This document shows positions 1 through 64,000 of a stretch of 64,000 nt of DNA, in pieces. The notes below the pieces were generated by a model. The model made no database searches. It worked only from the letters and a program-made list of their open reading frames with translations, and was not told the origin of the DNA. Numbering within the stretch: the first letter of the stretch is position 1; each line of letters opens with the position of its first letter. A program made the position numbers and the translations under genes. The stretch is from a virus. The stretch lies in IMG/VR virus record IMGVR_UViG_3300017728_002360; one strand, 5' to 3'.

Positions 1-1
1 A

Positions 2-472
2 GATTTATATACTAGAATTATTACAGTAGAAGCACAGTCTGGTGTTACTAATCCAGGTGGTTCTACAATACAACAAAGCATCATTGGAGATGTTATAGGT
101 AATGATTCAACTATAATTGTTAACCATGCTACAAGCACAGTTACAGCACAAAACATAGTAGGAAATTTAAAAGGTTCAGTTGTAGCAGATGACTCAACAG
201 TAATTATTGACGGTGTAAGTGGTACTATTCCTTATTCAGTATTAAGTGGTACACCAACTATACCAACAAACAATAACACGTTAACAAACGGTGCTGGGTT
301 TATTACTGCAAGTTCAACAGAAGCTTTAACAAACAAATCAGGTAACGTATCAATGTTTACAAACGATAGTAATTACTTAACGGCTGAAACAATTACGTTA
401 ACAACACTAAAAACAGAGGTAGCGGCAAGTACAGATTTCGCTGACTTCCAAACAAGGATAGCGGCACTATAA
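2..472 (+). CDS. C-terminal part of a tail-fibre-like structural protein (5' truncated)
   Basis: Open frame from nt 2 to TAA 470-472; Thr/Ser/Gly-rich; GDVIGNDST and GSVVADDST repeats shared with other fibre genes. Confidence 0.7.
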   Translation, partial: DLYTRIITVEAQSGVTNPGGSTIQQSIIGDVIGNDSTIIVNHATSTVTAQNIVGNLKGSVVADDSTVIIDGVSGTIPYSVLSGTPTIPTNNNTLTNGAGFITASSTEALTNKSGNVSMFTNDSNYLTAETITLTTLKTEVAASTDFADFQTRIAAL

Positions 473-475
473 ATA
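468..475 (+). promoter_or_regulatory. T4-type late promoter TATAAATA
   Basis: Exact T4 gp55 late consensus 18 nt upstream of ATG 494. Confidence 0.65.
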
Positions 476-493
476 TGTTAGTAGGAAAACAAA

Positions 494-3136
494 ATGGCAA
501 ATAGAATACCACTAGTAGTAGATACAACTGAAAACAAGATTAAAGAGTTACCAGTCGGTGATAATTTAGATCTTGGTGGATCTGGACTTACTAACGTAGG
601 AACAGTAAACGCAACAGACGTAAGAATTAACAACGTATCATTTAACAATCCGTTCAGTGGTGATTATAATGACTTGACTAACAAGCCAATTATTCCAACT
701 GTACCAAGTGCATTAAGTTCATTTGCAAATGATGTTGGATATCTATCAGCAGGTACTACAACAGATCAAGTTAACGAAGGTACAGCTAATTTATACTTTT
801 CAAATGCTAGAACAGATGCACGTATTAATAGTGCAAACATACAGTCATTAGGTAACGTAACAAATCCAGCGGCTGGCGATGATGGAAAAGTTTTATACTA
901 TGACCATCCTTCACAGACTTTCAAATACAAAGCTACTGTTACAGAATTAGATACATTAGACACAGTTTTAACTAGAGGTAATGTTTCAGCTCAAGACATA
1001 TATGTTGATAAAGTTTATTTTAAAAACGTATTCGCAACATTGGCAGACTTACCAAATGCAGGTACATACCACGGTATGTTCGCACACGTACATGGTACAG
1101 GTAAAGCCTACTTTGCACACGCAGGTGCTTGGATACCACTAGCACAAGAAAGTGGTGGAACATTATTACAAGTAGCGGCTGATGATTCAACAGTTAGAAG
1201 CATTGGCTACGGTGAAACAATGCAAATTGTAGGTGGCGGTGGTATTACTACTGCTTCTGATGTTGAAGGTAATTTTACTATTACTGCTTCATTAAACTTA
1301 GGTGACGTTAATGATGTAACCACAACAGGTGCTAACAACGGACAAGCTCTTATATGGGACAATGCCGCAAGTACTTGGAAGCCAGGAACAGTTTCAAGTT
1401 CAATTAGTGAGATAGGTGATCTAACAGATGTTGACGTTACAACGGTTGCTCCACAAAACGATTATGCTTTAAGTTGGAACGCAAGTGTAAACAAATGGAG
1501 ACCTCGTGCGTTAAACAACATTGATGCCGCAACTATTCAAGTAACAACTGACAATAGTGCCGCAACACAGTTTCCAATGTTTGTAAGTGCTAATGGTGGT
1601 GCTCAACAAACAGCTAGAACAGATGCAAACTTTAATTACAATCCAAATACTAACACACTTGGAGTAAACATAATTAATGCATCAACACTTGGCACAACAG
1701 ATTTAAATATAAGTGGAACATTAGATAACGGAACAAACGAAATTACAGTTGGCACACACTTCAAGATGGCAAGTGCCGCAGAAACTAGATACTACGCAGG
1801 TGATAACGGAAACTATACTGCCTTAAGAGCACCGTCAACACTAACAGGTAACACAACATTTATTTTACCAGATGGTGATGGAAGTGCAGATCAAGTATTA
1901 AAAACAAATGGTGCGGGAGTACTAACTTGGGTTGATCAATCAGGTGGCGGTAGTTCACAAAACACATTCCAAACAATAGCAGTAGCAGGACAGACAAACG
2001 TTGTAGCAGATTCAACAACAGATGTATTAACATTTGTTGCTGGTTCTAACATGACTATCACTACTGATACGGCAACAGACACAATTACATTTGTATCGTC
2101 AGGTGGCGGTGGAGGTGGAGGCACTCCAGGAGGTGCTGATACACAGGTTCAGTTTAATGATGCAAGTTCATTTGGTGGCGATTCAGGATTAGTTTATAAC
2201 AAGACATCTGATACACTTACAGGTGTTAACATTGCCGCAACAACAGTTACAGCAACAACAGTAACAGCAGATACCTTACAAACATCAGGTACTGGTGTAC
2301 CAACATTCACAAGTGCAAGTAATATTATATTTGATGCCGCGAATGCCGTTGTACTACAAAGAACTCCTTTGAGATTAGGCAGTTATGATCAAGATGGATT
2401 AAATGCTATAACACCACAAAAAGGTGATGTTGTGTTTGACCAGAATGCAAGTGACATGATATTCTATAATGGTAGTGAATGGGTAGGATCAGGATCACAA
2501 TATAGCTTTAGCATAGGTGCTGATGACTCTTCAATGCAGTTAGTAAGCAGAGGAGAATCAATCAAGATTGCAGGTGGTACAGGTATTACAACTTCAAGTG
2601 ATACAGAAGGTAACATTACTATTACACGTGGTAACATTATGGTAAACAACTTATCAGACGTTACTATAACATCGCCAAGTTCAGGACAAGTTTTAAAATA
2701 CAATGGTGCGGCTTGGGTTAACGACACTGATGCAGAAGGCAGTGGTGGTATTAGTATTAGTACACCAGCCGCAGGCGACATGGTTTATTACAATGGTAGT
2801 GCTTGGGCGGCAACACAAGGTCCAGTATACTATTACACAGTAACATCAAATGGATCAAGTGCATACAGATTTGCAGGACCAGGTATTAGTGCAACAGCAG
2901 ATAATCCAGCCCTAACATTATACAAGGGTGCAACTTATATCTTTAACAACACTACTGGTTCAGGACACCCATTTGCTATTAGAACAAGCAGTGGCGGAAG
3001 TTCGTTTACAGAAGGTGTTAGTGGATCAACAACAGGAACACAAACATTTACAGTACCACATGAACCAAGTGATACGTCATTGGTATACCAGTGTACTATT
3101 CACGGGGGCATGGTAGGTAACTTAACAATAGTCTAG
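494..3136 (+). CDS. Tail fibre-like virion protein with C-terminal cupredoxin-like domain
   Basis: 880 aa, T/S/G-rich, repeated L.DV.......GQ.L.W fibre modules; C-terminal GHPF...YQCTIHGGM. Confidence 0.75.
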   Translation: MANRIPLVVDTTENKIKELPVGDNLDLGGSGLTNVGTVNATDVRINNVSFNNPFSGDYNDLTNKPIIPTVPSALSSFANDVGYLSAGTTTDQVNEGTANLYFSNARTDARINSANIQSLGNVTNPAAGDDGKVLYYDHPSQTFKYKATVTELDTLDTVLTRGNVSAQDIYVDKVYFKNVFATLADLPNAGTYHGMFAHVHGTGKAYFAHAGAWIPLAQESGGTLLQVAADDSTVRSIGYGETMQIVGGGGITTASDVEGNFTITASLNLGDVNDVTTTGANNGQALIWDNAASTWKPGTVSSSISEIGDLTDVDVTTVAPQNDYALSWNASVNKWRPRALNNIDAATIQVTTDNSAATQFPMFVSANGGAQQTARTDANFNYNPNTNTLGVNIINASTLGTTDLNISGTLDNGTNEITVGTHFKMASAAETRYYAGDNGNYTALRAPSTLTGNTTFILPDGDGSADQVLKTNGAGVLTWVDQSGGGSSQNTFQTIAVAGQTNVVADSTTDVLTFVAGSNMTITTDTATDTITFVSSGGGGGGGTPGGADTQVQFNDASSFGGDSGLVYNKTSDTLTGVNIAATTVTATTVTADTLQTSGTGVPTFTSASNIIFDAANAVVLQRTPLRLGSYDQDGLNAITPQKGDVVFDQNASDMIFYNGSEWVGSGSQYSFSIGADDSSMQLVSRGESIKIAGGTGITTSSDTEGNITITRGNIMVNNLSDVTITSPSSGQVLKYNGAAWVNDTDAEGSGGISISTPAAGDMVYYNGSAWAATQGPVYYYTVTSNGSSAYRFAGPGISATADNPALTLYKGATYIFNNTTGSGHPFAIRTSSGGSSFTEGVSGSTTGTQTFTVPHEPSDTSLVYQCTIHGGMVGNLTIV

Positions 3137-3144
3137 GAGTTACT

Positions 3145-4686
3145 ATGTCAGAGAAGCATTACGTCGTTTCGTTAAAAAAGGGAGTAGATAAGGAGCAGTT
3201 CTTAAATGAACTGAATACTTCAACATCTATTACTGACGTACCAGATAGACAAGTTACCACAGTAAACGCAAGACCAATCAGCAAACGTATGTTAGAAGTT
3301 GCTCTTACAGATGCAGAAGCAACAACATTAATGAACGATTCAAGAGTAGGTGGAGTCAACGAACCTTTGGTTTGGGACGATGAATGGTTAGACTACGAAC
3401 AAGCAGGAACATTCATTAGAAACAGTACATCAACTGGAAGAGATAATTGGGGATTCAAAAGACACGTTGCAGAAACAAATGAATGGGGTTCTAGCACAGG
3501 TAATGACTTAGGTGGAACATACGATTATCATCTGGATGGAAGTGGTATTGATTACATACACCAAGAAACAAAATTTAGATACGATCACGAAGAATGGCAA
3601 GACAAGGACGGCAACAGTCGTTTACAACAATTCCAATGGAACACACTTCCTAACTGTGGTTCAATATCAACATTAGACTACAGCAGTACAGCAGGATCAA
3701 GCTACCATGCTACTCACTGTGCCGGAACGGCAGTTGGTAAAAAATATGGTTGGGCCAAGAACGCAAACATATTTTGTTTGGACATGAATACTGTAAACTC
3801 AAGCTATTGGTTTGATGCTATCAAAGAATTTCACAAAGCAAAAACTATTAATCCAATCACAGGATTTAAAAGACCAACTGTGGTAAGTGCTAGTTGGGGT
3901 TACAAATCATACTTCTCAAGCATGACAGATATTCAGTTTAGAGGATCAAGTGTTGGTTCTGTTAAAAGTTCATCATATGGAATGATTGGAGATAGTTCAA
4001 ACAGATTCAATGCACAGATTTATAACTTGATGGCAGAAGTAGAAGAAATGCAAGACGAGGGTGTACACTATCATAAGAGTGCAGGTAACCAAGGACAAAA
4101 ACTTTGTTTCGAGGGTGACGTAGACTACAACAATTATATTACAAGAAGTGTTTCTTCAGGTGGTATATCTGCTGGTAACCCGATATACTATAATAGAGGT
4201 GCAGGTAACATTGGTCCTCATACTATTGTTTGTGGTAACTTAGATAGTGCATTATATTCAAACACAGAAGCTTGCCAATCAGGTAGTGATAAAGGACCAA
4301 GGGTTGATGTTTATTCAGCAGGAACGAATATCGTTAGTGCATATAATACAAGCTCAACAGCAATATCTAATTTAACAGGAACATCAATGAGTACTCCTAA
4401 TACAGCAGGAATGAGCTGTTTGGTACTACAACTTAATCCAGGATACACTCCTGCACAATTACGTCAGTGGTGGCATACTAACAGTCTTAAAGGACAACTG
4501 TATCAAGGTTCAACAGATGAGAGTACTCCAGCTACGTTCTTTAACAATAACAGAAACTTAATGAGTCCAGATGCAACTTCAAATAGAATTGCATACTTTG
4601 GAAACTTAAACAAAAGCACAACCTTTAGTAAGAAAAAAGGTTTAGACACAACAGGTCCATCAGGATTTAAAGCGAGTGGTAACTAA
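3145..4686 (+). CDS. Subtilisin-like S8 peptidase (paralogue 1)
   Basis: HATHCAG, SAGN, GTSMSTP; N-terminal propeptide-like region. Confidence 0.8.
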   Translation: MSEKHYVVSLKKGVDKEQFLNELNTSTSITDVPDRQVTTVNARPISKRMLEVALTDAEATTLMNDSRVGGVNEPLVWDDEWLDYEQAGTFIRNSTSTGRDNWGFKRHVAETNEWGSSTGNDLGGTYDYHLDGSGIDYIHQETKFRYDHEEWQDKDGNSRLQQFQWNTLPNCGSISTLDYSSTAGSSYHATHCAGTAVGKKYGWAKNANIFCLDMNTVNSSYWFDAIKEFHKAKTINPITGFKRPTVVSASWGYKSYFSSMTDIQFRGSSVGSVKSSSYGMIGDSSNRFNAQIYNLMAEVEEMQDEGVHYHKSAGNQGQKLCFEGDVDYNNYITRSVSSGGISAGNPIYYNRGAGNIGPHTIVCGNLDSALYSNTEACQSGSDKGPRVDVYSAGTNIVSAYNTSSTAISNLTGTSMSTPNTAGMSCLVLQLNPGYTPAQLRQWWHTNSLKGQLYQGSTDESTPATFFNNNRNLMSPDATSNRIAYFGNLNKSTTFSKKKGLDTTGPSGFKASGN

Positions 4687-6320
4687 TGGCACAAGAAGAA
4701 TTTAGAGTTATAACAAACAAGGGAACTGATGTAGCTGAAATAGATCAGTTATTACAAAAAGACACGGCAGGTGATTCTAGTGTTGATTCTAATATCATTC
4801 CTGATAGAACCTGTGATGTTTCACACGCAAAAGCAACCAACAATAGAATTACTTGTTATATGCTTGAACCAGAAGAAGCAGTTAAACTTAAAAACGATCC
4901 TAGAATTAAAGATGTAGAACCTTCTAGCACAGATCAAGCAAGAGAATTGTTTGCAGTACAAAATGATCAATTCCAAAGAACAACTACAAATAATCAAGAT
5001 GATAAGAACTGGGGATTGTATAGACACTTGTTTAAGGATTGGCAGGCCAATCAAGCGGCAAGTAGCACGTTCTCAGGAGATTATAACTACACACTAGATG
5101 GAACAGGCGTAGACATTGTTATACAAGATGACGGTGTTGATCCTACAGGACATCCTGAATGGGACGATTACAATGGTGTTACTAGATTTCAACAGATAGA
5201 TTGGTATGCGGAATCAGGTGTAACTGGTACAATGCCTGCGAACCATTACACAAACGGTTATTCAGATACAAACAGAGCAGGTGCTCACGGAAGTCATTGC
5301 TGTGGTATTGCCGCAGGTAAGACATACGGTTGGGCCAAGAATGCACGACTATATTCAGTAAGACTATTTGGTGGCACAGCGGCTATGAATGGTAACGATA
5401 TCTATGATGTTATCAGAGAATGGCATCTAAGAAAACCAATTGATCCTAACACAGGATTTAGACGTCCTACTATTGTTAATCAAAGTTGGGGATACAGTTG
5501 GTATTACAGCAACAATGCTGGTGCACAATTACAATCAATTTATTTCAAAGGTGTAGATCAGAACATTACACCAGCAACTTTTTCAAGTGCGTTTGTAAAC
5601 TATGGAATGGTTAATTCAAAACATCCTACACAAAATAGTTTTGCAGACACAGAACAAGAACTGTTAACTGATGCAGGTATTATCTGTATCAAGGCGGCTG
5701 GTAACTCATATCACCCTTTTGCGTCCGGAGTAGCAGGAACAGGTGAGTACGGCAGTGACATTTATAACAGTTATTACACAATAAATCAATACCACAACGG
5801 ACAAGGTGTTGCCGCAGGATCACCGGTGTATTATAACAGACCAAGTTCACCACATAGTACAGATACTTTATTTGTTGCAAACATGGATACTGCACAATAC
5901 GGTGGACTAGAAAAAGTTAGAGTTGATAGTGAACGTGGACCAAGGATAGATGTTATTGCCGCAGGTGATGATATTTCAAGTGCAACTAGCCAAGTAAGTG
6001 CATACCCCAATAAACAACTGTATCCAGGAAGTAGCACACACTACATGGCTAAGATTGGTGGAACTAGCATGGCGGCTCCGCAGATATGTGGAATGGGTGC
6101 TTTGTGGTTACAAACAAATCCAGGTGGCACAGCGGCACAATTTAAAAACTTTTTAAAACAAAATAGTACAGCAACAGCATATGACAGTGGTACAGCAGAA
6201 AGCTTCAGTTACGGTAACAGTTACCCACGTTTATATGGTGCTCCTAATAGGGTAGCACATTGGCCTTACAGCAGTCCAAATCCTATTAGATTTAGAGGTA
6301 CCTCAGGTAACGATCAATAG
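4686..6320 (+). CDS. Subtilisin-like S8 peptidase (paralogue 2)
   Basis: VIQDDG, HGSHCCG, AAGN, GTSMAAP. Confidence 0.85.
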   Translation: MAQEEFRVITNKGTDVAEIDQLLQKDTAGDSSVDSNIIPDRTCDVSHAKATNNRITCYMLEPEEAVKLKNDPRIKDVEPSSTDQARELFAVQNDQFQRTTTNNQDDKNWGLYRHLFKDWQANQAASSTFSGDYNYTLDGTGVDIVIQDDGVDPTGHPEWDDYNGVTRFQQIDWYAESGVTGTMPANHYTNGYSDTNRAGAHGSHCCGIAAGKTYGWAKNARLYSVRLFGGTAAMNGNDIYDVIREWHLRKPIDPNTGFRRPTIVNQSWGYSWYYSNNAGAQLQSIYFKGVDQNITPATFSSAFVNYGMVNSKHPTQNSFADTEQELLTDAGIICIKAAGNSYHPFASGVAGTGEYGSDIYNSYYTINQYHNGQGVAAGSPVYYNRPSSPHSTDTLFVANMDTAQYGGLEKVRVDSERGPRIDVIAAGDDISSATSQVSAYPNKQLYPGSSTHYMAKIGGTSMAAPQICGMGALWLQTNPGGTAAQFKNFLKQNSTATAYDSGTAESFSYGNSYPRLYGAPNRVAHWPYSSPNPIRFRGTSGNDQ

Positions 6321-6327
6321 ATAAATA
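6320..6327 (+). promoter_or_regulatory. Late promoter GATAAATA
   Basis: Motif recurs just upstream of genes at 7950, 11467, 12834, 20520, 28968, 29613, 33273, 35031, 57833. Confidence 0.65.
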
Positions 6328-6345
6328 CAGTATAGGAAGAGAAAC

Positions 6346-7050
6346 ATGGCTTTACAAACAATAAACATAGGAACACTAGCAAACGACGGAACAGGTGATG
6401 ATCTGCGTGAAGCGTTTATTAAGGTTAATCAAAACTTTGATGACCTAGATTTACGTTCTCCAGAAAGCACAACTGTTACTAATTTGGGTAATACTGGTGA
6501 AGGTGTTTTTGCACAAAAAGTTGGTTCTCAACTACAGATGAAGAAACTAGTACAGGGTTCAAACGTAACACTAACTAGTTCTACTACAGGAATTACAATT
6601 AATGCTACTGGTGGTTTACAACAATTAAACGTTGTTTCAGACAGTGGTAGTATGCAACTAGCAGACGGTAACACACTTAATATATTTGGTGGAGCCGGTG
6701 CTAATACAAGTGTAAGCGGAAACGTTTTAACGATTGCTTCACAGGCTGAAGTCAAGTCAGATACTACACCAGAACTAGGCGGAAGTCTAAATGCTAGTGG
6801 AAATGACATTTCTAACGTAAATACACTTACAGCAAGTAACTTCAGCGGTGCACTAACTGGTAATGTACAAGGGTTAGTATACGGCGTTGATATTAGAAAC
6901 ATTGAACCTAACACAGCAGGGTTTGACTTTGGCAGTTTAAGTAATGATGTTAGAGGTTTATCAGATTGGTTAATATACGAAACTGACATAGACTTCGGAC
7001 AAGTACTAACCCCAGATGTTAGAAACTTTGATGCGGGGATATTAAGTTAA
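6346..7050 (+). CDS. Baseplate/tail-fibre connector-like protein (T4 gp9/gp10-like N-terminus)
   Basis: INIGTLANDGTGDDLREAFIKVNQNF N-terminal motif. Confidence 0.7.
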   Translation: MALQTINIGTLANDGTGDDLREAFIKVNQNFDDLDLRSPESTTVTNLGNTGEGVFAQKVGSQLQMKKLVQGSNVTLTSSTTGITINATGGLQQLNVVSDSGSMQLADGNTLNIFGGAGANTSVSGNVLTIASQAEVKSDTTPELGGSLNASGNDISNVNTLTASNFSGALTGNVQGLVYGVDIRNIEPNTAGFDFGSLSNDVRGLSDWLIYETDIDFGQVLTPDVRNFDAGILS

Positions 7051-7059
7051 GGATAAATT

Positions 7060-7935
7060 ATGGCAACACTAACGATTACATCAAATGGTTTACCTAATCC
7101 AGCACAGTTTGGAAAGCCTTTTGGACAGAATGCTTTTTCACCAAGTGCTAACGTTGTAGGTTCACAATCATACAACTACTCATTTACCTACAGAGGTGGT
7201 GAGAATACAAGTAATCCACAGTTAGTTACTTCACTTACTCCAATAGGAATTATGAATAACGGTGTTGTATTTTTTAGTCCAAGTGCAGGAGTAGGACAAG
7301 TTCCTCCAGGATTAGATCCTACAGCAGATGCACCAGGTACAAATTTTGAATATAATGCTGTTCAGTTTAGAACAAACTACGGCGGAGACGATGCAGGTGG
7401 GTGGCCAGAAACTACAGGACAATATCATTATATGTCAGGACAGTTTTTAAACTTACCAACAGGATCATCAGAAGCTAACCCAGGTTGGCAGGCAAGTACT
7501 GTAACAGGTGCAAGTCCGGCCGCGGCATATTATACTGCCTCTGACTTTAGTGGAGACTATTTTAGACACGCAGATGGACACAGTAAAATATTAGGATATT
7601 GTTTTGATGGCTATCCTATTTACGGACCTTATGGCTATTCAGACTACAATGACCCAGCGTCAGCAGTAGTTAGAATGACAAGCTCATATCAATACTACTC
7701 AACAGAACCAACAGGTAGAGGATACTTGTATGGTGCCAAAACAGCAGGAACATTTATTAACGATCACGAGTATCAAATAGGTACAGGGTTATTAGATGAA
7801 TTCAATGGTAGGTTTGAAAAAACTCCTGAATATGTTAACGGTACATACTGCTATCACGTAACTGTAGACTCTAGTTTACAGCCCGTATATCCATACATTG
7901 TAGGTCCTAGCACTAAACAACAAAGAGCATATTAA
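7060..7935 (+). CDS. YHYH-domain protein
   Basis: GQYHYM, LGYCFDGYPIYGPYG, LDEFNGR...GTYCYHVT. Confidence 0.7.
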   Translation: MATLTITSNGLPNPAQFGKPFGQNAFSPSANVVGSQSYNYSFTYRGGENTSNPQLVTSLTPIGIMNNGVVFFSPSAGVGQVPPGLDPTADAPGTNFEYNAVQFRTNYGGDDAGGWPETTGQYHYMSGQFLNLPTGSSEANPGWQASTVTGASPAAAYYTASDFSGDYFRHADGHSKILGYCFDGYPIYGPYGYSDYNDPASAVVRMTSSYQYYSTEPTGRGYLYGAKTAGTFINDHEYQIGTGLLDEFNGRFEKTPEYVNGTYCYHVTVDSSLQPVYPYIVGPSTKQQRAY

Positions 7936-7949
7936 TAGCCATCGATTCC

Positions 7950-7957
7950 GATAAATA
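7950..7957 (+). promoter_or_regulatory. Late promoter GATAAATA
   Basis: Intergenic, upstream of ATG 7980. Confidence 0.6.
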
Positions 7958-7979
7958 CTGTAAAGTTTAAGGATTTGAT

Positions 7980-10900
7980 ATGGCAGTACCACAGTGGACA
8001 CAAAACTCAGGATATAAGTTAGGAACTCTACCCGAAAGAGTTACTACTTCTATCACACTACCTATTGCTCCAGGTTCAGCTAGTGGGTCAGGGTTTGACC
8101 CTGGTACTACAGAAATCAGCTTTCCTGCACAATCAAGAATATCAAACACAACTGTAATCAACATAGAGAAGACTTGGACACAGGGTGGTAATTCTGTTAC
8201 TTACACTTATCCAATAGCAATTAGAATTCCAACTATTACTGCACTTAACGATAAACGTATTCCTGTTGCAATACTATTGCACGGATCTGGTGGTAATGGT
8301 ATTAACGAGATAGGTAGTTGGCAAAACTACTTAGGTGATCATATTCTTGTTGCACCAACTGGTTACAACAACGAATGGAACGTTGCACACGAAAACACAA
8401 AAGCACCAGACATAGAATTTTTACAGGATTTAATTACACAACTTAAATTGTTTAGTAACGTAGATAATACTAAAATTAGAATGGTAGGTTTTAGTAACGG
8501 TGCGGCATTGGCAAACAGAGCATACGTGCAAATAGACGATACAGCATTAGATGTTATTTGTACAATAGGCACACAGTTCTTTGATCCAATGTTAAGAAAC
8601 AGCACATTTTATATTCCATCAGATCAAACAGGTATTACAACAGCAGAATACAATACTGCAAAGACTCCGTACCAACCAAGAAAGTTTTTAAACATACATG
8701 GTACAGCAGATGCAACTATTCCTTACACAGGTGGTTCACATAGCTTCGGTTATAGTTTCTTAGACGCTCAACAAAGTGTTTTTGAAATAGCAAAGTCACA
8801 AGGTTATACAGGCGGTGTTATTCCTGACGTAGGAGGAATATACTATGGTATAACAGGTGTATACTATTACTCATACCTTGCAGGACAAGTTACACACTAC
8901 AAGACACCAGCAGGACATGGTGTAGAAGATTATATGAAACAGATAATTGGTCTGTTCTTAGGTTACACACAGGAGTCGGCACCTAACATATTCTTAGAGC
9001 AAGGTTCTGTAACAGATATTAATTTAAACACAGACGTGATTACACTTATTAGTGGAGAACTTCCACCAGGTATGCGTTTGGTAGATAACAAGGTTGTAGG
9101 TACTCCATTTGAAGTAGCTAGAGATACAGTATTTGAATTTGTCCTAAGGGCACAAAACAGTGATGGTGTTAGAGATAGAACACTTAAGATAGAAGTACAA
9201 GGACCTGATGTTCCTATTTGGACAACAGCCGCAGGTAAGTTACCATTAGGACCTAATAACAGTTTTTATATATTAGATAGTAGTGTAGTAGACTTTCAGC
9301 TTTCAGCCATAGACGCAGACTTACCAACAGGGCAAAGTTTAGAATATTATATTGCTGACGGAGACGGAACACTACCTCCAGGAATACAATTAACCACAGA
9401 TGGTAAGTTGGTTGGTATTGTTGATCCTATATTAGCACTTGACGAAAGAAGTGGTAATGGATTTTACGACATGGCACAGTTTGATTCATATGCGTTTGAC
9501 TTTGGTATGAGAAGTGCAAACGGTTTTGAAAGTTATTACTACGATACGCAAGGATACGATTATGCTATTAAGACACAGAGTCCTAGAAAACTAAACAGAA
9601 CATACGAATTTACTGTTAGTGTTAGTGATGGCGATACTATAACAGAAAGAAAGTTTCAAATATTCTTAGTAGGTGATGATTTCCTACGTGCTGATAATAC
9701 TATCATGCAAATAGGTACAGGAATATTTACTGCGGATAATACTTACATAAGAGTACCTATGTGGTTAACTCCTGCGGACTTAGGTTTCAAAAGAGCAAAC
9801 AACTACGTAACTATTTTCTTAGATGTGTTTGATCCTAACGCACTTGTAGGAGAATTAAGATACGTATTAAGAGCAAATAACCCAGATGGTACAACAAGCA
9901 CAATACCACCAGGCATGGCACTAGATGTTACAACAGGTGAGATAGCTGGTCGTGTACCTTATATGCCTGCGGTTACTAAAGAATACAAATTTACAATTTC
10001 AGCTCAAAGATTTATAGATCAAAGTTTATATGCTGAAAAAGAAAAAACATTTACAGTAAAAGTATTAGGTGAAGTTGAAAGTACAATTACTTGGAATACT
10101 GCGGAGGCACTTGGTAGCATCAATGCAAACTTTATTAGTACGTTTGCCGTTAGTGCCACAACAACTGTAACTGACACAGCATTACTATATGATGTAACAG
10201 CAGGAAGTTTACCACCAGGATTGATACTTAACCATAATGGTGAAATTGTTGGTAAGGTAAGACAGTTTGCATCAGGAACCGATTTAGGACTAACAACTAT
10301 TGATAACAATAATTTTAGTATGGACGGCGGTACAACTACTACTGATAGAAAATTTAGTTTCACAGTAAGAGCTAGAGATAGATTTGGATTTAGTGCAACT
10401 ACTAGACAATTCAATATCGTTGTTAGTGATCCAGACAACATTACATACAGTAACCTCTACGTAAAACCCCTTCTTAAAAGCACACAGAGGTCTGCATACA
10501 GCAACTTCATTGGTGACCCTAACGTGTTTACACCCGGATCAATTTATAGACCAAACGATGCAGAATTTGGTTTACAAAAAGAAGTTAAGATGCTTGTATA
10601 TTCTGGATTGGAAACAAAAGAGATTAGAAACTATATCGCGGCAACTAGATTAAACCATAAACGAAAAAGATTTAAAATGGGTACAATTAAAACTGCCACT
10701 GCTAAAAAGACAGGAACCAATACGTCTGTATACGAAGTAGTGTATGTTGAAGTAATAGATCCAAGTGATATAAACAGTGGTACATTAAAAGTAAGAGCAA
10801 AGGATACTATTAGAAGTGATAAGAAGATTACTGTTGATAGTGTTGAATATGAAACAAGTGATGATGCATCTAAGGAAGGTGCAGGATTGGCTGTCTTTAC

Positions 10901-11462
10901 TATTGTTAACTCCATTGGTAGAAATGTAATTGTTAGGGCGTTCGGAAACGATCTATCTATTCTAGCAAGAAACGGTGGTAGCATAGTTATTGATGCTAAC
11001 GGTATTATCCAAGTAACTACTAGGACTGGTGTTTCGTTAACTGCTGGACAGATTGCAACTACTTCAAGTGATCCATTTAGATTTAGACCAGACGGTACAC
11101 CGATCAAGGTATCAAGTACTGCCGTTAACATTAGTGATCCAAATGATCAAAGCAGATACATTAGTAACATCACTAACATGAGAGATAATCTAAGCAAGGT
11201 GGGTACTACAGAGCAGAACTTCTTACCATTATGGATGTCAACTGCACAGACCAATTCAGTAGAAGAATTAGGCTACGTAACTGCTATTCCACTATGCTAT
11301 TGTAAGCCTGGAACAAGTGCCCAAATACTGCTTAATATACAGAATAATGGGTTTGATTTCCGTCAATTAGACTTTGAAATTGACAGATATATCATAGATA
11401 ATACTACAGGAAACAGCAACGAGCAGTATATTCCTTTCGGGAATTATAGCTTTAATGTTTAA
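7980..11462 (+). CDS. Large baseplate-wedge-like protein with Ig-like (LPPG) repeats and an inserted alpha/beta-hydrolase domain
   Basis: Four (L/I)PPG repeats; LLHGSGG, GFSNG, HGTAD, GHG esterase motifs; structural-gene context. Confidence 0.65.
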   Translation: MAVPQWTQNSGYKLGTLPERVTTSITLPIAPGSASGSGFDPGTTEISFPAQSRISNTTVINIEKTWTQGGNSVTYTYPIAIRIPTITALNDKRIPVAILLHGSGGNGINEIGSWQNYLGDHILVAPTGYNNEWNVAHENTKAPDIEFLQDLITQLKLFSNVDNTKIRMVGFSNGAALANRAYVQIDDTALDVICTIGTQFFDPMLRNSTFYIPSDQTGITTAEYNTAKTPYQPRKFLNIHGTADATIPYTGGSHSFGYSFLDAQQSVFEIAKSQGYTGGVIPDVGGIYYGITGVYYYSYLAGQVTHYKTPAGHGVEDYMKQIIGLFLGYTQESAPNIFLEQGSVTDINLNTDVITLISGELPPGMRLVDNKVVGTPFEVARDTVFEFVLRAQNSDGVRDRTLKIEVQGPDVPIWTTAAGKLPLGPNNSFYILDSSVVDFQLSAIDADLPTGQSLEYYIADGDGTLPPGIQLTTDGKLVGIVDPILALDERSGNGFYDMAQFDSYAFDFGMRSANGFESYYYDTQGYDYAIKTQSPRKLNRTYEFTVSVSDGDTITERKFQIFLVGDDFLRADNTIMQIGTGIFTADNTYIRVPMWLTPADLGFKRANNYVTIFLDVFDPNALVGELRYVLRANNPDGTTSTIPPGMALDVTTGEIAGRVPYMPAVTKEYKFTISAQRFIDQSLYAEKEKTFTVKVLGEVESTITWNTAEALGSINANFISTFAVSATTTVTDTALLYDVTAGSLPPGLILNHNGEIVGKVRQFASGTDLGLTTIDNNNFSMDGGTTTTDRKFSFTVRARDRFGFSATTRQFNIVVSDPDNITYSNLYVKPLLKSTQRSAYSNFIGDPNVFTPGSIYRPNDAEFGLQKEVKMLVYSGLETKEIRNYIAATRLNHKRKRFKMGTIKTATAKKTGTNTSVYEVVYVEVIDPSDINSGTLKVRAKDTIRSDKKITVDSVEYETSDDASKEGAGLAVFTIVNSIGRNVIVRAFGNDLSILARNGGSIVIDANGIIQVTTRTGVSLTAGQIATTSSDPFRFRPDGTPIKVSSTAVNISDPNDQSRYISNITNMRDNLSKVGTTEQNFLPLWMSTAQTNSVEELGYVTAIPLCYCKPGTSAQILLNIQNNGFDFRQLDFEIDRYIIDNTTGNSNEQYIPFGNYSFNV

Positions 11463-11466
11463 CGTG

Positions 11467-11474
11467 GATAAATA
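11467..11474 (+). promoter_or_regulatory. Late promoter GATAAATA
   Basis: Intergenic, upstream of SD GAGGA and ATG 11497. Confidence 0.6.
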
Positions 11475-11496
11475 TATACACTAGAGAGGAACAAAA

Positions 11497-12063
11497 ATGG
11501 CAAGTAATATTAGTACTACAGGAGTTGATGCAACATTTCCGATAGCAGGTCAGGATAATGACTCGCAAGGATTCAGAAATAACTTCAATACTGTTAAAAA
11601 TAACTTTACAGCGGCTAAGAGTGAAATCGAAGCACTACAAACTGATACTGCAAAGTTAAATGCCGCAAACAACTTTCTAGGAAATGACGTTAGCGGAGCA
11701 AACTTAATAGCTAACACAGAAAAAGTATATCCAGGTGGAACACTAACAGGTCCACAAAACATATCATTTACAAATGGTAACTATCAAACGTTTACTATTG
11801 GTAATAGCATTACACTTACATTTGCGGACTGGCCAGCATCAGGCAAAGTAGGTAAGATTAGATTAGTGTTACTAGACACACTTGGCGACAGTACAACTAG
11901 AGTGGTAACTTGGGCAACATCAGGTGGCGGTGCAATTAAGTACGGTCCAGGATTTCCAAGCCCATTTAACGTTGCTTCAAATGTAAACCCAGTTGTGGTT
12001 GACTTTTGGACTGACGATGGTGGAACTACTGTGTATGCTGAGTACGTTGGCGTCTTTAGTTAA
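11497..12063 (+). CDS. Putative virion structural protein
   Basis: Late promoter and SD; FPIAGQDNDSQGFRNNF N-terminus, beta-rich C-terminus. Confidence 0.55.
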   Translation: MASNISTTGVDATFPIAGQDNDSQGFRNNFNTVKNNFTAAKSEIEALQTDTAKLNAANNFLGNDVSGANLIANTEKVYPGGTLTGPQNISFTNGNYQTFTIGNSITLTFADWPASGKVGKIRLVLLDTLGDSTTRVVTWATSGGGAIKYGPGFPSPFNVASNVNPVVVDFWTDDGGTTVYAEYVGVFS

Positions 12064-12082
12064 TAACACTTAGGATTAAATT

Positions 12083-12307
12083 ATGGATCATCCATTAGGC
12101 GAAGACGTATCACTTCTTTCCGATGAACAAATAGACGAAAAGATTGTTTTACTTACAAAGAAGTTTTTCCAAACACGCAACCCACAAGCAAAAAGCCAAA
12201 TTAACTTATTACTTGACACATATAAATTAGAACGTCATACCCGTGCAGAGAAAAAACGGTTAAATGGATCCAATTCAGATCTTGACAAATTAATTAATAT
12301 CGAGTAA
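12083..12307 (+). CDS. Hypothetical protein
   Basis: 74 aa, SD AGGA. Confidence 0.6.
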   Translation: MDHPLGEDVSLLSDEQIDEKIVLLTKKFFQTRNPQAKSQINLLLDTYKLERHTRAEKKRLNGSNSDLDKLINIE

Positions 12308-12310
12308 AAT
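12282..12310 (+). promoter_or_regulatory. Sigma70-type promoter; probably gives a leaderless mRNA
   Basis: TTGACA-17nt-TAAAAT, ATG 6 nt downstream, no SD. Confidence 0.7.
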
Positions 12311-12316
12311 ATATAT

Positions 12317-12838
12317 ATGCTGATGAAAACTGACGAACTAGGTATACCACGATTCTCTAACAAGGACTTACTTGATATGATCTATACAGGACATATTGAT
12401 AAGTGCCATGTGGTATTGTGTGATCCAAATGATGACATAGAAAAGTTTAATGTACACGCAGAAGAAAATGGTTTAGACACACTAAAGAAATACGTTCCAT
12501 TAGATGTTGATAAAAACACTTTTGATGGAGTATGTCAAGGTGAATGGTTTATGCCAGATGAATTTAAACAAATGGACGTTGCAAACTACGTAATTGGTAA
12601 ATGCAAAACTCCAGAAGAAATCCAAAGAGTAGAAGAAGAATTTAGAGCATTTGAAAAAAGAGATATGCTCAATTTATTACGTTATATGGTATATTTGGTA
12701 GATCATATGCGTAAGAACAATATTGTATGGGGAGTAGGACGTGGTAGTAGTACGGCTAGTTATGTTTTATTCTTAATTGGAATACATAAGATCAACTCAA
12801 TCCAGTTTGGACTAGACTGGCGTGAGTTCCTTAGATAA
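12317..12838 (+). CDS. DNA polymerase III alpha (DnaE)-like fragment
   Basis: WGVGRGSSTASYVLFLIGIHKINSIQFGLDWREFLR resembles DnaE GRGS.AGSLVAY.L.IT..DP....L.FERFL. Confidence 0.75.
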   Translation: MLMKTDELGIPRFSNKDLLDMIYTGHIDKCHVVLCDPNDDIEKFNVHAEENGLDTLKKYVPLDVDKNTFDGVCQGEWFMPDEFKQMDVANYVIGKCKTPEEIQRVEEEFRAFEKRDMLNLLRYMVYLVDHMRKNNIVWGVGRGSSTASYVLFLIGIHKINSIQFGLDWREFLR

Positions 12839-12863
12839 ATACGTACATAATAGGAGAAACGTT

Positions 12864-13295
12864 ATGGCAGTAAAACAAAGCGGTCGAAAGCAATATAAAA
12901 CCATGCAGGGAAAAGCTGTAGATATGGATTTGCTTAGACAAAGAAATGAACTTACTCCGGCTGTAGGAAATGCCCGTGTAAATGCACGTGGTGATGAATT
13001 AGGCCCAGGTGGTAAAATCATTAAGAAACGCGAAGATGTTTTAGCAGAATACTATAGAGATCATCCTCAAGCAGTTCCGGACGAAGTTCCAGGACAAGGC
13101 GTTGCACAAACTGACGAAGAAACTCAAGTTGCACAAACTAAAGTTGCTGAAGAAAAGATTGCACCGGCTAAAAAGGCTTCACCAAAGAAGTCAGCAGTAG
13201 AAGATGAGATGGCAGAAATTGACCAAGAAGCAAAAGAGACAGGTGCTGAATGGGTTGAAGATGCCGATGGTAATTTTGTAAAAAAAGGTGAATAG
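12864..13295 (+). CDS. Hypothetical protein (late promoter 12834-12841)
   Basis: SD AGGAG before ATG 12864. Confidence 0.65.
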   Translation: MAVKQSGRKQYKTMQGKAVDMDLLRQRNELTPAVGNARVNARGDELGPGGKIIKKREDVLAEYYRDHPQAVPDEVPGQGVAQTDEETQVAQTKVAEEKIAPAKKASPKKSAVEDEMAEIDQEAKETGAEWVEDADGNFVKKGE

Positions 13296-13298
13296 ATT

Positions 13299-13730
13299 AT
13301 GATGGATACTTCAGCACTAGGTTCTGGGCCAAAGCTCAAGCCTACTATGAAGGGCACGTTACGTCCTATCAAAGATCGTGTACTAGCTTATGACATGAAC
13401 TTTGGTGAAAGAACTACTAAAGGCGGAATCATTATTACATCTGATGATGGACAAGAACGAGGCATTCGCTCACGTTGGTGTAGAGTATATGCTAAAGGTC
13501 CTGACAACAAAGATGAATATGAAGTAGGTGATTGGATCTACGTAGATCATGGTCGTTGGAGCAGAGGTGTAATGCTTGATGAGCCTGAGTTAGGCAAAAT
13601 TGAGGTTAGACTTGTTGATACCAAGGATGTTCTTTTAATGAGCAAAGAACAACCAGACGATGACGGAATAGGACATTCCACAGACTTATCACAACCAACA
13701 ATAGACCCACAAAGTTTTATCACAGAATAG
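13299..13730 (+). CDS. groES: Co-chaperonin GroES-like protein
   Basis: LRPIKDRVL, mobile loop ERTTKGGIII, VGD. Confidence 0.8.
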   Translation: MMDTSALGSGPKLKPTMKGTLRPIKDRVLAYDMNFGERTTKGGIIITSDDGQERGIRSRWCRVYAKGPDNKDEYEVGDWIYVDHGRWSRGVMLDEPELGKIEVRLVDTKDVLLMSKEQPDDDGIGHSTDLSQPTIDPQSFITE

Positions 13731-13743
13731 AAAGGACATTACC

Positions 13744-14157
13744 TTGTCTAAAGTAGATCTTAATAAGTACAAAGAATTTGTACAAGAAGTTACCAGTAAA
13801 GAAAGTAATCAGTTATCAGAGATGTTTTACGCAGTAAAGGATCTTGAAACTAAAAATCCTAAAATTAATATGTCCTTATTGCTTACTGGTGGCATAGGAC
13901 TATCATCAGAAACAGGAGAGTTTAATGAGATTGTTAAAAAATGCATCTTCCAAGGCAAACCACTTAATGATTAAACTGTATTTCATGCTAAACGAGAGCT
14001 TGGTGACATTATGTGGTATTGGATTAGTTCTTGCCGTGCTTTGGGTCTTGACCCTAACGAAGTAATAGAAGAAAACGTTAATAAGCTAAAAGCAAGATAT
14101 CCAGGTGGTGAATTTGATGTCCATTATAGTGAGAACCGCCAAGAAGGTGACTTATAA
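13744..14157 (+). pseudogene. mazG: MazG-like NTP pyrophosphohydrolase interrupted by in-frame TAA (13972-13974)
   Basis: GLSSETGEFNEIVKK...PLND*TVFHAKRELGDIMWY...NVNKLKARYP in one frame to TAA 14155-14157. Confidence 0.8.
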
Positions 14158-14181
14158 TACATTGACAGATTAAATACTGTC

Positions 14182-14784
14182 ATGCAGTTCGACCAAGAAA
14201 AAATTAAATATTTCGATGATGTAGTACCGTCCTGGTTACATCAACAAGCACAAGACACAGTTCCATACCTTCCACTTAAATGGGGACACAGAGGATTAGG
14301 TCCTTATCAAGGACATCAGTTCTTTAGTGATGTATGGAAACATGAAGAAATAGAAAATGCACCTTGGGTGCTACGTGCTATTTGGTCATCGTTTGAACAA
14401 CACAAACACCAGATCGATCCCGACGTTGGTGACATACAGCTTAACCAGATCCAAGTTAACTTGACAACTAAGGACCATATAGGTGGTCTTCATGTTGACA
14501 CACAAGGCGACACTCCAGCATATACTATGGTTTATTCAGTTATAGGCGATAGTGGTATGGACTTTTATAATAGCGACAGTGAACTAAAACATACAGTTGA
14601 CTATGGTGATGCTAGATGCATAGTATTCCCTAGTGCAATGATACATCAAGGACAACCGCCTAAGGAAACAAGTCCAAGAGTAACAGTAGGATTTATCTTT
14701 AGTGGAGTGGCATCTAAATTTGCTAGAGACAGAGGAGTTATTATGCCTATATTTAAAAAGGAGCAAGAGAAAATTGTCCAGTAA
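14182..14784 (+). CDS. 2OG-Fe(II) oxygenase
   Basis: HVD...MIH...PRVTV. Confidence 0.7.
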   Translation: MQFDQEKIKYFDDVVPSWLHQQAQDTVPYLPLKWGHRGLGPYQGHQFFSDVWKHEEIENAPWVLRAIWSSFEQHKHQIDPDVGDIQLNQIQVNLTTKDHIGGLHVDTQGDTPAYTMVYSVIGDSGMDFYNSDSELKHTVDYGDARCIVFPSAMIHQGQPPKETSPRVTVGFIFSGVASKFARDRGVIMPIFKKEQEKIVQ

Positions 14785-15328
14785 TAATATAATAGTGTTT
14801 GATGACATAGTTCCTGATTGGCTACGTGAACAAAGCGAAGCAGTACTTCCGCACCAACCGATAACGTTCGGACAAAAAGGCTTTATGTCTACTTGGCCTA
14901 ATCTAAATGATTTACCTTGGGAATTAAAAGCTATATGGTGTGCATTCAATTACAGGCGTGATGACGTAAAATCAAAGATTCCATTGTTTGGAAAAGCAGG
15001 TAACTTAAACTTGTTAAATGTACAAACCAATATGTCCACTCAAGAACATCACCCTGATATAGTAGCAATGGACGAACCATATGATGTTGACGGAACAGGT
15101 AAGATGGTTTATTCACAAAAATCGAATTGGGTATTTTATTATATGATACAAGGCGATAGTGGAATGGAATTTTATCACAGAGATGGTAAAACTATTTTTG
15201 AAACTGTTGAATTTAAACCGGGTAGAGTAGTAACCTTTCCTGCTAGGACACTACACAAAGAATTGGAACCAAAAGAGCTATCACCAAGATTCTCCGTTTC
15301 ATATCTTTTTTCCGGATTATATGCTTGA
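14774..15328 (+). CDS. Degenerate 2OG-Fe(II) oxygenase paralogue
   Basis: Shares FDD.VP.WL, PW.L.AIW, GDSGM.FY with upstream gene; canonical HxD absent; TTG start inferred. Confidence 0.6.
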   Translation: MSSNNIIVFDDIVPDWLREQSEAVLPHQPITFGQKGFMSTWPNLNDLPWELKAIWCAFNYRRDDVKSKIPLFGKAGNLNLLNVQTNMSTQEHHPDIVAMDEPYDVDGTGKMVYSQKSNWVFYYMIQGDSGMEFYHRDGKTIFETVEFKPGRVVTFPARTLHKELEPKELSPRFSVSYLFSGLYA

Positions 15329-15353
15329 CATTTTTTAATTTTGTGTGTATAAT
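15325..15353 (+). promoter_or_regulatory. Sigma70 consensus promoter
   Basis: TTGACA-17nt-TATAAT. Confidence 0.85.
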
Positions 15354-15374
15354 AGTACACAACTAGGAGAATAT

Positions 15375-15545
15375 ATGAAACTTCCAACAACGGAATTACA
15401 AGGTATTGGAACAACTGGAGCAACTGGTATTGTGTTAATGACTTTGCACATACTAGGACATCTATCAGGATGGGCTTGGCCAATCTTATACGTTGTATTG
15501 ATATTGATGGGTATTGGACAAGAACGTGGCGCTACAAAAAAGTGA
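15375..15545 (+). CDS. Small membrane protein
   Basis: SD AGGAG; 56 aa, two hydrophobic segments. Confidence 0.6.
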   Translation: MKLPTTELQGIGTTGATGIVLMTLHILGHLSGWAWPILYVVLILMGIGQERGATKK

Positions 15546-15868
15546 AATTTAAGATTCAGAATGTAGGTGGCAAGATTGCCAAAAAAGATGAAAGATATGT
15601 TGTAAAGGATAATACAACATTAAAAAATCTAGTCCTAAGTAGCACGGATTTACAACCATATAAATCTACTAGTGGACATAAGCACGAAGGACAAGAAGAA
15701 GTATATTACTTCGTATCAGGCAGTGGTAAAATGGAATTAGACGATAAAACATTAAGCGTCAAAGAAAATGATGTGGTACTAATCGAAGATGGAGTATTCC
15801 ATCGTGTACACGCAGGACCATTAGGTTGTTATTTTGTTTGCGTTTTTGATGGTAGGAGAAAACATTGA
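15542..15868 (+). CDS. Cupin-domain protein
   Basis: GHKHEGQEEVYYF...GVFHRV; GTG start overlapping upstream stop. Confidence 0.75.
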   Translation: MKFKIQNVGGKIAKKDERYVVKDNTTLKNLVLSSTDLQPYKSTSGHKHEGQEEVYYFVSGSGKMELDDKTLSVKENDVVLIEDGVFHRVHAGPLGCYFVCVFDGRRKH

Positions 15869-16281
15869 CAGTAGGCATTACATTTAGCACATTTGATCTG
15901 TTTCATACAGGACACGTTGCTATGCTTAAAGAAGCAAGTAATAACTGTGATCATATGATTGTAGGACTACAATCGGATCCATCAGTTGATAGAGCTGAAA
16001 AAAACAAACCAATACAAAGTGTATTTGAACGTTATGTACAATTGGCTGGTTGTAAGTATATTAATGAAATTATTCCTTACGAAACTGAAAAGGATTTAGA
16101 AGACATTCTTTTAACATATAAAATTGATAAAAGATTTATTGGTGAAGAATATAAGACAAAAGACTTCACTGGAAAGCAGATTTGTGTTGACAAAGGCATA
16201 GAAATATACTATAATAAAAGACAACACTCATTTAGCACAACTAATTTGAGACAAAGGATATTAGATGAATCCAAAAGATGA
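15865..16281 (+). CDS. Cytidylyltransferase (TagD-like)
   Basis: STFDLFHTGHV, FSTTNLR. Confidence 0.85.
   Translation: MTVGITFSTFDLFHTGHVAMLKEASNNCDHMIVGLQSDPSVDRAEKNKPIQSVFERYVQLAGCKYINEIIPYETEKDLEDILLTYKIDKRFIGEEYKTKDFTGKQICVDKGIEIYYNKRQHSFSTTNLRQRILDESKR
16187..16215 (+). promoter_or_regulatory. Sigma70 consensus promoter inside a CDS
   Basis: TTGACA-17nt-TATAAT upstream of clamp-loader genes. Confidence 0.75.
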
Positions 16282-16447
16282 AGCATTGAAAAAAGACATA
16301 GAACTTTTGAACGTAAAGGTTGATAAACTTCAGTTGACAATAGACAACTTAGATGCAAAACTAACTAAACATATAGGCTTTATTGATGCTACGTATGAAG
16401 GTCTACGTAATCCAATAGATGCCGCAAAGAGGTTTTTACGTAAATGA
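16265..16447 (+). CDS. Small coiled-coil protein
   Basis: 60 aa, heptad pattern, overlaps neighbours. Confidence 0.55.
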   Translation: MNPKDEALKKDIELLNVKVDKLQLTIDNLDAKLTKHIGFIDATYEGLRNPIDAAKRFLRK

Positions 16448-17358
16448 AAGAATTGTGGGTAGAAAAGTATCGTCCTAAAACAGTAGATGGTTACGTTTTT
16501 AGAGATGAACATCAAAAGGCACAGGTTAAACAATGGATCAAGGAACAAACGATTCCACACTTATTGTTTAGTGGTAACGCAGGTATTGGTAAGACAACAC
16601 TTGCTAAATTATTGTTTAATGAATTAGATCTTAATGATTTAGACATACTTGAGATTAACGCAAGTCGTACAAATAGTGTAGATGATGTTAGAGATAAGAT
16701 CGTTAACTTTGTACAGATGATACCATTTGGAGCATTTAAAGTTGTACTACTTGATGAAGCTGATTACCTTTCCCCGAATGCTCAGGCGGCGTTACGTGGA
16801 GTTATGGAAGAATATCACACCACTTCAAGGTTTATTCTTACTTGTAATTACCCCAACCGTATTATTCCTGCTTTGCACAGTCGTTGTCAAGGTTTTCATA
16901 TTGCTAAAGTAGACATGAATGAGTTTACTGCAAGGGTGGCAGAGATTTGTATTTCAGAAGGTGTTACTCCAGACTTGGATACACTAGACACTTATGTAAA
17001 AGCAAGTTATCCTGATTTACGTAAATGTATTAATACAGTACAAATGAATTCGCAAGATGGTAAACTACTTGCACCCAATGAAAGCGATAAGAATGAAGCT
17101 GATTGGAAACTTGAAATGGTCGAACTGTTTAAGGCAGGCAAGATCAGTGAAGCTCGTAAACTTGTTTGTGCAAGTGCTAGAGCAGAAGAGATGGAAGAAG
17201 TTTACAGATGGCTGTATGACAACATTGAATTGTTCGGTGATGAAGAAAAGCAGGACAAGGCAGTTATTATAATTAAACAAGGACTAGTAGATCATACACT
17301 AGTCGTAGATCCAGAGATCAATTTAGCGGCAACATTAATTAAACTAGCAAGGCTATAA
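16444..17358 (+). CDS. gp44: Clamp loader ATPase subunit (gp44/RFC-like)
   Basis: LWVEKYRP, GNAGIGKT, LLDEAD, SRC. Confidence 0.9.
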   Translation: MKELWVEKYRPKTVDGYVFRDEHQKAQVKQWIKEQTIPHLLFSGNAGIGKTTLAKLLFNELDLNDLDILEINASRTNSVDDVRDKIVNFVQMIPFGAFKVVLLDEADYLSPNAQAALRGVMEEYHTTSRFILTCNYPNRIIPALHSRCQGFHIAKVDMNEFTARVAEICISEGVTPDLDTLDTYVKASYPDLRKCINTVQMNSQDGKLLAPNESDKNEADWKLEMVELFKAGKISEARKLVCASARAEEMEEVYRWLYDNIELFGDEEKQDKAVIIIKQGLVDHTLVVDPEINLAATLIKLARL

Positions 17359-17603
17359 TGAAGATCCGATACTATCACAAGATTGATGGTTGGAGATGGT
17401 TAGGCTTTGTACTAGCAATGGTCGGCGCCTTTATATTAAGCGGCGGAGATCCTAGTGTACAATGGGTAGGTTGGTTAATTGCCTGTTTCAGTTGTGCAAT
17501 TTGGATATATATGGGTATAAAAGATAGAGACGTACCTCGTGCTTTAATGGAGTTGTTTTATCTGTTACTTGCAATCAGGGGTATATATAACTGGATAGTA
17601 TAA
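17358..17603 (+). CDS. Small 3-TM membrane protein
   Basis: 81 aa, three hydrophobic helices. Confidence 0.6.
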   Translation: MKIRYYHKIDGWRWLGFVLAMVGAFILSGGDPSVQWVGWLIACFSCAIWIYMGIKDRDVPRALMELFYLLLAIRGIYNWIV

Positions 17604-17927
17604 ATGACGTACCTAGTAAATAAAGATTGTGTAAACTGTAAGCACATGGATTGCGTAGAAGTTTGTCCGGTGGATTGTTTTTACGAAGGCGAAAATATGC
17701 TTGTAATTAATCCAGATGAATGTATTGACTGCGGAGTATGTGTTCCAGAATGTCCAGTAGATGCTATTATAGAAGAGTCTCAGGACGATGGTACTTGGTT
17801 TAACTGGAATAGTAAATATAGTGTAGAATGGCCACAAATAACACAGAAGCGAGATGAAGATGTGTTGGCTGATAGGATTCCGGCTGTTAATATTGAGATG
17901 TCGGATAAACCAGGTAAAGGAGATTAA
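17604..17927 (+). CDS. FdxA-type (7Fe/8Fe) ferredoxin
   Basis: [21 protein letters not shown]...[12 protein letters not shown]. Confidence 0.9.
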
Positions 17928-17930
17928 ACT

Positions 17931-18254
17931 ATGAAAATGAGAGCTTCACATATACTTTTTTCTTATGCCGGTGCAACGAATAGTACGCATAGCAGAGGTA
18001 TTGCGTTTGCTATGAATGAAGCGAACCGTGTACAGAAAGAAATTCAAGATGGCAAGTATTCTTTTGAAATTGGTGCAAAAGAAAATAGTGCTTGTCCAAG
18101 TGGTAAAAGATCAGGTGGAGATCTAGGTTGGTTCGAACCAGAAGAAATGGTTGTAGAATTTTCAACTGCTTGTCAAAGTATTCCCAAAGGCGAGATGGGA
18201 CCACACCCTATAGTAACACCGTTCGGTGTACACATTATATACAGAACAGGATAA
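17931..18254 (+). CDS. Parvulin-type peptidyl-prolyl isomerase
   Basis: RASHIL, SACPS...GGDLGWF, TPFGVHII. Confidence 0.85.
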   Translation: MKMRASHILFSYAGATNSTHSRGIAFAMNEANRVQKEIQDGKYSFEIGAKENSACPSGKRSGGDLGWFEPEEMVVEFSTACQSIPKGEMGPHPIVTPFGVHIIYRTG

Positions 18255-18258
18255 AAAA

Positions 18259-18918
18259 ATGCAAGTAAAATTAATCTCTTATAGCAAGGCGCCTGACAAT
18301 ACTGATCTAAGCGACTTGCAAGAACTAATTGCCTATTGTGCCAGGGTAAGTAATCCTAGCAATCAAATGAATATGGAAACTAGTGAAAAGCTAATCAAGT
18401 ATCTAGTAAAACATAAGCATTGGTCACCATTAGAAATGGTTAGTGCTTGTTTAGAAATTGAAACAACAAGAGATATTGCACATCAAATAGTGCGTCATAG
18501 AAGTTTTAGCTTTCAAGAATTTAGTCAACGTTATGCAAATCCACAAGACATGGAAGAAGCATTTACATATAGAGAACCAAGACTACAGGATACAAAGAAT
18601 AGACAAAACTCAATTGAAGTACATGATCAACAATTAGAAATGAATTGGGGTCATATGCAAAAAGAAGTAATCAAAATGTCAAAAGAAGCATATGATTGGG
18701 CAATAGCAAATGGTATTGCTAAAGAACAAGCCAGAGTCGTACTACCAGAAGGCTTGACTAAGACTAAATTATATATGAATGGTACTTTAAGAAGTTGGGT
18801 ACACTACATTGAGCTACGTGGTGCCAATGGTACACAAAAAGAACACATGGAAATCGCTCATGCCTGTGCCAAAGTTATTGCAGAAATATTTCCATTAATG
18901 AATAATATAGATGTTTAG
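18259..18918 (+). CDS. thyX: Flavin-dependent thymidylate synthase
   Basis: HWSPLE, RHRSFSFQEFSQRY, KEQARVVLP. Confidence 0.95.
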   Translation: MQVKLISYSKAPDNTDLSDLQELIAYCARVSNPSNQMNMETSEKLIKYLVKHKHWSPLEMVSACLEIETTRDIAHQIVRHRSFSFQEFSQRYANPQDMEEAFTYREPRLQDTKNRQNSIEVHDQQLEMNWGHMQKEVIKMSKEAYDWAIANGIAKEQARVVLPEGLTKTKLYMNGTLRSWVHYIELRGANGTQKEHMEIAHACAKVIAEIFPLMNNIDV

Positions 18919-19675
18919 TAAAAAAGAAAAAGCAGTAGTAAATTTTGAAACAGAGAATTGGGCTGTACGCAAGTATGCACCCATTAAACCTGCTTCTGAA
19001 TTTATGCCAGGCCCTTGGAAACAAATGCCTACTTTTACTGACAAGCAAAAACACAAAATAGACAGCGATCAAACTATAAAGGCTTGTCCGGGTATAGGCG
19101 ACTATATGAAAACAGGCTTTATCATTCCTGCTTGGTGTGATATGGAAATTATTCCAAGCCAAGATGGACAGATGGTTGAAACTAGATATTCAGACCCTGA
19201 ATACAATAGTGCATTTCATCCAGCAGATCAAGTACACAATGAAGTAAGTTCTGTTATGCAAAAGTTTGGTGTTAAGTCAGCAGTAAAACTAGACTGTCCT
19301 TGGAAGATATGGCAACCTAAGGATTGGAGTTTAATGTACCTTCCTATGTTTTTCTTTGAAGGTCGAAACTACGAAGCTATTCCAGGTGTAATTGATCATG
19401 ACTTAGGTGCTTTGATAAGTCCTATTAATATCATGTTACTTGAAAAGAAGATTACAAAAATTAAACTAGGTGAACCACTGGTACAAGTGGTACCTATTAA
19501 ACGTGAAAAAGTAACTGCACGTACAAGTGCATTAAGCAAGACTGCCGTTGACAGGCATAATGCTATAATTCAAACAAATAAGATTACATTCAACGGTTGG
19601 TCTAAGTGGCAACACGCCAAGAAAACCTATGTTGTGGATTCACACGACACAGACCTTCCTGGCGATGAGTCCTAG
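18911..19675 (+). CDS. Hypothetical protein (related to 49848..50549; possibly dUTPase-like beta fold)
   Basis: KACPG...IPGVID...IKLGEPLVQV. Confidence 0.5.
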   Translation: MFSKKEKAVVNFETENWAVRKYAPIKPASEFMPGPWKQMPTFTDKQKHKIDSDQTIKACPGIGDYMKTGFIIPAWCDMEIIPSQDGQMVETRYSDPEYNSAFHPADQVHNEVSSVMQKFGVKSAVKLDCPWKIWQPKDWSLMYLPMFFFEGRNYEAIPGVIDHDLGALISPINIMLLEKKITKIKLGEPLVQVVPIKREKVTARTSALSKTAVDRHNAIIQTNKITFNGWSKWQHAKKTYVVDSHDTDLPGDES

Positions 19676-20385
19676 TCCCCGTAAATATCTAAAACTTCAC
19701 TAACCGCTTTGTGTCTTTCAATATCACTGTGTTGAAATCTTACAATATCGATACATGAAGTCGCCCTATGTCCTTCCAGTTTTTTAACAAATTCTAAAAG
19801 ACCGTTGTCAGACGCTCTATCTGCCTGCATCAAATCTCCTGTAACTACCATATATGATTTCTCACCTATTCTAGTTAACAGCATCTTCATTTGACTTGGA
19901 GTCGCATTTTGCATTTCATCTGCTACGATAAATGCTTTCTTAAATGTTCTTCCTCGCATATATGACAATGGAGCAATCTCAACTATACCGTCTTGAATCA
20001 TTCCTTCTACTTCTTTTGTAGAGTAGTATTCTTTGAATACATCAAAGATAGGTCTTGTCCAAGGAGCCATTTTGTCTTCCATGGTTCCTGGTAAAAACCC
20101 AAGGTCTTCATCAACTGATACAGCTGGTCTAGTAATGATTATTTTATCAACCAACCCGTCTTTAAAATTCTTAATAGCCACCTGGACCGCAAGTAGGGTC
20201 TTACCGGTTCCCGCAGGACCAATCCCGAAGACTATGTCTTTCTTGGGGTCCAACAGTTTTAGCATATATGTTTCTTGATTTCTATTTCTGGGTAGTATGT
20301 TTACTTGTTTTGATTGATGTGTATTGAAGTTAATAACATTCGAACGTTGCTGTTCGTAACGCCGTTTGGCACGTTTTGCACCCAT
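19672..20385 (-). CDS. phoH: PhoH-family ATPase
   Basis: GPAGTGKT, LGFLPG, YMRGRTF, DEMQN, TGDLMQAD; SD AAGGAG. Confidence 0.95.
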   Translation of the reverse strand: MGAKRAKRRYEQQRSNVINFNTHQSKQVNILPRNRNQETYMLKLLDPKKDIVFGIGPAGTGKTLLAVQVAIKNFKDGLVDKIIITRPAVSVDEDLGFLPGTMEDKMAPWTRPIFDVFKEYYSTKEVEGMIQDGIVEIAPLSYMRGRTFKKAFIVADEMQNATPSQMKMLLTRIGEKSYMVVTGDLMQADRASDNGLLEFVKKLEGHRATSCIDIVRFQHSDIERHKAVSEVLDIYGD

Positions 20386-20467
20386 TAAGTATCTCCTTTA
20401 TGAGTTAATCTACTATAAAGGCACCTTAAAGTTGTAAACACACAACTCTTTAGTGCATCTATAATAA

Positions 20468-20475
20468 TACTTATC
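20468..20475 (-). promoter_or_regulatory. Late-type promoter GATAAGTA for phoH
   Basis: Reverse complement of TACTTATC; same variant as 24529 and 28802. Confidence 0.5.
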
Positions 20476-20519
20476 AGGTTGCGGAGCAGACATAACTGCT
20501 CACTTATAAATGTAAACCG

Positions 20520-20527
20520 GATAAATA
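20520..20527 (+). promoter_or_regulatory. Late promoter GATAAATA, divergent from phoH
   Basis: Upstream of ATG 20554. Confidence 0.6.
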
Positions 20528-20553
20528 AGTGTATAAGGTATAGGTGAAAACAG

Positions 20554-21072
20554 ATGCATGATGTAATGGACATAGTTAAAAACGTAGAAGGTATATATGA
20601 AAGCGATACCGCTTTTAGTATATTAAAAGACTTCGAACGTGTTTTAGATGAATTAGATCTATATGTGTACGAGAACTGGGAAGATGGTGAATTAGTATCA
20701 GGCCCTAATATAGAGCGTCATTGGGTATCATGTGAATTTATGTGGCCTATGGATAAAATGCCAGACCCAATGGGTGGCAAAAGATTGTTAGATTACGACT
20801 GTAAAGTATCATATAAAAAGACTTCAGTAATTAAACCACGCAAAATACGTAAACCAGACGATATACGTGCAGGTACTAAAAAAGGTAAGCTAGACAGACA
20901 TCCTTGTTGGGTAGTAGAAATTACAATGCCTAAGGATTTGATACTTAATATATACAGTGGTTACAAAGAACAAACAGATTTCGTAAGTGAACCAGCAACA
21001 GGAACAACACAACCAGCAGTAGATGATGTGCCACAAGATGCAGAAGTTAGTGCAGAAGGTGGAGCAGTATAA
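20554..21072 (+). CDS. Hypothetical protein
   Basis: 172 aa after late promoter. Confidence 0.65.
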   Translation: MHDVMDIVKNVEGIYESDTAFSILKDFERVLDELDLYVYENWEDGELVSGPNIERHWVSCEFMWPMDKMPDPMGGKRLLDYDCKVSYKKTSVIKPRKIRKPDDIRAGTKKGKLDRHPCWVVEITMPKDLILNIYSGYKEQTDFVSEPATGTTQPAVDDVPQDAEVSAEGGAV

Positions 21073-21785
21073 TGGGACTACAAACAGGTGATCTTAAAGA
21101 ACTAGTCTACGATGTATTTGAAGTTGACTCATTTAAATCAAAAATGGGTGACGATAAGAACATAGTTGTAATGAGTTTTTCAACTAGAACAAAAGAGTCA
21201 GGCAATGACTTGATGAACTTCATAGAAAAAGGTTATCCTTTCGTATTAGATGCTGACGTAACATCAGGTGAACAACCAGATGGTACATATAAAGTATTTG
21301 TTGAAATGGAAAGATGTGCTGAATGTCCAGAGCAAGTTGTAGAAATTATAGACGGTGTTCAAAAACTAGCCGAGCTAGACAAGATGCGTTTTAGATATTA
21401 CAAAAGTTTCAAAAGCAATGATGTAAGTGTTGAATCGGTTTCAAATACAGTACCGCTAGACAATGATGCATATGATATCAAGGTCAACGAAAACAACATG
21501 GAAAACTACAAGAACTTTTTTAACAAAAGCTATATGGATAGTATTGAAATGTTGCAGGACAGCATTACGTTCAAAAGAAAATATAGTGGTGACTTGAAGT
21601 TAGATGTTGTTGATTTTGGTAAAACAGATGAAATTAACAAGTCTGTAACAGAGTCCTACAATGCCAATTCCTGGGCGGAGACAATTTACCTTACTAAATA
21701 CTTAGGCGACTACGATATTGAAAAGTATGGAGATAAGATACTTATTTCCAATGAAGGCTATACAGTCGTAACTAAAAGGAATTAA
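21072..21785 (+). CDS. Hypothetical protein
   Basis: 237 aa, stop/start overlap. Confidence 0.65.
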   Translation: MGLQTGDLKELVYDVFEVDSFKSKMGDDKNIVVMSFSTRTKESGNDLMNFIEKGYPFVLDADVTSGEQPDGTYKVFVEMERCAECPEQVVEIIDGVQKLAELDKMRFRYYKSFKSNDVSVESVSNTVPLDNDAYDIKVNENNMENYKNFFNKSYMDSIEMLQDSITFKRKYSGDLKLDVVDFGKTDEINKSVTESYNANSWAETIYLTKYLGDYDIEKYGDKILISNEGYTVVTKRN

Positions 21786-21787
21786 AA

Positions 21788-22297
21788 ATGCAATCAAATT
21801 ACGATAAGTGCTTAGAAACTATTCTGCACCACGAAGGTGGCTACGTGAATCACCCTAAAGATCCAGGTGGAGAAACTAATCTAGGCGTTACAAAAAGAGT
21901 TTACGATGAATGGGGCGGAACAAAAGACATGAAAGACTTGTTAGTCGAAGATGTTGCTCCTATTTACAAAAAGAATTATTGGGACAAAATGAAGGGCGAT
22001 GACCTACCAGGTGGATTAGACTTATGTGTATTCGACTTTGGTGTTAACGCAGGTCCAGGACGTTCAGCAAAATACCTACAAACTATGATTGGTACAGTAG
22101 CTGACGGTGGAATTGGTCCTAATACATTAAAGAAAGTTGCTGAGTATGTTGATGCACACGGCATTGAGTCAACTATCGAAAATTTCCAACAAGCTAGACA
22201 AAGTTACTACGAAAGTTTAAGTACCTTTGAAACATTTGGCAGAGGTTGGACAAGACGTGTTGACGAAACAACAGATTTAGCAAAAACAATGGTATGA
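21788..22297 (+). CDS. Endolysin, glycoside hydrolase family 108
   Basis: HEGGYVNHPKDPGGETNLGVT, FDFGVNAG, DGGIGPNTL, FGRGW. Confidence 0.9.
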   Translation: MQSNYDKCLETILHHEGGYVNHPKDPGGETNLGVTKRVYDEWGGTKDMKDLLVEDVAPIYKKNYWDKMKGDDLPGGLDLCVFDFGVNAGPGRSAKYLQTMIGTVADGGIGPNTLKKVAEYVDAHGIESTIENFQQARQSYYESLSTFETFGRGWTRRVDETTDLAKTMV

Positions 22298-22434
22298 TTA
22301 AATACTGTCAAAATTGTGGTAGAGCACACGAAGGCAGATTAATCGAAGAGTTTAAAGATGGGGATAACAAACCAATAGAAATAGTGGTTTGTGATTCTCC
22401 GAGATACGAGGAAGAAGATGGAAAAAGTAGTTAA
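22294..22434 (+). CDS. 46-aa CxxC/H protein (absent from ORF track)
   Basis: MIKYCQNCGRAHEG...VVCDSPRY; ATGA overlap with endolysin stop. Confidence 0.55.
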   Translation: MIKYCQNCGRAHEGRLIEEFKDGDNKPIEIVVCDSPRYEEEDGKSS

Positions 22435-22642
22435 AGCAATAGCAGAACATTTAGACATTGATGTATCCAAGGTTGTACCTGAAGCATCATTAATAGATGA
22501 CCTAGGTGCTGACGATTTTGACATTGTTGAAATGACCATTGCTATACAAAATGCAACAGGTGGAACAATTACATCAGAACAAGAAGCCAACGTTAAAACT
22601 GTTGGTGATTTTATTAAACTAGTGGAGAACAAGAATGTTTAG
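22418..22642 (+). CDS. Acyl-carrier-protein-like protein lacking the phosphopantetheine serine
   Basis: IAEHL...PEASLIDDLGADDFDIVEM...VKTVGD. Confidence 0.75.
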   Translation: MEKVVKAIAEHLDIDVSKVVPEASLIDDLGADDFDIVEMTIAIQNATGGTITSEQEANVKTVGDFIKLVENKNV

Positions 22643-23120
22643 TTCTTTAAAAATTGGATTATTAATAGTAGTGTTAGCAGGTGCTGGTGGTGGCTTTATG
22701 TATGTAAAGAATCTAAAAGCAGACTTGGCTACATCAGAAGCAAATAATCTTAAATTAGAACAAAGTGTTGAAAGTCAAAAAGCTGTTATCACACAGATGA
22801 AAGCAGACTTTGAAATGCAAAACATAATCAAAGCAAATCTAGAAAAACAAAATGATGAATTAAAGAAAGAGTTTGCGGCACTAGATAAAAAGTTTAACAA
22901 GATAAACGGAAAAGGCGAAGTACGTGATATTGGTGATCTCGGAATTAAGAGACCAGAGTCAGTAGAACGTATAATTAATAAAGGAAGTGCCAATGCAATG
23001 AGATGTAGTGAAATTGCAATGGGAAGTCCATTAACGGAGAAAGAGAAGAATGCAACTAAGAAATCTGAAATCAATTCTGAGTGTCCTAGTATTGCTAACC
23101 CTAACTACGTTCCTTACTAG
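22635..23120 (+). CDS. Putative inner-membrane spanin (Rz-like)
   Basis: N-terminal TM, long coiled coil, C-terminal Cys; overlaps lipoprotein gene. Confidence 0.65.
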   Translation: MFSSLKIGLLIVVLAGAGGGFMYVKNLKADLATSEANNLKLEQSVESQKAVITQMKADFEMQNIIKANLEKQNDELKKEFAALDKKFNKINGKGEVRDIGDLGIKRPESVERIINKGSANAMRCSEIAMGSPLTEKEKNATKKSEINSECPSIANPNYVPY

Positions 23121-23442
23121 TTGCGGTACAGCAGTAAAACAGTTAGAGATCTTTAGTAAAGAAGTTGAAAGAGAACCTCTAAACCTTCCTGCTCCACTTA
23201 CACCTAAACTAGAAGAAATTAAGTGGACTATTATTACGTCTGAAAATGCTGAAGAAGTGTTTGAAAAACTTAAAGCAGGTGGCGTAGATCCTGTATTGTT
23301 TGGCCTAACTGACGACGGTTATGAAGCACTAGCTAAAAACTTTGCACAAATACGTGCTTATATGCTACAACAAGACGAAATAATCAAGTCTTACAAAGAG
23401 TACTACGAAGGTACTAAGAATAAACCCTCCAAGAACAAGTAA
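23050..23442 (+). CDS. Putative outer-membrane spanin lipoprotein (Rz1-like)
   Basis: Signal peptide with lipobox LTSC, Pro-rich segment; 71-nt overlap with i-spanin. Confidence 0.65.
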   Translation: MQLRNLKSILSVLVLLTLTTFLTSCGTAVKQLEIFSKEVEREPLNLPAPLTPKLEEIKWTIITSENAEEVFEKLKAGGVDPVLFGLTDDGYEALAKNFAQIRAYMLQQDEIIKSYKEYYEGTKNKPSKNK

Positions 23443-23449
23443 TTTCGAA

Positions 23450-23483
23450 TAAATACACATATAATACGAGGAGTATATATGTG
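23450..23483 (+). promoter_or_regulatory. Late promoter core TAAATA overlapping a hairpin that masks SD and AUG
   Basis: CACATATA(A)TAC-GAGGA-GTATATATGTG, 11 bp with one bulge. Confidence 0.55.
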
Positions 23484-23760
23484 GGAAATAATCGAAAGAA
23501 TGGCTTCAGATAGACTGTGGATCTACACAGCTCTAGTAGGGTCTTTGTTTGGTCTTGCTTTTTCAACCTATTTTAAATCAACAAGACTTGGACTTTGGAT
23601 GTATGGCCACTTTGACCGCATAGCAGATTACCTTGTAGAACGTTGGGGTTGGACTTGGCTACAGCAACCAGATGATGCTTGGAGAAAGAAATATCCATAC
23701 GTAACTAAAAAGATTGACGAGCTAGAAGCACGTTTAAAGAAGATAGAAAAGAAGAAGTAA
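23479..23760 (+). CDS. Single-TM membrane protein in lysis cassette
   Basis: 93 aa, N-terminal TM, basic C-terminus. Confidence 0.6.
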   Translation: MWEIIERMASDRLWIYTALVGSLFGLAFSTYFKSTRLGLWMYGHFDRIADYLVERWGWTWLQQPDDAWRKKYPYVTKKIDELEARLKKIEKKK

Positions 23761-23761
23761 A

Positions 23762-24199
23762 ATGTTTGATCAATTAGGAATGGAACTTACAGATATTTTA
23801 GCACCTTGGATTGCTATACTAATATCTATATCGGCGGCTTTCTGGTTTAAGGACTTTGCAGTTAACTTAATGAGTGGACTGAAGTTAAAATTTAATCCTG
23901 CTTTTAACGAAGGCGATCATATCATATTAGATGATGACGATGCTATTATTGTTAAGATAGGATTACGTGAAAGTGTATTTGGTGTATACAGAGACAAAGG
24001 ATATGTTTGGAGATTTATACCCAACGATAGATTAAAGTTTCATAAAATTGAAAAAATTATAAACAAAAATTTACATTTAGATAGTGAAGCAGAAAAGGGA
24101 CGTAGAATACAGGCAATGATAGATAAGGGACAATCAGACGCAATAGCAAAAAATACAAACGCGATAAAAGATATAAAAAATGGAAAAAGAAAAACTTAA
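23762..24199 (+). CDS. Truncated MscS-like protein
   Basis: AFWFKDFAVNLMSG...FNEGD.I....AIIVKIGLR...FIPN resembles MscS TM3 plus beta domain. Confidence 0.55.
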   Translation: MFDQLGMELTDILAPWIAILISISAAFWFKDFAVNLMSGLKLKFNPAFNEGDHIILDDDDAIIVKIGLRESVFGVYRDKGYVWRFIPNDRLKFHKIEKIINKNLHLDSEAEKGRRIQAMIDKGQSDAIAKNTNAIKDIKNGKRKT

Positions 24200-24518
24200 T
24201 AACAAACCTATAAAGTCAGAGGGGGCGAAGCCAGTGGCGGAGACTAAAAAAGTTAATATAGAGTTAGAGGTTGATACTAATGTTGTTGACAGTTCAAAGA
24301 ACAAATATCAATCACTTATTGACCTTGCAAGAGCAGTAGACAGTTGGAGAATATTTCCACGTATTTTTATTACAACTTACATATTTTTATTATACAAAGT
24401 TGTAATTTGGTACATGGCATTACCGAATCCTACTATGGAACAATCAGGATTGGTTAGTATCGTAGTTGGTGCTGGTGCGGCCTGGTTTGGACTTTATACC
24501 GGAACTAGCAAAAAATAG
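24180..24518 (+). CDS. Holin-like 2-TM protein
   Basis: WRIFPR followed by two TM helices; lysis context. Confidence 0.45.
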   Translation: MEKEKLNNKPIKSEGAKPVAETKKVNIELEVDTNVVDSSKNKYQSLIDLARAVDSWRIFPRIFITTYIFLLYKVVIWYMALPNPTMEQSGLVSIVVGAGAAWFGLYTGTSKK

Positions 24519-24544
24519 CATACTAGCCGATAAGTAATAGTATG
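24519..24544 (+). promoter_or_regulatory. Late promoter GATAAGTA in the loop of a 7-bp hairpin containing the dnaJ ATG
   Basis: CATACTA-GCCGATAAGTAA-TAGTATG. Confidence 0.55.
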
Positions 24545-25399
24545 GACTATTACAATGTGTTAGGTGTTGACAAATCAGCTTCAGAATCTGAATTAAAATC
24601 GGCATACAAAAAAGCAAGTATGAAACATCACCCTGACCGTACGGGTGGAGATGATTCACAATTCAAAAAAATAAACGAAGCCTACTCAGCCCTTAAAGAT
24701 CCACAAAAAAGACAGATGTATGATCAGTTTGGAACTACTGATCCACAACAGCAAGGATTCAATCCTGGCGGTGGTACTTCATTCCACTTTAATGGTGGAG
24801 ATATGAATGAAGTGTTTAGTAGATTCTTTGGTGAAGGGTTTGCACAACCACAAAGAAGACCACAGAACCAAAGTATTACAATTGGTGCTGACATAAACAT
24901 TGAAGATATAGTAAAAGGTAAAGAGCTTATAGCAACATATAGGCTACCTACTGGTAGAGAAGAAACAGTAACAATCAAAATACCCAAAGGTGTACGCCCA
25001 GGTGATACAATGAAGTATCCTGGTATGGGAGGAGATCATGTTCCCAATATGCCTAGAGGTGATCTGTTTGTAAAAGTGCGAGTCAGAAGACACCCCGACT
25101 ACCAAGTAGATGGCATAAATTTATATATAGAGAGAAACGTGAGTGTATTCGATCTACTATTAGGCACAAACATTAGAGTTGATACTTTACATGGTAGAAA
25201 GTTAAGTGTTAGTGTTCCTCCAGGCTCCAATTCAGGTACAACGTTTAGTATTAGTGGACAAGGCTTACCAGATCAAAGAAGTGGTCAAACAGGTAACTTG
25301 TATGTTAAAGTAACAGGCATAACGCCAAACATAACGAACGAAGAAATTAGAGAAAGATTAGCGAAGATAAAAGATGAAATTGATATATCACCCAAATAG
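24542..25399 (+). CDS. dnaJ: DnaJ-family co-chaperone (no Zn finger)
   Basis: DYYNVLGV, HHPDR, G/F region, GDLFV. Confidence 0.9.
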   Translation: MDYYNVLGVDKSASESELKSAYKKASMKHHPDRTGGDDSQFKKINEAYSALKDPQKRQMYDQFGTTDPQQQGFNPGGGTSFHFNGGDMNEVFSRFFGEGFAQPQRRPQNQSITIGADINIEDIVKGKELIATYRLPTGREETVTIKIPKGVRPGDTMKYPGMGGDHVPNMPRGDLFVKVRVRRHPDYQVDGINLYIERNVSVFDLLLGTNIRVDTLHGRKLSVSVPPGSNSGTTFSISGQGLPDQRSGQTGNLYVKVTGITPNITNEEIRERLAKIKDEIDISPK

Positions 25400-25913
25400 T
25401 TGGTTAGAACGTAAAGTAGATCCATTTGATTTTAACAAGCTCAATGCAAAAGAGATTGAGGAACAAATGATTGAGATTATGGACAAGAACCAAGGTGTAG
25501 GACTTGCGGCTAACCAAGTCGAGCTCAATGCACAAATTTTTATTATGAAGCCAAAAGGCCTAGAAGGTTACGAAGATGATAAACCTTTTGCAATCATCAA
25601 TCCTAAAATTACACAGGTAGCACAAGAGATGATTGAAGGCGAAGAAGGCTGTTTAAGTTTTCCATTACTATACGTTAAGGTTAAAAGACCAGTAGGATTG
25701 GTAACAGAGTGTCTTGACTCTAGCGGAAAAGAGTGTACAATAGAGTTAACAGGTTGGAATGCGAGAATCTTTGGTCATGAGTATGATCATCTATATGGAA
25801 TCAACTACATTGATAGAGTAAGTAGATTGAGATTAGACATGGCAAAGAAGAAGCAGAACAAATTAATGAAACGAATATCAAGACAAGTTAAGGATACTAA
25901 ATTATATGGTTGA
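25374..25913 (+). CDS. def: Peptide deformylase
   Basis: GVGLAANQ, EGCLS, HEYDHL. Confidence 0.95.
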   Translation: MKLIYHPNSWLERKVDPFDFNKLNAKEIEEQMIEIMDKNQGVGLAANQVELNAQIFIMKPKGLEGYEDDKPFAIINPKITQVAQEMIEGEEGCLSFPLLYVKVKRPVGLVTECLDSSGKECTIELTGWNARIFGHEYDHLYGINYIDRVSRLRLDMAKKKQNKLMKRISRQVKDTKLYG

Positions 25914-28164
25914 ACCGAGCGAACAGTTACAGTTAGTTTTTGATAAAGCAGTAGACGTCTCTAAGAAGTTGCATCATGAGTATGTAACCATTGAGCATTT
26001 GCTCTTTGCGATGTTATGCGAGGATAGTTTTGCTAAGATTATAGAAGGCTATGGTGCGGATCCAGAGTTCCTTAAAAAGAATGTAGAGAATTATTTAAAA
26101 ACGCAAACAGAAACTATTCAACTAGACAAAGCACAGGCTAAAAAGTACAAGCCTAAGAAGACTCATGCAGTTGAAAGAGTATTAAACAGAGCATTTACGC
26201 AAGTATTGTTTAGTGGACGTAACCATATTGATTGTTCAGATGTATTTTTAAGCATCATGAATGAAAAGAAAAGTTGGTCATACTATCATATTGCAAAATG
26301 TAACATTGATAAAGATAAGTTTGCAGACTATCTAAGTAACGAAGTAGTTGATAGCTACGAAGATGAAGAAATGCAAGGTATGGCTACTAGAGCTTTACGT
26401 TCATTTACAACTAATCTTAACTTAGAAGTAGACAAAGGTAAAATTGATCCTGTTATAGGACGTATAGACGAATTAGATTCTATTGCACTTGCTTTAGGTA
26501 GACGTGCAAAGAATAACGTATTGCTAGTGGGTGATCCAGGCGTAGGTAAAACAGCTATTGCTGAAGGCCTTGCCTGGAACATCGTCAACAACACAGTTCC
26601 AGAGTTCCTAAAAGAATATAGTGTTTACAACTTAGACATAGGAAGTATGTTAGCAGGTTCTAAATACAGAGGAGACTTTGAAGAACGTTTTAAACTTGTT
26701 ATGTCAGCACTAAAGAAACGTGGTAAAACTATTGTATTCATAGATGAAGCACATATGATGAATGGTGCAGGTGCAGGTGGCGGACAAAGTTCCAATGATT
26801 TAGCTAATATGTTGAAGCCCGTACTGACAAAGGGTAATATCAAAGTAGTAGCAAGTACAACATGGGAAGAATATCGTAAGTACTTTGAGAAGGACCGTGC
26901 ATTAATGCGTAGGTTTGCTAGAGTAACTGTTGATGAGCCTAGTAAAGAAATGACAAAAGATATATTACAAGGCATTAAAAAGTATTATGAGGAGTTTCAT
27001 AAGACAACTATTACAGATGAAGCTATTGAAAGTGCAATTAAGTTAAGTGTCAAGTACCAATCAGATAAAAAACTTCCTGATAAAGCAATTGATTTGATTG
27101 ATTGTGCTTGTAGTAGGTTTAATCTAAAAGATCCAAAAGCTGAAAAGACTATTGGTGAAGATGAAATACAGTTTGAACTTGCTAAAGCAACTAACTTACC
27201 TGAAGAAACAGTAAAAGAAAAAGAAACAAGCAACCTTGCTAACTTAGATAAGAATCTAAAAGGCGAGATATACGGTCAAGATTTAGCAATAGATCAAATA
27301 GTTGATAAGATACTTGTTGCACAGGCAGGACTTAAAGCAGAAAACAAACCAATTGGTTCTTTTGTGTTCATGGGTCCAACTGGTGTAGGTAAAACTGAAA
27401 CTGCTAGACAGCTATCTAAACAACTTGGCGTAAAACTTGTAAGGTTTGATATGTCAGAGTATCAAGAGAAACATAGTGTTGCCAAGTTAATAGGTTCACC
27501 TCCAGGTTATGTTGGTTTTGAAGAAAACGCAGGACTATTGATTACTAAACTACAAGAACATCCTAACTGTGTATTACTGTTAGATGAAATTGAGAAATCA
27601 CACCCTGACGTAAGTTCTTTATTATTACAAATCATGGACAATGGATTTGTTACAGGTTCAAATGGTAAGACTGCTGACTGTAGAAACATTGTATTGATCC
27701 TAACTACCAACTTAGGTTCACAAGAAGCTGAACAAAATGCTATTGGGTTTGGTGATGTTAACAAAGACTACGAAGATACAGAGTTGAAAAAGTTCTTTGC
27801 ACCAGAGTTTAGAAATAGACTTGACGGAACAATGACATTTAATAAACTTGAAAAGAATACAATGATTAAAATTGTTGGTAAGTTCCTAGTAGAACTAAAA
27901 AATATGCTAACTGAAAAAGGTGTTACGACAACAGTAAGCGATGACGCTATTGACTTGTTAGTTGACAAAGGATTTGATGCTAAGATGGGTGCAAGACCTT
28001 TACAACGTGTAATTGACAAGGACATTAAGACTCCTTTATCCAAGAAACTCTTGTTTGGTGACTTAAAAGATGGTGGTACATTAAATATCGATATTAAAGA
28101 CGATAACTTTGTATTAAATATCGATAAAGTCAAGGAGCAAGAAGTCGTTGATCAAAAGAACTAG
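25906..28164 (+). CDS. clpA: ClpA-type ATP-dependent chaperone
   Basis: Clp N-domain, two AAA+ modules (GDPGVGKT, GPTGVGKT), IGF loop, MGARPL. Confidence 0.93.
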   Translation: MVEPSEQLQLVFDKAVDVSKKLHHEYVTIEHLLFAMLCEDSFAKIIEGYGADPEFLKKNVENYLKTQTETIQLDKAQAKKYKPKKTHAVERVLNRAFTQVLFSGRNHIDCSDVFLSIMNEKKSWSYYHIAKCNIDKDKFADYLSNEVVDSYEDEEMQGMATRALRSFTTNLNLEVDKGKIDPVIGRIDELDSIALALGRRAKNNVLLVGDPGVGKTAIAEGLAWNIVNNTVPEFLKEYSVYNLDIGSMLAGSKYRGDFEERFKLVMSALKKRGKTIVFIDEAHMMNGAGAGGGQSSNDLANMLKPVLTKGNIKVVASTTWEEYRKYFEKDRALMRRFARVTVDEPSKEMTKDILQGIKKYYEEFHKTTITDEAIESAIKLSVKYQSDKKLPDKAIDLIDCACSRFNLKDPKAEKTIGEDEIQFELAKATNLPEETVKEKETSNLANLDKNLKGEIYGQDLAIDQIVDKILVAQAGLKAENKPIGSFVFMGPTGVGKTETARQLSKQLGVKLVRFDMSEYQEKHSVAKLIGSPPGYVGFEENAGLLITKLQEHPNCVLLLDEIEKSHPDVSSLLLQIMDNGFVTGSNGKTADCRNIVLILTTNLGSQEAEQNAIGFGDVNKDYEDTELKKFFAPEFRNRLDGTMTFNKLEKNTMIKIVGKFLVELKNMLTEKGVTTTVSDDAIDLLVDKGFDAKMGARPLQRVIDKDIKTPLSKKLLFGDLKDGGTLNIDIKDDNFVLNIDKVKEQEVVDQKN

Positions 28165-28813
28165 TAACAAACTGTTTTGGGACAAGTACGCCTACAAGCT
28201 AGGAGTATATAATTCCGCTACACAAATCTTTAGAAACAAACGTCTAGAGAATGCTAGAGATATCATTGACGGACTAGAACTTAAAAGCGGTCAAGGACAA
28301 CCATTAAGATTAAAGTTTCATAGATTCTCGCAAAGAGAAACTGATGTTACTGAAAATGATTTCTTTGATCTAAAAGTATTAATAAGTCATTTCCAAGACA
28401 AAGAAGATTTTATGCTGAGATGTGAAGGATCACGTCTTGGTATATATTCTAACAACGTAACTTGGTTAAAAGTAATAGCTAAAAAACTTAAAGATGTTCC
28501 TTGGCTATGGGAACCAAGCATACCTAACTTACAAAAGAATACTATTGCTGTAGACAAAGACATTGGCTTTGAATTTAAAGCATATCTAAATGGTACTGCT
28601 GATCCTAACTTCGCAGACTACTGTTTAAAGAACAAAGACAAGATTAAAGCTGGAGATAGATTGATACGTGACCTACAACAGGGACGTAATCTAAAGGGCA
28701 AGTACATATATGTAAAGAATGACAGTATTTTAACCATAGTAAGACTGTTCTTACATAACAACATTATGAGGATCGATAAGCTAATCTATCAACCAAATAC
28801 TGATAAGTACTAG
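28148..28813 (+). CDS. Hypothetical protein
   Basis: 221 aa, TTG start with SD AAGGAG. Confidence 0.6.
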   Translation: MIKRTSNKLFWDKYAYKLGVYNSATQIFRNKRLENARDIIDGLELKSGQGQPLRLKFHRFSQRETDVTENDFFDLKVLISHFQDKEDFMLRCEGSRLGIYSNNVTWLKVIAKKLKDVPWLWEPSIPNLQKNTIAVDKDIGFEFKAYLNGTADPNFADYCLKNKDKIKAGDRLIRDLQQGRNLKGKYIYVKNDSILTIVRLFLHNNIMRIDKLIYQPNTDKY

Positions 28814-28814
28814 T

Positions 28815-28976
28815 ATGAAAAAGAAAACTAAAATAGTTGCTGAGAAGAAAAAGAAAGACATACCTTTTGAACCAAAGCCTTACTATTACACCCAGAGAGA
28901 CTGGGACAGAGCAGTAGGATACGGAAAAGTGCCAAAAGAGTACCAATACCCAGGCCTGGACTATTCGGATAAATAA
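28815..28976 (+). CDS. 53-aa basic protein (absent from ORF track)
   Basis: MKKKTKIVAEKKKKDIPFEPKPYYYTQRDWDRAVGYG...; GATAAGTA 5 nt upstream. Confidence 0.55.
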   Translation: MKKKTKIVAEKKKKDIPFEPKPYYYTQRDWDRAVGYGKVPKEYQYPGLDYSDK

Positions 28977-28980
28977 TATT

Positions 28981-29319
28981 ATGTCCAGTTCAGAAACAAT
29001 AATGTCAAATAAAGTACACGCAGGAGACTCTACTTCAGCTATCATTAAGGGTGAAAACTTTAAAGGTGATGGTTACTATGGTAGAGCAGATGGCTTTCAT
29101 ACAGTACAATACAACGTATCAGGTTTTAACGGTAGTATAAAGATGCAAGGAACACTTGCAACTAATCCAACTGATGCTGACTTTTTTGACATACCAGATA
29201 CTGAGACAACCGGCACAGAGGGTTCATATTTTTACAACTTTACAGGTAACTTTGTATGGGTGAGAGCATACGTTACACATACATCTGGTACTGTACAGAG
29301 TATTTTATTAAACCACTAG
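28981..29319 (+). CDS. Hypothetical beta-rich protein, possibly structural
   Basis: Late promoter 5 nt upstream. Confidence 0.6.
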   Translation: MSSSETIMSNKVHAGDSTSAIIKGENFKGDGYYGRADGFHTVQYNVSGFNGSIKMQGTLATNPTDADFFDIPDTETTGTEGSYFYNFTGNFVWVRAYVTHTSGTVQSILLNH

Positions 29320-29328
29320 GAACATATC

Positions 29329-29601
29329 ATGAAGAACTTTATTAATATTGTATGGGATAACAAGGCGTTAAGCGAAGTAGATGAGTATTTGGTAGATACT
29401 GTACTAGAATGTGCTGATGAAGGCTTGTTAGAAGACGAAACTAACTACGAAACATACGATACTGCTGAAGGTGGAACTGTATTAGCTGTAGAGCTACATA
29501 AACAGCTAAATGACGACGAATCCACTGTTATAGCAGAGCGATTAGCTAATAAATTGTTCGATCTAGGCCACAATAACTTCGATATCGAAATTTCCGTCTA
29601 G
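29329..29601 (+). CDS. Acidic hypothetical protein
   Basis: 90 aa, SD AGGA. Confidence 0.6.
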   Translation: MKNFINIVWDNKALSEVDEYLVDTVLECADEGLLEDETNYETYDTAEGGTVLAVELHKQLNDDESTVIAERLANKLFDLGHNNFDIEISV

Positions 29602-29641
29602 CTTTAAACTATGATAAATACTCTTAGTACAGGAGTTATCT

Positions 29642-30016
29642 ATGTCTAAAACATTTACAGATTATTTAAAAGAAGCTGAAGAGCAGAACCGTTGGGTTGA
29701 GGAAACTTATGAAGGTGATGACTTCTATATCGCATACGGTGATATGTGGTTCAACGAAGACGAGCTTGTAGACGAAGCAGAATATCAAGGACGCAAAGTA
29801 AAACTTGGCAAGCCTATGCAAGGCGATGTTAAGAAGTTTAAAGTATACGTCAAGGATCCAAAGACTAAAAACGTTAAAAAAGTAAACTTTGGTGATCCTA
29901 ATATGAGAATTAAAAAATCAAACCCTGGAAGACGCAAGAGCTTTAGAGCAAGACACAACTGCGATAATCCAGGACCAAGAACAAAAGCAAGATATTGGAG
30001 TTGCCGCAAATGGTAA
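29642..30016 (+). CDS. Putative internal head protein: acidic N-half, basic Cys-containing C-module
   Basis: MSKTFTDYLKE start; SFRARHNCD...ARYWSCRKW module. Confidence 0.6.
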   Translation: MSKTFTDYLKEAEEQNRWVEETYEGDDFYIAYGDMWFNEDELVDEAEYQGRKVKLGKPMQGDVKKFKVYVKDPKTKNVKKVNFGDPNMRIKKSNPGRRKSFRARHNCDNPGPRTKARYWSCRKW

Positions 30017-30348
30017 AACTTGTTGAATTCACAGACGATCAAAACGAAACAGACTTAGGGTTTAGTGTTGTTGAAGACTTATGTCAACACATGAAAAACG
30101 ATCCTATGTTTTATCGCAAACAATATTATCCAATGATGGCATACATACAGGATAAGTTGAAGAAGGGCGAAGTTGTTGATCAAAGAGAAACCTTAGCACC
30201 AATGATAGAAAAGGGCTGTAAGCATTACTGCTCTAAATACGATATTCCTAAAAGTCCAGAAGAACTCTTAACTAAAGAAGACTATACTGCAATAGTTGAA
30301 AAGTTATATGGAGAAGAAATGGAGTTGATTAGAGATGGAGAGTACTAA
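30010..30348 (+). CDS. Hypothetical protein
   Basis: MVKLVEF start overlapping upstream stop. Confidence 0.55.
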   Translation: MVKLVEFTDDQNETDLGFSVVEDLCQHMKNDPMFYRKQYYPMMAYIQDKLKKGEVVDQRETLAPMIEKGCKHYCSKYDIPKSPEELLTKEDYTAIVEKLYGEEMELIRDGEY

Positions 30349-31388
30349 TGTTTCTAAGGGAACTATTCGAGGCTCCTAAAACTGCCGTATTTGCCTTTGG
30401 GCGAATGAATCCTCCTACAATAGGACACGCAAAGTTAGTTGATGTTATTAAGCAACAAGAAGGTAAACCTTTTCTTTTCTTAACACATACACAAAAGCCT
30501 AAGACAGATCCTTTATCATTTGCAGAGAAAGTTTTCTTTGCACAAAAAAGTTTTCAAGGCGTTACAATAGGTGACGGTGCAGTAAAAACAATTATCCAAG
30601 CTATGCAAAAACTTGAGAAGGACGGTTATACAGATATCGTTTATGTAGCAGGATCAGATAGAGTTGCATCATTTGAAAAACTATTAAATGACTACAACGG
30701 AAAAGATTATAATTTTAATTCAATCAATATAGTAAGTGCAGGCGAACGTGATCCAGATGCCGAAGGTGCAGAAGGTATGAGTGCAAGTAAAATGAAAGCC
30801 GCGGCCGCTGACAACGACTTTGAAACTTTCAAACAAGGTGTTGCTGGAGATGAGAAACTAGCACAGATGATGTTTACTAAAGTTAAGGCTGGTATGGGTG
30901 TACAAGAAAACCTAGACGAGCTAGTAGTAAAACAACAAAAGCCTAAACTAGATGTAATTAATAATATTGCATCACGTTCAGACACCAAACCTTTTCCATT
31001 AAGTTGGAATGCAAATGACAATGAAATAACAGTAGGTGGCAAACTTTATATTACACCTAAAGAAGCAGATAGATTTATGCGTTTTTATGACGAAAGAGCT
31101 AAAGACGAACAAGAGCTTATGCAAAAGGCTTTAAGAAGTGCAAAGACAACAGTAACATTATTTAAAAACTTAGGCTTTAAGGGTAACTTTGTTGCTGATA
31201 GAAAAACAAATGAAAACTTTGCAGACGGTAAAAAAAAAGGTAAATCCAGACCAGGACGAGTAAAGAAGTCAGGTGCAAGTTGTAATGGTTCGGTAACAGA
31301 TTTAAGGGCGAAAGCCAAAAAAGCATCAGGTGAAAAAGCAAAGATGTATCACTGGTGTGCTAACATGAAGTCAGGGAGAAAGAAGTGA
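30348..31388 (+). CDS. HIGH-superfamily nucleotidyltransferase with extra C-terminal modules
   Basis: FGRMNPPTIGH, VAGSDR, MSASKM; MFLRELFE start. Confidence 0.75.
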   Translation: MFLRELFEAPKTAVFAFGRMNPPTIGHAKLVDVIKQQEGKPFLFLTHTQKPKTDPLSFAEKVFFAQKSFQGVTIGDGAVKTIIQAMQKLEKDGYTDIVYVAGSDRVASFEKLLNDYNGKDYNFNSINIVSAGERDPDAEGAEGMSASKMKAAAADNDFETFKQGVAGDEKLAQMMFTKVKAGMGVQENLDELVVKQQKPKLDVINNIASRSDTKPFPLSWNANDNEITVGGKLYITPKEADRFMRFYDERAKDEQELMQKALRSAKTTVTLFKNLGFKGNFVADRKTNENFADGKKKGKSRPGRVKKSGASCNGSVTDLRAKAKKASGEKAKMYHWCANMKSGRKK

Positions 31389-31481
31389 CGTTTAAGGATA
31401 TGTCTTTAGATGAAAAGATTGACAACTTAAAAATGCGTATAACAGGTTTTAAAAACAAACACAAAGAAACACTTTATAAAG

Positions 31482-31706
31482 ATGATGGACGATATAAAAA
31501 CACTACAGAGACTAGCAGGGATAGGGCAGTTCGAAGGCTACACGGAATACAAGGTTGACGAGAACCCTAGCATAACTGCTACCGCTATACGTAAAAAAGA
31601 AAAGAAGATGGGTGTAAAGCCTGGTGACAAAGATTGGTTTAAACTTTGGTTCAGTAAGCCTTACATGACAGGTACTCCTGCTTTTAGAGGTAGAAAGAAG
31701 AAGTAA
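31482..31706 (+). CDS. Small basic protein
   Basis: LQRLAGI...VKPGDKDWFKLWF. Confidence 0.55.
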   Translation: MMDDIKTLQRLAGIGQFEGYTEYKVDENPSITATAIRKKEKKMGVKPGDKDWFKLWFSKPYMTGTPAFRGRKKK

Positions 31707-33277
31707 TGAAGCTACGTCAACTATATGAAAATGGTGGATTAATTGTACCAGGTGTTAATACTACAGCAGACGTAGGTCCCGACGAAATCAAAAAACAAGC
31801 GGCCAAACTAGGATTAAAGGTTGACAAAAAAGGAATTCCAGCTTATAATATGCACAAGAAGGCTCATAAAAATAGTGATCCAAATACATTATTCAATTTA
31901 GGATTAGCTGAGTCAAAGGAAGAGATATGGAACGAATGGAAAATTATGCCACAAACTATTAAGCCAATGGGTTTAGTACACAAGGCAGGAAAAGGACCTA
32001 ACAATAGGTTTGGTTATAAGAACAAAGGCAATAACAAAGCCAACGAAGCTAGTGAACAAGAGATATCAAGTGCTAGTGAAATATACGTTGACATGGACGG
32101 TGTCCTTGTAGACTTCTTTGATGCCTGGACAAAACTATTAGGTGTAAACGATTGGAAAGAAATAAAAGATGTTCCAGCCGCATTACAAAAGATTAGAGAT
32201 ACAAAAGACTTTTGGATAGATTTAAAACCTACTTCAAACTCACAAAACTTATTAAACATCATTAAAGATCTAAAAGGAGAGTACACAATATTAAGTGCTC
32301 CTATGTCTGATGATGAAAGAGTAGAACCTAGTAAACGTGAATGGGTAAAGAAACATTTAACACAGTTTCCTCCCAAAGAAGTTATTATTAGTGCAAACAA
32401 AAGTCAATACGCAACACAATCAGACGGAACTCCTAACATACTAATTGACGACTTTGGTCAAAACGTTAGTAAGTGGGAAGCTTCAGGTGGTGTAGGATTT
32501 AAACACAAAGATCATAAGTTCGAAAGAACTGCAAATAATTTAAAACAGTATTTTGAAAAACCTGTTGAGGAAAGAGAATTGAGTAAGGGCGAAGAAAAAG
32601 ATAAAGAACGTTTCGTAAAAGGCATGAAGAAGAATTCAAAGGACTTTAAGAAACGTTATGGTAAAGATGCTGATGCGGTTATGTATGCAACAGCAACAAA
32701 GATGGCTAAAGAAGGCGATCTTATTCCTTTACCAAAGAACAGCTTTTCAATAGATTCAGATGCTACAGATTACGACTTTATGAAACTAGGACGTAACATG
32801 GCCAACATAGCAACAACAAATAAAGATGATGCTAACATGGGTGATCAAGATATTATGTTAAACTTCTTTGGTGGAGATGTAGAAGCTAAACACATGATCA
32901 AGAACCTAAAACGTTTAGGTTACAAAGTTGGTGATGTAGCTGGCTATCAAGATCATAACTTTGATCCTGAGCCTACAGATGGAGAAGCACCACCACAGGT
33001 TAAAAGCAAAGATGTACCACAGTTTATATCACACAAGGGCAAGGTGCCATTAGACAAGCTAAAGCCCGTACAACGTGACCGTAGCTGGGCTAAACTAGGT
33101 AAAGCATTACAACGTACAGGCGATAGGAAATACTCTCCTATACTAGTTGATAGAGATGGTTATATTGTAAATGGACATCATAGATACGATTCACTACGTT
33201 TACGTGGGCAAAAAGAAGCTAGAATACACATGATCAATGGAAGTTTAAAAGAGATCATGCAACTAATGAAAAGATAA
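31706..33277 (+). CDS. Multi-module protein: HAD 5'(3')-deoxyribonucleotidase-like and ParB/sulfiredoxin-like domains
   Basis: IYVDMDGVL...LIDD; PILVDRDGYIVNGHHR; MKLRQLYE start. Confidence 0.7.
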   Translation: MKLRQLYENGGLIVPGVNTTADVGPDEIKKQAAKLGLKVDKKGIPAYNMHKKAHKNSDPNTLFNLGLAESKEEIWNEWKIMPQTIKPMGLVHKAGKGPNNRFGYKNKGNNKANEASEQEISSASEIYVDMDGVLVDFFDAWTKLLGVNDWKEIKDVPAALQKIRDTKDFWIDLKPTSNSQNLLNIIKDLKGEYTILSAPMSDDERVEPSKREWVKKHLTQFPPKEVIISANKSQYATQSDGTPNILIDDFGQNVSKWEASGGVGFKHKDHKFERTANNLKQYFEKPVEERELSKGEEKDKERFVKGMKKNSKDFKKRYGKDADAVMYATATKMAKEGDLIPLPKNSFSIDSDATDYDFMKLGRNMANIATTNKDDANMGDQDIMLNFFGGDVEAKHMIKNLKRLGYKVGDVAGYQDHNFDPEPTDGEAPPQVKSKDVPQFISHKGKVPLDKLKPVQRDRSWAKLGKALQRTGDRKYSPILVDRDGYIVNGHHRYDSLRLRGQKEARIHMINGSLKEIMQLMKR

Positions 33278-33285
33278 ATATTACT

Positions 33286-34524
33286 ATGCGTTTAAGAGAA
33301 GTTAAAAAACCTAAAGCTAACAAGCCAAGAGATCCTAATGCAAAGGCTATGCAAGACCTACGTAAAAGTGGGGCCGCAGGAAGCCATGGTGACAAAACTA
33401 AAGATATTCCACGCAACGATAAGCACAAAGGAAAAGCATACGATGTAAACGAGGCTCCTGGAACACCTCCTGCTCAAGGACAACAACCAGCACAACCGGA
33501 TCCAAAAGCACAACAAAAAGTTGCACAAAGAGCCACAGCACTAAAAGGTGTTGCTGGTGGAAATGCAAGTGGTTCAATGGTAGCTAAAGGATTAGATAAA
33601 GTAGCACAGGGCGGTACATTACCACCTAACATAGTTAAAGCTATTGCTCCTTACGCCACAGCTATACAGAACATGATGCAAGACCCACAGTTGTTTGGTA
33701 AGTTTAAATTGCTTATGAAACAAGCACAACCGGCTCCAGCAGAAGCAATGGAAACTGCTACAGCAGGTTCAACTAGTGCCGGTAACATAGCAACAGTGGC
33801 TAATCCACACATAGCAAACAGTAAGAAGAAGCCTAAGACACAGAAACCAGGAGATAACGCACTAGATAACAAGAGTCACGGATTATTTGGTCAACCCTTA
33901 AAAAGGCTAAATAATAGTAAGGAACTTAACATGAACAGTAAAGACTTAATTAAAGAAAATTTAGCCGACGAGGCTTCTAAAGTAGAGCAAGATCATGAAG
34001 TACAAATGGCGAGAGCACAACTGTACAAGATTGCAAAGTACTCTATTAAGTTACATGAAATGCTTAAGAACGTTTCAGAACAAGAAGGCTTAGAAGGTTG
34101 GGTACAATCTAAGATTACTAAAGCATCAGACTACATTGGTGCAGTATATCATAACATGGACTACGAACAAAAGTTCGAAGAAGTTAGTGAAAGCCTTACA
34201 GAAAAAGAAGGTTATTGTTCAGATAAATGCTGTGGTGCAGATGTAAAAGAAGCAGACTGTACGTGCAAGGCAAGTTGTAGTCATTGTGATTGCAACGAAA
34301 GTGTAAAAGAAACAGTAACAAAAGAAGTAAGTTACAAAGAGTCTTTAGCAGGTAAATTAGCAGAAGCTATTTCAAAATGTCCAGATTGCGGCAACCCAAG
34401 TTACACAACACTTGATGAAGAAAAACAAAAAGGTGTTGATGGCAAGGTATGCTGGAAGGGTTACAAACGTATGGGCACAAAGAAAAAGGGCGGTAAGACT
34501 GTTGATAACTGCGTAAAGATGTAA
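33286..34524 (+). CDS. Multi-module basic/Cys-rich protein with probable internal start at 33931
   Basis: MRLREV start; CWKGYK...DNCV module; internal CTAAATA + AAGGA + ATG. Confidence 0.6.
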   Translation: MRLREVKKPKANKPRDPNAKAMQDLRKSGAAGSHGDKTKDIPRNDKHKGKAYDVNEAPGTPPAQGQQPAQPDPKAQQKVAQRATALKGVAGGNASGSMVAKGLDKVAQGGTLPPNIVKAIAPYATAIQNMMQDPQLFGKFKLLMKQAQPAPAEAMETATAGSTSAGNIATVANPHIANSKKKPKTQKPGDNALDNKSHGLFGQPLKRLNNSKELNMNSKDLIKENLADEASKVEQDHEVQMARAQLYKIAKYSIKLHEMLKNVSEQEGLEGWVQSKITKASDYIGAVYHNMDYEQKFEEVSESLTEKEGYCSDKCCGADVKEADCTCKASCSHCDCNESVKETVTKEVSYKESLAGKLAEAISKCPDCGNPSYTTLDEEKQKGVDGKVCWKGYKRMGTKKKGGKTVDNCVKM

Positions 34525-35024
34525 TGAAAATAAAACACCTCACAAACGAAACATTCAAATTCAACGAAAATCCATTAGGAACTGCCTTTAAAAAAGCTAA
34601 GGCAGGTGCAGAATACTTTACTGGTGACGATGGTGCAATATCTAACTTTGCCAAGAAGGCAAGTAAAAAGTATGGTGGTGCTCATGGTAACAAAGAGCCT
34701 ATCAAACCAGGCTTTGGATCAGCATTACGTAAAGGACTAGGACTTGGACCAGACGACGGCAAGGGTAGTAAAACTGCAAAAGCACCTAAAACAAATACAA
34801 AAGCATCGGCTCCAAGTGTAGAGCCTAAGGTTGTTGCAAAAGGAGATCCTGTCAGAGACGTAGGTGATCTTCCAAGCGGTAGTGCATACCAAGATGGAAA
34901 GTCTACTTGGACATATACAGGTACTGAGTGGACAGATGGAAAGAACAAGCTAGACGCAAATACTGGCTGGAGAAAATTCCAAAAGGCCATTCAAAAAGGC
35001 CAGGCTTTCGTAGCTAAAAAATAA
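34524..35024 (+). CDS. Lys/Gly-rich basic protein
   Basis: MKIKHLTNE start. Confidence 0.55.
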   Translation: MKIKHLTNETFKFNENPLGTAFKKAKAGAEYFTGDDGAISNFAKKASKKYGGAHGNKEPIKPGFGSALRKGLGLGPDDGKGSKTAKAPKTNTKASAPSVEPKVVAKGDPVRDVGDLPSGSAYQDGKSTWTYTGTEWTDGKNKLDANTGWRKFQKAIQKGQAFVAKK

Positions 35025-35065
35025 ACTTCCGATAAATACTTTAAATTAACACAACGAGGAGTTCT

Positions 35066-35728
35066 ATGGCTTTCTTGGTCCATAACATACCACCCGTCGA
35101 AGTATTCGTTAAAAAGGAATACTTATATGATCTGCAAAAGGGTCACGGAGAGTTTACTCCTGGTATATGGATTTCAATCAGAAGTATAATGGGCAAGGCG
35201 TTGTATGTGGAAACACTACTAACAGAGTATGGTGCTCTATATGATAAACTTCCTTTATCAGCATTTGTCTGGAAAACAGACATTAATCCAGAAGACCAAT
35301 TACCACTAGATACATTACAGATATGGGATTGCTTTGATTATGATATTACAGTAATCAAAAAACCTATGTTAGCAGATTGTGAGTTCTTTGGTAAGGATAA
35401 GAATATGCACAAGGGCGAATATATGTTTACACTTGATACGTGTCATTCACAACATTCAACTCTTAATGTTAATTTTTCAGAACACGATCCAGAACACAAA
35501 TCATTTAATTTTATTAAAATGAACAATGGTCAGTTTGCCGCACAACCAAACAATAGAACAATATTCACAGACCAAAGTCTTGTTGTTGGCGATCGTAAAA
35601 TACCAGACTTCAAAGTATGTACACAAAATTACACAGTAGAAAATAATCCAAAGTGGTCCGTCGGACATACTGACGAGTGGCAATATAAATCAAAGGACGA
35701 GGAAGAGATTGGATCCAGTAACACGTAA
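35066..35728 (+). CDS. Hypothetical protein
   Basis: Late promoter 35031-35038, SD GAGGAG, 220 aa. Confidence 0.7.
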   Translation: MAFLVHNIPPVEVFVKKEYLYDLQKGHGEFTPGIWISIRSIMGKALYVETLLTEYGALYDKLPLSAFVWKTDINPEDQLPLDTLQIWDCFDYDITVIKKPMLADCEFFGKDKNMHKGEYMFTLDTCHSQHSTLNVNFSEHDPEHKSFNFIKMNNGQFAAQPNNRTIFTDQSLVVGDRKIPDFKVCTQNYTVENNPKWSVGHTDEWQYKSKDEEEIGSSNT

Positions 35729-35906
35729 AGATGCTTACCGAGTTTTTTGGATAGTAAAAGGTCATTTTAATACAACGGAAGAATGTATCTTAAGTTGTTA
35801 CGATAGTTATTTCAAACGAGTTTGGTATAACGAAGAATCATATATATACCTAGAAGGTTTTGAAGAGGCATACAAAGCCACCTTAAATACTACCAAAATA
35901 AAATAA
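35709..35906 (+). CDS. Hypothetical protein
   Basis: 65 aa, TTG start. Confidence 0.45.
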   Translation: MDPVTRKDAYRVFWIVKGHFNTTEECILSCYDSYFKRVWYNEESYIYLEGFEEAYKATLNTTKIK

Positions 35907-35920
35907 GATTAAATAGATGT

Positions 35921-36466
35921 ATGTTGACACCCAACGTACAGAATTTACAATTTAATGAACCGGCAGATGTTTTCACAATGATTTATTCAGAGGCTGAAAG
36001 CATCAAACCAATTCTTACGGAAAAGATCAAAGCACAAGGAGATCAGCAATATAGAAAAACTAATGTCCAGGCAGACATGACTAAATGGACAATGTTTCAA
36101 GATGCTGATTTTAAAAAAATTATTGACTTTGCTATTGATGTTATCAAGGGTGGATTAGTAAGTATTCCTAATGGAGAGTTCTATGCAACTGACTGTTGGG
36201 GTGCTTGTTATAAGAAAGGTGATAGCTGTCGACCACACGCACATCACCCGGCCATTTGGAGTTTCGTTTACTACGTAGACGCTGAACCAGATGATTCACC
36301 ACTAGTGTTTCCAACTAGTCAGAATGCAATATATCCAAATTCAGGATTAATGATTGTATTTCCAGGTTGGGTAACGCATAGTGTTCCGCCACAAGAAAAA
36401 GATAAAGAAAGAATTGTCATTGCCGGCAATATTTCAGTTGACAGACCACAGGCAATTAGTGTATAA
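35921..36466 (+). CDS. 2OG-Fe(II) oxygenase-like protein (HxH type)
   Basis: PHAH, WSFVYYV, FPGWVTHSV, RIVIAGN. Confidence 0.75.
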   Translation: MLTPNVQNLQFNEPADVFTMIYSEAESIKPILTEKIKAQGDQQYRKTNVQADMTKWTMFQDADFKKIIDFAIDVIKGGLVSIPNGEFYATDCWGACYKKGDSCRPHAHHPAIWSFVYYVDAEPDDSPLVFPTSQNAIYPNSGLMIVFPGWVTHSVPPQEKDKERIVIAGNISVDRPQAISV

Positions 36467-36467
36467 T
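36438..36467 (+). promoter_or_regulatory. Sigma70-type promoter for polymerase region
   Basis: TTGACA-18nt-TATAAT. Confidence 0.7.
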
Positions 36468-36491
36468 ATACAATTAAATTAGGAGAATATA

Positions 36492-36752
36492 ATGAGTGAT
36501 AGAGTATATGGACAGGACGAAAAGCAAAAGCTAGAACGTCTTGTAAATGAAGGTGCTCAAGTAATGCAAGAAGTTGAAGATCTTAATGCAGGACTTAAAG
36601 ATACTGTAAAAGCAGTAGCAGAAGAACTTGACATCAAGCCTTCATTAATTAACAAAGCAATCAAAGTAGCACACAAAGGTGATTGGTCACAAGTTGCAGA
36701 TGCATTTGACGATCTAGAAACTTTGGTAGTTACAGTAGGCAAAGACAAGTAG
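36492..36752 (+). CDS. Small helical dsDNA-binding-like protein (T4 DsbA-like)
   Basis: 86 aa, LKDTVKAVAEELDIKPSLINK pattern. Confidence 0.45.
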   Translation: MSDRVYGQDEKQKLERLVNEGAQVMQEVEDLNAGLKDTVKAVAEELDIKPSLINKAIKVAHKGDWSQVADAFDDLETLVVTVGKDK

Positions 36753-37024
36753 TGGGTATTAGGGGCTTTTTTAAACAGAGTTACGATACTCACCCAACAG
36801 CATTTTATCTAGAAATGGTAAGTGCTATTACAGTTATTATAGGTAGCGGTATTCTTACCTATACGGTTCTTGCACCAAGACCAGATATATTCATTCCATT
36901 TTATTGGATAGGAAGTATAGCAGGATTCTTTGGAGCATACTATAGAAGTTCAGCATGGGTTATGATCTTAACCGCATGGTTTACTACTATGAATACCATA
37001 GCACTTTGGAGAATGTTTATATGA
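36752..37024 (+). CDS. Small 3-TM membrane protein
   Basis: 90 aa, three hydrophobic helices. Confidence 0.6.
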   Translation: MGIRGFFKQSYDTHPTAFYLEMVSAITVIIGSGILTYTVLAPRPDIFIPFYWIGSIAGFFGAYYRSSAWVMILTAWFTTMNTIALWRMFI

Positions 37025-37332
37025 TCTTTATGGTTGACATCGACGGAACTTTATGTTATACTGAAGGTAGTAATTATGAGGAAAGTCGACCAATTCAAGA
37101 ACGTATTGATCACTTTAATAAATTGTATGACGAAGGTAACGAGATACATTATTGGACAGCCAGAGGTGCTAGATCAGGCAAAGATTGGACAGACTTTACA
37201 AAACAACAATTATTCAGTTGGGGTGTTAAAGCTACCAGCATTAAAACAGGCAAACCACATTACGATAAATGGATAGACGACAAGGCAATAAATGACAAAG
37301 AATACTTTAGAAACAAAAGATATACAGGCTAA
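37021..37332 (+). CDS. Capless HAD-family phosphatase
   Basis: VDIDGTL, WTAR, GKP, WIDDK. Confidence 0.8.
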   Translation: MIFMVDIDGTLCYTEGSNYEESRPIQERIDHFNKLYDEGNEIHYWTARGARSGKDWTDFTKQQLFSWGVKATSIKTGKPHYDKWIDDKAINDKEYFRNKRYTG

Positions 37333-37552
37333 ACCATATCAGCCGTTGGCATGGTTTTTTACTGCAACCTTAATAGGGGCCGCAACATTGGCCGCGTTTA
37401 ATATGTACCCTTGGTATAGTTATGCGTTTACATTTTCAAATTTAGGTTGGGTAGCAATAGGCATACTATGGAAAGAAAAGTCCTTGATTGTTTTAAATGC
37501 AGGACTTACAATAATATATATAATCGGTCTAATCAGTGATTGGATCAACTAG
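37292..37552 (+). CDS. Small 3-TM membrane protein
   Basis: 86 aa, three hydrophobic helices. Confidence 0.6.
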   Translation: MTKNTLETKDIQAKPYQPLAWFFTATLIGAATLAAFNMYPWYSYAFTFSNLGWVAIGILWKEKSLIVLNAGLTIIYIIGLISDWIN

Positions 37553-37560
37553 AAGGTATA

Positions 37561-37608
37561 GTCGGCCACAAGCGACAGTTTGGTATTTGTCAGCCTTAAA
37601 TGACATAC
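37561..37608 (+). promoter_or_regulatory. Twin hairpins before polymerase SD (candidate translational operator)
   Basis: GTCG-GCCACAAG-CGAC and TGTCA-GCCTTAAA-TGACA, then AGGAG. Confidence 0.5.
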
Positions 37609-37620
37609 AAAGGAGAATAA

Positions 37621-40302
37621 ATGAGCTACGTAGATGCACAATTCGATCGTGACCAAGACGTTATAAGAGTAGTAGAACGTAAAGAAGGTAAACGACATTT
37701 CACAGAATATCCTGTAAAGTACACTTTCTATTATAAAGATCAAAGAGGAAAGTATAAAAGTATTTACGGTGATCCCCTAAATAGAATAGTAGCTAGAAAT
37801 ACAAAGCAGTTTAGAAAAGAACTTGCTATAAATCAAAACAAAGAATTATTTGAGAGTGATGTCAATCCAATATTCCAATGCTTGAGTGAGCAATACTTAA
37901 ATGTAGATGCTCCTAAACTAAACGTTTGCTTTTTTGATATTGAGACTGACTTTGATCCAGAAAGAGGATTTGCTGATCCAAGCGATCCGTTTATGCCAAT
38001 AACTGCAATCACAGTACACTTACAATGGCTAGATAGTCTTGTAACATTTGCACTTCCTCCTAAGACACTTACAATGGAAGAAGCAAAAGAACAATGCAAA
38101 GAATTCCCTAATACATACTTGTATGAAAAAGAAGGTGATATGCTTGAAGCATTTCTTGATATCATACAAGACGCAGACATACTAACTGGTTGGAACAGTG
38201 AAGGTTATGATATTCCTTATACTGTAAACAGAGTGAAACGTGTATTGAGCAAAGATGACACAAGACGTTTTTGTTTATGGAAACAACTTCCTAAGAAACG
38301 TGAGTATGAGAAGTATGGTAAGAAGGCTGAAACCTATGACCTAATAGGTAGAGTGCATTTAGATAGTTTAGAATTATATCGTAAATACACATATGAAGAA
38401 CGACACACATATAGACTTGACGCTATTGGCGAACTTGAGATCGGTGAAAACAAAACTGTTTACGAAGGTACACTCGATCAACTTTATAACAATGACTTCA
38501 AGACATTCATTGAGTACAACAGACAAGACGTTGCACTACTGGACAAGCTGGACAAAAAACTAAGGTTTATTGATCTTAGTAATGAACTAGCTCATGCAAA
38601 TACTGTTTTGCTACAGACCACAATGGGTGCAGTAGCAGTTACAGAACAAGCAATTATTAATGAAGCACATCACAGAGGACTACAGGTTCCTAACAGGCCT
38701 AAACGTGACGAAGAAAATACTGCGGCGGCAGGTGCCTATGTTGCATTTCCTAAAAAAGGTTTACACAAATGGATAGGTTCAATGGACTTGAACAGTCTAT
38801 ATCCTAGTGTTATTCGTGCATTGAATATGGATCCTGCAACTATTGTAGGACAACTACGTCCTGAACATACAGAAGCATTCGTGCAAGATCAAATGACATT
38901 ACAGAAGAAGTCGTTTGCAGGTGCATGGGAAGGTAAGTTCGGTACACTAGAGTATGAAGCAGTTATGGAGAAAAGAAAAGACTTCAACATAACAGTAGAC
39001 TTTGAGAACGGCGATAGCGAGATGTTAAGTGCCGCGGAAGTTAACAAACTAATATTTGACAGCAACCAACCATGGATGCTAACTGCTAACGGTACTATAC
39101 TAACTAACGAACACGATGGTGTTATTCCAGGCTTGTTAAAACGTTGGTATAGCGAACGTAAAGAGCTTCAAGCTATGAAAGGAAAAGCCATTGACGCAGG
39201 TAATAAAACAGAAATTGCGTTTTGGGATAAACGTCAGCTTGTTAAAAAAATTAATCTTAACAGTTTATACGGTGCTATTCTTAACCCTGGTTGCAGGTTT
39301 TTTGATAAACGCATTGGCCAAAGTACTACACTTACTGGTCGTGCTATCGCAAAACACATGAGTGCAGAAGTTAATAAAGTTATTACAGGCACATATGATC
39401 ACGTAGGAGATAGTATTATATATGGTGATACTGACTCTGTGTACTTTAGTGCATTTCCAATACTAAAGAAAGAGATTGAAGCAGGACAGATTCCTTGGAC
39501 AAAAGATAGTGTTATTAAACTTTATGATCAAGTATGTGAAGAAGCAAACAAAACATTTCCTAAATTTATGATGGATGCTTTTCATTGTCCTAAGAGCAGA
39601 TCAGATGTTATTGCGGCAGGTAGAGAGATTGTTGCAGAAAGCGGATTGTATATTACAAAGAAACGTTATGCGGCTTTGATATATGACAACGAAGGACAAC
39701 GTATGGACGTGGAAGGTAAAGATGGTAAGGTTAAAGCTATGGGCTTAGATCTTAAACGTTCTGATACTCCTGTGTTTATGCAAGACTTTCTAAGCGAACT
39801 ACTAATGATGGTGTTACAAGAAACTCCTGAAAAAGAGATACTAGATCGTATTAGTGAATTTAGAACAGAATTTAAACTACGTCCTGGTTATGAAAAAGGT
39901 TCACCTAAACGTGCAAACAGGATTGGTGATTATCAACGTAAGGAACAACGTGAAGGTAAAGCAAATATGCCTGGACACGTAAGAGCAAGTATCAATTGGA
40001 ATACACTTAAACGTATGAACAACGACAAGTATTCGCAAGAGATTGTAGATGGAATGAAAGTTATTGTATGTAAACTAAAACAAAATCCATTAGGCTATAC
40101 AAGTGTTGCTTATCCTACAGATGAACTACGTATTCCTGAATGGTTCAAAGAACTTCCATTTGATGGAGATGCTATGGAGTCAACTATTATTGACAACAAG
40201 CTAGATAATTTAATTGGTGTGCTTAATTATGATGTTGCAAGTACACTACAAAAAAATACATTTAATAACCTATTTGACTTTGGAGGTGCAGATGAAAGCT
40301 AA
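37621..40302 (+). CDS. gp43: Family B DNA polymerase
   Basis: FDIETD exonuclease, DLNSLYPS, KINLNSLYG, YGDTDS, KKRYA. Confidence 0.96.
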   Translation: MSYVDAQFDRDQDVIRVVERKEGKRHFTEYPVKYTFYYKDQRGKYKSIYGDPLNRIVARNTKQFRKELAINQNKELFESDVNPIFQCLSEQYLNVDAPKLNVCFFDIETDFDPERGFADPSDPFMPITAITVHLQWLDSLVTFALPPKTLTMEEAKEQCKEFPNTYLYEKEGDMLEAFLDIIQDADILTGWNSEGYDIPYTVNRVKRVLSKDDTRRFCLWKQLPKKREYEKYGKKAETYDLIGRVHLDSLELYRKYTYEERHTYRLDAIGELEIGENKTVYEGTLDQLYNNDFKTFIEYNRQDVALLDKLDKKLRFIDLSNELAHANTVLLQTTMGAVAVTEQAIINEAHHRGLQVPNRPKRDEENTAAAGAYVAFPKKGLHKWIGSMDLNSLYPSVIRALNMDPATIVGQLRPEHTEAFVQDQMTLQKKSFAGAWEGKFGTLEYEAVMEKRKDFNITVDFENGDSEMLSAAEVNKLIFDSNQPWMLTANGTILTNEHDGVIPGLLKRWYSERKELQAMKGKAIDAGNKTEIAFWDKRQLVKKINLNSLYGAILNPGCRFFDKRIGQSTTLTGRAIAKHMSAEVNKVITGTYDHVGDSIIYGDTDSVYFSAFPILKKEIEAGQIPWTKDSVIKLYDQVCEEANKTFPKFMMDAFHCPKSRSDVIAAGREIVAESGLYITKKRYAALIYDNEGQRMDVEGKDGKVKAMGLDLKRSDTPVFMQDFLSELLMMVLQETPEKEILDRISEFRTEFKLRPGYEKGSPKRANRIGDYQRKEQREGKANMPGHVRASINWNTLKRMNNDKYSQEIVDGMKVIVCKLKQNPLGYTSVAYPTDELRIPEWFKELPFDGDAMESTIIDNKLDNLIGVLNYDVASTLQKNTFNNLFDFGGADES

Positions 40303-40420
40303 AAGAAATAGACTTGAAAGAAAGCTGGACGAGTACAATCATATAATGGAACTAGTAAGAACCATTGTGCCGATTGCAGTTTTAGTAATACAAGTAATCA
40401 TCTTAATGAAGTTGGTATAA
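40292..40420 (+). CDS. 42-aa membrane peptide
   Basis: SD GGAGG; C-terminal TM. Confidence 0.45.
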   Translation: MKAKRNRLERKLDEYNHIMELVRTIVPIAVLVIQVIILMKLV

Positions 40421-40421
40421 T

Positions 40422-40964
40422 ATGGCTGTACATGGAATGATAGACTTAGAGACACTAGGCGTTGAGCCAGATAGTGTTATCATCACCGTAGGTGCTATTA
40501 AGTTTGATCCATACACCGACGTTGAGCCTCATAGTGGTTTATATTTACGTTGTGACATTGAAGAACAGTCTGAAGAACTAGGTAGAACAATAGACGATAA
40601 CACAATGGAATGGTGGACTAAACAACCACAAAACATTCAGGACGAAGCATTTGGAGAACATAAAGACAGAGTTGATATGGATCAACTTACAAAAGCTCTA
40701 AATAAGTTCTGTGTAGGTGTTGATCAATTATGGTGCCAAGGACCATTGTTTGATTATGCTATACTACAAAACTTGTATAAGAATGTTGGCAAACCTTGTC
40801 CGTGGAACTTCTGGCAGATTAGAGACAGTAGAACTGTGTTTAGTATGATGCCAAGTGATCCACGTAAAGCAATACAAGAAGAAATGCACAATGCACTTGC
40901 TGACTGTTACTACCAAGCAAAATGTATTCAATCAACCTTCAAACACTTTGGAGTTAAAAAATGA
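40422..40964 (+). CDS. DEDDh 3'-5' exonuclease
   Basis: MIDLETLG, FDYAIL, RDSRT, HNALADC. Confidence 0.85.
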   Translation: MAVHGMIDLETLGVEPDSVIITVGAIKFDPYTDVEPHSGLYLRCDIEEQSEELGRTIDDNTMEWWTKQPQNIQDEAFGEHKDRVDMDQLTKALNKFCVGVDQLWCQGPLFDYAILQNLYKNVGKPCPWNFWQIRDSRTVFSMMPSDPRKAIQEEMHNALADCYYQAKCIQSTFKHFGVKK

Positions 40965-41161
40965 AGTACAAAGCAAAGAGTAATATACTAAAGAAAGGTA
41001 ACGATAGTATTTCCTTTAGTGTAAACAGACGTAAGAAAGTTGCACACATAGGTTATTATTATGAATACGATAAACACAAAGAAGATGTCATTTGTAGTCT
41101 ACCGGACGCAGATGATAGATATGAAAGTGCCATCAAGGCAGGATATAAGGTAGCATTTTGA
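40961..41161 (+). CDS. Hypothetical protein
   Basis: 66 aa, overlaps both neighbours. Confidence 0.5.
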   Translation: MKYKAKSNILKKGNDSISFSVNRRKKVAHIGYYYEYDKHKEDVICSLPDADDRYESAIKAGYKVAF

Positions 41162-41889
41162 AAATATTATTAACAGGAAGTAAGGGGTTTTTAGGTAGCC
41201 ACCTTGTCAAAAAATTGACGGCTCATCAGGTACATTGTATCGATAGAGCTGATGGCAAAGACTTACTTACCTGTGATTTAAACTATGACGTTGATCTAGT
41301 AATACATCTAGCAGGTGAAAGTGGTATAGCTAAAAGTTTAGACCACCCAGAACTGTATTGGGAAAACAATGTTATAGCAACAAAAAGATTATTTGATCAT
41401 TTCAAAGGCACAAAGATTATGTATGCAAGTTCTAGTACTGCAAAAGAACCAAACAGAAATCCTTATGCTATGACAAAATACACATTAGAAAAACTTGCAC
41501 CACATACAAGTACAGGACTACGTTTTTGCACTATATACAGTAACAGTCAGCAAAGGCCTAATATGTTCGTACCTCGTTTACTACGGAAAGAAATAGAGTA
41601 TATTCATACTAATCATAAACGAGACTTTATCCATATAGATGATGTTTGTAGTGCCATTACGTTTCTTATGAATCGTGAAGCACACGGTGTATATGATATT
41701 GGAACGGGTATAAGCACACCCCTAAAAGAGATTACGGATTTTTTCGATATAAACGTTGAAGAAAAGATCGGTGGTGAAAACGAAAGGTTATGCAATAAAG
41801 CTGACATTTCGAAATTAACAGACTTTGGTTGGAAACCTCAAATTAAATTATTTGAGTACTTAAAGTCGCAAAAGGACTTGACTTTATGA
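41158..41889 (+). CDS. NAD-dependent nucleotide-sugar epimerase/dehydratase
   Basis: LTGSKGFLG, HLAG, YAMTK, RDFIHIDDV. Confidence 0.85.
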   Translation: MKILLTGSKGFLGSHLVKKLTAHQVHCIDRADGKDLLTCDLNYDVDLVIHLAGESGIAKSLDHPELYWENNVIATKRLFDHFKGTKIMYASSSTAKEPNRNPYAMTKYTLEKLAPHTSTGLRFCTIYSNSQQRPNMFVPRLLRKEIEYIHTNHKRDFIHIDDVCSAITFLMNREAHGVYDIGTGISTPLKEITDFFDINVEEKIGGENERLCNKADISKLTDFGWKPQIKLFEYLKSQKDLTL

Positions 41890-41906
41890 CAAAAGTTATG
41901 TACAAT
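41878..41906 (+). promoter_or_regulatory. Sigma70-type promoter for clamp/TGT operon
   Basis: TTGACT-17nt-TACAAT. Confidence 0.7.
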
Positions 41907-41926
41907 ATAACAATGGAGAAAAATCA

Positions 41927-42658
41927 ATGAAAGATATCTTACAAGACGTGGTTGCACATACACACTCGCTAGGTTTTCTTAATCTAGTAAAGGTTACGGG
42001 AGATGATGCAAATACACAAATCGAAAGTATGGCAGAAGACAGAAGTGTTATTCTAACTGCTGATACTAAAAATCCTGTGACAGAGTTCGCGGCAACCTTT
42101 GGTATGCCTAACTTAGATAAACTGGCTTTACACTTAAAGAATCCAGAGTATCAAAAGAACGCAAAACTTTCTGTAGAGAAAGCAACTAGGAACGGAGCAG
42201 AAGTTCCGACACACATTCACTTTGAGAATGAAGCAGGTGACTTCCAGAATGATTATAGATTTATGAATCAGGAGATCATTAATGAGAAACTTAAAAGTGT
42301 TAAGTTTAAAGGTGCTAGTTGGGAAGTAGAATTAGAGCCAACTATTGCAAGTATTACAAGAATGAAATTGCAAAGTGCGGCACACACAGAAGAAACTGTG
42401 TTTACTGTTAAAACTGAGAATAACAATCTTGTGTTTTACTTTGGTGATCATAGTACACACGCAGGATCATTTGATTTTGCAAAAGGTATTACAGGTGAAC
42501 TTAAACACGCATGGAGTTGGCCGGTAGCACAGGTACAATCAATTCTAGGACTAGATGGAAAACTTACAATGAAGATTTCCGATCAAGGTGCTATGCAAAT
42601 TAGTGTTGATAGCGGAATGGGTGTATACAATTACATTTTGCCTGCACAATCTAAGTAG
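41927..42658 (+). CDS. Probable DNA sliding clamp (gp45/PCNA-like)
   Basis: 243 aa, two-domain alpha/beta pattern, ends YNYILPAQ; polymerase and loader present. Confidence 0.55.
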   Translation: MKDILQDVVAHTHSLGFLNLVKVTGDDANTQIESMAEDRSVILTADTKNPVTEFAATFGMPNLDKLALHLKNPEYQKNAKLSVEKATRNGAEVPTHIHFENEAGDFQNDYRFMNQEIINEKLKSVKFKGASWEVELEPTIASITRMKLQSAAHTEETVFTVKTENNNLVFYFGDHSTHAGSFDFAKGITGELKHAWSWPVAQVQSILGLDGKLTMKISDQGAMQISVDSGMGVYNYILPAQSK

Positions 42659-42667
42659 GAGAAGTGA

Positions 42668-44212
42668 GTGAATACGAATCTAACTAATGCACAAAAAGAC
42701 TACGCAGTATTTCTCCCTGCCATTAGTGGGTTCTTTGCAACGTTTGTAGGCAAACAACGTTATGAGGAATATGTTGAGAAAAGTAGAATACCAAAGAACT
42801 TTCCGACTGAAGTAGAAAGCATGAACTGGCTTGAACCTAAAGCTAGTATGTTTCAATATCACTGGAGTTTATATTCGGCAGGACACGCCGAGTTAGATGT
42901 AAACAAAGACTCGCCTAAAGAGGATATGATCCGTAATAGAGATCGTAACAACAGTTGGTTGTTAGGAGACTCAGGTGGTTTCCAAATAGGTAAGGGTGTA
43001 TGGGAAGGTGACTGGAAAGATCCTAATTGTCCTAAAGCTAAAAAGAAACGTGAACAAGTCCTTACGTGGATGGACGCATATATGGATTATGGTATGATAC
43101 TTGATATTCCTGCCTGGGTGTCAAGAAGCCCTGCTGGTGCAAAAGCAACGGGTATTGACAACTATCAGGATGCCGTAAACGCCACTCGTATTAACAACGA
43201 TTACTTTATGAAAAACCGTAATGGTAATTGTAAGTTCCTAAATGTATTACAAGGTGAAAATCATACAGATGCTGAAGATTGGTATCAGCAAATGAAAGAC
43301 TACTGTGATCCTAAGAAATATACAGATCACTTTAATGGTTGGTCCATGGGTGGCCAGAATATGTGTGATATTCATTTAGTATTAAAAAGATTAGTAGCAC
43401 TACGTTTTGATGGTTTACTAGAAAAAGGAAAGCATGACTTTATGCACTTCCTAGGTACAAGTAAACTAGAGTGGGCTACTTTATTAACCGATGTACAACG
43501 AGCAGTTCGTAAATACCATAACGAAAACTATACTGTAACGTTTGATTGTGCAAGTCCTTTCTTAGCAACTGCTAACGGACAACTGTACATTCAAACAGAA
43601 ACAAATGATAGAACTAAATGGGTTTATAGAATGGTTCCAAGTATTGATGATAAGAAGTATTCAAGCGATACTAGAAACTTCCGTGACGCAGTATTGGCAG
43701 ATGGCATCTTTAAAAACTTTACAGACAGTCCGATAACAAAAGGATTAACTGTTAAAGATATTTGCATCTATGCTCCAGGAGACCTAAATAAGATAGGTAA
43801 AGAAGGTAAGACTAGTTGGGATAGCTTTAGTTATGCTATTCAGATGGGTCATAACGTATGGAGTCATATTAATGCAGTACAAGAAGCTAATAGATGCTAC
43901 GACAACGGTATATATCCTAGTATGCTAGTACAGGAGAAGTTCGATAGATTATACTTTAGAGATGTTATAGATGCCATTTTTGCAACTGATGACAGAGATA
44001 AAGCAAATCAAATTGTCGAAGAGTTCTCAAGATTCTGGATGTCAATCATTGGCACTAGAGGGGCAACTGGTAAGAAGACTGTAAATGCACAAACACATTT
44101 TAACGCATTGTTTGATGACGCAGATAGCACACCGGTTGTTGAAGAAACAAACGTTGAAGATTTACAGGAAAGTAAATTGGAGGAGTTAGAACATGAGCAA
44201 CAAAGCAAGTAA
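42668..44212 (+). CDS. TGT-fold transglycosylase (DpdA-like)
   Basis: GDSGGFQ, LDIP, VLQG, GWSMGG, HFLG, TFDCAS; no CxCxxC Zn site. Confidence 0.75.
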   Translation: MNTNLTNAQKDYAVFLPAISGFFATFVGKQRYEEYVEKSRIPKNFPTEVESMNWLEPKASMFQYHWSLYSAGHAELDVNKDSPKEDMIRNRDRNNSWLLGDSGGFQIGKGVWEGDWKDPNCPKAKKKREQVLTWMDAYMDYGMILDIPAWVSRSPAGAKATGIDNYQDAVNATRINNDYFMKNRNGNCKFLNVLQGENHTDAEDWYQQMKDYCDPKKYTDHFNGWSMGGQNMCDIHLVLKRLVALRFDGLLEKGKHDFMHFLGTSKLEWATLLTDVQRAVRKYHNENYTVTFDCASPFLATANGQLYIQTETNDRTKWVYRMVPSIDDKKYSSDTRNFRDAVLADGIFKNFTDSPITKGLTVKDICIYAPGDLNKIGKEGKTSWDSFSYAIQMGHNVWSHINAVQEANRCYDNGIYPSMLVQEKFDRLYFRDVIDAIFATDDRDKANQIVEEFSRFWMSIIGTRGATGKKTVNAQTHFNALFDDADSTPVVEETNVEDLQESKLEELEHEQQSK

Positions 44213-44378
44213 GAGTGAAAAGAAACTACAAGAAGAACACAAATGGTATGACAAGATCACAGGATCACTTACGAAGGAACGTAAGTTTGATAGGTCTTGG
44301 CAAACAGAAGAGCTTTTAAAAAGAACTAAAAAAATTAAATTAGCAATCAAAGATAAGATAGAAAATACTAAAAAATGA
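44193..44378 (+). CDS. Small basic coiled-coil protein
   Basis: 61 aa, SD GGAGG. Confidence 0.5.
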   Translation: MSNKASKSEKKLQEEHKWYDKITGSLTKERKFDRSWQTEELLKRTKKIKLAIKDKIENTKK

Positions 44379-44959
44379 ACGCAACTGCACTATTTTCAAC
44401 TTTATTATTAGAGGAACATCTTGATTTAGATAACGAGTCTGTTAAACAGGCTTGTTATGATATCCAACAAGACAATCCACATAATGAACAAGAAGGTGGT
44501 TGGCAGAGCGATTGGCTTTTAGATGATGATAGATTTAACAGTCTTAAACACGCAGTCGATGATATGGCTAAGAAAGTGCAAGAAGAATACTATAATCTTA
44601 ATTGTACTATAGAAAGAAAAGCTGAATGGATAAACATTAACTATCCGCAAGGTGCAGAAACTAATATCAATCAAGTTCATATGCACGATAGAAATGTTTT
44701 AAGTTTTGTTTACTATGTACAAGCAGATAATGATTGTGGTAACCTAACTTTGTTTGCACCACATCAGCTATATGATTATGCAGTTCCGTATAGATATATT
44801 AAACAACCTAATGAATGGAATAGCACTAGGTTTAGAATACAACCACAAGCAGGCAAGTTGGTTTGTTTTCCAAGTTACTTGTTACATAATGCTAATGCAA
44901 ACAAAAGCAAAAGAGATAGGATTAGTATTGCATTTAACGGAGACATAAATGAAACGTGA
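44375..44959 (+). CDS. 2OG-Fe(II) oxygenase-like protein (HxH type)
   Basis: GGWQS, HMH, LSFVYYV, FPSYLLH, RISIAFN. Confidence 0.8.
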   Translation: MNATALFSTLLLEEHLDLDNESVKQACYDIQQDNPHNEQEGGWQSDWLLDDDRFNSLKHAVDDMAKKVQEEYYNLNCTIERKAEWININYPQGAETNINQVHMHDRNVLSFVYYVQADNDCGNLTLFAPHQLYDYAVPYRYIKQPNEWNSTRFRIQPQAGKLVCFPSYLLHNANANKSKRDRISIAFNGDINET

Positions 44960-45503
44960 TTACACAGACGGCGAACAAGATAACGTAACGTTGTTTACTG
45001 GTGTTGAAGTAGAACATACTCCTGCATACGGACAAAGGACTTTGTTTGTAGTAGGAATACATAATCCAATTGACTTGATGCAAAAAGCAAGAGAACAAGA
45101 CTGTACACACATTTACTTAGGTGCTAATCAAAGTTTTAATCCTGATCCAAAGAATACAGATAACATAGAAGACTGGCATGATATGATTAGTGTTCTTTTA
45201 GACGAGAATTGGTTAGTTACACTAGACTATGATGTTAAGTATCATGAACTTGTATTAGATAACTTACACGAATCTAGTCAACCATTTTCTACAGTGAACA
45301 GTAATTTTATTCCGCAGATCAGTGTTAAGATTCCAAACATATCTGAATTAAGCTATAATGCTTGTATTAAGATTGACGACACTGACTTTAACCATTCGAA
45401 CCCAGGTGTATGGGTTCATCAAGTACACGACTTAATGGATCGTTCAAAATTTACAGATTGGACACAATATACCAAAGACAAACCAATAAAAGAGGTTGAT
45501 TAA
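44949..45503 (+). CDS. Unknown protein within the deazaguanine cluster
   Basis: FTGVEVEHTPAYG, HIYLGANQSF, KIDDTDF.HSNPGVW. Confidence 0.65.
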   Translation: MKRDYTDGEQDNVTLFTGVEVEHTPAYGQRTLFVVGIHNPIDLMQKAREQDCTHIYLGANQSFNPDPKNTDNIEDWHDMISVLLDENWLVTLDYDVKYHELVLDNLHESSQPFSTVNSNFIPQISVKIPNISELSYNACIKIDDTDFNHSNPGVWVHQVHDLMDRSKFTDWTQYTKDKPIKEVD

Positions 45504-45981
45504 TACTATGGATGATGTTACAATAAAAGAACTTAAACATTTGTCTACAGACGAGTTTATTAGGCAAAAATACAAAGAGGAAGGCAAAGCAAAGACTATG
45601 GATAATGCAAAGAGAATGATTTGGGTTACTTTTAGAAAAGAAGGTATTCACAAATATCCTGCGGCACTTGACGATCCTAAACTTGCAACAGGCGACGAGT
45701 ATGATGTTTCATTTTTAGGCTACCCACACAGACATATTTTTCATTTTAAAGTTGCTATTGAAGTATTCCACGATGACAGAGATATTGAATTTATTCAGTT
45801 CAAACGTTGGTTGGAAAAAATGTATAGCGAAAAGACTTTAGAACTTGATTATAAATCTTGCGAAATGATCAGTGATGATTTATGGGCTAAGATTAATGAA
45901 AAGTATCCAGGAAGAGAAGTTCACATTGACGTAAGTGAAGATGGAGAGAATGGTGCTCACATCGTATACGCAAAATACTAG
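45496..45981 (+). CDS. QueD-paralogue T-fold protein (DpdL-like)
   Basis: EGIH, LGYPHRHIF (LxxxHRHxF rather than QueD CxxxHGH), SCE, VSEDGENGA. Confidence 0.65.
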   Translation: MINTMDDVTIKELKHLSTDEFIRQKYKEEGKAKTMDNAKRMIWVTFRKEGIHKYPAALDDPKLATGDEYDVSFLGYPHRHIFHFKVAIEVFHDDRDIEFIQFKRWLEKMYSEKTLELDYKSCEMISDDLWAKINEKYPGREVHIDVSEDGENGAHIVYAKY

Positions 45982-45994
45982 AGGAGATATTGAC

Positions 45995-46210
45995 GTGTCA
46001 TATTTTGCTAAGAACCCCGAAGTCGTAAAAATCTTTGACGACTTAGACAAGTTTCGTGACTTTTGTCGTTTCGAAGGTTACAGATTTAATGAAAAAGATC
46101 TGTATAGTGAAAAGGCTAGAGCTTATCAGGCTTTTTTAGATCCTGTAAAAGCTCGTAAAGAAAGACGTGAGAAGAAACAAGCACGTTTTAAGAAAAGGAG
46201 ATATAATTGA
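45995..46210 (+). CDS. Small basic protein
   Basis: SD GAGGAG, GTG start. Confidence 0.55.
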   Translation: MSYFAKNPEVVKIFDDLDKFRDFCRFEGYRFNEKDLYSEKARAYQAFLDPVKARKERREKKQARFKKRRYN

Positions 46211-47271
46211 TATATATTGTAGATATTGAAGCAGTTGATACACGTTACACAAAGCAGTGGAAGGAATATCTTCCAAAGCAATTAAAACGTGCTACCAACA
46301 AAGAAGTTCAAGTAATTAACGGAGGTGACACTCCACAGGCAACAACACCTGGTGCTTTCTTAAACTTTGGCGGAACAAATGTCTACAAGAGTAAGCAGTT
46401 AGAAATTATAGGGGAAATGTTCTGTGCAGGACAAGTTAAGGACGGCGATTATTTTCTCTATACCGATGCCTGGAATCCTACAGTTATTCAACTACGGTAT
46501 ATGGCAGAACTATTGGGTGTTGACATTCGCATTGGTGGTTTGTGGCACGCAGGTAGTTATGATCCACAAGACTTTTTAGGTAGACTTATAGGTGACAAAC
46601 CTTGGGTTAGAAATGCAGAACGTTCTATGTTTGAATGTTATGATAACAACTTCTTTGCAAGTGACTTTCATATAGATATGTTTGTAGAAGCATTTTGGGG
46701 AGTAGCTAAACAATTAAACAATGGTAAGGTACAACGTGTAGGTTGGCCTATGGAATACTTACGTAACAGTTTAGATAGTTATAGAGGTATGCCTAAGGAA
46801 AATATTATACTGTTTCCGCATAGGATTGCTCCTGAGAAACAACCTGAAATATTTAGAGATTTAAGAACACACTTACCAGACTGTGAGCTTATTATATGTC
46901 AAGAACAAGAACTTTCTAAGATGGAATATCATAACTTGTTAGGTAGAGCAAAGCTAGTGTTTAGTGCTAACTTACAAGAAACATTAGGTATTAGTTGGTA
47001 TGAAGGTGCTATAGTAGACACACTACCAATGGTTCCAGATAGATTAAGTTACAGTGAAATGGCACTAGATGAATTTAAGTATCCAAGTCGATGGACTACA
47101 GATTTTAAAGAATACGAAGCAAATAGAGAACAACTTGTTAAAAGAATAAATGACTACATGATAAATTATGAAACTTATCTTCCAGCTTTACAAAAACAAG
47201 TTAAAAAATTACAAAACGACTTTTTTGCAGGTACTGAACTTTATGGAGCAATAAGCAATGACAAAGACTAG
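46207..47271 (+). CDS. GT-B glycosyltransferase (GT4-like)
   Basis: FPHRIAPEKQP and QETLGISWYEG (E-x7-E). Confidence 0.75.
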   Translation: MIYIVDIEAVDTRYTKQWKEYLPKQLKRATNKEVQVINGGDTPQATTPGAFLNFGGTNVYKSKQLEIIGEMFCAGQVKDGDYFLYTDAWNPTVIQLRYMAELLGVDIRIGGLWHAGSYDPQDFLGRLIGDKPWVRNAERSMFECYDNNFFASDFHIDMFVEAFWGVAKQLNNGKVQRVGWPMEYLRNSLDSYRGMPKENIILFPHRIAPEKQPEIFRDLRTHLPDCELIICQEQELSKMEYHNLLGRAKLVFSANLQETLGISWYEGAIVDTLPMVPDRLSYSEMALDEFKYPSRWTTDFKEYEANREQLVKRINDYMINYETYLPALQKQVKKLQNDFFAGTELYGAISNDKD

Positions 47272-47689
47272 TGATGATAAAAAATATACTATTAACATCG
47301 GTAAAAGTACAGTATCAGATACGGTATCAGTAGTTCCTTCAGTAACATATACGGCAGGTTCAACTGTAGGCGGCATTAATACTGTTGGCATTGATGCAGA
47401 TGATATAACTTTTTCTGGTTGTAGCACAGGTATTGCAACACCGCAGTATACATACACATTCGATTCTACAGTTGATACGTTATCAGGAGTGAATGATACG
47501 GGTGGCGAGTTTTCAATTAACTTTGATGACTTAGAAAGCAGACCTGAAGTATGGCCTTCACAACACACTATTGAAGAAATGATCAAAGAATATCCTGCAT
47601 TGGCTTTGCAGTATCATAGATTTATAGAGCTTTACAATTTATGTAAAGACGATTACTACAGTGGTAAACAAAATGATGAACTTTTTTAA
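47258..47689 (+). CDS. Thr/Ser-rich hypothetical protein
   Basis: 143 aa; low-complexity N-part, EYPAL helical C-part. Confidence 0.55.
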   Translation: MTKTSDDKKYTINIGKSTVSDTVSVVPSVTYTAGSTVGGINTVGIDADDITFSGCSTGIATPQYTYTFDSTVDTLSGVNDTGGEFSINFDDLESRPEVWPSQHTIEEMIKEYPALALQYHRFIELYNLCKDDYYSGKQNDELF

Positions 47690-48155
47690 GGATAGAAAAA
47701 GAACAATATATGATCGAACAGGAACAGTACCATATCTAATTAGATGGTATATATTCCTTAAGGATCGTAAGAGCTTCCCGTTCAACATCACTTTACATAA
47801 AATACTAGTAAGTGATGAGGCAGTACTACATGACCATCCCTGGAGTTGGGGTACAATGATCCTAAAAGGTGGGTATTGGGAACACACGCCGTTAAGAGCC
47901 ATGGAAGGTCATGTAGTAGGTAGTACAAAAAAATGGTGGGGACCAGGTACTGTAAGATTTAGAAAAGCTGATGATTTGCATTAGCTAGAACTTGAGAAGG
48001 ACAAAGATGGTAACGAGATACCGTGTTGGAGTTTATTCTATATGGGTAAGAAATCCAAAGAATGGGGCTTTATGCGACACGTTAAGGACTTAGGTTATCG
48101 TTGGATACTTCATACAGATTATTTGAAAGATAAGAAAACAGATGAGACAGCCTAA
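47673..48155 (+). pseudogene. Cupin-fold protein interrupted by in-frame TAG (47982-47984)
   Basis: LHDHPW...GGYWE...DDLH*LELEK...WSLF.MG...EWGF; frame continues to TAA 48153-48155, overlapping next start. Confidence 0.7.
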
Positions 48156-49320
48156 AGTAACAGAAATGCTAGATGGAAGAATGTACATCTTTGATGATGC
48201 ATTTGAGCCACCTGAACTAAATGAACTTGTTCGTGATGTACAAAACTGGCCATACTTATATGGTGAAGTTGATGACGGTGATTTACCGCCAACAGGAATG
48301 AGTACAGGAGAATATACAGGTAGTAAAACATTTCATGCACTTTGGGAGTTCTGTGAAAAGTATGTACCACAAGTAAATGGTTGCATACTAAAAAGATCAC
48401 ACGCAAATATATTTGCTCCAAGAGAGCCTGCGTACTATCACGTAGACGATGAAAGTGATGAAGCATGGACTTTTATGTTTTATGCAAACAATAACTGGGA
48501 TATAAATGACGGTGGTGAAACAAAGTTTATTACCAACTTACAAAATAAAAAAGAAGGCTATGAAGGTACAGAGTATCCAGAGATAATTGCTATTCCGCCT
48601 ATTCCAGGTAGAATACTTCTTTGGAAAAGCAACGTATTACATACTGCAACACCTATGAGAAACACACATAGATTTACTCCTACGTTTAAATTTATTAAGT
48701 TCTTAGAAGAAATGCACGGCAAAGGTGAAGGTGGTATTGTTATGGGTAAGCAAGAAACTTATCCTTGGCATAAAGAATATGTTCCACCTATGCCTATTAC
48801 AACTGAATTACATAACATAGTAAACATTAATGTATATGAAACTAACTTGACTAACGTAGACGATAAACAAATAATAGATTGTGTTAGTAGACGTGTTACA
48901 AGGATTGATAATAATCCTGAGGACACACACTACGAAGATTTTGAGTTTCCAAACAATCCGTGTTGTTTACACTTTATGAGTGAAGTAGAAAAAGCAGTTA
49001 AGCAATACACAGATGAAGATTTAGAATTAACAGGAATCTGGACACACAAAACAGAACCAAATGGTAGTACTGCCTTTCATAGTCATACTAAAAGCAAATG
49101 GTCTTTTGTGTATTACCCAGCACACGTGGAAGGCCAAGGTAACTTACACTTCACAGTATTTGTAAATGATATGCCACGTTTCGAAAAAGAGATACAACCT
49201 AAGCCGGGTATGCTCTTAATATTTGATTCAAAGATTTCTCACTACACAGGGAAAAATGTAACAAACAGTGATAGGTATTCTATCAGTGGTAACTTTAATA
49301 TTAGGAGTAATAATGATTAA
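48142..49320 (+). CDS. Tandem double 2OG-Fe(II) oxygenase
   Basis: Domain 1 HVD...VLH...HRF; domain 2 HSH...ISH...RYSISGN. Confidence 0.75.
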   Translation: MRQPKVTEMLDGRMYIFDDAFEPPELNELVRDVQNWPYLYGEVDDGDLPPTGMSTGEYTGSKTFHALWEFCEKYVPQVNGCILKRSHANIFAPREPAYYHVDDESDEAWTFMFYANNNWDINDGGETKFITNLQNKKEGYEGTEYPEIIAIPPIPGRILLWKSNVLHTATPMRNTHRFTPTFKFIKFLEEMHGKGEGGIVMGKQETYPWHKEYVPPMPITTELHNIVNINVYETNLTNVDDKQIIDCVSRRVTRIDNNPEDTHYEDFEFPNNPCCLHFMSEVEKAVKQYTDEDLELTGIWTHKTEPNGSTAFHSHTKSKWSFVYYPAHVEGQGNLHFTVFVNDMPRFEKEIQPKPGMLLIFDSKISHYTGKNVTNSDRYSISGNFNIRSNND

Positions 49321-49855
49321 GAAAAAATATTATAGTTGGAAAGACGTGGAGAATATGTGTACAAGTATCGTAAGCGATATGTACAATGACTCTTGGAGAC
49401 CCGACTATATTGTAGGTATTACCAGAGGTGGTAATGTACCAGCAACTATTATTAGTAACATGACTGGCATACGTTGTGAGTCTATTAAGATTAGTCTACG
49501 TGATAACGAATCAGGTAGAGCAGGTGATAGTGTTGACTGGATGGCCGATGATGCTTTTGGTATTCTAGATGGCAAGGTTGCATCAGGTAGCCCAACTAGT
49601 AAGAAAATTTTAATCGTAGATGACATCAACGACACTGGTGCTACATTTAACTGGATTAAAAAAGATTGGGAGTCAAGACACAATGACCCAGACAAGTGGG
49701 CTAGGATATGGGGTGGCAATGTTAAATTTGCTACACTTACAGAAAACCTAGCTAGTAAGTTTGGATCTGTTTCTTACTTCTGTGACGAAGTTAACAAAGC
49801 TGAGGAAGACGTTTGGTTAGTTTATCCTTGGGAGAACGTGGGAAAGTATGATTAA
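49313..49855 (+). CDS. Type I purine phosphoribosyltransferase (Gpt-like)
   Basis: GITRGG, LIVDDINDTGAT, WLVYPWE. Confidence 0.85.
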   Translation: MIKKKYYSWKDVENMCTSIVSDMYNDSWRPDYIVGITRGGNVPATIISNMTGIRCESIKISLRDNESGRAGDSVDWMADDAFGILDGKVASGSPTSKKILIVDDINDTGATFNWIKKDWESRHNDPDKWARIWGGNVKFATLTENLASKFGSVSYFCDEVNKAEEDVWLVYPWENVGKYD

Positions 49856-50549
49856 CATAGGTTGGTGTTGGACAGGAAGTATACCAGAACTACTGGTTGT
49901 AGAGCCTGAAAGATTCAAGACACCAAAGATAGTAAACAAAGATTATAATAATAGAGGTGTAATAGATTGTCCTTCTTATCAAGGCTTCTATAATAATCTA
50001 TTTCTTTTAAAGTCGCCTGTGTCTTTTACTGCTACGCCTAAAGATGGTGCAGTAGAAATTTCAAGTGACGAAGTAGATACACAACAATTACAAAATTTAG
50101 TTACACTACATCAGCCTAATGAAATGTATGATGTTAAAAAGCCTATGTTTCAATTTAATTTAAACTATTTGTTTATAGCAGATGATCCATGCTTAATGGA
50201 AATACTGCCACCTTTTATGCACATGGATAAATTTCCAGGTGAAGTTATTGGCGGTAGTTATAACATACATAGTTGGATAAGAAGTATTAGTTGGGGATTT
50301 GTGTTTAACGATACCAAAAAGAAATTGGTTATTAAACGTGGAGATCCATTATGCTACGTTAAGTTTACAACACCAAAATTAAATTCATTTGTCCAATTAA
50401 AAGAATGTATTCTTACAGATGACATTATTAAGGAATTAGATAGAAAAAGATTCTTGACACAATTCAAAAAAGGTGGTATAATAAACTTAATGACTAGAGC
50501 TTTGAAATTAAGACCAAAAAAATTAATTAAAATTAAACCCAAGATATGA
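49848..50549 (+). CDS. Hypothetical protein (related to 18911..19675)
   Basis: IDCP...IKRGDPLCYV. Confidence 0.55.
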   Translation: MINIGWCWTGSIPELLVVEPERFKTPKIVNKDYNNRGVIDCPSYQGFYNNLFLLKSPVSFTATPKDGAVEISSDEVDTQQLQNLVTLHQPNEMYDVKKPMFQFNLNYLFIADDPCLMEILPPFMHMDKFPGEVIGGSYNIHSWIRSISWGFVFNDTKKKLVIKRGDPLCYVKFTTPKLNSFVQLKECILTDDIIKELDRKRFLTQFKKGGIINLMTRALKLRPKKLIKIKPKI

Positions 50550-50788
50550 CCGATAATATAGTTAAATTTCCTGATATAAAAGATAGGGTACACGTATTAA
50601 ACTTTAAAGTGCCAGCGGTTATCAGTATGCACAAAAAAGCAGATAGCGATATAGCATTGGAAATAAGACGTTTGAATGAACACGAAGGTATAGGACAAGC
50701 CTGGGTACCTGCAAAGAATATAACAGAAGCTAAAAGGAAACTACACGATATGATCAAAGTTACTGAATGGATTGACATAGATGCGTGA
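50546..50788 (+). CDS. Hypothetical protein
   Basis: 80 aa, overlaps neighbours. Confidence 0.5.
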   Translation: MTDNIVKFPDIKDRVHVLNFKVPAVISMHKKADSDIALEIRRLNEHEGIGQAWVPAKNITEAKRKLHDMIKVTEWIDIDA

Positions 50789-51176
50789 AGACTTAATGGT
50801 TCAACAACAGGTAGAAAACTTATGGCAACACTTTGTAGGTGTTATATGTTTAAATCAAACAGGTAGAATACAAGTTAAAAGAGTACTACCAGAGTTTTTT
50901 GATAGATGGCCAACGCCAGAGAAGTTTCTTAGAAGCAGAAAAGCAACTGTTATTAACGTAATAAAAAGTTTAGGATTTTATAATAGACGTGAGAACGCAA
51001 TTAGAAAGATGACAAAAGACTTTCTAACTTGGGATAAGGTAGATGCTACAAAGTTATATGGCATCGGCAAATACGGATCAGATAGTTACGAGTTATTCTA
51101 TAACAAACGTGTACCTGAGAACGTAGGTGATCATGAATTAAAAAGATACATTAAGGAAGAGTTTTATGGAGTTTAG
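50781..51176 (+). CDS. HhH-GPD DNA glycosylase, MBD4-catalytic-domain-like
   Basis: ICLNQT, LGFYNRR, LYGIGKYGSDSYELF, DHEL. Confidence 0.75.
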   Translation: MREDLMVQQQVENLWQHFVGVICLNQTGRIQVKRVLPEFFDRWPTPEKFLRSRKATVINVIKSLGFYNRRENAIRKMTKDFLTWDKVDATKLYGIGKYGSDSYELFYNKRVPENVGDHELKRYIKEEFYGV

Positions 51177-51588
51177 TCAAATACCTTGGAAAGACGTGTT
51201 AGTAGACACTAGACAATTTACTGTGTTTAAGGACAAGTATCCGGTTACAGAAGGACATATTCTTTTTGTACCTAAAGTAGAAGACTGGGATCATTTGACA
51301 GAATGTTTTAAGGCCGCTTACAAATGGGGCTATGATTGGGTTGAACGTGGATACTGTGATGCTTTTAACATAGGACAGAACGTAGGCAAAGAAGCAGGAC
51401 AAAGTGTAATGTGGCCACACGTACATTTGATTCCTAGGCGTGAAGGTGATATGGCAGATCCTAAAGGAGGTGTGCGAGGAGTGTTGCCACATAAGCAAAA
51501 ATATATAGATAAGGATCTAAATATACGTGAAGGTAAATTTACAACAGAAGAAATTATTGAAGCACAAGAGAGGATCTTAAATAAATGA
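51166..51588 (+). CDS. HIT-family nucleotide hydrolase
   Basis: DKYPVTEGH, AGQSVMWPHVHLIPR. Confidence 0.85.
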   Translation: MEFSQIPWKDVLVDTRQFTVFKDKYPVTEGHILFVPKVEDWDHLTECFKAAYKWGYDWVERGYCDAFNIGQNVGKEAGQSVMWPHVHLIPRREGDMADPKGGVRGVLPHKQKYIDKDLNIREGKFTTEEIIEAQERILNK

Positions 51589-52472
51589 GAATTGCGGCTC
51601 TAGGTTGTAGTCATACTTGCGGATATCATGTTAAGGATATGCCTGAGGATAAAGTGTTGGATATTAACACTTGGCCTTTCAGTGGCAAGTGGAATGACAA
51701 CAACTGGGCAGAATTCTACATCAATAACAAAGATGCTGACGGAGTTATATTTGCTAACAGTAGTAATGGCTGGTGGGAATATAGCGAATGGTTAAGTCAT
51801 TTGTTTAAGACATACGATGACATAAAAGAAGTTGTCGTACAGAACACATACTGGAATCGTTTTAGATTAAGCATGATGGATCCACCGGATTATGAGAACA
51901 TGGTTCCTTTAGATGAACTGTATCATCTGGAACATAAAAAAGGCAATATCGACTTATGGTTAAAAAGAATACACAACGAAAAGAGAGATGTATTTGATAT
52001 TCCTTTCCAATGTTACCCTCAGGACTATTCTGATAGGTTACATTTTAACGTAAAATTCAATCCAAGATTTATGGTTGACGAACCTGACTTAAGAGCAGAG
52101 CCGTTTATGAAAGTAAAGACTTGGATGGAAATTATGTCACTTAAAGCACAACGTGAGTGGTTTAAGGAGATGTACATACTGCAAGAGTTATGCAGAAACA
52201 ATGGGGCTGAACTTAAATTATTCAGTCTAAACAAATGGACTTGGATACCAGATGAAATGCTTATTCCAAAGTTAAGAAATTCTTTTTATAACTTTGACTA
52301 CATCCAGGTCGCAACCAATCATGTAGAAGAATGGTTTCTACGTGAAAAGAACGTGGATATTACTAAAGAAACAATCGATGGAGAACACTTCGGAGAAGAC
52401 ATCCATAAGATTATTGCCTTAGAATATCTGCCACAACAATTTGAAAGGAAATCAAATGTCCAACAGAGCTAA
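51585..52472 (+). CDS. SGNH-hydrolase-like protein
   Basis: N-terminal LGCSHT, C-terminal DGEH. Confidence 0.55.
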   Translation: MRIAALGCSHTCGYHVKDMPEDKVLDINTWPFSGKWNDNNWAEFYINNKDADGVIFANSSNGWWEYSEWLSHLFKTYDDIKEVVVQNTYWNRFRLSMMDPPDYENMVPLDELYHLEHKKGNIDLWLKRIHNEKRDVFDIPFQCYPQDYSDRLHFNVKFNPRFMVDEPDLRAEPFMKVKTWMEIMSLKAQREWFKEMYILQELCRNNGAELKLFSLNKWTWIPDEMLIPKLRNSFYNFDYIQVATNHVEEWFLREKNVDITKETIDGEHFGEDIHKIIALEYLPQQFERKSNVQQS

Positions 52473-52665
52473 AATGATAGAAGCACTCAAGAGCCATGCA
52501 CAAGGACACATCGACAAACATAAAATGAATGTTGAAGTGTACCTAAATAATAGTGTAGGGATTGGCGAGCATCCGGACGTATTAGAAGCAATCGAAAAAG
52601 AATTAGCCGTTATTGCTCAGTACATGGATGAATTGGAAGTATTGAACAGATACTTTTCAGAATAA
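52456..52665 (+). CDS. Small hypothetical protein
   Basis: VGIGEHPD motif, SD AAGGA. Confidence 0.6.
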   Translation: MSNRAKMIEALKSHAQGHIDKHKMNVEVYLNNSVGIGEHPDVLEAIEKELAVIAQYMDELEVLNRYFSE

Positions 52666-52667
52666 AC

Positions 52668-52696
52668 TTGACAAAAAACCTAAATAAGTGTATACT
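52668..52696 (+). promoter_or_regulatory. Sigma70-type promoter for folE with TAAATA in the spacer
   Basis: TTGACA-17nt-TATACT. Confidence 0.75.
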
Positions 52697-52742
52697 ATAA
52701 ACAAGTACAGGCAATCCACTGCCTTAACATCGGAGAAGAGAA

Positions 52743-53429
52743 TTGAAGAAAAGTGAAGAAATAATACAGAGGTTACAAGACTCAGGAGATAGATTCTGGG
52801 CTGGTGACAACATATCACAGCATCTACAACCGGGCGACAAAGATGCACTAATCGAAGAACTTACACCAAAGTTTGAAGAAGTGTTAGACAGCTTGGTTAT
52901 AGATCGTTTTAATGATCCTAACAGTATGGACACTGGTAGACGTCTTGCAAAGATGTATATCAATGAACTTATGCAAGGACGTTATAACCCAATGCCTAAT
53001 GCAACTGCATTTCCGAACCATGTAGAAGATGGTTATAAGGGTATGCTTGTTGTAAGAAGCGAAATTAAAAGTATGTGTTCACATCATCACCAACCAGTGA
53101 GTGGTGTTGCATACATTGGTATTATTGCCGCGGAAACACTCATTGGACTTTCTAAGTATACACGTATTGCTCAATGGTGTGCAAGAAGAGGTACACTACA
53201 AGAAGAACTTAATAATGTTATTGCTAATGAGATTGGTAAGGCAACTAACAGTCCTAACGTAGGTGTTTACATTCAAGCAACACATGGTTGTTGTGAGAAC
53301 AGAGGTATTATGGCAAGAAGTAGTTTAACACAAACTACAGTCTTACGTGGTGCATTTGAAAAAGACATGGGTACTAAAAAAGAGTTTATGGATAACATCA
53401 AATTACAACAGGAGTTTGCACGTGATTAG
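52743..53429 (+). CDS. folE: GTP cyclohydrolase I
   Basis: SMCSHH, GLSK, LQE, HGCCENRG. Confidence 0.9.
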   Translation: MKKSEEIIQRLQDSGDRFWAGDNISQHLQPGDKDALIEELTPKFEEVLDSLVIDRFNDPNSMDTGRRLAKMYINELMQGRYNPMPNATAFPNHVEDGYKGMLVVRSEIKSMCSHHHQPVSGVAYIGIIAAETLIGLSKYTRIAQWCARRGTLQEELNNVIANEIGKATNSPNVGVYIQATHGCCENRGIMARSSLTQTTVLRGAFEKDMGTKKEFMDNIKLQQEFARD

Positions 53430-53805
53430 AGAATGGATTGTATCAGGTTGGAATGGTATTATGGATCATAGAGTTAATCCATTAAGACATATCCCAGACT
53501 TACAGGTGCGTCATATGATGATGCAGATACTAGCATTTATGTGGTCAAGTATTTTTGCAATTTTAATTGTTGATAGTGTTTGGGCATTTGGCATTAGTGC
53601 TATTGCTCATATGCTTTTCGTTGCAGGAGTTGTTATTACTGTTGCAACATTTAAAGTTGTTGAAAGTAATCCAAACGCCTTTAACTTTGTTAAAGGTTAT
53701 CACTCATATGGCAGAGGCAGAGGTCATGTTATTATGAGAGATAAAAATGGTCTTCCTTATAAAGTAGATTTACCTAAAGGAGATCCAGGAGGAGAACATG
53801 AGTAA
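53422..53805 (+). CDS. Membrane protein
   Basis: Two TM helices; GTG start inferred. Confidence 0.55.
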   Translation: MIREWIVSGWNGIMDHRVNPLRHIPDLQVRHMMMQILAFMWSSIFAILIVDSVWAFGISAIAHMLFVAGVVITVATFKVVESNPNAFNFVKGYHSYGRGRGHVIMRDKNGLPYKVDLPKGDPGGEHE

Positions 53806-54001
53806 AATTAGTATAGCAAACAAAGACCCAGGTGATAATCACTTTAGTGTAAGCCTTGTTAAAAGTATATTCCGAATGGTAGCCTGTGGCTGTTTAGTCT
53901 ACGGCGGATATATGTTAGAAGCATGGGGCTGGCCTTTTATGGCCGCAGGAGCCATCTTGTTTATTGCAGAGGTCTTAGGAATAATAGAGGAGATAGTTTA
54001 A
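53798..54001 (+). CDS. Small 2-TM protein
   Basis: 67 aa; ends AEVLGIIEEIV. Confidence 0.55.
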   Translation: MSKISIANKDPGDNHFSVSLVKSIFRMVACGCLVYGGYMLEAWGWPFMAAGAILFIAEVLGIIEEIV

Positions 54002-54189
54002 TGAAGGAAGGTCCAATGAAACAACATATCGATAGAGATACTGACGGCGTGATCAAACAAGAATTCATTACGTATCGTAAGAAAGATGGTATGCTTATAA
54101 AAGAATCTACTATTAGAACTTTTAGAGGAACAGACGGTGACTATAACGATAGTTACTACCATGAACCATTAGTTAAAATAAGTGAATAG
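54001..54189 (+). CDS. Hypothetical protein
   Basis: 62 aa, SD GAGGAG. Confidence 0.55.
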   Translation: MKEGPMKQHIDRDTDGVIKQEFITYRKKDGMLIKESTIRTFRGTDGDYNDSYYHEPLVKISE

Positions 54190-54191
54190 AA

Positions 54192-55088
54192 ATGGCAGAG
54201 AAGAAATATTATTACAGTGAAATATTTCATTCGATACAGGGTGAAGGACACTATACAGGTGTGCCTACTGCTTGGATACGTTTCTTCTTGTGTAACTTAC
54301 AATGTAGTGGGTTTGGACAAGTAGATCCTACAAATCCTGACACATATGATCTTCCGTTTTTAGATTATGATGTAAGCCAAGTAAAAAGAGTTGAAGACTT
54401 ACCTGTTTGGGAAAAAGGTTGTGATTCTAGTTATACTTGGGCTAAGAAGTATAAACACTTGATGGGTCAAGAAACTCCTGATTCTTTAGCAAACAAGATT
54501 GTTGATATACTAAAGACAGAGTCGAACCCAGAAGGCAAGTTCTTACATCCTATGAGTAAGCAAAGACAACACTTATGCTTTACAGGTGGTGAGCCTTTAA
54601 TGATTACTGGACAACAGGCAAGTGTTGGTATATATGAAGAATTATTAAAACAAGGTAATTTACCAGAGTCAATGACTTTTGAAACTAACGGTACACAAAA
54701 GTTAAGAGAGCCTTTTAAAGAATGGGCTACAGGAATTGATCAAGAAGTATTCTTTAGTTGTAGTCCTAAACTGTTTACAGTATCAGGTGAACAAACTAAG
54801 AAAGCTATTATTCCAGAAGTAGTTGGAGAATATTATCAAGTTTCTAACAAAGGACAATTAAAGTTTGTTGTAGGTAGTGAACAAAGACAATGGGACGAGA
54901 TGGACGAAGCTATAGAGAAATTTAGATCAGCAGGTTGTAATTGGCCTGTATGGATCATGCCCGTTGGGGCTAGAGAAGAAGAGCAAACTGCGACAGCAGG
55001 TGACGTTGCTAAACTGGCATTTCAAAGAGGTTATAACGTGGCGGCAAGAGTACACGTATACTTGTTTGGTAATGCGATAGGCACTTAG
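54192..55088 (+). CDS. queE: 7-carboxy-7-deazaguanine synthase-like radical SAM enzyme
   Basis: EIFHSIQGEG, CNLQC...GCDS, FTGGEP, ETNG, SPK, RVH. Confidence 0.85.
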   Translation: MAEKKYYYSEIFHSIQGEGHYTGVPTAWIRFFLCNLQCSGFGQVDPTNPDTYDLPFLDYDVSQVKRVEDLPVWEKGCDSSYTWAKKYKHLMGQETPDSLANKIVDILKTESNPEGKFLHPMSKQRQHLCFTGGEPLMITGQQASVGIYEELLKQGNLPESMTFETNGTQKLREPFKEWATGIDQEVFFSCSPKLFTVSGEQTKKAIIPEVVGEYYQVSNKGQLKFVVGSEQRQWDEMDEAIEKFRSAGCNWPVWIMPVGAREEEQTATAGDVAKLAFQRGYNVAARVHVYLFGNAIGT

Positions 55089-55099
55089 GAGGTGTTATT

Positions 55100-55441
55100 A
55101 TGAAAATGTTAATAGCTATATTAGTTTTGTTTACTGCGGTGGCAGTTTACACAGACACAAAGGCGGCTGAATGGAATCAGAAGCCTGTTATGTGTGCGGA
55201 TTGGGAAACAGTGAAACAGGGGTTGCTCAATAGAGGAGAGATACTTCGTTTTCAAGGAACACAGGCAACAAAGGTATATGGTGGTGAAGGACTATCAGAT
55301 ACTACTGCATTTATACCAATGTCAGTTTGGGTCAATCCAAAAACAAATTCGTATACAATACTAGAGTTTCATCCAAGTTATCAATCACATTGTATTCTTA
55401 GTTTTGGTAATGATTGGAGAATAGAAGGAGAAAACTTATGA
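55100..55441 (+). CDS. Secreted/periplasmic protein
   Basis: Signal peptide ending TKA-AE; SD AGGAGG. Confidence 0.6.
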   Translation: MKMLIAILVLFTAVAVYTDTKAAEWNQKPVMCADWETVKQGLLNRGEILRFQGTQATKVYGGEGLSDTTAFIPMSVWVNPKTNSYTILEFHPSYQSHCILSFGNDWRIEGENL

Positions 55442-55821
55442 AAGACTTTATAAACAAGGTCAAAGATAAGTTCGTTAAGAAAGGTCCAGTAGAAGAAACG
55501 TCTGAAGAGAAAAGACTACGTATTTTACAGGAAGAAAAGAAACAAGCAACAAAGGATAAAAAGCCTTGGGTTGCAGTTTTGAATACCCATGTTAATCCAA
55601 AGGATATCAAAAACGGATTCTTTGAATTGGATTGGAATAACGAATTTATTGAACAACTACTAGACGCAGGATACTCTGGAGAAACAAACGAGCAGATTGT
55701 TGATGCATGGTTTAAGACTATTGCAAGAAACATTTTGGAAGAACAAGGTTTGGATCCTAAGAGAGATGCTGGTCATATAAAGATCAATAAACGTAAAGAT
55801 GGCAAGACAGAAGTTTCTTGA
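55438..55821 (+). CDS. Hypothetical protein
   Basis: GFFELDWNNEF motif. Confidence 0.6.
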   Translation: MKDFINKVKDKFVKKGPVEETSEEKRLRILQEEKKQATKDKKPWVAVLNTHVNPKDIKNGFFELDWNNEFIEQLLDAGYSGETNEQIVDAWFKTIARNILEEQGLDPKRDAGHIKINKRKDGKTEVS

Positions 55822-55846
55822 CAACGTGTTAATTTTGTGCTATAAT
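55818..55846 (+). promoter_or_regulatory. Sigma70 consensus promoter with extended -10
   Basis: TTGACA-17nt-TATAAT with TGn. Confidence 0.85.
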
Positions 55847-55879
55847 TTAAACATAATAGAAAATTAAATAGGTAATAAA

Positions 55880-56866
55880 ATGAAATATGTTCTTATAGAT
55901 ACTGCGAATACTTTCTTTAGAGCTCGCCATGTAGTACGAGGCGAATTGGACATAAAGGTAGGTATGGCATTTCATATTACGTTCAATAGTATTAAAAAGG
56001 CATGGCAAGACTTTGATGGCAGTCATGTTGTGTTCTGTTTAGAAGGCAGAAGCTGGCGTAAGGATTTTTATGAGCCTTACAAACGTAACAGAAAAGAAAG
56101 TAGAGATGCACTAACAGAAGCACAGGCAGAAGAAGAAAAAGTGTTCTGGGAAACATTTGATAACTTTAAAAACTTTGTTACAGAAAAGACTAACTGTACT
56201 GTACTGCAACACAATGAACTAGAAGCAGATGATCTTATTGCAGGTTGGGTACAAGCACACCCAGATGACGAACACGTTATTATCAGCACAGACGGAGACT
56301 TTGCACAACTTATTAGCCCTAAGGTTACACAGTATAACGGTGTTAGCAATACAACTATTACACACGAAGGTTACTTTGATGACAAGGGTAAGAAGATTAT
56401 AGATAAGAAAACTAAAGCAGAAAAACTTGCACCTAACCCTGAGTGGTTACTGTTTGAAAAGTGTATGAGAGGCGACACTAGTGACAACGTGTTTAGTGCT
56501 TATCCTGGTGTAAGAGTAAAAGGCACTAAGAACAAGGTAGGCTTACAAGAAGCATTTGCAGATAAAAGCAATAAAGGCTATGCTTGGAATAACTTAATGT
56601 TACAACGTTGGGTTGATCATGAAGGTGTAGAACATAGAGTATTAGATGATTATAATCGTAATGTAATACTATGTGATCTTACTGCACAACCTGAGAACAT
56701 TAAAGAGAAAATTACAACAACTATTCAAGAGAATGCACAACCTAAGAACATTAAACAAGTAGGTTTGCGTCTTATGAAGTTCTGTGCATTGTATGATATG
56801 CAAAGAATAACTGATAATGCTCAGGCTTACGCCGAACCATTACAAGCGAGGTATCCTGTACTATGA
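55880..56866 (+). CDS. rnh: RNase H / 5'-3' flap exonuclease (T4 rnh-like)
   Basis: LIDTAN, YKRNR, EADD, STDGDF, GDTSDNV. Confidence 0.9.
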   Translation: MKYVLIDTANTFFRARHVVRGELDIKVGMAFHITFNSIKKAWQDFDGSHVVFCLEGRSWRKDFYEPYKRNRKESRDALTEAQAEEEKVFWETFDNFKNFVTEKTNCTVLQHNELEADDLIAGWVQAHPDDEHVIISTDGDFAQLISPKVTQYNGVSNTTITHEGYFDDKGKKIIDKKTKAEKLAPNPEWLLFEKCMRGDTSDNVFSAYPGVRVKGTKNKVGLQEAFADKSNKGYAWNNLMLQRWVDHEGVEHRVLDDYNRNVILCDLTAQPENIKEKITTTIQENAQPKNIKQVGLRLMKFCALYDMQRITDNAQAYAEPLQARYPVL

Positions 56867-57345
56867 CACATTTAAAAGCAAACGAAATATTAAAAAATAA
56901 ATTCTGGATCATCGAGGACACTGATAGTAAGACTAAAGTTGGTACTCTGTCCAAAGACAACGATAATAGATATATGTATAGTTGCGATACTGGTTCGTAT
57001 TTCTATGATAATAAAAATGCAGTAGAAAACACATTAGGTAATATACTATGGACAAAAGGTAGTATATCAGATAAGGTATCACCAAGCAAAGAGATCTATA
57101 ACTTGCCTACATCAACTACTCCATATAATACTATGTACGATATTAAACGTAAATTTGGTCTGTTTACTAAAAGTAAAAAGTCTAAGAGTTTGTATTGTGC
57201 AGGTTATTTTTGTATACACTTTGAAAAAGGTTGGGTTAAAAGTTTTTGTCCTAAGCTAGTTACACTAGAGAAGTATCAGTATAAAGGACCATTTAAGACT
57301 GAATTAGAAATGCGTCAGGAGTTAAGTAATGTCAACAGAGGCTAA
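56863..57345 (+). CDS. Hypothetical protein
   Basis: 160 aa, ATGA overlap. Confidence 0.6.
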   Translation: MTHLKANEILKNKFWIIEDTDSKTKVGTLSKDNDNRYMYSCDTGSYFYDNKNAVENTLGNILWTKGSISDKVSPSKEIYNLPTSTTPYNTMYDIKRKFGLFTKSKKSKSLYCAGYFCIHFEKGWVKSFCPKLVTLEKYQYKGPFKTELEMRQELSNVNRG

Positions 57346-57544
57346 TTATAGTTCACACGATTGGCGTAAGAACACAGATGACGCTATTGTGGTTGCTTCA
57401 GATATAGGAATCAAATTAGAAGTAAACAAAAGCAAAGTAATCTTTACTAATCCTAAAACACTTAAAACTGAAGAAGTAGATGTTTCAAGACTTGTTAGAG
57501 TGTTTGTGAATAATAGAGATGATCTAAAAAGGAGTGTCAAATAA
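57329..57544 (+). CDS. Hypothetical protein
   Basis: 71 aa, SD AGGAG. Confidence 0.55.
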   Translation: MSTEANYSSHDWRKNTDDAIVVASDIGIKLEVNKSKVIFTNPKTLKTEEVDVSRLVRVFVNNRDDLKRSVK

Positions 57545-57783
57545 TGTCAGAAGTTAAACCTTTAAATCCTATTCCGCTACAACAGTTCATTGATAAAGTG
57601 AAAGTAGCAGATATGCAAAAGACTCCAGAGATTAGACTTACACTACAAGAGTCTAAGATACTTGCATTTACACTAGGCGAAGTAATGTCTAGACTACACG
57701 GCGATTTAGAAAAGCTAGTAGACCAACAAAACAAGACAGAAGAAGTAATTAACGTTACCGCAGATGGCGGTCAATCCTGGTAA
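57544..57783 (+). CDS. Hypothetical protein
   Basis: 79 aa, SD AGGAG. Confidence 0.55.
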   Translation: MSEVKPLNPIPLQQFIDKVKVADMQKTPEIRLTLQESKILAFTLGEVMSRLHGDLEKLVDQQNKTEEVINVTADGGQSW

Positions 57784-57802
57784 TCCTATAAGCTCATAAC
57801 CT

Positions 57803-57822
57803 AGTAATATACGTATATTACT
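57803..57822. repeat. Perfect 20-bp palindrome
   Basis: AGTAATATAC|GTATATTACT, intergenic, 10 nt before late promoter 57833. Confidence 0.85.
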
Positions 57823-57857
57823 CTTGAAAAGAGATAAATATATGTATAGAGGAAAAG

Positions 57858-58148
57858 ATGAGCAGACCTAAACCAACAGTAGTGCTAGAGCACGTTAACA
57901 AAAAAACTTATAAATCTGAGCAAGTCTTAGATGCGGAAGCCATTTGGGCAGTATTCTTTAAGGACAAACCTTTTAATTTAAAAAGTTCAAATGTGTTAAC
58001 AAACTATCCTGGACCTAAATACAAGAAAGTATCTTTTTCAAATCCAGGTCATGCACACAATCTAGCTAAAAAATTAAACGACCTATTCAACTGCGAAGAC
58101 TTTTCAGTAGTCAAACTTACTGCTGGCGAAACAGTAAAAGAAGTTTAG
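57858..58148 (+). CDS. Hypothetical protein
   Basis: 96 aa; late promoter and SD; YPGPKYKKVSFSNPGHA. Confidence 0.65.
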   Translation: MSRPKPTVVLEHVNKKTYKSEQVLDAEAIWAVFFKDKPFNLKSSNVLTNYPGPKYKKVSFSNPGHAHNLAKKLNDLFNCEDFSVVKLTAGETVKEV

Positions 58149-58149
58149 A

Positions 58150-58539
58150 ATGAACTGGAAAGAAACCTATACAAAGGTGTTCTTGAAGCAGGCCAACATA
58201 GCAATAAGCGAAAGCTCATTGAAAGAGTATATGCCATTATGGTGGCAGAATACAAGAGAAGTTGGTGGTCTTAGATTAACAGAAGAAGGTATGTTATTCT
58301 TAATGGAAAAGATAGAACTAGCAACTTATGAAGTTCCTTTTCCGCCCGAATTCAAAATAACAACTCAAGTTATTTTATTTTTGGACAAGTTTATTGACTG
58401 TCCATATTACGTTACCAATAAAGGAATCACTGTTACGGAGGAAAAGAAGGCACTCGAACTGCATCTTTTCAGTGGTGATGTTCGCAAGTACGGCCTAAAT
58501 AAAGCTCTAAAACGGACAGATGAAGTAACAAACCCTTGA
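58150..58539 (+). CDS. Hypothetical protein
   Basis: 129 aa. Confidence 0.6.
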   Translation: MNWKETYTKVFLKQANIAISESSLKEYMPLWWQNTREVGGLRLTEEGMLFLMEKIELATYEVPFPPEFKITTQVILFLDKFIDCPYYVTNKGITVTEEKKALELHLFSGDVRKYGLNKALKRTDEVTNP

Positions 58540-58580
58540 TTTTACTACATAATTTTTCTTAAAAAAAGTGCATTTTCTGG

Positions 58581-58609
58581 TTGACCTTTTGGCTCAATGG
58601 TGTTATTAT
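58581..58609 (+). promoter_or_regulatory. Sigma70-type early promoter with A/T-tract UP region
   Basis: TTGACC-17nt-TATTAT with TGn. Confidence 0.7.
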
Positions 58610-58665
58610 ATATACATACTTAGAAATTAAGTATGGCACTGAAATAAACATATAAGGAGTACATT

Positions 58666-59760
58666 ATGGAAAACATCGCAATAAGACAAGTTAGTCCAAA
58701 TGGTGCAAAGAAAAGCATTGTTAGGGCATTCAAGAAACAAAGACCTATTTTTATTTGGGGACCTCCAGGTATTGGTAAGTCAGACATTGTATCACAGATT
58801 ACAGATACATTTGATAATTCACACTTAATTGATATTAGATTGAGTTTATGGGAACCTACAGATATTAAAGGTATGCCATATTATTCAGCTAATGATAATA
58901 CAATGAAATGGGCACCGCCTATTGAATTGCCAGACGCAAAGATGGCTAAGAAATATAAGACCATTGTTTTGTTCTTAGACGAAATGAATTCTGCGGCACC
59001 TAGTGTACAAGCCGCGGCATACCAACTAATTCTTAACAGACGTGTTGGTACTTATAAATTACCCGATAATGTTATGATTGTTGCCGCTGGTAACAGAGAA
59101 GCAGATAAGGGTGTAACTTACAGAATGCCTGCTCCATTGTCAAACAGGTTTGTTCACTTAGAAATTAAAGTGGACTTTGATGACTGGTTTGCTTGGGCAG
59201 TTGCTAACGACATCCATAAAGATGTTGTAGGTTACTTGACATTTGCAAAGAAAGACTTATATGACTTTGATCCTAAGAGCCCAAGTCGTTCATTTGCAAC
59301 ACCTCGTTCGTGGTCATTTGTTTCCGATTTATTGGAAGACGATGACGATGAAGCAACCACTACAGATCTTGTAAGTGGTTCAGTCGGCGAAGGACTAGCC
59401 GTTAAATTTATGGCACACAGAAAAGTGTCAGCTCACTTACCTAACCCAAGTGATATACTTGTTGGTAAGGTAAAAACAATGGAGACTAAAGAAATCAGTG
59501 CCATGTATTCCTTGACTGTCTCTCTTTGTTACGAGTTGAAAGAAGCGATTGATAAGAGCGATAAGAAGTTTGACGATAAAGTCAATAACTTTTTACGTTT
59601 TGCGATGGATAACTTTGATACCGAATTGGTTGTCATGGGTATTAAACTTGCTCTTACTCAATATCAACTTCCAATCGATCCAGATGAAGTTGAGTGCTTT
59701 GATGAGTTCCATGAAAGATACGGCAAGTACATTAAGGCCGCTCAAGGAGAAACTGCCTAA
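58666..59760 (+). CDS. MoxR-like AAA+ ATPase
   Basis: GPPGIGKS, LFLDE, AAGN, NRF, TPRSW. Confidence 0.85.
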   Translation: MENIAIRQVSPNGAKKSIVRAFKKQRPIFIWGPPGIGKSDIVSQITDTFDNSHLIDIRLSLWEPTDIKGMPYYSANDNTMKWAPPIELPDAKMAKKYKTIVLFLDEMNSAAPSVQAAAYQLILNRRVGTYKLPDNVMIVAAGNREADKGVTYRMPAPLSNRFVHLEIKVDFDDWFAWAVANDIHKDVVGYLTFAKKDLYDFDPKSPSRSFATPRSWSFVSDLLEDDDDEATTTDLVSGSVGEGLAVKFMAHRKVSAHLPNPSDILVGKVKTMETKEISAMYSLTVSLCYELKEAIDKSDKKFDDKVNNFLRFAMDNFDTELVVMGIKLALTQYQLPIDPDEVECFDEFHERYGKYIKAAQGETA

Positions 59761-59773
59761 TTTGGTAGTTTTA

Positions 59774-59807
59774 GGGGAGAATCTTTTTTGGTTCTCCCCA
59801 TCTTTTT
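59774..59807 (+). terminator. Rho-independent terminator
   Basis: GGGGAGAATC-TTTTTT-GGTTCTCCCC then ATCTTTTT. Confidence 0.75.
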
Positions 59808-59809
59808 GG

Positions 59810-59838
59810 TTGACAAATCCATTTAAATATACTATAAT
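59810..59838 (+). promoter_or_regulatory. Sigma70 consensus promoter
   Basis: TTGACA-17nt-TATAAT. Confidence 0.85.
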
Positions 59839-59860
59839 ATACATATAACAATTAGGAAAG

Positions 59861-61180
59861 ATGGCACACATGACTAATATAGCAACAGATCAAGGGCAAG
59901 AAGTTTTAGACAGATGGGAAGAGATCAAGGAAAAAGCTGATCAACTTCCTGAGATTACTGACGAACTTAAAGCAGAAGTTTTAGATAAAATTATTGTAGC
60001 AAGAGTAGGCTTACTACTTAGACATCCATTCTTTGGTAACATGGCTACAAGACTTATTATTAAAGAAGCAAGTGATTGGTGTCCTACTGCGGCCACTGAT
60101 GGTAGACACTTGTTTTATAGTGTTCCTTTCTTTGCTAAGATGACTAACAAAGAAGTTGAGTTTGTTATTGCACACGAGATATTACATTGTGTATATGATC
60201 ATATGACACGTAGAGAAGATAGAGATCCGCAGGTACATAATATCGCGGCTGACTACATTGTTAACAATACACTTGTTAGAGATAACATTGGTGAAAAGCC
60301 TAAAGACATTCCAATTTTCCAAGACTTTAAATATGATGGTAAAACATCAGAAGAAATCTATGATGAGATTTATAACAAATATGATGAAGAAGAATTAAAA
60401 CAATTAGGTCAATTACTTGACGAGCATATTGATTGGGATAAAGATACCCAAGATGGTAATGCTCCTAGCAAAAAAGGTAAGGGTAAAAAAGCTGGTGACA
60501 AGCCTAGTTACTCTAAAGATGAATTACGTAAGATACGTGACGAGATCAAAGAGAATATGATGGCATCTGCACAGGCGGCTGGTGCTGGTAAAGTTCCTAA
60601 AGAAGTTGAAAGAATGATCAAGGAACTTACAGAGCCTAAGATTACTTGGAGAGAATTACTTAGACAACAAATACAAAGTACTATTAAGAATGATTACACA
60701 TTCCAAAGACCTTCACGTAAGGCTTGGCATAGTGGTGTAGTTCTTCCTGGTATGAACTATGATGAAACAATTGATATTGCTATTGCAATTGATATGTCAG
60801 GTTCTATTATGAACGAACAGGCACAGGACTTCTTAGGTGAAGTAAAAGGTATTATGGACGAGTATCAAGACTATAACATTAAACTATGGTGCTTTGATAC
60901 TAAGGTTTACAACGAGCAAGACTTTAGTCCTGACAATGGTCAAGACTTAATGAACTATGAAATCTTCGGTGGCGGTGGTACTGACTTCATGTGTAATTGG
61001 GAGTACATGAAAGAACAGGACATACAACCTAAAAGATTTATTATGTTTACAGATGGTTATCCTTGGGATAACTGGGGTGATGAAAACTATTGTGACACAA
61101 TATTTGTAATTCATTCACATCATGATAAAAACTTGCAGGCGCCTTTTGGTATTACAACTCATTATGAGGAGCAAAAATAA
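59861..61180 (+). CDS. HExxH metallopeptidase-like + vWA protein (MoxR partner)
   Basis: TAATDG, AHEILH, IDMSGS, GGGGTDF, FTDG. Confidence 0.85.
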   Translation: MAHMTNIATDQGQEVLDRWEEIKEKADQLPEITDELKAEVLDKIIVARVGLLLRHPFFGNMATRLIIKEASDWCPTAATDGRHLFYSVPFFAKMTNKEVEFVIAHEILHCVYDHMTRREDRDPQVHNIAADYIVNNTLVRDNIGEKPKDIPIFQDFKYDGKTSEEIYDEIYNKYDEEELKQLGQLLDEHIDWDKDTQDGNAPSKKGKGKKAGDKPSYSKDELRKIRDEIKENMMASAQAAGAGKVPKEVERMIKELTEPKITWRELLRQQIQSTIKNDYTFQRPSRKAWHSGVVLPGMNYDETIDIAIAIDMSGSIMNEQAQDFLGEVKGIMDEYQDYNIKLWCFDTKVYNEQDFSPDNGQDLMNYEIFGGGGTDFMCNWEYMKEQDIQPKRFIMFTDGYPWDNWGDENYCDTIFVIHSHHDKNLQAPFGITTHYEEQK

Positions 61181-61447
61181 TTGAAGCCAAATGCACTAAA
61201 CTTTTTTGATATGAGGGAGACTAAATTTGCCGGCCCTCATTTCGAAGTTATGAATCTAAAGCAACAGTATAATCTAGAAGATGCTTTACGTAAATGGATT
61301 CTAACCAATTTAAAAGGCAGATTTAACATAGGTAAAGAAATGGTTTTGGACACACAGAACCAATACCAAAATCATTTAACGGTTGGATTTGAAGATCCAA
61401 AAGAACTATCTTATTTCATGTTGGCGTGTCCACATCTGAAGTATTAA
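61181..61447 (+). CDS. Hypothetical protein
   Basis: 88 aa, TTG start, SD GAGGAG. Confidence 0.55.
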   Translation: MKPNALNFFDMRETKFAGPHFEVMNLKQQYNLEDALRKWILTNLKGRFNIGKEMVLDTQNQYQNHLTVGFEDPKELSYFMLACPHLKY

Positions 61448-61498
61448 TAAATATTAAGTAGGTATATAATTATACTACTATTAATAGGAGAGACATAA

Positions 61499-61834
61499 AT
61501 GTCAGAAGAAAATAAAACTGCAACGGCTCCGGCAACTCCGGAACCAAGTATGGCGACAGCACCGACGGGTGCTCCAGCTGGTGCTCCAGTTCAAGAACTT
61601 ACAGTTCAAGACTTGGGAGTATTAAAAACAATCATTGAAGTAGCACAAAGTCGTGGGGCATTTAAAGCCAACGAACTTGAGGCTGTTGGAAAGACGTATT
61701 CTAAACTAGAATCATTTTTAGCTTCAATTCAAAATCAACAAGTAGCAAAAGATCCAGCTCAAGCATCAGCAACTGCACCAGCAACTGCTCCTGCAAGTGA
61801 GCCAATTGATCCAACTACAGGAGAGGTAAAATAA
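61499..61834 (+). CDS. Hypothetical protein with Ala/Pro-rich termini
   Basis: Core LTVQDL...SRGAFKANEL. Confidence 0.6.
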   Translation: MSEENKTATAPATPEPSMATAPTGAPAGAPVQELTVQDLGVLKTIIEVAQSRGAFKANELEAVGKTYSKLESFLASIQNQQVAKDPAQASATAPATAPASEPIDPTTGEVK

Positions 61835-62445
61835 TGGCCTTAAAACACATAGGAAGATTCAAAGAAACGGGACGTAAAGTTGCCGTTGTCTTTAGAACAT
61901 TACCAGACGATCCAGATAGTGCTTTAGTAGTACAAACTGAGAACCTGAGTGATGGAGACCACGATACTCTAATCAATATGTTAGAGTCTAACACAGGACA
62001 AACTGCTGACGAATTAGCAGATGCTATGCAACGAACACAACTAAACGATGGTAGTGTTATGTTGCCAAACTTTCATGTTAACGGCAAGTTAACTAAGGTG
62101 AAAACTAGCGATGTCGAGATGACACCTGATATGTCAACTACAATTTCACTTGATGAATTAAACAAGGTAATTGCAGAACAAAAAGGCGTATCGGTTGCTG
62201 ACTTGGCTGTTGGTGGAACATCAGTGGAAGAAGTAGGATCTATGTCTGCACCAAGCACTACAGTACCAAGCGGAGAAGCGGCGGCTACTGTAAATGCGGC
62301 AAATGAAAAACCTTTATCAGATGAAGATTTAGCTAAAAATATGAGAGCTGATGCTGATAGGATGTTCAAAGAAGCAGAAAGACTACGTAAAGAAGCTGAG
62401 GATTTAAGCCCAAGTAAGAAGGCCAAATCCAGTGCCAAGGGTTAG
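61834..62445 (+). CDS. Hypothetical protein
   Basis: 203 aa, SD GGAGAGG. Confidence 0.65.
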   Translation: MALKHIGRFKETGRKVAVVFRTLPDDPDSALVVQTENLSDGDHDTLINMLESNTGQTADELADAMQRTQLNDGSVMLPNFHVNGKLTKVKTSDVEMTPDMSTTISLDELNKVIAEQKGVSVADLAVGGTSVEEVGSMSAPSTTVPSGEAAATVNAANEKPLSDEDLAKNMRADADRMFKEAERLRKEAEDLSPSKKAKSSAKG

Positions 62446-62755
62446 TAAGCCCAAGAGTAAAAGGCTTCCTGTAGAGGTTGTTTCCAAATGGCCCGACGTA
62501 TTCGGAGACGTAGACGTTCATGCCATTCCGTTAGAGTACTTAGACTCATTAAGAGTTCGTTTTAATAACGGCAAGAGCTGGGAAGTAACAGTAGACTTAA
62601 CTAAGAACCCTGTTAAACAACTAGAAAAGACGCTAAAAGACCTGTTTAATACTTATGATAGCAGTATTAAGCACGTTGATTTTAAGCTAGATACAGATAG
62701 GCTTAAAAAAGATGTACAAAAACGTACCAGAAAGTTCATTAAGCATCGTAAGTAA
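62432..62755 (+). CDS. Hypothetical protein
   Basis: 107 aa, GTG start. Confidence 0.55.
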   Translation: MPRVSKPKSKRLPVEVVSKWPDVFGDVDVHAIPLEYLDSLRVRFNNGKSWEVTVDLTKNPVKQLEKTLKDLFNTYDSSIKHVDFKLDTDRLKKDVQKRTRKFIKHRK

Positions 62756-62769
62756 TATATGCAAAAAGG

Positions 62770-62777
62770 TATAAATA
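62770..62777 (+). promoter_or_regulatory. T4-type late promoter TATAAATA
   Basis: Intergenic, upstream of SD AGGAG. Confidence 0.65.
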
Positions 62778-62805
62778 CATATAACAGATCCAGGAGTTAT
62801 TTGAA

Positions 62806-64000
62806 ATGGCATTAAAACTTAGACGAGGTACAGACTCACAAAGACAGCTAATCACGCCAGCTGATGGTGAATTAGTTTATACAACAGACACCAAGAAGTT
62901 GTTCGTAGGTGATGGCTCTACTGCTGGAGGTAATCCAGTTGATACTGCTGGTACTGAGCTAGGTTCAAATCTTTCATTAAACAACTACAACTTAAACGGA
63001 ACAGGTAACATTAACGTAGACGGTAACATGACACTTACCGGCAATATTACTGCTGATGGTAACTTAACGTTGGGTGGTAATTTAACTGTTGGTGATGCTA
63101 ATACAGATACCTTAAATTTAACTGCTAAGATCGAGTCACACTTATTACCAGATGTTGATAGTGCTAGAAACGTAGGTTCTAGTGTATTAAGATGGGGACA
63201 AGGACACTTTGGTACTTTAGCAGTAACTGATGATATTAATGCTGGATCCGTTAATGCTAACATCATTGGTGACGATAGTACAGTAATTTTAAATAAAGCA
63301 ACTGGAGCCATTAATGCTACAGGAACTTTTAAAGGTGATGTCAAAGCAACTGATAACTCAAGTTTCTTTAATGCAACTTCAAAGGCTGTTAACGCAGGTT
63401 CTATTACGGCAACAGGGGCCATTAGTGCTCCAAGTATAACTGCTGAAAGCATTGTTGGTAACTTCAAAGGTACTATTGTTGGAGATGATTCAACTGTACT
63501 AGTTGATGCTGTCAACAGTACTGTAAATTTAGCTAACGGCGAGATTGCTATTGTTGGTGGAGTGCTAAAAGCTACACAGAGTATTTTTCAAATTAGTGAC
63601 ACAACAGAAAACATTAACACAGAATTACATTTATATCACGGACCAGGTGGAAACTTTAGTTCACAGAAGTTTCACTCAATTGGAGGAAGTGAATCACTAG
63701 ATCCAGGAGGAATTGGATTTAGAGGTTATGCAGGTGGCTTCATAGGATCAGGCAATGAAGTACAAATGAGTGCAGGTGATTACCTAGGTCAAATTAACTC
63801 ACAAACATATGACCCAGTACACAATGGTGGAACAAGTATTATTTCATCACAGATTGCATTTAGACTTGATCCAGATGAAACAGTAACAAATGATACTGCA
63901 AAAGGTCAAATTGAATTTGTTAATAACAAAGGAACAGGTACATCAGTTGTTTCAAGTGTTATGATATTTGATGCACAAGGTAGACTTGGTGTAAACAAAC
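62806..64000 (+). CDS. Tail fibre/receptor-binding protein with Mtd-N-like N-terminus (3' truncated; absent from ORF track)
   Basis: MALKLRRGT...GELVYTTDTKKLFVGDG; GDDST repeats; open to window end. Confidence 0.75.
   Translation, partial: MALKLRRGTDSQRQLITPADGELVYTTDTKKLFVGDGSTAGGNPVDTAGTELGSNLSLNNYNLNGTGNINVDGNMTLTGNITADGNLTLGGNLTVGDANTDTLNLTAKIESHLLPDVDSARNVGSSVLRWGQGHFGTLAVTDDINAGSVNANIIGDDSTVILNKATGAINATGTFKGDVKATDNSSFFNATSKAVNAGSITATGAISAPSITAESIVGNFKGTIVGDDSTVLVDAVNSTVNLANGEIAIVGGVLKATQSIFQISDTTENINTELHLYHGPGGNFSSQKFHSIGGSESLDPGGIGFRGYAGGFIGSGNEVQMSAGDYLGQINSQTYDPVHNGGTSIISSQIAFRLDPDETVTNDTAKGQIEFVNNKGTGTSVVSSVMIFDAQGRLGVNK

Follow-up and report, generated by a model that had tools for sequence, protein, structure and literature searches.

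The window analysed here, a 64,000-nucleotide stretch of DNA from an uncultured giant phage of marine origin (IMG/VR record IMGVR_UViG_3300017728_002360), carries a run of four genes on the + strand. The run encodes a conserved acidic protein of 184 aa (U184; 44949..45503), a 161-aa protein assigned by sequence to the DpdL family of QueD paralogues (45496..45981; TTG start, core at approximately residues 40-160), a small basic protein of 91 aa (pI 9.8; 45935..46210, with GTG as the candidate start) and a 354-aa predicted NDP-sugar glycosyltransferase (GT) of the GT-B, GT4-like, retaining type (46207..47271). An earlier note on this DNA had described the run as tightly packed, and all of its open reading frames were indeed found on the + strand at these coordinates, overlapping one another by 8, 47 and 4 nt. 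The genes flanking the run overlap it by 11 and 14 nt. The four genes are real and translationally coupled; chance open reading frames are excluded by the more than 6,700 homologue clusters found for each of the 354-aa and 184-aa proteins and by the recurrent gene order. Megablast found nothing in phage genomes that matched the region, and single-sequence PDB searches with the GT, DpdL, U184 and DpdA returned nothing usable.

Upstream on the same strand lie the genes for a 243-aa SDR epimerase/dehydratase (41158..41889; PF01370, E 1e-25, and PF16363; phrog_540, nucleotide-sugar epimerase), a probable sliding-clamp-like protein (41927..42658), a divergent, DpdA-like DNA transglycosylase of 514 aa with a predicted TGT fold (42668..44212) and a 194-aa 2OG-Fe(II) oxygenase (44375..44959; PF13759, E 3e-20). 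The strongest promoter-like site (41878-41906) is directly 5' of the sliding-clamp-like gene, which heads the transcription unit. The product of this gene is 33-35% identical to those of the same-position genes of Phosso and PA5oct, the former being annotated as a sliding clamp.

Downstream, also on the + strand, are genes encoding a xanthine/guanine-type PRTase-like protein of 195 aa (49268..49855; PF00156, E 7e-10), GTP cyclohydrolase I (FolE; 52743..53429; PF01227, E 2e-37; phrog_2197) and a QueE-like radical SAM enzyme of the 7-carboxy-7-deazaguanine (CDG) synthase type (54192..55088; phrog_2076, E 4e-52). The QueE-like protein is 36% identical to the PA5oct '7-carboxy-7-deazaguanine synthase' and matches the NCBIfam QueE models below their own cut-offs. 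In NCBIfam, the PRTase-like protein comes closest to xanthine PRTase (E 4e-11), a match that stays below the cut-off; its gene is kept in 70 of 80 loci, and a homologue adjoins QueE in BUCT-ZZ01 (E 8e-13). A HIT protein is also conserved near the cassette. No canonical QueD is encoded within the 64-kb window, but two related marine contigs encode a canonical CxxxHGY QueD elsewhere, as does PA5oct. The search for QueC gave no match above the cut-off.

The 161-aa protein contains the motif LGYPHRHIF at residues 74-82, and it was the single match to the pattern [x]xxxH[GR]HxF among the + strand open reading frames of at least 60 aa in the window. The suggestion that LxxxHRHxF marks DpdL agrees with the published definition of this motif as the DpdL signature, replacing the QueD motif CxxxHGH (Cui, Hutinet et al., NAR 2023, PMC10516641), and with the homology of the 161-aa protein to the DpdL of phiST. 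The two proteins are 32% identical by blastp (gp040; E 8e-16), and a tblastn search of the whole phage collection aligned the 161-aa protein with the phiST DpdL (CGPG_00067 = gp040) at 31.7% identity (E 1e-9). The match sits between MazG and an ATPase, in agreement with PMC10516641. The counterparts in ACP17, PA5oct and Phosso are 59-72% identical. All of 10 relatives keep H78, R79, H80 and F82, and H52, H78, H80, H92, E98, E123 and E148 are likewise invariant. The protein keeps the metal-binding histidines, and leucine stands where the catalytic Cys would be. An hhalign comparison with three phage QueDs aligned the C-terminal 45 columns at a probability of 47% (E 2e-4), the sole match in a profile search of the PDB was a weak one to PH0634 (E 0.58), and the Pfam PF01242 search gave no match; for the phiST DpdL, the T-fold relationship was reported at an HHpred probability of 99.9% (PMC10516641). 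Judged by its sequence, the 161-aa protein is a DpdL homologue. The role proposed for DpdL is the decarboxylation of CDG to 7-deazaguanine, and expression of dpdL and dpdA from phiST and ACP17 in E. coli produced no dDG (PMC10516641). DpdL 'fusions' annotated for Vibrio phage Bakedbeans and for Chryseobacterium phage MA9V-3 were set aside as uninformative, their N-terminal parts matching no pathway protein. That of MA9V-3 resembles a homing-endonuclease module.

The 514-aa protein contains LLGDSGGFQ and TVTFDCASP, and so has both catalytic Asp motifs (DSGGFQ and FDC). DSGG.Q and D293 are invariant in its family, which includes a 424-aa protein of ACP17 and the BUDD 'queuine tRNA-ribosyltransferase'. 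Alignment with E. coli Tgt by hhalign (probability 91.9%, E 7e-7) covered the catalytic FDC. Pfam PF01702 (TGT) gave no match in 14 members of the family or in five phage records, phiST included, and a profile search of the PDB returned nothing; the phiST DpdA3 was likewise detected through HHpred alone (PMC10516641). By these motifs and alignments, the protein is a divergent TGT/DpdA. The 354-aa protein was discarded as a DpdA candidate on the strength of this TGT match and of its own GT-B fold.

The AF2 model of the 354-aa protein (pLDDT 95.2, pTM 0.92) upheld its earlier description as a GT-B enzyme. Foldseek matched the model to BshA, MshA, PglA and the GT4 protein BA1558 (E 4e-11 to 1e-8, TM of at most 0.67), and also to glycogen synthase. 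The best folds (BshA, MshA and PglA) are GT4 enzymes acting on small molecules, and they lend no support to a particular likeness to T4 AGT/BGT, about which the earlier note had asked; AGT and BGT were absent from the 50 best Foldseek matches, and no PDB sequence match to them was obtained. A profile search of the PDB identified the C-terminal domains of AmGGT and WlaC (E 3e-5), with the GT1-domain motifs of which E258-x7-E266 and R206/K211 align. Across 61 diverse family members, E266 is invariant, E258, R206 and K211 are each conserved in more than 90%, and H114 is invariant or nearly so. As the donor-binding and catalytic GT4 motifs are conserved, the enzyme looks active. The model allows the confident prediction of a GT-B, GT4-like glycosyltransferase with intact donor motifs.

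No Pfam or NCBIfam model matched the 354-aa protein above threshold, PF00534 (Glycos_transf_1) reaching an E-value of 0.075 and 13 bits, below the cut-off of 26.4. In the ESM Atlas, the protein is matched by GT1 clusters, in one related cluster of which PF00534 is carried by 29% of the members. On sequence comparison the GT belongs to a divergent family in its own right. The family is acidic (median pI 5.6); together with the small-molecule acceptors of the best folds, this does not favour direct action on DNA. Complex prediction of the GT with DpdL scored 0.00, which carries no weight for or against an association.

U184 had no match in Pfam, PHROG or PDB sequences, and its profile search of the PDB was also empty. 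Its homologues form 6,789 clusters, with 34 invariant columns that include E20, E22, D93, D95, D143 and D144. The structural check proposed for this protein in the earlier note gave a model with an alpha/beta partial-barrel fold (pLDDT 85.5), for which Foldseek returned nothing at E <= 1e-3. The similarity to the QueE fold was weak (Z 5.2-5.7, TM 0.55) and within the stated noise range of the tool. A degenerate QueE is disfavoured (hhalign probability of 0.3%; two Cys only and no CxxxCxxC-type 4Fe-4S motif) and is kept as no more than a weak lead, since a number of motifs in U184 can be aligned by eye with those of QueE. ESM Atlas feature matches to glycoside-hydrolase barrels (0.83-0.87) are a lead only. 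The modelled protein looks enzyme-like, without a clear known fold. Homologues are present in ACP17, where the gene adjoins DpdA, and in PA5oct-like phages. Of 80 marine loci, 75 have a homologue of the small basic protein at the corresponding position, whereas 11 loci searched, distant GT-bearing cassettes included, yielded none. For both U184 and the small basic protein we propose a helper role restricted to particular lineages.

Among 80 related viral contigs, 73-80 show the gene order DpdA-184aa-DpdL-91aa-GT again, and the GT adjoins DpdL in 79 of 80 marine relatives. The pair was also present in all three distant metagenomic homologues (29-33% identity), and the two genes are adjacent or one gene apart in PA5oct, ACP17, Phosso, BUDD and BUCT-ZZ01. 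The orders found were GT-DpdL, DpdL-GT, GT-DpdA-DpdL and DpdL-rSAM-GT, shuffled across Pseudomonas, Acidovorax, Sinorhizobium, Xanthomonas and Synechococcus phages as well as marine phages. Co-occurrence of the GT with the deazaguanine genes, which the earlier note had named as a check, was thus seen in every context examined, the GT being accompanied by DpdA, QueE, FolE and above all DpdL. No GT without DpdL was seen among these contexts, whereas phiST-type phages and five others carry DpdL but lack this GT. Since DpdL occurs alone and the GT does not, the GT looks, from gene content, like an add-on acting downstream of DpdL. QueE and a DNA transglycosylase accompany the GT–DpdL pair in nearly every cassette.

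Two further neighbours were followed across the same loci. In 49 of 80 related loci the gene directly upstream encodes the nucleotide-sugar epimerase/dehydratase, which possibly makes the NDP-sugar donor. The 2OG oxygenase gene was found in only 13 of the 80 and is missing from the cassettes of ACP17, PA5oct, Phosso, BUDD and BUCT-ZZ01. It is an accessory or passenger gene outside the core, and the proposal that hydroxylation precedes glycosylation finds no support in this distribution.

The run is best explained as the tailoring core within a conserved cassette with which phages modify their DNA with 7-deazaguanine. From gene identities, folds, motifs and conserved linkage we infer an acceptor, a sugar, an order of steps and a product in DNA. 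CDG would be produced by FolE, QueE and a canonical QueD whose gene lies elsewhere in the genome, and as no QueC was found, preQ0 would not be made. DpdL would convert a pathway intermediate, the published proposal being the decarboxylation of CDG to 7-deazaguanine. The 514-aa DpdA would swap guanine in the phage DNA for the new base, and the GT4-like enzyme would add a sugar from an NDP-sugar to the DpdL-dependent base, with glycosylation of the free base before DpdA and of the base in DNA being about equally likely. The predicted outcome is virion DNA with a sugar-bearing 7-deazapurine that blocks restriction. In one variant, the sugar is put on the free base and the unusually large DpdA then inserts the bulky glycosylated base, for which the insertion of queuine by eukaryotic TGT provides an analogy. 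If true, this would explain why dpdL and dpdA alone gave no product in E. coli.

We place the probability that a sugar is added to the DpdL-dependent 7-deazaguanine base, before or after insertion by DpdA, at about 0.5. Weighing against this reading, 7-deazaguanine has no hydroxyl for ordinary O-glycosylation and the sole nearby hydroxylase is not conserved; in addition, the decarboxylase activity of DpdL is a proposal, and heterologous expression yielded no dDG. In its favour, the epimerase/dehydratase could supply the sugar, and the resistance of PA5oct DNA to restriction provides an experimental hint. The wider prediction, that glycosylated 7-deazaguanine is present in the virion DNA of the marine jumbo-phage lineage, PA5oct, ACP17, Phosso, BUDD and BUCT-ZZ01, is tentative, and we hold it at slightly short of an even chance.

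The cultured carriers of the cassette are the PA5oct-like phages (Wroclawvirus; Pseudomonas phage PA5oct), ACP17 (Acidovorax), Phosso (Sinorhizobium), BUDD and X1 (Xanthomonas), BCSR5 (Burkholderia) and BUCT-ZZ01 (Synechococcus). They share FolE, QueE, DpdL (38-72% identical) and the GT (25-52% identical by tblastn), the GT of BUCT-ZZ01 being found only via the family profile (E 9e-39). A DpdA of the 514-aa family was confirmed in the five carriers inspected for it, PA5oct, ACP17, BUDD, BUCT-ZZ01 and Phosso. Unlike the window, the cultured carriers have an altered gene order, with U184 and the small basic protein missing or elsewhere, and BUCT-ZZ01 has a second GT. The DNA of PA5oct, a carrier of DpdA-GT-DpdL, resists five G-containing restriction enzymes and has a modified G. 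No modified-base identity for the cultured carriers was found in the searchable literature.

T4 AGT/BGT and the metavirome 5hmC DNA GTs are, like the enzyme of the window, phage GT-B enzymes that use NDP-sugars. Such enzymes decorate a modified DNA base against nucleases, and the origin of phage DNA GTs lies in GT families for small molecules and LPS (Pyle et al. 2023 preprint). However, the T4 and metavirome enzymes act on hydroxymethyl or hydroxy pyrimidines, whereas the GT of the window is linked to deazaguanine (purine) genes, and no hydroxymethylase was found linked to its cassette.

A close known deazaguanine system is the DpdL/DpdA3 system of Cellulophaga phage phiST (PMC10516641), which has in common with the present one FolE, QueD, QueE, a TGT-like DNA transglycosylase, the lack of QueC and a DpdL bearing LxxxHRHxF. 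It differs in having no GT of the 354-aa family, no U184 and no PRTase, and no similarity was detected between its 259-aa DpdA3 and the 514-aa DpdA. The final base in phiST is plain dDG, while that of the window is predicted to differ. We consider it unlikely that the DNA of the window's phage instead contains plain 2'-deoxy-7-deazaguanosine, as in phiST, with the GT aimed elsewhere, for example at another base, an envelope glycan or a protein of the phage or its host, and travelling with the cassette merely through a shared early or middle DNA-metabolism operon. The persistence of GT–DpdL adjacency at 29-33% identity and through repeated gene-order shuffling argues against such incidental linkage, as does the constant presence of DpdL beside the GT in the cases examined. 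Nevertheless, phiST makes dDG using DpdL without the GT (PMC10516641), DG offers no obvious acceptor hydroxyl, and a separate large sugar-enzyme island in the same genome indicates that the phage uses glycans elsewhere.

Pteridine GTs provide another comparison. CtPGT of Chlorobium tepidum is a 356-aa GT1/AviGT4-like enzyme that glycosylates tetrahydrobiopterin (PMC5683033), and it resembles the GT of the window in size and superfamily, the only features compared; PGTs are GT4/AviGT4-like enzymes of about 356 aa, and their substrates are GTP-derived heterocycles formed by FolE and a T-fold enzyme. By analogy with these cyanobacterial and Chlorobium systems (FolE, a PTPS-type T-fold enzyme and a GT4-like PGT), DpdL and the GT might act on a soluble pterin or deazapurine, giving a glycosylated small molecule, such as a cofactor mimic or signal, that never enters DNA. 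The small-molecule acceptors of BshA and MshA would be consistent with this. However, PGTs are cellular, use the side-chain hydroxyl of tetrahydrobiopterin as the acceptor and are linked neither to QueE nor to a DNA transglycosylase, both of which are found with the GT–DpdL pair in nearly every cassette. DpdL also lacks the Cys needed for PTPS/QueD chemistry (PMC10516641), and no sepiapterin-reductase-type gene was identified. A soluble product is, on balance, improbable. Equally doubtful is a GT-like protein that transfers no sugar to a base and instead serves DpdA or DpdL as scaffold or partner, or performs other nucleotide-binding-domain chemistry on CDG or on a deazapurine nucleotide from the conserved PRTase: it would suit the lack of above-threshold Pfam/NCBIfam matches and the nucleotide-level steps hinted at by the purine-type PRTase and HIT protein conserved nearby, but not the near-invariance of E258, E266, R206, K211 and H114.

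The tight linkage of a dedicated GT to DpdL and DpdA leads to the prediction of a new class of DNA base. In the searchable literature, glycosylation of DNA concerns pyrimidines throughout (5hmC, 5-hydroxycytosine and base J), and the eight known 7-deazaguanine DNA bases are all non-glycosylated; no paper characterising sugar transfer onto a deazaguanine in DNA was found in the searched literature, as the earlier note had supposed. If true, a glycosylated deazaguanine would provide the first example, in any DNA, of a purine analogue that bears a sugar. The prediction can be tested directly, since PA5oct, ACP17, Phosso and BUCT-ZZ01 are in culture. END nucleases, the proposed sensors of diverse DNA hypermodifications, sense PA5oct. 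The cassette could also clarify the actual role of DpdL, for which decarboxylation is a proposal, and could yield new enzymes for DNA labelling at guanine positions. With thousands of 90%-identity clusters, the GT family is highly abundant in ocean viromes.

The window is a one-strand phage contig of 36% GC, and its family-B DNA polymerase is ~50% identical to the counterparts in the jumbo phages Phosso (Sinorhizobium) and PA5oct (Pseudomonas). The four open reading frames described in the earlier note were present as reported, all on the plus strand: a conserved 184-aa protein (U184; 44949-45503), a 161-aa QueD paralogue (DpdL; 45496-45981) with LGYPHRHIF at residues 74-82, a small basic protein of 91 aa and pI 9.8 (b91; 45935-46210), and a 354-aa glycosyltransferase (GT; 46207-47271). 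None had a Pfam or NCBIfam match above threshold, and only DpdL had a PHROG match above threshold. Every one of the four overlaps the adjacent genes (4 to 47 nt), no intergenic gap contained a terminator-like site, and the best promoter-like site lies directly before the clamp-like gene at 41927. Because of these features, the cassette genes are predicted to form one transcription unit.

The signature LxxxHRHxF, named in the earlier note, is indeed that of DpdL. According to Cui, Hutinet et al. (NAR 2023; PMC10516641), the QueD signature CxxxHGH becomes LxxxHRHxF in this QueD paralogue, which was picked as the candidate 7-carboxy-7-deazaguanine (CDG) decarboxylase in phage phiST, whose DNA contains 2'-deoxy-7-deazaguanosine (dDG). 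The window protein was 32% identical to phiST gp040 (E 1e-9 in a search of the entire phage collection, 8e-16 in a local comparison), the gene for which sits between MazG and an ATPase, in agreement with the published position. It was 58-72% identical to small genes adjoining QueE in ACP17 and adjoining the GT in PA5oct and Phosso. Four histidines and three glutamates were invariant in the alignment, and the link to QueD was moderate (hhalign E 2e-4, probability 47%). By its sequence, the 161-aa protein is a DpdL, with decarboxylation as its proposed activity; E. coli carrying dpdL and dpdA of phiST or ACP17 produced no dDG (PMC10516641).

The marine DpdLs have a charged-rich N-terminal extension of ~40 residues that is absent from those of cultured phages (about 120-127 aa); in the window, this extension (45496-45610, plus strand) hinges on a TTG start. 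In Vibrio phage Bakedbeans (L096, 5254-6405, 383 aa) and Chryseobacterium phage MA9V-3 (L098, 5431-6312, 293 aa), the DpdL sequence forms the C-terminal part of a longer annotated protein. The N-terminal parts of both had no match to any pathway gene, and that of MA9V-3 resembles a homing-endonuclease module.

Two genes upstream of the four-gene run, the 514-aa TGT-like protein DpdA (42668-44212, plus strand) carries LLGDSGGFQ and TVTFDCASP. Its Asp-containing motifs were invariant in the family, including the 424-aa protein of ACP17 and the 'queuine tRNA-ribosyltransferase' of BUDD. The family had no match to Pfam TGT; its profile matched E. coli Tgt with a probability of 91.9%, spanning the catalytic FDC region. 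Farther downstream lie the genes for FolE (52743-53429) and, at 54192-55088 on the plus strand, for a QueE-like radical SAM enzyme. No canonical QueD was identified within the 64-kb window, which is part of a phage genome. In two related marine contigs, a PF01242 gene encoding HCHLLHGY lies tens of kb away from the cassette, and PA5oct, in which a deazaguanine system had already been noted (Iyer et al. 2021), carries two such genes. As relatives have a separate canonical QueD, DpdL is not merely the QueD of the window phage. No QueC reached the cut-off; the related contigs searched extend to 257 kb, one being an estimated 72% complete.

The QueE-like enzymes of the window, its marine relatives and PA5oct share CNLQCSGF, a CxxxC without the usual third cysteine, and a conserved Cys-Asp (KGCDSSY) ~39 residues later; together these may represent a radical-SAM cluster motif split by a long insert. 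The ordinary CxxxCxxC is retained in the QueE of ACP17 and Phosso.

Across 80 marine IMG/VR loci with a GT 68-82% identical to that of the window, the order clamp-DpdA-U184-DpdL-b91-GT was essentially fixed. The GT was present in 80/80, DpdL in 79/80, b91 in 75/80, U184 in 74/80, DpdA in 73/80 and a phosphoribosyltransferase (PRTase) in 70/80 loci; the counts for FolE (53/80) and QueE (49/80) are limited by contig ends. The 194-aa 2OG oxygenase (44375-44959, plus strand), which the earlier note had invoked to hydroxylate the base before glycosylation, was kept in just 13/80, which speaks against that step. The predicted co-occurrence of the GT with DpdA and QueE was seen in the marine cassettes and also in PA5oct-like phages (DpdA-GT-DpdL...QueE), ACP17 (QueD-FolE-U184-DpdA-GT-DpdL-QueE), BUDD (FolE...GT-DpdA-DpdL-QueE) and the cyanophage BUCT-ZZ01 (QueE-PRTase-x-QueD-FolE-GT2-DpdA-DpdL-GT), in which the GT was found by profile only (E 9e-39). 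Phosso has the order DpdL-GT-x-FolE...QueE. All three metagenomic GT homologues (29-33% identity) had a DpdL homologue adjoining or one gene off (E 1e-21 to 1e-26).

DpdL was encountered without a GT of this family in the phiST group, Ahp1, RHph_I1_18, Bakedbeans, D479 and MA9V-3; among the loci examined, with the marine count at 79/80, a GT without DpdL was never observed. This asymmetry is what one expects if the GT performs a tailoring step downstream of DpdL. A main rival to such a tailoring role is that the DNA contains plain dDG and the GT is directed at another target.

The assignment of the 354-aa protein as a GT-B enzyme was upheld by an AlphaFold2 model (pLDDT 95.2, pTM 0.92) based on an alignment of 61 diverse relatives. 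The Foldseek matches were GT4-type retaining glycosyltransferases, namely BshA, MshA, glycogen synthase, PglA and a B. anthracis GT4 (E down to 4e-11, TM up to 0.67), and the family profile matched the GT1-domain of AmGGT (8xsg, E 3e-5) and of WlaC. At 90% identity the family forms at least 8,000 clusters, and at 50% it is covered by 1,149 representatives; its clusters are labelled 'glycosyl transferase family 1 domain' in the ESM Atlas, and the nearest viral structure is the ACP17 homologue. Conserved aromatics (Y14, W18, F51, W89, Y98 and W133) form the lining of the acceptor pocket. Neither T4 AGT nor BGT, proposed in the earlier note for comparison of the DNA-binding groove, appeared among the 50 best structural matches. 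A second main rival is a soluble glycosylated pterin or deazapurine, as in the case of the pteridine glycosyltransferases, GT4/AviGT4-like enzymes of 356 aa. The likeness to BshA and MshA is also compatible with a DNA substrate, since the phage DNA glycosyltransferases acting on 5hmC are known to descend from small-molecule and LPS glycosyltransferases. The third main rival, a non-glycosylating role of the GT-like protein, has to be set against its EX7E motif (E258-x7-E266), R206 and K211, invariant or nearly so in the 61 sequences, which argue for a working NDP-sugar transferase.

A nucleotide-sugar epimerase/dehydratase is encoded directly upstream in 49/80 marine loci, which fits the sugar-transfer model without proving it. 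Four genes between the GT and FolE, all on the plus strand, are variable accessories: a 107-aa cupin-like protein (phrog 'cysteine dioxygenase'; 47661-47984; 50/80 loci), a double 2OG-Fe(II) oxygenase (48142-49320; 16/80), a short HhH-GPD glycosylase-like protein (50781-51176; 21/80) and a HinT-like HIT protein (51166-51588; 51/80).

The widely kept PRTase (49268-49855, plus strand) is of the xanthine/guanine type, and its homologue in BUCT-ZZ01 (L095, 3435-3908) adjoins QueE. Guanine set free by DpdA could be salvaged by this enzyme toward GTP for FolE, or the enzyme could make a deazapurine nucleotide; PRTases form such nucleotides in toyocamycin and tubercidin biosynthesis. In BUCT-ZZ01, a T4-like cyanophage, two glycosyltransferases lie either side of DpdA-DpdL (L095; 5364-6707, 447 aa with Pfam Glyco_trans_1_4; 8355-9521, 388 aa, of the GT family), which may indicate a disaccharide or two alternative sugars. 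One distant cassette has a 343-aa radical SAM/SPASM protein between DpdL and GT (L092, 935-1966; L093, 1525-2556) that was unrecognised by the QueE profile; FolE is encoded a few genes beyond, and upstream there is a gene of the UDG family. Another has a Tad3-family (anti-Thoeris, PF25185) gene (L088, 5845-6465), adjoining a clamp-loader-like ATPase, ~4 kb downstream of DpdL-GT-DpdA.

The U184 family (6,789 clusters) is invariant at 34 positions, many of which are acidic, and was modelled as an alpha/beta partial barrel (pLDDT 85.5) with no Foldseek match at E <= 1e-3. The best VIA-align Z was 5.9; three QueE structures scored Z 5.2-5.7 over 120-128 residues, below the aligning tool's own noise guide, and the nearest ESM Atlas models outside the family were QueE clusters (TM 0.55). 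Given these sub-noise scores, an hhalign value of 0.3% against QueE and the absence of cluster cysteines, the likeness to QueE is a lead, not a finding. Homologues were found in ACP17, adjoining DpdA, and elsewhere in the genomes of PA5oct-like phages, with none in the rest of the phage collection; a profile search of Phosso, BUDD, BUCT-ZZ01 and the three distant metagenomic cassette loci found none. U184 is an accessory protein restricted to some lineages.

The analysis shows what the genes encode, how the products fold, that the catalytic motifs are intact and that the linkage is conserved; the remainder of the mechanism is inferred. FolE, QueD and QueE would produce CDG by the established pathway, DpdL would transform a pathway intermediate (in the published proposal, CDG to 7-deazaguanine), DpdA would swap guanine in DNA for the new base, and the GT, with an NDP-sugar as donor, would glycosylate the DpdL-dependent base, whether still free or already inserted in DNA. 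The model is weakest on the acceptor atom: 7-deazaguanine lacks a hydroxyl, and the oxygenase is missing from most of the marine loci. The DpdL product in GT-bearing phages may be something other than 7-deazaguanine, the linkage may be N-, C- or acyl-glycosidic, or a handle may be supplied by a gene whose part in this has gone unrecognised, such as that for U184 or for the cupin-like protein. Consistent with the earlier note, which knew of no characterised sugar transfer onto a deazaguanine in DNA, no paper on a glycosylated deazaguanine or on a GT linked to DpdL or DpdA was found in the literature searched, the coverage of which is incomplete. Overall, the cassette would represent a system for 7-deazaguanine DNA modification to which a dedicated glycosyltransferase has been added.
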